In this document: one piece after another, positions 1 through 27,643 of the stretch
How positions within the stretch are numbered: the stretch's first letter is position 1
Layout: every line of letters starts with the position of its first letter
DNA from: an uncultured archaeon
Lineage (GTDB): Archaea > Asgardarchaeota > Lokiarchaeia > Sigyniarchaeales > SOKP01
NCBI GenBank assembly: GCA_964525635.1
Contig: CAZGJX010000053.1
Span: forward strand, 1 to 27,643
DNA: 27,643 nt
Direction: 5' to 3'
The notes under the pieces: model-generated
Database searches by the model: none
What the model saw: the letters and a program-made list of their open reading frames with translations, nothing else
What the model was told of the DNA's origin: nothing
Translations under genes and position numbers: made by a program

Positions 1-197
1 ACGAAGAGAGTTGAAAAAGTATATTATTCTTCATTCATTTATAAAAATACCCGAATTATTTATAATTATAATTTTTTTTATTTGGATATGGCTTATTTTA
101 GTACTTTTAATAAAAAAGAATAATTAGTGATTAAAATATAATTTAGACAAACTATTTATTTTAATTATCTAATAATTAAGATAATAACAATTTATCA

Positions 198-398
198 ATG
201 ATTAATATGATTCCAAAAAGTATAATTGAAAAATTAATTGATGGGGATGTACATATATTTGTTAAAGGAATAAATGAAAAATTTAGTGGAAATTTGATAG
301 AATTAACTTCCGATGATTTACTAATGGTTAAAGATAAATATAACAATATATCTTATATACCCTTATCAGAAGTAAGTGTTATTACAGAAAGACAATAA
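198..398 (+). CDS. Small Sm/LSm-fold-like protein (hypothetical)
   Basis: 66 aa, or 63 aa from the second ATG at 207. The pattern is a short helix followed by beta strands (LIDGDVHIFV..FSGNLIELTSDDLLMV..ISYIPLSEVSVI), as in Sm1/Sm2-like barrels. Confidence 0.55.
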   Translation: MINMIPKSIIEKLIDGDVHIFVKGINEKFSGNLIELTSDDLLMVKDKYNNISYIPLSEVSVITERQ

Positions 399-578
399 TA
401 TCTTTAAAATGCTTAATATTTTAATTTTTTACTACTGGAGATTTAGTTAAACAACTAAAGATTTTATTCTTTTATGAGTATGCAGAGAAATCTATCAATA
501 GTTAAATTTTATTGATAAAAAACTTTTTAAAAAATGACCTAAATCAAATATTAACTATTAAATCAACACGAAATTATT

Positions 579-3002
579 ATGGAAAAGAAATTATTTAATT
601 TCAATGACCATGAAGTAGAAACTTTAGAAGAAAATAATTTAGAGATTTCATTTAAAGTAACTTCATATAATCAAAATCTAGAATTAATGGAAAAAAAAAA
701 AATAGAGCAAAAACGAATTGATGAAGTAATAGAAGATTTCTTTTCTGAAAATAATTCATTAATCTCAAAAGCTACAAAAAATTCAATTAACAAAATTATA
801 TACAATAAAAAAGAAAGAATTATTGTTATTGAGACTTCAAAAGGAAGAGATATTATTTGGAGTCGAACTAAACTTGTTGAAAGGTATGGTTGGTTTTTTT
901 TTATAACTAATAAATATGGTAAAAAGAAGGAAGTTGAAAAAAAAATTAAAAACCAAGATACTATAATTAATAGAGAGCTTTTTAAAGAAGGAGATTTCGA
1001 GATTTTATTAATTGAAAAGAAAAATATGCGTCCTTTATATAAAACAAAGGAATATCGCAATTATCTTAAATTTATTAAATCTAATAATATTAGCCAAAAA
1101 CCAATTAAAGAGACTTTAAAAGACTTTTTTCTAAATTATAATTCCGTTCCAAATGTAGAAAAAGAATCAATAAAGAAAATAAATTATTATGAAAAAGAGA
1201 AGGTCATTGTTGTTAAATCATTAATTGGCGATAAAATGTATGAAAATTTAGAGGATCTTGTAAAAAAATATGGATGGTATTTCTATATCACAGGGGTACC
1301 CGTTGGAAAGAGTGAAATTTCAATAGCTATTGATAAAGTTGAGAAAAGATTTGATTCTAATTATTTTAAAAATACCTCTATAACCACCTATTTTAAAGAC
1401 AGAAAAAAGGTTCGTTTAATGTTGTATCCTATTGCTCTTAGACCAAATCATAATTGTATAGTTTTGGGTTTAGGACAATTAAATATTCTTTTAGATTGTG
1501 GAATATCTGAGGAATTTTTGGGAGAAATTGATTATTATCTTGAAAACTTAAATGAATTCTTACAAAAAGATGAAATAAGTAAAAATATATTATCAGAGAG
1601 CCAAGAAAATATTACTGATATTAAAGATATAGATGAATTGCGTAAATTTGAAGGAAAAATTATCGAATCAGAGGATATTGAAGAAAAAAAGATTGATAAA
1701 GAAACATTTGATGATAATATTTTAAAAAGTAATGAAAATGAATCAAGACAAATAGTATTAAATGATGAAGATTTTAAGCCAAAGATAGATGCTATATTTC
1801 TTTCTCATAGTCATTATGATCATGTCTCTGGAATAAAAAATTTGATTAAAAATCACCCTGATATACCCATTTTATGTTCAAGAATTACATTAGATCTCTA
1901 TTTATTAAGAGATTCTGAATTTTTAAAACAGGAACAAAAAGAGGAAATCGAAGATGAAGAATATATCAATATTATTAGAAATGTAATTTACGTTGAAAAT
2001 GGAGATAAAATAGAATTTAAAGATAAAGATTGTTATTTATCATTTTTTCATGCGGGTCATATGCCAGGAGCTTTAATGCTATTAGTTAAAGCTAAAGATT
2101 ATCGTTTTCTTTATTCAGGTGATTATACTTATTATGACATCACCCCTTTCGCGGGTACACGAAGATTTTTAAATCAAATATCTCGACCAATAGATTTTTT
2201 ATTAATTGATGGATCAAATGCCTATGAAGAATTTGGAGATCCATCCCTACACTTTCATAGTTTAATATTATTTTTAGAACAAAAGGCAGAATATGGGGAT
2301 AGTGCTTTAATTGGAGCAGATCCTTCAAGTTTAGCAATAACACTAATGTTAACTTTTTGGAGATATTTTAGAAAACAACAATTAAGACGTGATTTTCAAA
2401 AAAGACCAAATATCTATGTAGATATGATGGTTAGAAAGAATATTCAAGTTATAAATCACCGATATGAATATATATACGGTCCGATTTCAAGATTGATAAG
2501 AGACAAGGCAAATCCTTTTAATAGTATTAAATTTCGTTGGTTTGATCATAATAATTTAGATTTTTTACGAAAAAGGAATAATATTATTATTTCACACCCA
2601 CCTGATTTATCTTATGGAATTATCAGAAATATTATTAATATTATTGGTCGGAATCCTCATAACTTAGTTTTCTTAGCAGGTGCTATTCATGAAGAACCTG
2701 GATTAAGTTTATTAAATCCTCCAGAAGGAGAAGATACTGTTGAAAAATCGATTGAATTATCTGAAACATGGAAAGTCCCCATGCGAGCTTTATTAATTAA
2801 TGAATTCTCACCACAAATAAAAATTAAATTACACGGTGACAAAATTCAATTAACAGAAATGATCAACAATTTAGAACCAAGAGAAGTGTGTTTTTTCCAT
2901 GAAAGCCCAAAAAAATTATTAAATGTTGCAGAATATGTGATTTCTTTAGGTGTTGATAAAGTATCGACACCACAAGAAAAAAGATTAATGATATTAAATT
3001 AA
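579..3002 (+). CDS. beta-CASP family metallo-beta-lactamase ribonuclease (aCPSF-like) with duplicated N-terminal domain
   Basis: MBL motifs occur in order: LLDCG, SHSHYDH (HxHxDH), AGHMPGA, YSGDY. Candidate beta-CASP motifs follow: A (LIDGS), B (LHGD) and C (FFHE). The ~280-aa N-terminal extension holds two ~128-aa repeats. Confidence 0.85.
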   Translation: MEKKLFNFNDHEVETLEENNLEISFKVTSYNQNLELMEKKKIEQKRIDEVIEDFFSENNSLISKATKNSINKIIYNKKERIIVIETSKGRDIIWSRTKLVERYGWFFFITNKYGKKKEVEKKIKNQDTIINRELFKEGDFEILLIEKKNMRPLYKTKEYRNYLKFIKSNNISQKPIKETLKDFFLNYNSVPNVEKESIKKINYYEKEKVIVVKSLIGDKMYENLEDLVKKYGWYFYITGVPVGKSEISIAIDKVEKRFDSNYFKNTSITTYFKDRKKVRLMLYPIALRPNHNCIVLGLGQLNILLDCGISEEFLGEIDYYLENLNEFLQKDEISKNILSESQENITDIKDIDELRKFEGKIIESEDIEEKKIDKETFDDNILKSNENESRQIVLNDEDFKPKIDAIFLSHSHYDHVSGIKNLIKNHPDIPILCSRITLDLYLLRDSEFLKQEQKEEIEDEEYINIIRNVIYVENGDKIEFKDKDCYLSFFHAGHMPGALMLLVKAKDYRFLYSGDYTYYDITPFAGTRRFLNQISRPIDFLLIDGSNAYEEFGDPSLHFHSLILFLEQKAEYGDSALIGADPSSLAITLMLTFWRYFRKQQLRRDFQKRPNIYVDMMVRKNIQVINHRYEYIYGPISRLIRDKANPFNSIKFRWFDHNNLDFLRKRNNIIISHPPDLSYGIIRNIINIIGRNPHNLVFLAGAIHEEPGLSLLNPPEGEDTVEKSIELSETWKVPMRALLINEFSPQIKIKLHGDKIQLTEMINNLEPREVCFFHESPKKLLNVAEYVISLGVDKVSTPQEKRLMILN

Positions 3003-3008
3003 GCTGTT

Positions 3009-4169
3009 TTATTTAAGATTATTTTTAACGTAATTTTTAATTCCTGTAGGACTTTCTTCTATATGGTTTCCATTTATAAAATCTTCTGTTAACTTATAAG
3101 CTTCCTCATCTGTTAGTTGTAATGGAGGATGTTTCATAAAGAAAGCAGAGGGAGAGTATAAAATTCCTCCTAAATTTTTATCTATTGCTAATTTCATACA
3201 TCTAATTGCGTCAATTACAACTCCAGCTGAATTAGGCGAATCTTGAACTGAAAGTCTTAATTCAAGATCAATAGGGATTTCTCCAAAGATATTTCCTTCC
3301 ATCCTTATAAAGCAGATTTTATTATCTTTTTGCCATGGTACCCAATCACTTGGTCCAATATGGATATTTTCATCATTTAATCTTATTGCCATTTGGGATT
3401 GTACTGCTTCTGTTTTAGATGTTTTTTTAGAAATTAGACGAGATCGATCAAGCATATTTAAGAAATCAGTATTGCCTCCAGTATTTAATTGATAAGTTCT
3501 GTTTAATCTTACACCACGCTTTTTAAATAAATTAGTTAGAACTCTATGTATAATTGTAGCCCCTAATTGTGATTTTATATCATCTCCTATAATTGGAAGA
3601 TTTAAATCTTCAAATTTTTTTGCCCAGATAGGATTACTTGCTATAAAAACTGGAATACAATTTATAAAACCAACATTTGCTTCCAGAGCACATTCAGCAT
3701 AGAATTTTGATGCTTTTTCAGAGCCAACTGGAAGAAAATTTATTAGTATTTGGCATTTAGATCTTTTTAATTCTTCTAGGATCTCTTGTTTGGTTGTTTC
3801 TTTCTTTTCAGAGATAATGAGTGATAAATTCTCATCATAATATTTCATATGAGGTGCTACACTATCTAAGATTCTTCCCATTTTTATTTCTACATTTTTA
3901 TAAGGCAGACTATTACAAAGCAATTTACAACAATTTGGGGGTGCAAAAATAGCTTCGGAAATATCTTTACCAACTTTCCTACTATCAATATCAAATCCAC
4001 ATACTACTTCAATATCTATAGGTAAATATCCTCCAATTTTCCAATGCATTAATCCAATTGCATTATCATCTTCCTTTTTCTTATAAAATTCAATGCCTTG
4101 TATCAAAGAACTAGCACAATTCCCTATTCCAACAATGCCAATTTTAATTTTATTCATAGGAAAATTCAA
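3009..4169 (-). CDS. ino1: myo-inositol-1-phosphate synthase
   Basis: Rossmann GIGNCASSLIQG plus GDDIKSQLGAT, YQLNTGGNTDFLNM, SKKTSKT, HIGPSDWVPW and DSPNSAGVVIDAIRC, all hallmark motifs of the archaeal/actinobacterial MIPS type. The true start is probably the ATG at 4157 rather than the TTG at 4169. Confidence 0.95.
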   Translation of the reverse strand: MNFPMNKIKIGIVGIGNCASSLIQGIEFYKKKEDDNAIGLMHWKIGGYLPIDIEVVCGFDIDSRKVGKDISEAIFAPPNCCKLLCNSLPYKNVEIKMGRILDSVAPHMKYYDENLSLIISEKKETTKQEILEELKRSKCQILINFLPVGSEKASKFYAECALEANVGFINCIPVFIASNPIWAKKFEDLNLPIIGDDIKSQLGATIIHRVLTNLFKKRGVRLNRTYQLNTGGNTDFLNMLDRSRLISKKTSKTEAVQSQMAIRLNDENIHIGPSDWVPWQKDNKICFIRMEGNIFGEIPIDLELRLSVQDSPNSAGVVIDAIRCMKLAIDKNLGGILYSPSAFFMKHPPLQLTDEEAYKLTEDFINGNHIEESPTGIKNYVKNNLK

Positions 4170-4719
4170 ATAATTTTTATAATATACAATTAATTAATAA
4201 AAGTTAAAATAATATTTAGGAATATAGTTTATTAATCTTAAATTGCTTTTATTTTTTTATACTTAAATTATTCTTATTATTTTATTCTTTATCATATATT
4301 AAAAAACTTTTGTTTAATTAGGATTCTTCTAATTTAGATGTTTTAAGAGTTAAATTATCACCATCTAAGGAACTAGACGTATTTTATTAAAATTAATTAT
4401 ATTATAGATATATTACTGAAACTCTTATTTTAGCATATAGACAATCATATAAGTAATGAGGAATCCCTAGATTTTTATTTAGTCTAGGAGATTATTTATA
4501 ATAAAAATATATTTCTTCTTTATTAAAAATAAAATATTATAGTTTGGGTTTAATTCTATTTATTATATAAAAGAAATACATTTATATTTTAATTTTTATA
4601 AATAATAAGAAATACAACTTATATTTAATTTAAGAAAATACTGAAATCTCCAAGGAGCTTGTTTTTTAGCTTGATAATTTTAATCCAAAATAGAACAAAT
4701 TATTGTTAAATCTGATAAG

Positions 4720-7596
4720 GTGATAAAAATAGGAGAAGAGAAAATTGAAAACATAAATATCAAGCTTGGGGGCATGACTTGCGCTAACTGTGCTTTGAAA
4801 ATTGAAAATAAATTAAAGAATCTCAACGGAGTAGAAAGTGCTGTAGTTAATTTTGCAATTGAAGAAGCAAATGTAAAATATAATCCCTCAACCACAGGAT
4901 ATGAAATTTTTAATAATGCTATACGGGATTTAGGATATAAAGCATCATTAGCTAAAATGGATATAAAAGTCATAGAATCATTATCAGAAGAACAATTTAA
5001 ACAGTTGGAGGAATATATAAAAAAAATAGAGGGAATTTATAATGTAAGAGGGACTTTTAAAGCTCTGAAATTATACATTGAATTTAATGCTTCAATTTTA
5101 GATGAGAACCACATCTTATCAATTATTAAAAATTCCGGAATCAAGATTGAGAAAACTGCTGGAGTAGTTGATAAAGAGATTGAAATTCATAAGAAGGAAA
5201 TGAAGTATAGATTTCGTATTTTATTAATATCAATCTTTTTTTCTATGATAATCACTCCAATCGCATGGTTTGTGTCCGATTCTTTAGAAAAGAATTTATT
5301 TCTTTTTTTTCTAAGTATTTTTAATTATATTATTTGTAGTTCTTTCTTTCTAAAGGGTGCATATAAATCTTTAAAAAATAAATCCACAAATATGGATGTT
5401 TTAATTACATTGGGAACTACAACAGCACTTGTATATTCAATATTGACAACATTCCTTATTTCAGGAAGACCCTTTTATGAAGCCATGAGTATGATTACAA
5501 CATTTTTGTTAATTGGTAAGTATCTAGAACACAAAACAAAAGGAAAGACTTCAGATGCAATTAAAAAACTATTGGGATTACAACCAAAAACAACTACTTT
5601 ATTAAAAGATGGTGAAGAGATTGAAATTCTTATTGAGGAAATTGAAGTAGGTGATATTTTAATAGTTAGACCAGGTGAGAAGATACCTATTGATGGAAAA
5701 GTAATTAAAGGTAAAACAAAAATAGATGAATCAATGATTACTGGAGAGAGTAAATATGTTAAAAAAGAGGAGGAAAGTAAAGTAATAGGAGCAACTATTA
5801 ATCAAACTGGTCTTATTTATATAGAAACAGAAAAAATAGGAAAGGACACACTATTATCTCAAATTATTGAGTTTGTGAAGGAAGCACAAAATAAAAAAGC
5901 AGCTAAACAACAACTTGCAGATAAAATCAGTAATTATTTTGTTCCAATGGTAATAATTATTGCTTTTATTTCTTTCATTTATTGGTATTTCTGGGGCACG
6001 CTAATCTTTCAAACTCTATCAAAAATAAAATTTGAGATATCCCTACAAATATTTACTTCAGTGGTTGTAATTGCATGTCCTTGTGCTTTGGGTTTAGCTA
6101 TTCCAACTGCGGTAATGGTGGGAACGGGAAAGGGAGCCGAAAATGGCTTATTAATAAAAGGGGGAGATTCTTTAGAAGCAATTAATAATGTAAATACAAT
6201 AGTTTTTGATAAAACTGGAACTTTAACGGTTGGAAAACCAAAAGCATCAATTATCTTTTCTGAAAATTATTTAAAAGGGACAGGTTATGATGATAATGAA
6301 CTCTTATATTATGCAGGTAGTGCAGAACTAGGTTCTGAACACCCCCTTGGAAGAGCAATAATTGAAGAAGCAAATCAAAGAAATTTATCTCTTGAAATTC
6401 CTATTGAATTTAAAGCTATCCCTGGAAAAGGATTAAAAGCTATTTTAAAAGGAAAAACAATACTTATGGGATCCAAAAATCTTATGGACGAGTTCAACAT
6501 TAATTTAGAAGAAATATATGAGAGAAAATTTTATGAACATCAAAAACAGGGAATAACAACGATTTTAATTGCTATAGATAATCAAATAAAAGGGATTATT
6601 GGAATATCTGATAAAATAAAAGATCAAGTTCCCTATGCCTTAGAAAAATTAAGAGAAATGGATGTCGATATTTATATGATAACAGGAGATAATATTCAAA
6701 CAGCTTTAAGCATTGGAAAAGAACTTAAGATTGATAAAGCTCATATTTTAGCAGAAGTCTTACCTAATGAAAAAGCTTTAAAGATTGAACAACTTCAAAA
6801 AGTTCAAAAGAATAAGAAAAATCGTGTAATTGCGATGGTTGGAGATGGAATAAATGACGCTCCAGCATTAACACAAGCAAATGTGGGGATAGCTATTGGT
6901 TCTGGTACGGATATAGCTATTGAAACAGCTGATATTGTTTTAATGCGAGGTGACATAAGGAATGTTGTTTCTGCGATAAATTTATCAAAGAAAACATATC
7001 GAAAAATGATAACAAATCTATTCTGGGCATTCATATATAATATAATAGGAATTCCAATCGCAGCAGGAGTATTATATGGTCTTACAGGTTTCTTTTTACC
7101 ACCATATTTAGCGGCTATATTCATGGCTACAAGTTCTGTTACTGTGGTAATGAATGCTTTATTTTTAAAGAGATATGAGCCAAAAACAGAACAACAATTG
7201 GAAGAAGAAAGAATATTACTTGAAGAAAAGGTTATTGACCCTATATGTGGGATGAAAATTATTCCAAACCAATCAATTGAATATGAATATAAAGGTCAGA
7301 AGTTCTATTTTTGCAATATTTCATGTGAGAGAGAATTTAAAACAAATCCTGAAAAGTATAAAGAATTTAAAAATATAGATCCAAAACTAATGTTTAAAGA
7401 AAATTTACATAATAAGGAGGTGGAAAAAGAAATTTCAAAATTAAAATGTCAAGTATGTGATTATGATATGGATATTCCAATGCATTGTGGAAAACCAATG
7501 CATAAGGAGGGAGATCAACTGGTTTGTTGGATGGGTCCTGAATGTGGACATCAATTAATACCAGAACATCATGAAAAACAAATGGAAATAATTTAA
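4720..7596 (+). CDS. copA: Cu(I)-translocating P1B-type ATPase with C-terminal YHS/TRASH-like and Cys/His-rich domains
   Basis: N-terminal HMA (GMTCANC) and a second Cys-less HMA-like domain. Core motifs TGES, CPC, DKTGT, SEHPL and GDGIND are present, and the transmembrane YN and MxxSS (MATSS) signature marks the Cu+ P1B-1 subgroup. C-terminal DPICGM...YFCNISC. Confidence 0.93.
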   Translation: MIKIGEEKIENINIKLGGMTCANCALKIENKLKNLNGVESAVVNFAIEEANVKYNPSTTGYEIFNNAIRDLGYKASLAKMDIKVIESLSEEQFKQLEEYIKKIEGIYNVRGTFKALKLYIEFNASILDENHILSIIKNSGIKIEKTAGVVDKEIEIHKKEMKYRFRILLISIFFSMIITPIAWFVSDSLEKNLFLFFLSIFNYIICSSFFLKGAYKSLKNKSTNMDVLITLGTTTALVYSILTTFLISGRPFYEAMSMITTFLLIGKYLEHKTKGKTSDAIKKLLGLQPKTTTLLKDGEEIEILIEEIEVGDILIVRPGEKIPIDGKVIKGKTKIDESMITGESKYVKKEEESKVIGATINQTGLIYIETEKIGKDTLLSQIIEFVKEAQNKKAAKQQLADKISNYFVPMVIIIAFISFIYWYFWGTLIFQTLSKIKFEISLQIFTSVVVIACPCALGLAIPTAVMVGTGKGAENGLLIKGGDSLEAINNVNTIVFDKTGTLTVGKPKASIIFSENYLKGTGYDDNELLYYAGSAELGSEHPLGRAIIEEANQRNLSLEIPIEFKAIPGKGLKAILKGKTILMGSKNLMDEFNINLEEIYERKFYEHQKQGITTILIAIDNQIKGIIGISDKIKDQVPYALEKLREMDVDIYMITGDNIQTALSIGKELKIDKAHILAEVLPNEKALKIEQLQKVQKNKKNRVIAMVGDGINDAPALTQANVGIAIGSGTDIAIETADIVLMRGDIRNVVSAINLSKKTYRKMITNLFWAFIYNIIGIPIAAGVLYGLTGFFLPPYLAAIFMATSSVTVVMNALFLKRYEPKTEQQLEEERILLEEKVIDPICGMKIIPNQSIEYEYKGQKFYFCNISCEREFKTNPEKYKEFKNIDPKLMFKENLHNKEVEKEISKLKCQVCDYDMDIPMHCGKPMHKEGDQLVCWMGPECGHQLIPEHHEKQMEII

Positions 7597-7640
7597 TTAA
7601 ATTATTGACCTCGTTAAAATTGACCTCTCTAAATAAAAAT

Positions 7641-10022
7641 TTATTCTATGGAGGGATCAATATTCTTTCTATTTTCTTTTGCTTTTTTGATGTTTTTTAT
7701 TGCTTTATGTAATTTTTCAATATTAGCAGATAATGGAAGTTGTTTATCGTAATTTTTATAATTATGATTAAGACATTCTAAGAAACCTTCCCATTCTATA
7801 CTTTTCTTTTTAGATATTCTAATTTCATCATAAAGAGTAGTAAGTATCTCCTCATGGTTTTGCTCTTTTAGATGCATCAAAAAGTTATTGGTTATAGATT
7901 TTTTGACAATTTGATATTCTTCTGGTCTAAATTTTGATAGTAATTCATTCATTTCAAAATCAAAATAAGGAATAATTAGTATTTTTTTATCATCAGGATT
8001 ATCTTGATTATCTACTAATGTAAGTTCTAAATCTATTAAGCTAAGGCTCATTAATATAGGAGTTATAGCCCCTAATGAAATTCTTGTCTTACTTTTAATA
8101 ACTTTTGCAATATCAGATATAGGAATATAAATTTCTGGATAATCAGATCTGTTCTCAATACGATATTTATATTCCATTTTTAAAATTTTAATTATTTTTT
8201 TCTTTGACCTTATATCAAGAAGTTCGCTTTTAAACGGTATATCTTTTAATTTACTTAATTTTTCAGCTCTTTCTTGCTTATGAATTTGTTTTTTATCATA
8301 AGTAGAAGTTAAGGAAGCAATAAATTGATCAGATGCTTTTCCCGATTTTAAATTTTTTCCTAGTTTACTTAAATCCTTCACTTTTTTTGAAGTTGTTTTA
8401 ACTAGTTCCTCTGCAAGATATTTCTTTGCTTTTTTTTCAGCCTTTTCTTTTTTCTCAAATCTCTCTGTAATTGAGATAAAATCAATCCAAATCCCTTTAT
8501 TTCCATAATCATCTGACATTTCATTTAAAGTTATATTAAAATCCTTATCAGCTAATCTTTTAATTAATGAATATAATGTTGCTTTTGATAATTTTGTTGC
8601 TTTAATCAGTTCTCTTTCTAATATCTCTAATGGAAATGCTTCACCACGCCGTATATATTCGTTTCTTATTAATTTATAAACAACTTTCGTACTTTCATCT
8701 TCTTTATTAACCGTTTCTTTTTGCATTCTGACAAACATTGATGTTTGATGAGGTTTTATATAGTAGACTAACAATGTAATACCAAGAAAAGATATCATAA
8801 GTATAGAGATTATGTATTTATCTGCCAAAAATACATTGCCTAGTATTGTTATTTCTTGATTTTTTATATCATTTGTAAGAGCAAATCTCGCTAGAGTCTG
8901 AGCAAGAACACAACCTAGAAAAAATAAGATTAATCCATCTCTTTTAAAGAATAAAAATTGCCAACCATAAGATTTTCCCAACTTAAGAATAACACGATAA
9001 AGAAATATCATAGAAATCATATATTCAAAAATAAAAATGTAAGTAATAGCAGTATTATTATTTGCACCCACAGTTGATTTTATTGCAGCTAGGGTTTCTG
9101 GTTGTAAGAATAAGAAAACACTCATCTGAAAAATTTGGAAGAAGAAAATAAAAAAAATAATCAATGAGAAAGTAAAATTATCAAAGGTACCAGCTCTTCT
9201 TGTCTCAGCTTTTATCCTTGTAGACATAAATTCTAAAATTATAAATATTATTGTCATAACTAAACTAAAATAGATTAATGGCATAATTACTCTCATTTCT
9301 AAATCAAAAACAGCATGAGCATCACTTGCACTAGAATCAGGAAAAAAATCTAAAGAAAGTAATACTAAAAAAGTCCTATAAAATAGAGAACTAAAAATTA
9401 AAGAGATTGCAATAATTATAGGGAAAATCAGCGCAATAAAATATCTTGAGGGTGAATATTTCTTTATAAATCTATATTCTATTCTTGTAGAGAATTTCCT
9501 AGAATAAATATAGAACCTACTACTTAATATGATAATCCAGATAAATGATAATACTAAAAAATAAGTAATGAAGTTTATACTATAACCAATAATAAAAAAA
9601 AGATAATAATATCCTATGAATACTAATCCAAATATAACTATTTGCTTTAGTATTGATAATTTCCCAAATATAAAATGTCTGATTTTTTCTATATTAATAA
9701 ATATTGATAAGGTTAAGAAGAATGCAAGTAAAGCATTTCCAAAACTAAATGGGTCTCCAAATGCAAGATATTTTATTAATATATTATTAGGATCATTGAT
9801 TCCCCATAAAAATAAAAATGAATAGAATATGAAGATGAAATATAAACCAAAAAACTTTTTTTCAAATGCATAAGATTTTGGGGGTTCTTGTCCCTTGAGA
9901 TAAATCTTTTTAGTTAAAACTTTATCTTTTATATTTTTAAGATTAGTTTGAACACTTGAATTTACTCCTTTAATTTTTTTTTTTAGTCCCCTTGAAGTTG
10001 ATTTCCTATATTTATTAGCCAT
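7641..10022 (-). CDS. Multi-pass membrane protein with cytoplasmic C-terminal region containing two winged-helix-like repeats (function unknown)
   Basis: About 10-12 hydrophobic segments in aa ~55-422, followed by a charged ~370-aa tail with two similar helix-helix-helix-hairpin units. Confidence 0.7.
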   Translation of the reverse strand: MANKYRKSTSRGLKKKIKGVNSSVQTNLKNIKDKVLTKKIYLKGQEPPKSYAFEKKFFGLYFIFIFYSFLFLWGINDPNNILIKYLAFGDPFSFGNALLAFFLTLSIFINIEKIRHFIFGKLSILKQIVIFGLVFIGYYYLFFIIGYSINFITYFLVLSFIWIIILSSRFYIYSRKFSTRIEYRFIKKYSPSRYFIALIFPIIIAISLIFSSLFYRTFLVLLSLDFFPDSSASDAHAVFDLEMRVIMPLIYFSLVMTIIFIILEFMSTRIKAETRRAGTFDNFTFSLIIFFIFFFQIFQMSVFLFLQPETLAAIKSTVGANNNTAITYIFIFEYMISMIFLYRVILKLGKSYGWQFLFFKRDGLILFFLGCVLAQTLARFALTNDIKNQEITILGNVFLADKYIISILMISFLGITLLVYYIKPHQTSMFVRMQKETVNKEDESTKVVYKLIRNEYIRRGEAFPLEILERELIKATKLSKATLYSLIKRLADKDFNITLNEMSDDYGNKGIWIDFISITERFEKKEKAEKKAKKYLAEELVKTTSKKVKDLSKLGKNLKSGKASDQFIASLTSTYDKKQIHKQERAEKLSKLKDIPFKSELLDIRSKKKIIKILKMEYKYRIENRSDYPEIYIPISDIAKVIKSKTRISLGAITPILMSLSLIDLELTLVDNQDNPDDKKILIIPYFDFEMNELLSKFRPEEYQIVKKSITNNFLMHLKEQNHEEILTTLYDEIRISKKKSIEWEGFLECLNHNYKNYDKQLPLSANIEKLHKAIKNIKKAKENRKNIDPSIE

Positions 10023-10321
10023 TTTCTAATTCATGATCTTTTTTATCGTATTGTTTATATAATCTTATATAAATATTGAGAAATAAATTTATTTTAAATA
10101 TTTTTTAATTATAATCTTTTATCTCATAATAATAATTATAAATACAACTCAAAATTGTATCCATTTAATCGGAATAATCAAGATTAAAAATAGAAGAGTA
10201 TTTCTGTAGATTTGGAAAAATTTTTCTTAAAAGTAAATTTAAATGAAATTGAAGAAGTAAATTTTAAAAATATCAAAAAATAAAATTAATATAATATTAT
10301 TAAAACTGGAAATATAAAATT

Positions 10322-10600
10322 ATGGAGAAAGAAAAATTAAACTCCAAAAATAGTATAATAAAGCTAATCAAAAAAGCTATAGAACTATTATGTGAAAAAA
10401 ATATTTCAGAAGTAGTAATTCTATCATCCTATAAAATATCATCTATATTAAATGATAATTTTGGTATTAATATAAAGACTGACAAGATTGGCAGAGTTTT
10501 AAGTAATTTAGCTAAGAGAAATGAGTTAAAAAGATTAAATACAAACATTCCAAAATATAAATTACAAATATCTCGAGTACCATATCTGAAGTTCTTTTAA
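10322..10600 (+). CDS. Small basic winged-helix-like hypothetical protein
   Basis: 92 aa, Lys-rich. LSSYKISSIL..IKTDKIGRVLSNLAKRNELKR..PKYKL resembles a wHTH with a wing. Confidence 0.5.
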   Translation: MEKEKLNSKNSIIKLIKKAIELLCEKNISEVVILSSYKISSILNDNFGINIKTDKIGRVLSNLAKRNELKRLNTNIPKYKLQISRVPYLKFF

Positions 10601-10630
10601 ATTTATTGAAGAAGAAAATAACTTATTATA

Positions 10631-11974
10631 TTATAATTTCCTAAGTATTGAAAGATGATCTTCTAACTTTTTAAGCTTTTCATCCATCTCCGAATATGCA
10701 CTTTCAATATTATTTATTTCTGTGTTCAATAAATTAATTTGATTTGTATTTTCTGTTCTTTTTTCATCTATTGTTTCTTTTATTTTTATTGAGATTTTTT
10801 CTGACATTTCTCTGATATTATTTTCAAGTTTTAAATGCATTTCTGATAGTTTTTGAAATTTTTCTTTATTTGTAATATTTATATTCTGTAAATTGCTTAC
10901 TTTTTCATTAATTTTATTAATTGTCTGTCCAAATTGTTCACTATAATTCTCGGAATTCTCTTTAATCATTTCAACAATATCATTTAGCATTTGTTTTTGC
11001 TTGTTGTTGAGATTATTGATAAATTCTTTTTGACTCTCAATCCTTTGATCAATAGAATTTGAAATAGATTCCCTAAATATATTAGTTAAATCACCTATTT
11101 CTTTATTAAACCAAGTTTTAATCTTAACCATTCCAGAAGAAATATTTTCTTCCATTTGAATTAGGATTTCTAATAATTTGTAGTTTCCATTTAAACAATT
11201 ATTACTTATATCTTCCATCCAATTAGAGATATCTCCCTCAATAAGATCACTAACATTGTTTAAAAATGATGTACTGGCTTTTTGAAGTTTATCTTGAAAA
11301 GATGAATCCTTTTCAATAGTCTCTTCTTCAATAATAGGTATTTCCTGCAAGTCTTTAGGCTTTATTTCAGATATTTCTTCTATTTCTTTAATTAAAATAG
11401 GATTATTTTTGTAAAAATCTTCAGCAAATTTTTGTATCCATTTAAAATATTCTAATGTGTTTGGTAATTCAATTTTATAATTAATTGTCTCATATTTATC
11501 AAAATCTGCTTTTTTATAATCTAAAAGTCTATAAATTTTAAATCCAAAATTATTTTCACTATCCAATAATGTTGGATCACAAACAATACAGAAGGCTTTT
11601 GGTTTTTTATTATTTTGAATACATAAATGACTTTGAATATCCTGACTTCTCCATTCTAATCCATTTGATGGATGAGATATATACCATCCTTTAATTTCAA
11701 GATTTTGTTCTTTATAATTTTCTTCAATCTTTTTGATTAAATCTATATAACTTTGAGACATTCCTATATGAATATCATGTCCATGTGATATTGGAATAGC
11801 ATTTATTATTTTTTCATTTCCATCTTCATTTTTATTTCCCAAACAATAACCTATAGTTTCATATTTTTTTTCTAAAGATTCATGGCCAAATCTAAGTATA
11901 TGTGTAATCATATTCCTAAATGCTTCTTTTGCAATAAAAATCTCATTATTTATTATATTACTTTCATTCATCAT
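10631..11974 (-). CDS. JAB/MPN-domain protein with degenerate JAMM motif (predicted MPN-) and long C-terminal coiled coil
   Basis: N-terminal MPN: MITHILRFG, ETIGYCLG, AIPISHG, GWYISHPSNGLEWRSQD. The first JAMM His is Ile and the conserved Ser position is Arg. About 230 aa of helical/heptad tail follow. Confidence 0.8.
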   Translation of the reverse strand: MMNESNIINNEIFIAKEAFRNMITHILRFGHESLEKKYETIGYCLGNKNEDGNEKIINAIPISHGHDIHIGMSQSYIDLIKKIEENYKEQNLEIKGWYISHPSNGLEWRSQDIQSHLCIQNNKKPKAFCIVCDPTLLDSENNFGFKIYRLLDYKKADFDKYETINYKIELPNTLEYFKWIQKFAEDFYKNNPILIKEIEEISEIKPKDLQEIPIIEEETIEKDSSFQDKLQKASTSFLNNVSDLIEGDISNWMEDISNNCLNGNYKLLEILIQMEENISSGMVKIKTWFNKEIGDLTNIFRESISNSIDQRIESQKEFINNLNNKQKQMLNDIVEMIKENSENYSEQFGQTINKINEKVSNLQNINITNKEKFQKLSEMHLKLENNIREMSEKISIKIKETIDEKRTENTNQINLLNTEINNIESAYSEMDEKLKKLEDHLSILRKL

Positions 11975-13489
11975 TTATTCCCCCTTGTTTGCTTTTTCTA
12001 TTTGTTGTTTAAGTTTAATATTTTCATTCCTTAAATCTTCTGTTTGTTTTTCTAAATTCTTCTTATTTACATTTGATTCATCTAATTTTTTTTTAAGATT
12101 TTGATTTTCATTATTTAAGGTATTTAGTCTATCTTTTAATGATTCTAATTGATCTTTTATATTTATTTTAAAAGCTTCTAAATTTGAATTTATTTTTTTC
12201 GACCTTTTAGCGAGATTAGTTATATTCTCATATGAATTTTTATATTCTTTTTTATATTGTCTCTGAACTTCTTCATAATAATCTTTTAAATCATTAATTA
12301 TCTTATTTTGAATAGAATCACTCAATTTATATAATTCATCAAGAGACTCTTTTTGTTTATTTATTTTATTTGATAATTCAGAGTTAATATTTTCAATATC
12401 TTCAATTTTTGTCATACTATTTTTAGATAAAGAAATTAACTTTTCCTCCAATTCACTCTTTATAATATTTAAAGAATTATTTAACTCTGTTTTCGTTTTA
12501 TCTTCTAAGGAATCAATTGAATTATTAATGTTGTTAATATTTTTATCTAATACCTCGAATCTATCCTCTATATAATAATCTAAACTATTCAAGTTAGTTT
12601 CTAATGAATTCTTCAGGAAATTTTGTATTTCTTCTATCTTTATACCGAGTGTATTTTTTAATCTTAATTGAATTTCTTTCATTGATAAATTGAGATTTAT
12701 TATTTCCCGTCCTATATTTCGAATCCATTTGTTAAATTTAATAATTAAAGAATTCAATATTGTGTCTATTAATCCTGAAATTCCAGATTTTATCGTATCA
12801 GTAATCTTTATTGGATCTAAGTCTGGTATTTTTACCATCAGCTGGTTGTCATTTGGAAAATCAATTTCCCCAAATATTTGTGGTTTTTCATTTATTTCTA
12901 GAATGGGTGGCTCCTTAGTATGAATACTTTCAATTACTTTTACCATTTTATCATAAAAATCAAGTGATTCGGGACTTTCAACTATTGTGTTCACTTCATG
13001 ATAGTTTGATAAATCACCTCTATTAGGATCATCAAGTCTAAATGTCCTAAACCCTAAGTCTCCAGGTTTTTCTAAATAATTATGGTCAAATACCATTCCA
13101 ATAGCACTTCGGTTCGCTGATTGCCAACCTAGTTGATTTCTTATATCTGTACTAGAGAAAAATATGTCTAATCCTGGATGACTATGATACCATCCAACTG
13201 TAAACCAATTCTTTTTAGCAAATTTTTCGTCAACTAATGAAAAAGATACATAGTCAGTAGGAGCAAAAGTCACTTCTATCGAACCTCCATGAGATATTGG
13301 CACAGCATCTTCGATGATAACATCCTGAATTTTATTATTTCCTTCTAAATGTCCAATTAACATTCCCATTACTTCCTTATATTGATTTCTCGGACGAGTT
13401 TTTGAACCAAATCTCAATACATGAAGTAACATCTTATAATAGGCAATAGGTTTGATTTTCACAATCGCGTTATCACTATAATTAGACAT
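11975..13489 (-). CDS. JAB/MPN+ (JAMM) metalloprotease with long C-terminal coiled coil
   Basis: EVMGMLIG and GWYHSHPGLDIFFSSTD form an intact E...HxHx7Sx2D motif, followed by a ~280-aa helical tail ending in clear heptads. Start placed at the ATG at 13489, preceded by an SD-like GAGGT; the ORF track starts at 13501. Confidence 0.88.
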   Translation of the reverse strand: MSNYSDNAIVKIKPIAYYKMLLHVLRFGSKTRPRNQYKEVMGMLIGHLEGNNKIQDVIIEDAVPISHGGSIEVTFAPTDYVSFSLVDEKFAKKNWFTVGWYHSHPGLDIFFSSTDIRNQLGWQSANRSAIGMVFDHNYLEKPGDLGFRTFRLDDPNRGDLSNYHEVNTIVESPESLDFYDKMVKVIESIHTKEPPILEINEKPQIFGEIDFPNDNQLMVKIPDLDPIKITDTIKSGISGLIDTILNSLIIKFNKWIRNIGREIINLNLSMKEIQLRLKNTLGIKIEEIQNFLKNSLETNLNSLDYYIEDRFEVLDKNINNINNSIDSLEDKTKTELNNSLNIIKSELEEKLISLSKNSMTKIEDIENINSELSNKINKQKESLDELYKLSDSIQNKIINDLKDYYEEVQRQYKKEYKNSYENITNLAKRSKKINSNLEAFKINIKDQLESLKDRLNTLNNENQNLKKKLDESNVNKKNLEKQTEDLRNENIKLKQQIEKANKGE

Positions 13490-13746
13490 ACGACCTCTCA
13501 TTCTTAGATCACTTTTTCTTATTATTTAGGATATTAATTTTTGTTCTATATATTTATTCAAATCTTATAAATTTTCTAAAAAAAAATATGACTTTTTTTA
13601 ATTTTTACGAAAACAATGTGGTTATTAATTTTATTTTTTAGTTGTTTTAATAATTATCCATATTGTTTAATTTTTAAATTGATTTATATAGTTGGTTCAT
13701 ATTTAGATAATTAAAATAAATGAAAAATAATATCAAGATTATTTAA

Positions 13747-14370
13747 TCACTTATGCGGAAGTGGTTTTCCACAATAAGGGCAAAATTTCCAGTCTATATC
13801 CTTTCCGCAAAAGGGGCAGAATGTCGATTCAGGAGAATTTATTGAAGCACCACTAGGAATTGATGGTAAATTTCTTCGTGAGTGAATAGTTCCTGTGCTT
13901 TCCTCTGCTTGAAAGGAAGTAAATCTTTCTTGAAATGCTTTACGTTTTGAATCTTCGCTAATAGATTGAGGTGCTTGATCTTCTGACCAACCACTAGTTC
14001 TTGGTCTTTTTAATTCATTTTCAGGTACTCTTTCTAATTCTACATCCTTTGTTTCAGAAATAGGAGCGATAAACTTTTGTTTATCCTTATTTTGTATAGC
14101 TTGTTTTACTAATGCTTGTGTTGTTTTCATAACTTGATGTGGATTAATATTTGGAATTGCAACTGTCCTTAGTACCCACCCTACAACAAGATTTTGATTG
14201 GGAAATCCACCTTGAGAATCTTCATCCTTATAAATATATGAATCAATTATATCTTTACCCTTTAAAATTCTACTTGCCCATTTTTCATTAATGAGCCCTA
14301 ATTGAAGACGATAAGAAGTACCAGGAATTCCTAATTGGCTTGTTAATGGGTTAAAACCTTTTTCAGTCAA
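13747..14370 (-). CDS. Hypothetical protein with C-terminal zinc ribbon (two CxxC)
   Basis: Globular N-terminal region, low-complexity linker and C-terminal CPFCGKDIDWKFCPYCGKPLP. The probable start is the TTG at 14370 behind an SD-like GAGGG (14378-14382). The 30 extra codons in the ORF track look like AT-rich intergenic sequence. Confidence 0.7.
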   Translation of the reverse strand: MTEKGFNPLTSQLGIPGTSYRLQLGLINEKWASRILKGKDIIDSYIYKDEDSQGGFPNQNLVVGWVLRTVAIPNINPHQVMKTTQALVKQAIQNKDKQKFIAPISETKDVELERVPENELKRPRTSGWSEDQAPQSISEDSKRKAFQERFTSFQAEESTGTIHSRRNLPSIPSGASINSPESTFCPFCGKDIDWKFCPYCGKPLPHK

Positions 14371-14595
14371 ATTATTTCCCTCATAAAAAGATATTTTTTT
14401 ATAAATATAAAGAATTATTGAATATAAATAGATTTTGCAAAAATTAACCAAAGAATACATCTAACAAAATTAAACTCTTTAATTTATATTTTATTATAGT
14501 AAAAAATGTCCTAAGCATTCTAATTCTTCGAAAAATAAAAGTATAAATAAAAAATCTTTTATTAACTATTTAAAAATTTCTCTCGTCTTAATAAT

Positions 14596-15546
14596 ATGAC
14601 CGTTATCATACCTAAAAAGGTTTACCAGACAATTGTAGCAGCAGTAGTTAGATTTGCTAATGTAAAAATTCCTTTTGATGACTGGCTTGAAGTTTATGGT
14701 GTATTCATTGGTAAAAATGAAGGAAATGATGTAATTATTTCACAAGCTTTCCCAATTTGTCATCAAGAAAAGAATCCAGAGGACGTAATCGACAAGGTAT
14801 ACTGGAATGACGAGGATTATGAAAGCTTTAGCATTATAGATGATGAAGCGTTCAATCGGGGTGAGTTTACGGTCGGTTGGTGGCATAGCCATCCAGGATT
14901 TAAGGTAATGATGTCACAGCTCGATGTAAAAACAACTCTTTCTTATCAACAATTCAATCCTAAAGCTGTTTCTTTAGTATTTAATCCAACCCGTCTTTTA
15001 AGACAAATTGAACTTCCAGATAAAAAAGGTAATCCAGTTAAACAATTAAAAAATGATCCTGGTTTTAAGATCTATAGATTAGATGATGTAAATGCAGGAA
15101 TTCAAGCATCATACCATGAAGTAGATTATACCGTTCAAGGATATGAAAGTATGGAGCAAATAGTAAAATTAAATCAGAAGTTTGTAATTGACATTACTAA
15201 TCTCTTTCCTCATAATAAGATTTATCAAACTTATCAGAAATATGTAGATGATAAAATTAAAGAATTGAACTCAAGAATATTGGGTACAGAAGAATATTTA
15301 ATAACCTTAGTTCGTCAAGGTGAGAGTAGTAGAACTAAAGAGGTTCTTGAAAGCCAAATTAAGGATATAAAAAGGTTTATAGCTACAACTTATATGAATA
15401 TTGAAATGATAAAAGAATTCATGGATTATTTAGAATATAAAGAAAGAGACATAATTATTCCTAAAGTAAAGGATATTTTGGCAAATTGGGATGAATCTAT
15501 TACTAAATTAAATAAAAAATTCGAAGAACTAGAAAACAAATTTTAA
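14596..15546 (+). CDS. JAB/MPN+ (JAMM) metalloprotease, Rpn11/CSN5-like, with C-terminal helical region
   Basis: EVYGVFIG and GWWHSHPGFKVMMSQLD form an intact JAMM motif, followed by SYQQFNPKAVSLVFNP and a ~130-aa helical C-terminus. Confidence 0.88.
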   Translation: MTVIIPKKVYQTIVAAVVRFANVKIPFDDWLEVYGVFIGKNEGNDVIISQAFPICHQEKNPEDVIDKVYWNDEDYESFSIIDDEAFNRGEFTVGWWHSHPGFKVMMSQLDVKTTLSYQQFNPKAVSLVFNPTRLLRQIELPDKKGNPVKQLKNDPGFKIYRLDDVNAGIQASYHEVDYTVQGYESMEQIVKLNQKFVIDITNLFPHNKIYQTYQKYVDDKIKELNSRILGTEEYLITLVRQGESSRTKEVLESQIKDIKRFIATTYMNIEMIKEFMDYLEYKERDIIIPKVKDILANWDESITKLNKKFEELENKF

Positions 15547-15547
15547 T

Positions 15548-15715
15548 TTAACATTCATGTTCAGAATAACAAGCATCACAGTAATTTTCTTTACATTTAT
15601 CACATTGAATCGCACATACATCACATATCATATTACCACATTTCTCACATGAATAAATTTCATCAAATTCTTCATTTTCTCCACAATTACTACACAATGC
15701 ATATTTTTTAGTCAT
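15548..15715 (-). CDS. 55-aa Cys-rich zinc-finger protein (five CxxC plus terminal HxC); absent from ORF track
   Basis: Translated by hand: MTKKYALCSNCGENEEFDEIYSCEKCGNMICDVCAIQCDKCKENYCDACYSEHEC*. ATG at 15715, TAA at 15550-15548. Confidence 0.85.
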   Translation of the reverse strand: MTKKYALCSNCGENEEFDEIYSCEKCGNMICDVCAIQCDKCKENYCDACYSEHEC

Positions 15716-15980
15716 AATTCAATTATAATCATATTTATTAGTTTATGAAACATCATCAATTTCAAAATTAAAATTTTATTATTTTTTATTTATTAATGAT
15801 ATTATCTGGATAATTAATGTTATATCAGATAATTTGCATGATGTGCTATCTTTTCAATTAAAAAAAGATGATATCAATGAGATAAAAGATATCAATTTTA
15901 TATATAGTTTAAATAAAATTATATAAGAATAATAAATTAATAAAAATATTAAATTAAAAAAATAAAAAATAGTAATTAAT

Positions 15981-18818
15981 ATGTTGAGAAATAGTAAAAA
16001 ATTTTACTTAAAATCACTAATCATATCAATATTATTTATGAATATTTTAGTGGTGGCATCATTTAATATCCATATATTTGGAAATAACTCGCAAGAAATA
16101 ACCTATGAAAATTATAGTATCAAAAAAATTAAAAATAATGCTGAACCAATACAATCTGAGAAATTAGCTACTTATTATAATGGCAGTGGTAGAGCTTATG
16201 ACGTATTTGTCTCGGGTGATGTAGCATATATAGCTGATTATAGTGATGGTTTGGAGTTTGTTAATATATCTAATCCTTCTCAACCTGAAGTAATAGGAGG
16301 AATTGATGTAGGTGTACCAGTCTATGGAGTGTTTATATCAGGCGATGTAGCCTATATAGCATGTGGAAGTGGTGGTTTAAAAATAGTTAATATTAGTGAT
16401 CTATATGATCCATTTGAGTTAGGTAGTTATGATGATGATATTAATGAAAGGGGTGCTTATAGAGTTTATGTTGAGGGCCATATTGCTTATGTTGCAGATA
16501 GAGAGGATGGACTTGAACTTATAGATATAAGTAATCCATATTTACCTATTGAAGTAGGTCAATATAGTGATCTTAATAATAATACTTATGATGTATGTGT
16601 TTCTGGTACTTTTGCATATGTAGCAGATGGGAATGATGGAGTAGAAATTATAGATATAAGTGATCCACAACAACCTAAGAAGATTGGACAATATTTTGAC
16701 AGTTATAACAATACTAGAAGTGTTAGCCTCTCTGGAACCAAATTATATGTTGCTGATTTTTATAGTGGAGTTGAAATTATAGATATAAGCAATCCTTATA
16801 ATCCTATTAAAATAGCAGAATACTCAAATATATTAGCTGAAGATATCTTCATTTTTGGAAATACAGGATATTTCTTAGATCATTCTGAAGGTTTTGATAT
16901 TGTTGACATAAGTAATTCAAGTGATATGACAAAATTAGGTGGATATAATGTAGTTGGCGAATTATTTTCAATTTTTTTCTCTAATAATATAGTTTATGCA
17001 GCAGTTCATATAAAAGGAGTAGAAATTGTTAATGTTACTTCGATTGAGGGTCGATGGAATATTCCAGAGGAAATTGGGCATTTTGATGATGTTGATGGAG
17101 AATCAATGGATTTATACGTATGGGATAATTATGTTTATATTGCAGATCTGGATGGAGGATTGGAAATTATTAATATAACAGATCCAACTCAACCAGTAGA
17201 AGCAGGACAATACTATGATGGTAGTGGAACAGCAAGGGATGTAGTTGTATCAAATAATATTGCTTATGTTGCTGATTATAGTGATGGCCTAGAAATTATA
17301 AATGTCACTGATCCAACAAATGCAACTGGAAGTTTTAGAGAAATAGGTTATTATCAGGACGGGGATGGAGGAGGTGTTGTACGTGGTGTATATGTGTCTG
17401 GAAATTTTGCTTATATTACAGATGGTGGAAATTTAGAAATTATAAATATAACAGATCCAACAAATCCAACTGAAATAGGACAATGCGCTGTTTCGGGTTC
17501 ATATGATATAGAAGTAGTTGGAAATTTCGCTTTTGTTTCATGTTGGAGTTATGATTTAAGGATTGTTGATATTAGAGATCCAACTAATCCTAAATTGGTT
17601 GGTGAATTAGATAATGGAGGTTCTAATTGGAAATTATCAGTTTTTGGAGATTATCTATATCTGGCTGATCATAGTACAGGTCTTGAAATAATAGATATAA
17701 GTAATCCATATGAACCTGAGTGGGTATTGGAAGTATTTAATGAGGGTATTCAAGATGCTCGAGATGTTTTCCCATTTGGAAATATTGCCTTTTTCGCTGA
17801 TGGAGTTGATGGAGTAGAATATATTGATATAAGTGTACCTTCTAATGTTTCAAGATCACATCAAACTAATCAATATAGTGTTGCTGTATATGTTGATAAT
17901 AATTATATATATCAAGTTTCATTAGCAGGAGGATTTTACATTTTTGATAATGGTTATATAAATCCATATAGAACATATAGTGATAGTGATGAGTTGAGTG
18001 ATGGTGAAGAGATCTTTATTTATGGAACCGATCCTGATGATTGGGATTCTGATGATGATGAATTGAGTGATTCAGATGAAATAATTTGGAATACTGATCC
18101 AAATAATTGGGATGATGATGGAGATTTAATGCCAGATGGGTGGGAAGTTAATAATGAATTAAATCCAAAAATAGATGATGCAGATGAAGATTTTGATTTA
18201 GATGGTCTTACTAACATATTTGAGTATAATTATGGAGGTCTCTTTGCAAATAATAGTGATAGTGATGGTGATGGAATGCCAGATGGGTGGGAACTTCAAA
18301 ATAGCTTGAATCCTATATTTGATGACGCGGGTCAAGATCCCGATACTGACGGTCTTATTAATGTAGAAGAATATAATCATGGAACTCTTCCTCAAAATGA
18401 TGATTGTGATAATGATGGATACAATGATGGCGCTGAGGTAAATGCTGGTACAGATCCATGGAATCCAGATAGTCACCCTGGACAGATCAGTCCAGAATTT
18501 CCATGGTATATTCAAGCAATCTTGGGTGGAATTATAAGTGCTTCTGTTGGTATCGCAATAAAAGTATCATATAGTAGATTTAAGAAAAGGCAGGAATTGC
18601 TTAATAGAATGTTATTTCGAATAAAAAAGATTGATAATATCGAAGTATTTCTAAAAGAAAAATTAGGTTATAAAGAATGGCTAAAGCTTAAGGAACCATT
18701 AGAGCTATATCAAAACAGAGAAATTGATAGTAAAGCACTTATAAAACAAGGTAAAAAAGAAGTTGGAGATAAATTTATTGACGCATTTTTAGAGAAACAT
18801 GATCATGATTATAAATAA
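15981..18818 (+). CDS. Cell-surface protein: LVIVD-repeat beta-propellers, Ca-binding DxDxDG repeats, single TM helix and cytoplasmic tail
   Basis: N-terminal hydrophobic signal, 14 repeats of type V.V.G..AY.AD...GLEII.IS.P..P, and 7 acidic repeats (e.g. DSDGDGMPDGWE). TM segment WYIQAILGGIISASVGIAIKV, then a ~80-aa charged tail. Confidence 0.85.
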   Translation: MLRNSKKFYLKSLIISILFMNILVVASFNIHIFGNNSQEITYENYSIKKIKNNAEPIQSEKLATYYNGSGRAYDVFVSGDVAYIADYSDGLEFVNISNPSQPEVIGGIDVGVPVYGVFISGDVAYIACGSGGLKIVNISDLYDPFELGSYDDDINERGAYRVYVEGHIAYVADREDGLELIDISNPYLPIEVGQYSDLNNNTYDVCVSGTFAYVADGNDGVEIIDISDPQQPKKIGQYFDSYNNTRSVSLSGTKLYVADFYSGVEIIDISNPYNPIKIAEYSNILAEDIFIFGNTGYFLDHSEGFDIVDISNSSDMTKLGGYNVVGELFSIFFSNNIVYAAVHIKGVEIVNVTSIEGRWNIPEEIGHFDDVDGESMDLYVWDNYVYIADLDGGLEIINITDPTQPVEAGQYYDGSGTARDVVVSNNIAYVADYSDGLEIINVTDPTNATGSFREIGYYQDGDGGGVVRGVYVSGNFAYITDGGNLEIINITDPTNPTEIGQCAVSGSYDIEVVGNFAFVSCWSYDLRIVDIRDPTNPKLVGELDNGGSNWKLSVFGDYLYLADHSTGLEIIDISNPYEPEWVLEVFNEGIQDARDVFPFGNIAFFADGVDGVEYIDISVPSNVSRSHQTNQYSVAVYVDNNYIYQVSLAGGFYIFDNGYINPYRTYSDSDELSDGEEIFIYGTDPDDWDSDDDELSDSDEIIWNTDPNNWDDDGDLMPDGWEVNNELNPKIDDADEDFDLDGLTNIFEYNYGGLFANNSDSDGDGMPDGWELQNSLNPIFDDAGQDPDTDGLINVEEYNHGTLPQNDDCDNDGYNDGAEVNAGTDPWNPDSHPGQISPEFPWYIQAILGGIISASVGIAIKVSYSRFKKRQELLNRMLFRIKKIDNIEVFLKEKLGYKEWLKLKEPLELYQNREIDSKALIKQGKKEVGDKFIDAFLEKHDHDYK

Positions 18819-19040
18819 ATATAAAAATTATTGATTTTTTACTTTTTTCTTCTTTTTATTTTTAAAATAATTTTATTTTTCAATTTGAAATTAATAAATT
18901 ATTAATTTTGTTTTTTTTAATTACATATTGGAATTAAGTTAGATTATTAATTTTATATAAACTTATTTTCTCTGTGTCAGCAATTTTAATTTCTATTAAA
19001 TATTTTAATTTAATAAAAACAACAAATCAAGTTAATTAGA

Positions 19041-21245
19041 ATGAAGAATCTGAATTTTCCTTATTCAGCCATACTTGGGCAAGGTAAGATGAAAATGGCT
19101 TTGATCTTGAACGTTATAGATCCTCAAATAGGGGGAGTTCTCTTAACGGGACATCAAGGAACGGGTAAATCTACAGCAGTTCGTTCCTTGGTAGAAGTAA
19201 TGCCTCAAATCGATATTGTTAAAGGTTGTCTATTTTCATGTGATCCTGAATCAAACTTAGATGATTTATGTATAGAATGCAGGAATAAAAAAGAAGAAAA
19301 AAAGATTGAAATAGATAAAAGAGATATGCTTTTAGTTAACTTACCTTTAGGAGTTACTGAAGACATGGTCTGTGGATCTCTCTCAATAGATAAGGTTCTT
19401 ACAGAAGGTATATCTAAACTACATCCGGGTTTATTAGCTAAAGCAAACAGAGGTATTTTATATATTGATGAAATAAATCTTCTGCAAGATCATATAGTAG
19501 ATACTTTATTAGATGCTTCGGCCTCAGGTGTTAATATAATAGAGCGCGAAGGAATTTCAGTAATGCATCCATCAAGATTTGTATTAGTTGGTTCTATGAA
19601 TCCCGAAGAAGGGGAACTAAGGCCTCAAATCGCTGATAGATTAGGTTTAGAAGTAAAAATAATAGCTCCTGATGATCCTAAACAAAGAGCAGAGATAACT
19701 AAAAGAGTAATAGAGTTTAATGATAATCCAAGAGAATTTATTAAAATATATGAAAAGGATCAAGAAAATCTAAAGCAAAAAATGATAAAAGCAAGAAAAA
19801 TAGTTAAGAATGTGAAAATACCACATTCTATTTATGAGCTTGTATCAAAAATTGTAAAAGAACTTGGAGTTTTTTCTCAGAGAACAGATATAACATTTAT
19901 AAGATGTGCTCGAGCCCATGCTGCTTTTGAAGAACGAACCATTATTAATGAAGATGATCTTAATACAGCAATGGATTTAGTGTTTGAACATAGAATCAAA
20001 TCACTTCATTATGAAATGAGTCCAGAAGAAATTAAAGGTAAAGTAAGTGAAGTATATGGAAAGATCAAAAAGGCTTATGAAGATCCTGATATATATCAAC
20101 CAAATAAAGATACAGAAGGACCTTTAAAATATTCAGATAAACCCCAAAAAGAATTTGAAAGGCAATCAATAGATCCAGAAAAAGTTGATTTTCCTGAAAC
20201 AAAAGAGGAAAAATTACCTCCACCTAAATATCCAGATGAAAAAAAAAGAAATTCGAGTCCTGCTGAAGGGTGGAAAGTAAAAGATTTAGCCATTGATGAT
20301 GACTTAAATATTTTCAGTGATCAATTTGAAATAATTCCTTTTATTTATAAAATGGAAAAAAAAATGACGTCTATTTTGGATAACATACGAAAAGAACGGA
20401 GAATTACTAATTATGGAGGAAGAGGAATTGGTAGAAGAATTAAAACCCTTTCTTCTCAGAAGGGAAGATATGTTTCATATAGAGTCCCTATGAATCTACA
20501 TCCTACAGGTATAGCACTAGATGCTACAATCAGAAACTATTTAAAAAGTACAGTTTATAACAGAACTGAAATAGATTTTCCGATTAGATTTAATAAATAT
20601 GACTTAATGGATAAAATTTATGAATATAGAGCTCCGTTAGCACTCTTTTTTGTTCTTGACAGTTCTGCATCGATGTATTATGTTATAAAACAAATGACTG
20701 ATGTTATTTTATCACTCCATAAAGAAGGATATAGGAAAAAAGATAAGATTTGTTTGATTGTATTTAGGGGTAAAGAAGCAGTAGTTTTACAAAAACCAAC
20801 AGTTTCATTTCAAAATGCAATCCAAAAATCAAAATGTATAGAAGGAAAATCATATACACCTATGGCAGCGGGTTTAAAAAAATGTCTTGAATTAATAAAA
20901 ATAGAGAAATTAAAAAATAGAAATATAATTCCTGTTATTTTTATATGTTCTGATTGTGGAGCTAATATCTCAGTAAAATATCCTGAATTGATCGCCCAAG
21001 TTGAAAGTGATTATATATTGATTGTCCAAGAATTGAAAGAGATTACAAAATCATTAACTCATCAAAATGCTCATATGGTTGTCTTGGAACCGAAAAAAAG
21101 TTATGCCACTCAAAATCTTGGTGTTCATCCGTATTCTGCAGATCAGATTAAAAGAAACTTTAAGGATTTTGGAAATGCTGAAATATATCAGTTTGATAAA
21201 TATAATCCATCATCTCTTATTCTACAATTGAAAAAGATTCTTTAA
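19041..21245 (+). CDS. ChlI/ChlD-type chelatase-family AAA+ ATPase with C-terminal vWA domain
   Basis: FPYSAILGQ, Walker A GHQGTGKS, LPLGVTED, PGLLAKANRGILYIDEINLL (Walker B), EREGIS, SMNPEEGELRPQ, an acidic/Pro-rich linker and the vWA MIDAS motif DSSAS. Confidence 0.9.
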   Translation: MKNLNFPYSAILGQGKMKMALILNVIDPQIGGVLLTGHQGTGKSTAVRSLVEVMPQIDIVKGCLFSCDPESNLDDLCIECRNKKEEKKIEIDKRDMLLVNLPLGVTEDMVCGSLSIDKVLTEGISKLHPGLLAKANRGILYIDEINLLQDHIVDTLLDASASGVNIIEREGISVMHPSRFVLVGSMNPEEGELRPQIADRLGLEVKIIAPDDPKQRAEITKRVIEFNDNPREFIKIYEKDQENLKQKMIKARKIVKNVKIPHSIYELVSKIVKELGVFSQRTDITFIRCARAHAAFEERTIINEDDLNTAMDLVFEHRIKSLHYEMSPEEIKGKVSEVYGKIKKAYEDPDIYQPNKDTEGPLKYSDKPQKEFERQSIDPEKVDFPETKEEKLPPPKYPDEKKRNSSPAEGWKVKDLAIDDDLNIFSDQFEIIPFIYKMEKKMTSILDNIRKERRITNYGGRGIGRRIKTLSSQKGRYVSYRVPMNLHPTGIALDATIRNYLKSTVYNRTEIDFPIRFNKYDLMDKIYEYRAPLALFFVLDSSASMYYVIKQMTDVILSLHKEGYRKKDKICLIVFRGKEAVVLQKPTVSFQNAIQKSKCIEGKSYTPMAAGLKKCLELIKIEKLKNRNIIPVIFICSDCGANISVKYPELIAQVESDYILIVQELKEITKSLTHQNAHMVVLEPKKSYATQNLGVHPYSADQIKRNFKDFGNAEIYQFDKYNPSSLILQLKKIL

Positions 21246-21330
21246 ACAACATATTTTTCCTTGAACTTAACTTTATTAAATTCAAGTTGATATTTATTAT
21301 AATCATTCCTATTATTGGGTATATTTTATT

Positions 21331-21884
21331 ATGAAAACTGAAAAAGAAAAAATGTTAGATGGAGAAAGTTATGATCCTATGGATCCTGAATTAGAAAATA
21401 GTAGAAAAAGAGCAAAGACTATTTTAAGAGAATTTAATACTACTCCTGTTGATAATGATGAAAAAAAATGGAATTTATTAGAGAATTGTTTGGATCTGTT
21501 GGTAAATATTTTGGGATTGACCCACCTTTTCAATTCGATTATGGTTACAATATCCATTTAAAAAATATAGTATATTTCAATGTCAATTGTGTAGTATTGG
21601 ATGGTAATAGGGTTGAAATTGGTAATAATGTTATGTTTGGGCCTTCAGTTCATATATACACTGTAACTCATCCAATCGATCCTAAGGAGCGATTAACATA
21701 TAGATTATTTACATCACCCGTTAAAATAGGAAATAACGTATGGATAGGAGGTCATAGCACAATTTTACCAGGAATTTCTATTGGTAATAATTCTACAATT
21801 GGAGCTGGAAGTGTAGTTACAAAAGATATACCTGATAATGTTGTAGCCGTTGGAAATCCCTGCAATATTATTAAAAAAATTTAG
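21331..21884 (+). pseudogene. maa: Maltose/sugar O-acetyltransferase split by a single-base frameshift in an A8 run
   Basis: The first ORF begins MKTEKEKMLDGESY (Mac N-terminal domain). The second ORF, in the -1 frame, has FDYGYNI, hexapeptide repeats and GAGSVVTKDIPDNVVAVGNPC. Joining at the A8 run (21461-21468) gives a 184-aa full-length protein. Confidence 0.85.
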
Positions 21885-21959
21885 AATATAAAATGAATTA
21901 TATTGATGTTAAATATCAGAATTTGTAATTATTAGACTGAGAAATATTAAATTTTAATT

Positions 21960-21970
21960 AAAAAAAAAAA
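21960..21970 (-). terminator. Oligo-T terminator candidate (T11 on minus strand) downstream of the 806-aa surface protein
   Basis: A11 run 20 bp past the stop codon. An equivalent run lies behind the paralog, consistent with archaeal oligo-U termination. Confidence 0.5.
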
Positions 21971-21989
21971 GAATTAATTTAGATTTAGA

Positions 21990-24410
21990 TTATTTTTTAC
22001 GCATTTTTCTGACAAATAAGCCAGATATAATTATAATCATAAGCGATATCATAAACAAGTCATATCCAGGGATATCATCAGATGGTTCTGTCGTAGTAGC
22101 TGAACGTAAGACATATGCCATCATTGATATTACACTTGTATCCCACACTCCTGTTTCTATTGTTATTGAATTAGTAGCAGAATCGTAAATAACGTAATCA
22201 TAGAATTCTGGGGGTGCTTCATCCCATTGATTTGTTCCACTCATATTGAAAGCACCGAAGATAGCTATTATATCATCTACATCTATACTTGATGGAAGAG
22301 TGATTGTCATTGTGATATTTCCAGTAATTAAACCATAATTTTCAAATAATTGATCAAAATATACTATGGCTGTGCCATTAGTTATAGATACATTAGTAGG
22401 ATTCATTGGAAAATAGTTGTATATGAGTGCTGCGCTAGGACCTCCGACTGCTACGTCAACTTGAATATTAACAGTTACTCCTGTTGAAAATCCATCATTT
22501 AATGTAATTGCATTTGCTCCTGTTGAAAGTGATTGATAATGTTTATAATACAATGACATATAAGACCAATCTTCTCCTGGTATTGGTTGTTTAGACCATC
22601 CATATATCATTTCAATTCTACCAGATGCTTCATCAAACATGAAATGTAATGATCTATCTTCAGTGGAATTTCTCATTTGAACATAACCAACATTATAGGT
22701 AACATCATCGTAAACTGTTCCATATACGGTCATAAAGTTTGAAAGATCAGTACTGGAAGTATCTTCCGGCAATAATATCGGAGGACCTTGAACAATACCT
22801 TTAAAAATAACAGGAGAAAGCGGCCAAAGCGTATTTGCTAATGCTATTGGACCTTGACTATCATAATCCCATGATTGAGTAGAAGGATTCCATCGCTCTG
22901 TTTCTGCGGTTATATATGAATGAAATTGTAGATCTGGTTGACCCGATGGGAGGATAGCTGGAATTCCCATTAAATTAAACTCTTGGAAAATCGCACTCAT
23001 ATTAACAAAAGCGCTACCAGTCCCAATTATTGTTAATCTTAAATCTCTAGGATGCTCACTATTATCTTTAACATATAAAACATCACCAGGATTGACAGAC
23101 CAATCTACTAAAGTCAGATTTTTAAGTTCATAATATACTATACCACTTTCCATTTTCATTAAAAAGTATTGAACTATTCCATCAGCTTTATCGATTTTCG
23201 ATTTTACTATTTCGGGTCCTGTAGAATTTCTTATAATAATTTCAATATAACCATTTTCAGTAAAATTTATATCATCAAAAGGAGCATTCCGAAGACGAAA
23301 AGTATCGAGATTATACATAAACATATAATCTTCCAAAGTAGCACTCGTTGGATATAGAAAAGTGAACTCTAATGTTCCTCCTTCATCAAAATATGAAGGA
23401 TAAAAATTATTGGCCATTCCTATTGGGATATCAACTTCATTAAGTTCATAATCTGTTCCATTCCAGAGAGATATATCCGCAAATACAGCTTCATATATCA
23501 TATTAATTGGTTCATCTGAGAATGAATTTAAAGTTTTATCAACCATTACATCAGAAATACTTGTAACTTCTACTTTTACATCAGATGATTCAGCCACAGG
23601 TTCATCCCCCTCATAAAAGTCATAATAAATTGTTTCTCCATTAGTAACTCCCCATTCAACCTCATCAGTGTAATCATAATCAAAAACTTGGGTCATTGTA
23701 GCATTGACTTCCATCGGTCCATCCATATTAATCCTTAAATATGCTGAGCCAGAACTCATAGTTCCATTATCATAGTAGTATCCATCTACAAAATATCCAT
23801 CTGAAGAATTAGAAAAATAGATCTGATTAGTATTATTATCAGACATATAATAATCAAAACTATTAAATGCCATTTGACCCATAGGATAATAAAATGTTTC
23901 ATTTATAATTGGTGCCAATATATCAACTTCTACACTTGAACTATTTAATGGTAATATAAAGGGTATCCCATTCTGACCTGCTCTTAATCTATGTGTTGTT
24001 GGATCTGTACTGTTATATCCAAAAAGAGCAATTTCACTATTACTATATTCATATGATTCTAACATTCCCGAAGTCACATTATAGTAGCATTGTGTTGCAT
24101 TTACTTGAGAAAATTCATGTACTCCTGACCAGTTGACTATAACATCTTCAATAGAAGTAATGTTATAGATCCAAATATCTTTCCACATCATAGCTACCTC
24201 TCCAGAAGTTAGATTTGTTATTATAAATTCTCCTTCGAAATACAACTGATCTCCCTCATCAACATCCCAATGCCATCCATTTTGAGGATCTGGTTCGGGT
24301 ATAGCAGGTCCTGCTTGAGTTTTTGGAATAAATGAATTTAATGCTATTATTGTGGGAAGCACTAGTAATAAGATTGTAATATATCGTCTATTTTTTTTTA
24401 AAACTCTCAT
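21990..24410 (-). CDS. Secreted surface glycoprotein with C-terminal IPGY (Loki-CTERM-like) sorting signal
   Basis: Signal peptide (basic N-region, hydrophobic core, TQA), many N-x-S/T sequons and three internal modules starting W.V..G(D/E)..Y. C-terminal IPGY + TM helix + RKMRKK. Confidence 0.85.
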   Translation of the reverse strand: MRVLKKNRRYITILLLVLPTIIALNSFIPKTQAGPAIPEPDPQNGWHWDVDEGDQLYFEGEFIITNLTSGEVAMMWKDIWIYNITSIEDVIVNWSGVHEFSQVNATQCYYNVTSGMLESYEYSNSEIALFGYNSTDPTTHRLRAGQNGIPFILPLNSSSVEVDILAPIINETFYYPMGQMAFNSFDYYMSDNNTNQIYFSNSSDGYFVDGYYYDNGTMSSGSAYLRINMDGPMEVNATMTQVFDYDYTDEVEWGVTNGETIYYDFYEGDEPVAESSDVKVEVTSISDVMVDKTLNSFSDEPINMIYEAVFADISLWNGTDYELNEVDIPIGMANNFYPSYFDEGGTLEFTFLYPTSATLEDYMFMYNLDTFRLRNAPFDDINFTENGYIEIIIRNSTGPEIVKSKIDKADGIVQYFLMKMESGIVYYELKNLTLVDWSVNPGDVLYVKDNSEHPRDLRLTIIGTGSAFVNMSAIFQEFNLMGIPAILPSGQPDLQFHSYITAETERWNPSTQSWDYDSQGPIALANTLWPLSPVIFKGIVQGPPILLPEDTSSTDLSNFMTVYGTVYDDVTYNVGYVQMRNSTEDRSLHFMFDEASGRIEMIYGWSKQPIPGEDWSYMSLYYKHYQSLSTGANAITLNDGFSTGVTVNIQVDVAVGGPSAALIYNYFPMNPTNVSITNGTAIVYFDQLFENYGLITGNITMTITLPSSIDVDDIIAIFGAFNMSGTNQWDEAPPEFYDYVIYDSATNSITIETGVWDTSVISMMAYVLRSATTTEPSDDIPGYDLFMISLMIIIISGLFVRKMRKK

Positions 24411-24474
24411 AAAAGATCATAGATTTTAATTTTTTTTCAGAAAAATAAAATTAACATATAAGTAACAACTCCGA

Positions 24475-24495
24475 TTTTTATAACTTTGGTATATA
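24475..24495 (-). promoter_or_regulatory. Putative BRE/TATA promoter of the 806-aa surface protein
   Basis: The minus strand reads ATACCAAAGTTATAAAAA about 65 bp upstream of the ATG. It is conserved at the same distance upstream of the paralog. Confidence 0.6.
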
Positions 24496-24499
24496 AAAT

Positions 24500-24510
24500 A
24501 AAAAAAAAAA
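24500..24510 (-). terminator. Oligo-T terminator candidate (T11 on minus strand) downstream of the 900-aa surface protein
   Basis: A11 run 24 bp past the stop codon, directly adjacent to the next gene's putative promoter. Confidence 0.5.
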
Positions 24511-24533
24511 GATTCATTTGAATTAGATTTAAA

Positions 24534-27236
24534 TTATTTTTTACGCATTTTTCTAATGAATAAACCAGAGATGATTATTATCATTATTGATATCATAAAT
24601 AGGTCGTATCCAGGGATATCACTTGGTGTTTCTTCTTTATCTGTTGTAGCACTAGCTTCTGAAGATGCAACACTGGGATTATTATTTACATCGAAAGCAA
24701 TTACAACATAATAATAGGTTGTGTCAGGAGTTAATCCTGTATCTAAATAAGAACTAGTAGTTGTAGTGTCAACCAATGTTGAGGGCCCAGGAGTGAATCC
24801 CGAAGTCGTACTTCGATAGATACGATAGAGATCAAAATCAGGCTCAATATTATCATCCCAATCAAGAGAGAGACTTGTTGTTCCACCTGTTGTAGCAGCA
24901 AGTCCAGTTGGAGCTGCAGGGGGCGTAGATTCTGTGATGTATGCTATCGCCGAAATTACACATGACTCCCACACAGTAATCTCAATTGTTATTGAATTAG
25001 AACCATAATCATATATAACATAATCATAGAATTCTGGAGGTGCTTCATCCCATTGATCTGTTCCACTCATATTAAAAGCAATGAAGATAAGTTCTATATC
25101 ATCTAGATCTATACTTAGTGGAAGAGTAATTATCATTGTCATATTTCCAGTAATTAAGGAATAATTAGCCAATAATTGATCAAAATAAACAATAGGTGTA
25201 CCACTAGGTAAGGAAACATTAACAGGATTCATTGGAAAATAGTTATATATAAGTGCTGCGCCAGTACCTGTTCCTCCAACTTGAATTTCCATGTCAACAA
25301 TTACTCCTGTAGAAAATTCATCATTTAAAGTAAAAGTATTTACTCCCGATGAAAGTGATTGATAGTGTTTATAATAAAAAGATATATAAGACCACTCTGA
25401 TCCTAGAATTGGTTGATTAGACCATCCATATATCATTGTTATTCTCCCCGATATCTCATCAAAATGGAAATGTAATGATCGATCTAATGTGGAATTTCTC
25501 ATTTGAATATGACCAGTATTATAGGTAATGTCATCATAAATAGTTCCATACACATCCATAAAGCTTGAAAGTTCGTTACTGGTTGTATCTTCAGGAAGCA
25601 ATATTGGAGACCCTTGAACAATACCTGCGAACATAGCAGGAGAAAGTGGCCAGAACGTATTTGCTAAAGCTATTGGACCTTCACTATAATAATCCCATGA
25701 TTGAGTAGAAGGATTCCATCGCTCTATTTCTGCGGTTATATATGAATGAAATTGCAGTTCTGGTTGACTAGGAGGAAGGGTAACTGAAAGTCCCATTGAA
25801 TTAAATTGTTGGAAAATTGCACTCATATTGACAAAAGCTCCACCTGATCCAAGTATTGTTAGTTTTAAATCGCTAGGTTTTTCTCCATTATCCTTAGCAT
25901 ATAAAATATCACCAGGATTGACAGACCAATCCACTAAAGACTCTTCTTTTAATTTATAATGAGCTATACCACCACTTCCTTTCATTAAGAATGATGCAAT
26001 TATTCCTGTTGATTTATTTATTTTATTATTAGCATTTTCAGTACCTGTAGTATTTTTTAAATCCACTTCTAGATAATCATTATCATGATAATGGACCTCA
26101 TCAAATGGTATACCCCAAATACGAAGTGTATCATTATTAAACATAAATTGCATATCTTCTATTGTTACACTAATCGGAATTAAAAAATTATATTCATTTT
26201 GTGTTTCATTATCTAAATATTGGTGGTAAAAGTTATTCGCAATTCCAATTGAAACATTAGGTTCCCCAAGTTCATAATCAGTTCCATTCCAGAAGGATAT
26301 ATCAGCATACACAGCTTGATATGTCATATATACGGGATCATCAGAGAAGGCATTATTATTCTTTGTAATTAATATATTAGAAATATTAGTGACTTCTACT
26401 TTTAAATCAGATGATTCATCTACTGGATCAGATCCCTCATACCAGTCATAATAAAATGATTCTCCAATAGTAACTCCCCATATAATTTCATCAGTAATAT
26501 TATAATCAAAGACCTGTTTCATTGTAACATTAATAGCCATAGGACCATCTCCCATATTAGCCGCTAAATATACTGAACAATCACTCAAAGTACCATTATC
26601 AAAGTAAGAACCATCAGAGAAATATCCATGTGTAGTATTAGAAAAAACAATTCTATTGGTATTATTATCAGTCATGTAGTAATCATATTTATTATATGCT
26701 ATTTGACCCATAGGATAATAAAATGTTTCATTTAGTATTGGTGCTAAAATATCAACATCTACGCTTGAACTGTTTAATGGCAATACAACGGGTATCCCAC
26801 TCATACCTGCTCTTATTCTATGGTGTATCTGATCAGTACTGTTATAACCAAAAAGAACAAGTTCTTGAGAATTGCCATATGATTCCAACTCCCCTGAAGT
26901 CACATTATGATAACATTGTTCATAAAATACTACAGAAACTTCATTCATTCCAAACCAATCAACTGTTTCATTTACAATAGAGGTAATGTTATAGATCCAA
27001 AGATCCTTGAACATTTTAGTCACTTCACCACTAGAAAGATTTGTTACTATAAATTCTCCTTCGAAATACAACTGATCTCCCTCATCGATACCCCAATGCC
27101 AAGCATTGTTAGGATGTGGTTCTGGTATATCCGGTCCGGCTTGTACAAGTGGAATATATTTGTTAAATGCTAATATTGTAGGTATAATTAGTAATAAAAT
27201 AGTGATATAACGCCTACTTTTTTTTAAAACTCTCAT
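24534..27236 (-). CDS. Secreted surface glycoprotein, tandem paralog of 21990..24410, with an added fibronectin type III domain and IPGY sorting signal
   Basis: Collinear with the 806-aa protein. It has an extra segment PPAAPTGLAAT..SLSLDW..YRIYRS..YLDTGLTPDTTYYYVVIAFD (FN3) before IPGYDLFMISIMIIIISGLFIRKMRKK. Confidence 0.88.
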   Translation of the reverse strand: MRVLKKSRRYITILLLIIPTILAFNKYIPLVQAGPDIPEPHPNNAWHWGIDEGDQLYFEGEFIVTNLSSGEVTKMFKDLWIYNITSIVNETVDWFGMNEVSVVFYEQCYHNVTSGELESYGNSQELVLFGYNSTDQIHHRIRAGMSGIPVVLPLNSSSVDVDILAPILNETFYYPMGQIAYNKYDYYMTDNNTNRIVFSNTTHGYFSDGSYFDNGTLSDCSVYLAANMGDGPMAINVTMKQVFDYNITDEIIWGVTIGESFYYDWYEGSDPVDESSDLKVEVTNISNILITKNNNAFSDDPVYMTYQAVYADISFWNGTDYELGEPNVSIGIANNFYHQYLDNETQNEYNFLIPISVTIEDMQFMFNNDTLRIWGIPFDEVHYHDNDYLEVDLKNTTGTENANNKINKSTGIIASFLMKGSGGIAHYKLKEESLVDWSVNPGDILYAKDNGEKPSDLKLTILGSGGAFVNMSAIFQQFNSMGLSVTLPPSQPELQFHSYITAEIERWNPSTQSWDYYSEGPIALANTFWPLSPAMFAGIVQGSPILLPEDTTSNELSSFMDVYGTIYDDITYNTGHIQMRNSTLDRSLHFHFDEISGRITMIYGWSNQPILGSEWSYISFYYKHYQSLSSGVNTFTLNDEFSTGVIVDMEIQVGGTGTGAALIYNYFPMNPVNVSLPSGTPIVYFDQLLANYSLITGNMTMIITLPLSIDLDDIELIFIAFNMSGTDQWDEAPPEFYDYVIYDYGSNSITIEITVWESCVISAIAYITESTPPAAPTGLAATTGGTTSLSLDWDDNIEPDFDLYRIYRSTTSGFTPGPSTLVDTTTTSSYLDTGLTPDTTYYYVVIAFDVNNNPSVASSEASATTDKEETPSDIPGYDLFMISIMIIIISGLFIRKMRKK

Positions 27237-27301
27237 AAAATATCATTGATTTTAATTTTTTTTATTCAAAATAAAAATTAACAAATAAGTAACAACTAAG
27301 T

Positions 27302-27321
27302 TTTTTATAACTTTCGTATAT
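27302..27321 (-). promoter_or_regulatory. Putative BRE/TATA promoter of the 900-aa surface protein
   Basis: The minus strand reads ATACGAAAGTTATAAAAA about 66 bp upstream of the ATG, matching the paralog's upstream element. Confidence 0.6.
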
Positions 27322-27493
27322 GTCAATAACAAATCGAATAAGGTTTATCACTGAGGAGTAATTCGACTTAAATATATGCAAATATTCAAATAATTAACCA
27401 AAACCATATATAATTTTAAAATTTAAATTGATTAAAAATATTTTTTCAATATTCTTTATAGAATGAATTAAATAAAGAGTTAAACAAAAAAAA

Positions 27494-27643
27494 ATGAAAA
27501 ATAATAGAAAATCTATAATAGTTATTGGTTTTAATACTAGACCTCTGGTTTATTCTTTATTTCAAGCAGGATTTAAAATGTACGCTGTAGATTTCTTTGG
27601 TGACTCAGATCTTTATCCTTATGTCGAAGACTGTATTATAATT
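27494..27643 (+). CDS. 5' end of a probable ATP-grasp superfamily protein (truncated by window edge)
   Basis: Translated by hand: MKNNRKSIIVIGFNTRPLVYSLFQAGFKMYAVDFFGDSDLYPYVEDCIII. The VIG.N.R...S...AG..Y.VD.FGD.D pattern resembles the N-terminus of archaeal ATP-grasp carboligases. Confidence 0.6.
   Translation, partial: MKNNRKSIIVIGFNTRPLVYSLFQAGFKMYAVDFFGDSDLYPYVEDCIII

Follow-up and report, generated by a model that had tools for sequence, protein, structure and literature searches.

A Lokiarchaeial locus with three MPN-domain genes, possibly a family-specific juxtaposition of older two-gene units

The locus lies in a window of 27,643 nt (the whole stretch of DNA that was analyzed) on the forward strand of contig CAZGJX010000053.1, assembly GCA_964525635.1, from an uncultured Lokiarchaeia archaeon (Sigyniarchaeales; SOKP01). 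Genes were called from open reading frames (ORFs) together with Pfam searches. All six ORFs proposed in the initial sequence-only reading were judged to be real and their coordinates correct; they are listed here with the adjacent membrane protein gene and one intergenic region.

7641 to 10022, minus strand: TM793, a polytopic membrane protein whose tail is cytoplasmic; its gene is conserved next to that of wHTH
10322 to 10600, plus strand: wHTH, a winged-helix protein of 92 aa
10631 to 11974, minus strand: MPN1, 447 aa, an MPN domain whose JAMM site is broken, and a heptad-repeat tail; the downstream gene of a tandem pair
11975 to 13501, minus strand: MPN2, 508 aa, a JAMM-intact MPN+ domain with a heptad-repeat tail of ~300 aa; the upstream gene of the tandem pair
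13747 to 14370, minus strand: ZnR, a zinc-ribbon protein
14371 to 14595, no strand: the 225-bp intergenic region from which ZnR and MPN3 diverge
14596 to 15546, plus strand: MPN3, 316 aa, JAMM-intact
15548 to 15715, minus strand: a microprotein of 55 aa with 11 Cys and 1 His

The ORFs, the Pfam matches, and a structural model of wHTH confirmed the described content of three MPN genes, a zinc-ribbon gene, a Cys/His microprotein, and a wHTH-like gene, and the coordinates and strands bear out its two divergent arms around 14371–14595. The three MPN proteins belong to the JAB superfamily (PF01398; 32.7 bits for MPN1, 48.0 for MPN2, and 54.4 for MPN3, against a cut-off of 22.5). Named 'hypothetical' or 'Mov34/MPN/PAD-1' in the sources, they are conserved, uncharacterised genes.

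A family-model search of the other large ORFs in the window returned no ubiquitin, E1, E2, RING, PCI, or proteasome gene, as had been stated. Across the genome, PCI was represented only by matches of 22–30 bits, in large unrelated proteins, that cover the winged-helix portion of the model. Matches to ubiquitin, E2, and E1 were located on contigs C26, C105, C131, and C178, and none on the contig of the window; C26 carries a separate archaeal ubiquitin operon with JAB, E2, E1, and ubiquitin genes. The locus itself, with no adjacent Ub, E1, or E2 gene, is not the archaeal Ub-E1-E2-RING-JAB operon, nor is it a CBASS-type JAB context. The JAB matches from PADLOC were weak and generic (18–27 bits), and among the eight proteins scanned with it no defence component other than JAB, and so no CBASS/Cap3-like arrangement, was detected.

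An alignment of the JAMM region revealed intact zinc sites of the HxH-x7-S-x2-D type in MPN2, HSHPGLDIFFSSTD, and in MPN3, HSHPGFKVMMSQLD, each with the upstream Glu of an EV.G motif. The corresponding stretch of MPN1, ISHPSNGLEWRSQD, has Ile in place of the first His and Arg in place of the Ser, giving ISHP...R..D versus HSHP...S..D in MPN2 and MPN3. As a zinc-binding His and the JAMM Ser are lost, MPN1 is MPN− in the window genome, and the locus therefore encodes two MPN+ proteins and one MPN− protein there. The JAMM motif was intact in every MPN3 orthologue seen, in 27 of 28 MPN2 orthologues, and in 10 of 23 MPN1 orthologues, with at least five changes on the tree leading to its loss. The GF(K/R)x(Y/F)RL motif, reported to follow the core, is indeed common to the three proteins, but its location was misjudged: in the alignment it coincides with LKFKVFQI in Caldiarchaeum Rpn11 and with VIDAFRLID in the yeast protein, the last strand of the MPN core. 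With its match to AFRL of yeast Rpn11, we rejected it as an extra signature beyond the core.

In the window, the ATG of MPN1 directly follows the MPN2 stop codon, and the two genes abut or overlap at all loci of the Lokiarchaeial family f1 that have both, the exception being G018/L031, where they are 6 kb apart. The tandem is kept beyond f1, in f2 (G030, G037, G039) and f3 (G026); f4 has single MPN-coiled-coil genes. In trees from quick searches, with several weak nodes, MPN1 and MPN2 formed a single clade (SH-aLRT 97) within which the upstream copies of f1 and f2 clustered (91), so that the duplication is older than the f1/f2 split. Within f1, MPN-domain identity was 39% for MPN1 versus 68% for MPN2, and by this measure the catalytic domain of MPN1 is the faster evolving; MPN1 identity within the family falls to 24–31%. 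Heptad signals at residues 306–447 of MPN1 and 244–508 of MPN2 were both far above those of shuffled sequences. These tails are ~25% conserved, and that of MPN2 gave weak matches to SMC, Rad50, and ZorA coiled coils.

MPN2 and MPN1 are thus tandem paralogues of one clade, of active and inactive type, respectively, in the window genome. The inactive state of MPN1 differs from genus to genus and the motif is intact in several, so an active/inactive description covers only part of the family. Retention of the JAMM motif in MPN2, set beside its repeated loss from MPN1, suggests a heterodimer held by coiled coils, in which one subunit is catalytic and the other a scaffold; the translational coupling and heptad tails are only suggestive of this predicted pairing. 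BRCC36–Abraxas and BRCC36–ABRO1 (BRCA1-A, BRISC) would be comparable, pairing an MPN+ protein with an MPN− paralogue through C-terminal coiled-coil parts, and MPN2 matches BRCC36 chains (E 6e-7 to 1e-4). In those complexes, the pseudo-enzyme (Abraxas or ABRO1, also KIAA0157) is required for activity and helical/coiled-coil C-terminal parts hold the dimer (PMC4579573). In contrast to the BRCC36 complexes, the tails here are much longer (250–300 aa), there was no sign of a UEV (BRCC45) partner, the one VWA-domain protein nearby is a seemingly unrelated AAA+-VWA protein of chelatase type, and MPN1 is JAMM-intact in some genera.

The best solved relatives of MPN2 were the Caldiarchaeum Rpn11-like protein (1.1e-12), yeast Rpn11 (2.3e-9), CSN5, and BRCC36, and sequence affinity is greater with Rpn11 and CSN5 than with BRCC36. 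Rpn11–Rpn8 and CSN5–CSN6 are likewise paralogous MPN+/MPN− pairs; however, the likeness is confined to the MPN core, the window has no PCI gene, and proteasome genes are absent from the vicinity. The JAMM family is also shared with the Ub-E1-E2-(RING)-Rpn11-like operon of Caldiarchaeum subterraneum and Asgard archaea, relative to which the locus adds coiled-coil tails, ZnR, and a partner that is a pseudo-enzyme.

Across the intergenic region, ZnR starts with a TTG at 14370, preceded by a Shine-Dalgarno-like GAGGG run, and its orthologues start at the same residue. In the protein, an N-domain of ~95 aa is followed by a charged linker, in which the motifs ELKRP..GW and LPSIP are conserved, and, at the C-terminus, by a CxxC...CxxC zinc ribbon (Zn_Ribbon_1, 28.2 bits); its structural model was poor (pLDDT 57.6), and searches by fold gave no clear assignment. 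The N-domain is 55–77% identical within f1 and rare in a profile search (183 clusters among 1.84e9 representatives), and from the few named matches it appears to be Asgard-restricted. In some cases it is joined to a Ras-like GTPase in a fusion protein. No JAB domain was present in any of 124 ZnR-domain clusters scanned, so the ZnR–MPN3 link is without fusion support.

In MPN3 the loops at the Ins-1 and Ins-2 positions are longer, and a helical C-terminal region of 130 aa is conserved; this tail is 56% conserved versus ~25% for those of MPN1 and MPN2. Its best solved relatives were CSN5 (7.5e-11), Rpn11 (6.6e-9), and AMSH (1e-6), and in its length, its loops, and its helical C-terminus it resembles Rpn11 and CSN5. 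As a stand-alone JAMM+ protein it also resembles AMSH/STAMBP, the endosomal K63 deubiquitinase, for which adaptors are needed for targeting. Unlike AMSH, MPN3 lacks an MIT domain, ESCRT genes are not found close by, and the similarity is below that to CSN5 and Rpn11. Families f1, f2, and f5 all have full-length orthologues. Separately, the MPN3 genes of relatives contain a candidate bulge-helix-bulge mini-intron.

ZnR and MPN3 are divergent neighbours in 40 of the 45 genomes with both on one contig, with gaps of 124–1252 bp. They lie 11–19 kb apart in genus g8 and 38–44 kb apart in g14, neither gene being lost. The 225-bp region had no Rfam match, and inverted repeats there are uninformative, the DNA being AT-rich.

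The AlphaFold model of wHTH (pLDDT 89) has the canonical H1-S1-H2-H3-S2-S3 winged-helix topology. All top structural matches were winged helices, although generic ones (Foldseek E ≥ 0.03; best VIA match the Fur DNA-binding domain, Z 7.7, rmsd 3.5, 76 residues aligned), and neither search assigned a sub-family or demonstrated binding to DNA. The protein is 50–83% identical across 20 loci, is single copy in the window genome, and occurs across the order, being present in 11/11 genomes of f2, 1/1 of f3, and 3/4 of f4, and not found in f5, f6, or f33. Its neighbour TM793 matched no Pfam or NCBIfam family, and in the Atlas its sole match was a Promethearchaeota hypothetical cluster. TM793 adjoins wHTH in f1 and lies 0–4 kb from it in the f2 genomes G038, G040, G030, and G032. 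Outside f1, wHTH is located with TM793 and not with the MPN genes.

The microprotein, convergent with MPN3 and 1 bp from it, has six CxxC-type ligand pairs that could hold up to three Zn. Only four orthologues were found (L027, L028, L029, and L040; genera g1, g3, and g7), among which ten Cys and the His do not vary; three of them adjoin MPN3, the fourth (L029) lying 1.4 kb off. No curated zinc-finger model was matched above threshold (C1_2, 19.5 bits, cut-off 26; B-box, 16.8, cut-off 24.1), and matches in the PDB had E ≥ 0.28. Assignments to the AN1, B-box, and RING zinc fingers were rejected.

Comparison of neighbourhoods disclosed that the order TM793–wHTH–MPN1–MPN2–ZnR–MPN3 is nearly universal within f1 (~20 loci, at least 12 genera). 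In sister families the set splits into three mutually separate pairs: MPN2→MPN1, ZnR/MPN3, and wHTH–TM793. The P-type ATPase, beta-CASP nuclease, and ChlI/ChlD-type chelatase neighbours are likewise conserved in f1; conservation of the arrangement there is therefore not specific, and much of the synteny may be inherited rather than selected. Taken to its end, this would make ZnR, wHTH, and the microprotein unrelated to the MPN proteins, merely not yet shuffled apart, with the MPN2–MPN1 duplicate as the one real association. The inclusion of plainly unrelated genes, the retention of both ZnR and MPN3 where they are separated in g8 and g14, and ZnR fusions that point to small-GTPase biology and not to JAB proteins all fit such a view. 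We nevertheless consider it unlikely, because the ZnR/MPN3 layout persists in f2 (G030, as also in G034) at only ~40% protein identity to the window, with all other cluster genes elsewhere, and because the microprotein, where present, is never farther than 1.4 kb from MPN3.

The sequence-only reading had proposed a dedicated deconjugation or scaffold module. The conserved MPN genes, and the contrast with the ubiquitin operon and with CBASS-type contexts, uphold part of that proposal; the single six-gene module is not supported in that form, as the set falls apart outside f1 and the microprotein is restricted to three genera. A multi-subunit MPN assembly of the six proteins, perhaps together with TM793, in which the zinc and winged-helix proteins would be accessory subunits, could account for the persistence of the full order in nearly all f1 loci despite the divergence of MPN1. 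It would also suit the inversion of the block as a unit relative to its flanks (L027 versus the window) and the different re-association of parts outside f1, where G039 has a TM793-like gene 2 kb away from its MPN cluster and wHTH lies 8 kb from the MPN2–MPN1 pair in G026 and 8–12 kb from ZnR in g14. This has a low probability in our judgement: outside f1 the pairs are on different contigs or >100 kb apart, as in G030, wHTH and TM793 persist in g14 and g21 where no MPN1 or MPN2 orthologue was found, the microprotein is narrowly confined, and housekeeping genes show equal family-level synteny.

On the basis of the observed gene content, motif states, synteny pattern, and duplication order, we lean towards a locus in which three older two-gene units were brought side by side within one family, rather than one six-gene machine. 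MPN1 and MPN2, tandem duplicates each with an Rpn11/CSN5-type MPN domain, would pair via their tails to form a heterodimeric zinc isopeptidase. By analogy with BRCC36–Abraxas and Rpn11–Rpn8, MPN2 would be the cutter, and MPN1, with its decaying active site, a scaffold or activator. ZnR and MPN3 may share a common divergent promoter region; MPN3 could be a second, stand-alone JAMM enzyme, its helical C-terminal domain conserved, with ZnR as its adaptor, regulator, or substrate. The wHTH protein would go with TM793, and the microprotein could be a recent MPN3 accessory.

The JAMM proteins might instead act on SAMP/Urm1-type modifiers, a precursor peptide, or the TM793 tail, or be pure scaffolds, a doubtful reading in spite of the lack of Ub, E1, and E2 in the window, the ubiquitin operon's own JAB gene, and weak matches to the haloarchaeal desampylase model, since those matches score 16–22 bits against a 130-bit cut-off, the eukaryote-type JAB model outscores Prok-JAB for all three MPN proteins, and among solved structures the best relatives are CSN5, Rpn11, and the Caldiarchaeum Rpn11 that processes ubiquitin (CsRpn11). 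These same relatives suggest a eukaryote-type affinity of MPN2 and MPN3, and we infer from their sequences a zinc-dependent ubiquitin or ubiquitin-like isopeptidase activity. Within the three-unit arrangement, likely substrates would be conjugates of ubiquitin or of a ubiquitin-like protein, produced by the Ub-E1-E2 genes that the genome carries elsewhere. In its sequence features, the MPN2–MPN1 pair looks like the active/inactive MPN pairs that, to our knowledge, have been described so far only in eukaryotes.

Six genes between 10322 and 15715, as proposed in the sequence-only reading, were confirmed by ORF listing and Pfam. The MAG to which they belong measures 4.45 Mb and has a very low G+C content (about 20-35%), and public near-identical proteins carry the labels Lokiarchaeota or Promethearchaeota. 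The genes, with the membrane-protein gene next to them, are:

7641..10022 (-): TM793, polytopic membrane protein
10322-10600 (+): wHTH, winged-helix protein, 92 aa
MPN1: JAB/MPN-domain protein, 447 aa, in tandem behind MPN2
MPN2: JAB/MPN-domain protein, 508 aa
13747-14370 (-): ZnR, zinc-ribbon protein, start at TTG 14370 after a GAGGG run
MPN3: JAB/MPN-domain protein, 316 aa, divergent from ZnR
15548-15715 (-): Cys-rich microprotein, 55 aa

The ZnR start agrees with that of 17 orthologues, and the MPN1 ATG directly follows the MPN2 stop. No ubiquitin-system, PCI or proteasome family match was obtained for the window's other large ORFs, in agreement with the first impression of the region; they encode a beta-CASP nuclease, an inositol-phosphate synthase, a P-type ATPase, an LVIVD-repeat protein, a ChlI/ChlD-type chelatase and a hexapeptide transferase. 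The gene for the 945-aa LVIVD-repeat/TSP3-repeat surface-type protein (15981-18818, + strand) lies between the microprotein and chelatase genes and looks like a lineage insertion, since most related genomes have the chelatase gene immediately after MPN3. The chelatase itself (19041-21245, + strand) is a 734-aa AAA+-VWA protein, a putative cobaltochelatase (TIGR02442, E 4e-169, under the curated cut-off), which adjoins MPN3 throughout the Lokiarchaeial family of the window (f1) but not outside it. A role as a lid- or BRISC-like VWA subunit was rejected in view of the TIGR02442 assignment and its location away from the MPN genes outside f1; it is probably unrelated. Rfam gave no match in the window, and only AT-rich pseudo-palindromes were found when operators were sought in the intergenic regions.

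The check proposed for the idea that the MPN genes and their neighbours form one module, neighbourhood conservation, came out divided: gene order holds within f1, but outside f1 the set breaks up. Across 20 f1 loci from 12 or more genera, the order TM793, wHTH, MPN1, MPN2, ZnR, MPN3, then usually the chelatase, is almost invariant, and it is kept although MPN1 identity drops to 24-31%. The P-type ATPase and beta-CASP nuclease genes also stay near in f1, so synteny at the family level is not specific. Outside f1, the MPN2-MPN1 tandem is kept in families f2 (G030, G037, G039) and f3 (G026), in none of which ZnR/MPN3 lies beside it. ZnR and MPN3 adjoin divergently in the f2 genomes G030 and G034. 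Of the 45 genomes in which a single contig carries the two genes, 40 show this divergent arrangement; the exceptions belong to genus g8, where the genes lie 11-19 kb apart, and to genus g14, where they lie 38-44 kb apart and transposases adjoin ZnR. The wHTH gene is single-copy throughout the order and occurs also in genera without a detected MPN1/MPN2 orthologue; in G032 (GCA_021498095.1), for example, orthologues of MPN3, ZnR, wHTH and TM793 were found, but none of MPN1 or MPN2. Outside f1 it was not found beside MPN genes and pairs with TM793, either in the run TM793, CxxCxxCC protein, wHTH, TPR protein or within 2-4 kb. We therefore read the locus as three older pairs joined in one family, and the size of the module as overstated by family-level synteny.

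Two f2 arrangements were recorded alongside. The run TM793, CxxCxxCC (PF03692) protein, wHTH and TPR protein is conserved at L101:5178-9442 (G038) and at L104 (G040), with a guanylate-kinase-like gene and chorismate synthase behind TM793. At L048:5446-9670 (G039), four MPN genes stand in tandem, two encoding short proteins (203 and 246 aa) without the JAMM motif and two encoding JAMM-intact coiled-coil proteins; an 814-aa zinc-ribbon protein is encoded upstream of them, and a TM793-like gene follows 2 kb downstream.

Alignment of the three MPN proteins revealed a complete Glu + HxH-x7-S-x2-D site in MPN2 and MPN3; in MPN1, Ile replaces the first His and Arg replaces the Ser. The motif after the core, flagged at first as a shared signature, aligned with the last core strand of the Caldiarchaeum and yeast Rpn11 proteins and, judged by this alignment, is a family feature and no new signature. 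Among solved structures, the best relative of MPN3 was CSN5 (7.5e-11), followed by Rpn11, AMSH and BRCC36, and that of MPN2 was the Caldiarchaeum Rpn11-like protein (1.1e-12), followed by Rpn11, CSN5 and BRCC36; the same search returned none for MPN1. Heptad periodicity is strong in the tails of MPN1 and MPN2 (54 and 86 windows, where shuffles averaged 6-7), and the tails weakly match SMC, Rad50 and ZorA coiled coils. The whole genome holds six MPN genes, one of them in a canonical JAB-E2-E1-Ub operon on another contig (C26:10927-15195). The Ub ORF of this operon encodes 127 aa with an N-terminal extension of ~50 aa, and a 283-aa ORF with a faint MPN-like match lies divergent to it.

In the MPN-domain tree, the copies of MPN1 and MPN2 fall into a single clade (SH-aLRT 97), within which the upstream copies of f1 and f2 cluster together (SH-aLRT 91), and family f4 has single MPN-coiled-coil genes. 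Taken together, these observations place the tandem duplication before the f1/f2 split. An intact JAMM motif is retained by 27 of 28 MPN2 copies but by only 10 of 23 MPN1 copies, which requires at least five changes of state on the tree, a count that is approximate because the trees are quick and some nodes weak. The catalytic domain of MPN1 also evolves much faster, with a median identity of 39% compared to 68% for that of MPN2. This is the pattern expected if MPN1 and MPN2 were to cooperate with only MPN2 catalysis required.

Six genomes of a subclade of genus g11 carry a 30-31-nt insert in MPN3, right behind the HSHPGF codons; the window's own MPN3 lacks it.

L032:13563-13593 (G022): insert
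L114:371-400 (G207): insert
L065 (G233), L075 (G210), L071 (G294), L073 (G197): insert at the same site

The insert breaks the frame or introduces stop codons, and its exact excision restores the orthologous sequence, GF-K-VMMS. In the consensus fold of five copies, an exon-exon helix is followed by a 3-nt bulge and a 4-bp helix (GGCU/AGCU), and then by a second 3-nt bulge, on the opposite strand, and an inner hairpin with five compensatory pairs. The insert is thus a candidate bulge-helix-bulge mini-intron with the geometry of archaeal splicing-endonuclease substrates. To our knowledge, mRNA introns of this kind have been described only for cbf5 of Crenarchaeota. The cbf5 intron is of the bulge-helix-bulge type (PMC2738675).

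The first ~95 residues of ZnR (N-domain) are conserved above the level of the MPN pair, and a search of 1.84 billion representatives with their profile retrieved only 183 clusters. A Pfam scan covering 124 of these clusters disclosed 11 with zinc ribbons at the end, one with Roadblock, one with gelsolin repeats, none with JAB, and three fusions in which the domain follows a Ras-family GTPase domain (P0145, P0163, P0223). One fusion gene, at L109:1153-2214, is flanked by an Arf/Ras GTPase gene and a Roadblock/LC7 gene. The fusions and this context link the N-domain to Asgard small-GTPase systems. Distant copies in other Asgard classes form the N-terminal part of 290-390-aa proteins, in which no Pfam family exceeded threshold. 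In a distant Asgard genome (GCA_037310415.1), a zf-AN1 protein (L094:7603-7923, - strand) is encoded divergently to a 334-aa protein with the N-domain (L094:8001-9005, + strand), a pair that recalls the zinc microprotein beside ZnR-MPN3.

The ZnR model is poor (pLDDT 57.6). In a VIA wide search with it, Z peaked at 5.5. Most matches were individual beta-propeller blades aligned across ~45 residues; EVH1 and Ran-binding (PH-like) domains scored Z 4.8-4.9 across ~75 residues, and none of the matches stood out. An Atlas structure search with ZnR returned only its own family, an Atlas feature search no usable matches, and the profile had no match under E 0.25 among PDB sequences. A Roadblock identity, suggested by the analogy of Rag GTPases, was rejected on sequence grounds (hhalign probability 0.2% against a Roadblock profile from the same genome). 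Large bacterial proteins carrying cadherin-like repeats (PF12733) repeatedly matched profile positions 9-54, which was taken as beta-hairpin likeness, not homology. The N-domain is rare and apparently Asgard-restricted; gene order ties it to a CSN5/Rpn11-like enzyme, and its fusions tie it to small GTPases.

As described at the outset, wHTH has a confidently predicted winged helix, with generic structural matches to both DNA-binding and protein-binding members; paralogy between wHTH and the winged-helix units of the TM793 tail was rejected (hhalign probability 0.2%). The microprotein, with six conserved ligand pairs, was restricted to genera g1, g3 and g7, where it adjoins MPN3 or lies <=1.4 kb from it; curated family models and the PDB gave no assignment.

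The reading that we favour, as somewhat probable, is that MPN2 and MPN1 would make up a zinc isopeptidase, a coiled-coil heterodimer in which one subunit is catalytic, and that MPN3 would be a second JAMM enzyme with ZnR as its partner. Both JAMM units would act on ubiquitin-type conjugates produced elsewhere in the genome, and wHTH/TM793 would be a unit apart. Prediction of an MPN3 and ZnR 1-135 complex, both given as alignments, scored 0.00, which weighs neither for nor against binding. It is rather improbable that the three pairs in f1 encode one membrane-associated multi-subunit JAMM deubiquitinase, in which the MPN2/MPN1 coiled-coil heterodimer and MPN3 would be joined by ZnR, as the adaptor coupling to Ras-like GTPase signalling, and by a TM793/wHTH anchor, with MPN1 caught mid-way to a pseudo-enzyme. 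If this is true, the eukaryotic MPN+/MPN- machines of the lid, CSN and BRISC type would have a prokaryotic forerunner in the f1 assembly.

In eukaryotic JAMM deubiquitinases (proteasome lid, COP9 signalosome, BRISC), an active MPN+ subunit is held by an inactive MPN- paralogue. According to Fuchs et al. 2018 (PMC6043591), the Rpn11-Rpn8 type of organisation is not known in archaea, and we found no description of the locus, its proteins or an Asgard MPN+/MPN- pair in the literature searched for Asgard MPN, JAMM, CSN5, Rpn8 or BRCC36 proteins. With the favoured MPN2/MPN1 heterodimer, the locus offers a testable Asgard example of a tandem duplicate in which the catalytic site is kept in one copy (27/28) and lost several times in the other. 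Such a duplicate would reveal the origin of pseudo-enzyme partners.

Follow-up and report, generated by a model that had tools for sequence, protein, structure and literature searches.

We found that an uncultured archaeon of the Lokiarchaeia carries two abutting genes for MPN proteins, of which the upstream product (UP) has an intact JAMM motif and the downstream product (DOWN) a broken one, and that across their orthologues the motif was kept in UP and lost repeatedly in DOWN. The reading we favour, at a probability of roughly 0.6, is that a stalked JAMM gene was duplicated in tandem and now yields a co-translated heterodimer, in which UP would be an active zinc isopeptidase and DOWN a structural partner whose catalysis has been lost several times. 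The observations behind it are the paralogy and synteny of the genes, a motif loss confined to DOWN, the purifying selection on broken copies and the place of the pair in the tree; the dimer itself is predicted by modelling. The proteasome lid, the signalosome and BRISC/BRCA1-A each have an active/inactive MPN pair as their catalytic core. Modelling predicts that the archaeal pair resembles these MPN+/MPN- pairs, but by descent it does not appear to belong with them, and the inactive state of DOWN is polymorphic.

The gene pair and its locus

The stretch of DNA analysed (the window) is 27,643 nt long, and the features of the pair and of its neighbours are collected in Table 1. The start of UP coincides with that of database protein P0001 (504 aa). 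An earlier note, made from the sequence alone, had described two adjoining MPN genes, a complete JAMM motif in the upstream one, a zinc-binding His and the Ser missing from the downstream one, shared short motifs, and long helical tails on both proteins. All of this held on re-examination. The minus-strand genes abut with a gap of 0; UP reads E39...H102-S-H104...S112..D115 and DOWN reads E39...I99-S-H101...R109..D112; the motifs named as shared were all found in both proteins; and each tail is a single helix in the predicted models. With Ile99 in place of the first zinc-binding His and Arg109 in place of the Ser, DOWN is missing two of the five motif residues and retains the Glu, the second His and the Asp. 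A Shine-Dalgarno-like G-rich stretch, AAGGGGG, lies inside the 3' end of UP before the DOWN start, and we infer that translation of the two genes is coupled. A promoter and terminator scan with bacterial-type models gave a result at chance level.

Table 1 Coordinates of the MPN gene pair, its motifs and its conserved neighbours in the window
Feature	Position	Strand	Description
UP	11975..13489	-	MPN+ protein of 504 aa with intact JAMM motif; open reading frame extends back to 13501
UP layout			MPN head ~10-190, linker, predicted helical stalk 240-501
UP catalytic motif	13145..13375	-	Glu39 (13375-13373), His102 (13186-13184), His104 (13180-13178), Ser112, Asp115 (13147-13145); numbering of the 504-aa form
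DOWN	10631..11974	-	447-aa paralogue of UP, JAMM motif broken
DOWN layout			MPN head ~10-187, low-confidence linker with conserved LQEIP motif, predicted helical stalk 230-446
DOWN degenerate motif	11639..11860	-	Glu39, Ile99 (11680-11678), His101, Arg109 (11650-11648), Asp112
Stop/start junction	11972..11990	-	UP TAA 11977-11975, then DOWN ATG from 11974, gap 0
Zinc-ribbon gene	13747..14460	-	C-terminal double zinc ribbon; conserved upstream of UP, same strand
Third MPN gene	14596..15546	+	316 aa, intact JAMM motif; divergent conserved neighbour, separate paralogue clade
92-aa gene	10322..10600	+	Convergent conserved neighbour, no Pfam match
793-aa gene	7641..10022	-	Conserved neighbour, hydrophobic N-terminal half; probable membrane protein

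The Pfam JAB model scored above its cut-off (22.5 bits) in both proteins, with 48 bits for UP and 32.7 bits for DOWN. Besides this score, UP has fold matches to BRCC36, Rpn11 and CSN5 and carries the full Glu...His-x-His-x7-Ser-x2-Asp motif; DOWN in this genome keeps the MPN fold and lacks a zinc ligand, which makes it an MPN- protein here. The two proteins aligned at 26% identity over 353 aa (E 3e-25) and their family profiles over 417 columns (E 1e-73), and these sequence comparisons confirmed UP and DOWN as full-length paralogues. The best PDB sequence match of UP was CsRpn11 (E 1e-12), and UP has a full Rpn11-type active site with an invariant Ins-1 region. Rpn11 and CSN5 were the best eukaryotic sequence matches of both families, the DOWN profile matching them at ~1e-12 and Rpn8 at only 1e-5. 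A natural fusion of UP and DOWN was not found among proteins of 883-2520 aa, which is weak evidence. The possibility that DOWN is a decaying pseudogene was ruled out by its intact ORFs and a dN/dS well below 1.

A full-length DOWN orthologue was present in most of 100 genomes of the family. Loci, picked by the presence of DOWN, were read in 69 genomes, and in 66 of the 67 assessable ones UP lay directly upstream of DOWN on the same strand and in the same order; in the exception (G017) the order was unchanged and the genes were 6.1 kb apart. The gap between the genes had a median of 4.5 nt, and 52 of 58 orthologous pairs had a gap no longer than 15 nt. The sister family had the pair in 4 of 14 genomes, and three of its single-contig genomes gave no match to UP or DOWN. 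The earlier note had proposed a synteny survey across Asgard genomes as a check, and in the genomes with the pair the synteny was conserved. The two genes were found or missed together, neither being found in G070 or in several sister-family genomes, and two sister-family genomes had a second copy of the whole pair, with UP intact and DOWN broken again. The genomes searched from the other sampled order and from other Asgard classes did not yield the pair; database homologues carry the names Lokiarchaeota or Promethearchaeota. Our literature search, which covered few subscription papers, found no description of the pair.

The usual locus order is the divergent third MPN gene, the zinc-ribbon gene, UP, DOWN, the convergent 92-aa gene and the 793-aa probable membrane protein, which matched only a hypothetical-protein cluster in an Atlas search. 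No genes for ubiquitin, E1, E2 or E3 and no PCI genes were found among the conserved neighbours of the pair, and PCI/wHTH matches elsewhere in the genome were weak and partial, with the same model also matching control genomes. The third MPN gene, intact and on the plus strand, had not been mentioned in the earlier note.

Repeated loss of the DOWN active site

All 64 locus copies of UP, and all 117 database homologues of UP whose motif was read, had the motif intact, whereas DOWN kept an intact motif in 21 of 70 locus copies (a count that includes one genome twice) and in 13 of 68 database homologues. Judged by these motifs, ~30% of DOWN orthologues look active. The loss is therefore not fixed across the DOWN family, and DOWN is not the constant MPN- subunit that had been supposed; HxH is retained in 31 of the 70 copies and the whole motif in 21, which goes halfway towards the finding that the earlier note had named as refuting its reading, namely that orthologues of the downstream gene usually keep HxH.

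We counted 30 different motif states in DOWN. The residues were retained unequally (second His 59/70, Asp 51/70, Glu 50/70, first His 34/70). Eight copies had Glu replaced by Gln with the zinc ligands intact, which is the classic trap change, and some copies were wholly eroded (NRSND, SSRNN, EIRTT). In a DOWN tree built with the motif columns left out of the alignment, the earliest branches were intact and broken groups stood beside intact sisters with strong support. Parsimony required 6 changes, or 11 if regain was barred, 8 of them involving the first His, although two EIRTT-type groups may represent one event. Three of the four pairs in the sister family were intact in both subunits.

Broken DOWN heads are under purifying selection, with a median dN/dS of 0.14 versus 0.10 for the UP heads of the same genomes (13 pairs). 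In these broken heads the predicted interface was better conserved than the rest (0.66 versus 0.54, p = 0.003, in a test that is partly circular and includes non-independent kin), and UP and the intact DOWNs showed no such excess. The LQEIP motif of the linker was invariant in broken DOWNs and made no confident contact in the complex model.

A predicted heterodimer of local origin

In the AlphaFold2 models, the MPN head and helix 4 are joined by a linker to a single long helix, with mean pLDDT values of 79 for UP and 82 for DOWN. The pTM values were 0.46 and 0.44, so the orientation of the head to the stalk is uncertain. BRCC36 was the top fold match of the UP model by small margins, with Rpn11 and CSN5 also matching, and beyond the head the rmsd exceeded 20 Å. 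The stalk makes up more than half of each protein and, at 0.15 nm per residue, would measure ~39 nm in UP and ~32 nm in DOWN. Its hydrophobic period was 3.64-3.68 near the head (11-residue type) and 3.53-3.57 distally, towards heptads, and it gave sub-threshold matches to apolipoproteins.

The predicted complex of UP and DOWN reached an ipSAE of 0.64, compared with 0.00 for the best of three controls, none of which was a homodimer; of 80 solved complexes 58 attained this mark, as did 2 of 110 pairs that were mismatched, counts that are approximate for custom alignments. At least 87% of contacts recurred between runs, and the partner pLDDT was at least 72. In the model, helices 1 and 4 of the two heads are in contact, as are the stalks at equivalent positions from ~256 to 386, and the stalks are thus predicted to form a parallel, in-register coiled coil. 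Hydrophobicity profiles of the stalks matched in register at the same offset throughout (r 0.66-0.87), and charge complementarity favoured the hetero pairing in one register (42 versus 9) but not in the profile-derived register (16-23 versus 26-28), so that it did not separate hetero- from homodimers. Because the interface is symmetric, homodimers would use the same surfaces; because related MPN dimers have already been solved, the pass may reflect likeness to them, and a near relative of the real partner can pass this test as well. The earlier suggestion of an enzyme/pseudoenzyme pair on a coiled-coil stalk thus gained a predicted heterodimer with both MPN-MPN and coiled-coil contacts, but the dead site of DOWN is not fixed.

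In BRCC36-Abraxas/KIAA0157, a pseudo-two-fold MPN interface is centred on helix 1 and accompanied by C-terminal coiled-coil helices, and within BRISC it is the pseudo-subunit that, acting through a helical bundle, brings the catalytic loops of BRCC36 into order (PMC4579573). The predicted UP-DOWN complex follows the same MPN+/MPN- logic as these cores of BRCA1-A and BRISC (KIAA0157 being ABRO1), and it is possible by analogy that DOWN orders the catalytic loops of UP in the BRISC manner. The resemblance has limits. The eukaryotic bundle has two short helices per subunit, which UP and DOWN lack, each having instead a single predicted helix of 217-262 residues; KIAA0157 and Abraxas are fixed pseudoenzymes, whereas DOWN is intact in ~30% of orthologues; and orthology with the BRCC36 complexes is not indicated.

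With Rpn11-Rpn8 and CSN5-CSN6 the pair shares an Rpn11-type JAMM core and, by prediction, an active/inactive pairing, although UP is not an orthologue of Rpn11 and CSN5 to the exclusion of DOWN. The lid, CSN and eIF3 place six PCI subunits around an MPN pair, whereas the conserved neighbours of UP and DOWN include no PCI gene. PCI-type organisation has been described as not known in archaea (PMC6043591). Rpn8-Rpn11 is antiparallel (PMC6043591), unlike the predicted UP-DOWN contacts, which pair equivalent helix 4 residues and are consistent with a parallel arrangement. CsRpn11 of Caldiarchaeum subterraneum forms a parallel helix 1/helix 4 homodimer in crystals and is monomeric in solution (PMC6043591). 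It thus uses the surfaces predicted for UP and DOWN, but it has ~200 aa and no stalk, and it is encoded in a ubiquitin operon. The contrast once drawn with small stand-alone archaeal JAMMs was incomplete, given this crystal homodimer (PMC6043591) and the six JAB matches in the present genome, several of them long-tailed.

We placed the pair in an MPN tree of ~180 columns, whose rows were Asgard JAMMs and metagenomic eukaryotic Rpn11 and CSN5, the latter two identified from their motifs and tree position. Within a Lokiarchaeia-only clade (99/95), UP and DOWN were sisters (100/99), and a repeat tree agreed; the sister of this clade was an Asgard JAMM group that includes the ubiquitin-operon gene. 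Grouping UP with eukaryotic Rpn11/CSN5 without DOWN was rejected (p-AU 0.013), and a clade of UP, DOWN and eukaryotic Rpn11/CSN5 was neither rejected nor preferred (p-AU 0.105). Descent from the eukaryotic MPN+/MPN- duplication was not recovered in this tree, which has no rows for Rpn8, CSN6, Abraxas or BRCC36. Eukaryotes have been placed near Heimdallarchaeia, outside Lokiarchaeia (PMC12222021), and together with the sister grouping of UP and DOWN this points to a local duplication, independent of the eukaryotic one. Of the two origins left open by the earlier note, the trees thus favour independent duplication over shared ancestry, and the design appears convergent and unfinished, not ancestral to Rpn11-Rpn8 or BRCC36-Abraxas.

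Competing readings and related JAMM genes

According to our preferred reading, a tandem duplication in one order of Lokiarchaeia would have copied a long-stalked JAMM, probably a homodimer, and the two products would be co-translated into a pseudo-symmetric heterodimer whose heads pack by way of helices 1 and 4 and whose stalks form a parallel coiled coil of ~30-40 nm. From its invariant motif we infer that UP would be a working zinc isopeptidase, most likely one that removes or matures a host ubiquitin-like protein. If one active site sufficed, catalysis by DOWN would be dispensable and could be lost repeatedly with the pairing surfaces kept, DOWN being retained as a structural partner; in the present genome the loss would have come through the His to Ile and Ser to Arg changes. 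The pair would then work like BRCC36-Abraxas/KIAA0157, with an independent origin and a pseudoenzyme state not yet fixed. Against this reading stand the symmetric interface, the monomeric state of CsRpn11 in solution (PMC6043591) and the ~30% of DOWNs that look active; against the substrate assignment stand the lack of an adjacent ubiquitin-system gene and the separate Rpn11-like gene in a ubiquitin operon.

DOWN could also pair with UP as an inhibitor or a substrate-capturing subunit, damping UP or holding a ubiquitin-like protein in its dead site. The second His, Asp and Glu outlasting the first His, the eight Glu to Gln copies and the invariant LQEIP linker would suit such a role, but the many forms of loss, up to complete erosion, resemble relaxed constraint and not one new function, and we regard this role as unlikely. 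A symmetric interface between paralogues, and stalk charges that did not separate the two kinds of dimer, would be compatible with UP and DOWN being merely co-regulated, each homodimeric or bound elsewhere, for instance to the third MPN protein, with the predicted heterodimer reflecting a homodimeric ancestor. This seems quite unlikely to us: the gaps stay near zero in both families, genomes in which one gene was not found did not yield the other either, the pair has been duplicated as a unit, and dead DOWN copies are still under selection.

The length of the stalk, its 11-residue-type proximal period and apolipoprotein-like matches, the probable membrane protein conserved nearby and the absence of an adjacent ubiquitin-system gene would fit a mainly structural complex, a tether or membrane-associated rod in which UP acts on something other than a ubiquitin-like protein. 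The full Rpn11-type active site and invariant Ins-1 region of UP, its best sequence and fold matches (CsRpn11, Rpn11, CSN5, BRCC36) and the related long-tailed paralogues that adjoin E2/E1 genes in the other sampled order make this very unlikely. Descent of the pair from the same duplication as the eukaryotic MPN+/MPN- pairs has been largely refuted and is extremely improbable: the BRCC36 fold match and the joint clade with Rpn11/CSN5 that the AU test allowed are outweighed by the rejection of UP with eukaryotes minus DOWN, the greater closeness of the DOWN profile to Rpn11/CSN5 than to Rpn8, the intact early-branching DOWNs, the confinement of the pair to one order among the genomes searched, and the placement of eukaryotes near Heimdallarchaeia (PMC12222021).

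A stronger form of the preferred heterodimer reading, which we put forward tentatively and consider somewhat doubtful, is that the pair is an obligate enzyme/pseudoenzyme deubiquitinase on a 30-40 nm stalk, in which DOWN would switch UP on as KIAA0157 does BRCC36. It would have arisen independently of eukaryotes, and living lineages would keep every stage from active/active to active/dead, some together with an all-dead short MPN pair. To our knowledge, the steps from a homodimer to an enzyme/pseudoenzyme pair are lost in eukaryotes. The archaeal pair offers a natural series in a separate lineage, from intact/intact pairs through single-residue losses to eroded copies, always in the same subunit, which makes it testable whether obligate pairing precedes catalytic loss and whether the dead subunit gains regulation. 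The design of an enzyme plus a dead twin may thus be open to study at a stage when it is still taking shape, the dead twin having arisen repeatedly within an archaeal group, and such Asgard pairs should not be taken for direct ancestors of eukaryotic complexes.

The genome that carries the window also encodes two candidate ubiquitin-like proteins, at C26:13776-14159 and C105:6195-6443, and two E1/E2 sets. Its six JAB matches are UP, DOWN, the third gene at a distance of 1.1 kb, two further genes that are long and intact, and one Rpn11-like gene, which sits in a ubiquitin-E1-E2 operon on contig C26 and falls in the sister clade of the UP/DOWN expansion. The other sampled order has one long-tailed JAMM with an intact motif that adjoins E2, E1-like and vWA-RING genes, and this protein was the best BLAST match of UP. 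The contig of the present genome with the matching E2 (C178) had no JAB match. Orthology of this E2-linked JAMM with UP was rejected, since the MPN tree groups it with another paralogue (98/95), and we keep it as a lead.

Additional MPN pairs and paralogues

Besides UP-DOWN, the pair formed by an MPN gene with an intact JAMM motif (UP) and its abutting, motif-broken paralogue (DOWN), relatives carried a further tandem MPN gene pair. Both of its members were short (about 200–250 aa) with fully dead JAMM motifs, and these genes formed a separate clade of their own (support 100/99). In three genomes (G010, G039, G166), the short pair lay directly upstream of UP-DOWN, giving a run of four MPN genes. 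An MPN pair with both members dead calls to mind eIF3f-eIF3h.

The whole UP-DOWN pair was duplicated in two genomes of the sister family. The duplicates had shorter tails, with gene lengths of about 370–400 and 335 aa, and, as in UP-DOWN, the motif was intact in the upstream gene and broken in the downstream one. In G017, UP and DOWN were both still whole despite 6.1 kb of unrelated genes inserted between them. A stand-alone intact paralogue, kin to UP-DOWN, was found in three early-branching genera of the host's family. In the other sampled order of Lokiarchaeia, one long-tailed intact JAMM adjoined E2, E1-like, and vWA-RING genes.

The host genome also encoded a degenerate MPN-like gene (185 aa, contig C39), which its Pfam search did not detect; by eye, the neighbouring genes look like small-GTPase and roadblock-like genes.

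Features in the window, on contig C39 and at loci of related genomes (L)
Feature	Coordinates
Short all-dead MPN pair	L035:940-2163; L036:3-1100; L268:2938-4339; L271:2059-3365; L272:2615-3902
Duplicate of whole UP-DOWN pair	L269:2695-4774; L270:456-2634
Split UP-DOWN pair, G017	L070:5494-14362
Stand-alone intact paralogue, about 295 aa	L273:3073-3963; L274:2863-3777; L275:2140-3018
Long-tailed intact JAMM with E2/E1-like/vWA-RING neighbours, other order	L074:2350-9368; L078:4661-6620; L086:318-5082; L082:3318-6165
Degenerate MPN-like gene	C39:19144-19701
Extended third-MPN ORF, G032	L048:2-2791
ChlI/D-like AAA+ protein fused to vWA domain	window 19041-21245
793-aa protein	window 7641-10022
806-aa and 900-aa ORFs	window 21990-24410 and 24534-27236

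Surroundings of the pair

In some relatives (L070, L279), a homologue of the AAA+/vWA gene directly followed the third MPN, an intact divergent gene near the pair. The third-MPN ORF of G032 extended to at least 930 aa; it may have fused with the AAA+/vWA gene downstream of it, or a frameshift may have been introduced by sequencing.

The 793-aa protein, a probable membrane protein, showed about 50% identity across the family, where its gene nearly always had the UP-DOWN pair adjacent. It had no match in the Pfam search, and an Atlas search placed it in a cluster of 91 hypothetical Promethearchaeota proteins. The two large ORFs received almost no family assignment, apart from a fibronectin type III match at the C-terminus of one of them.
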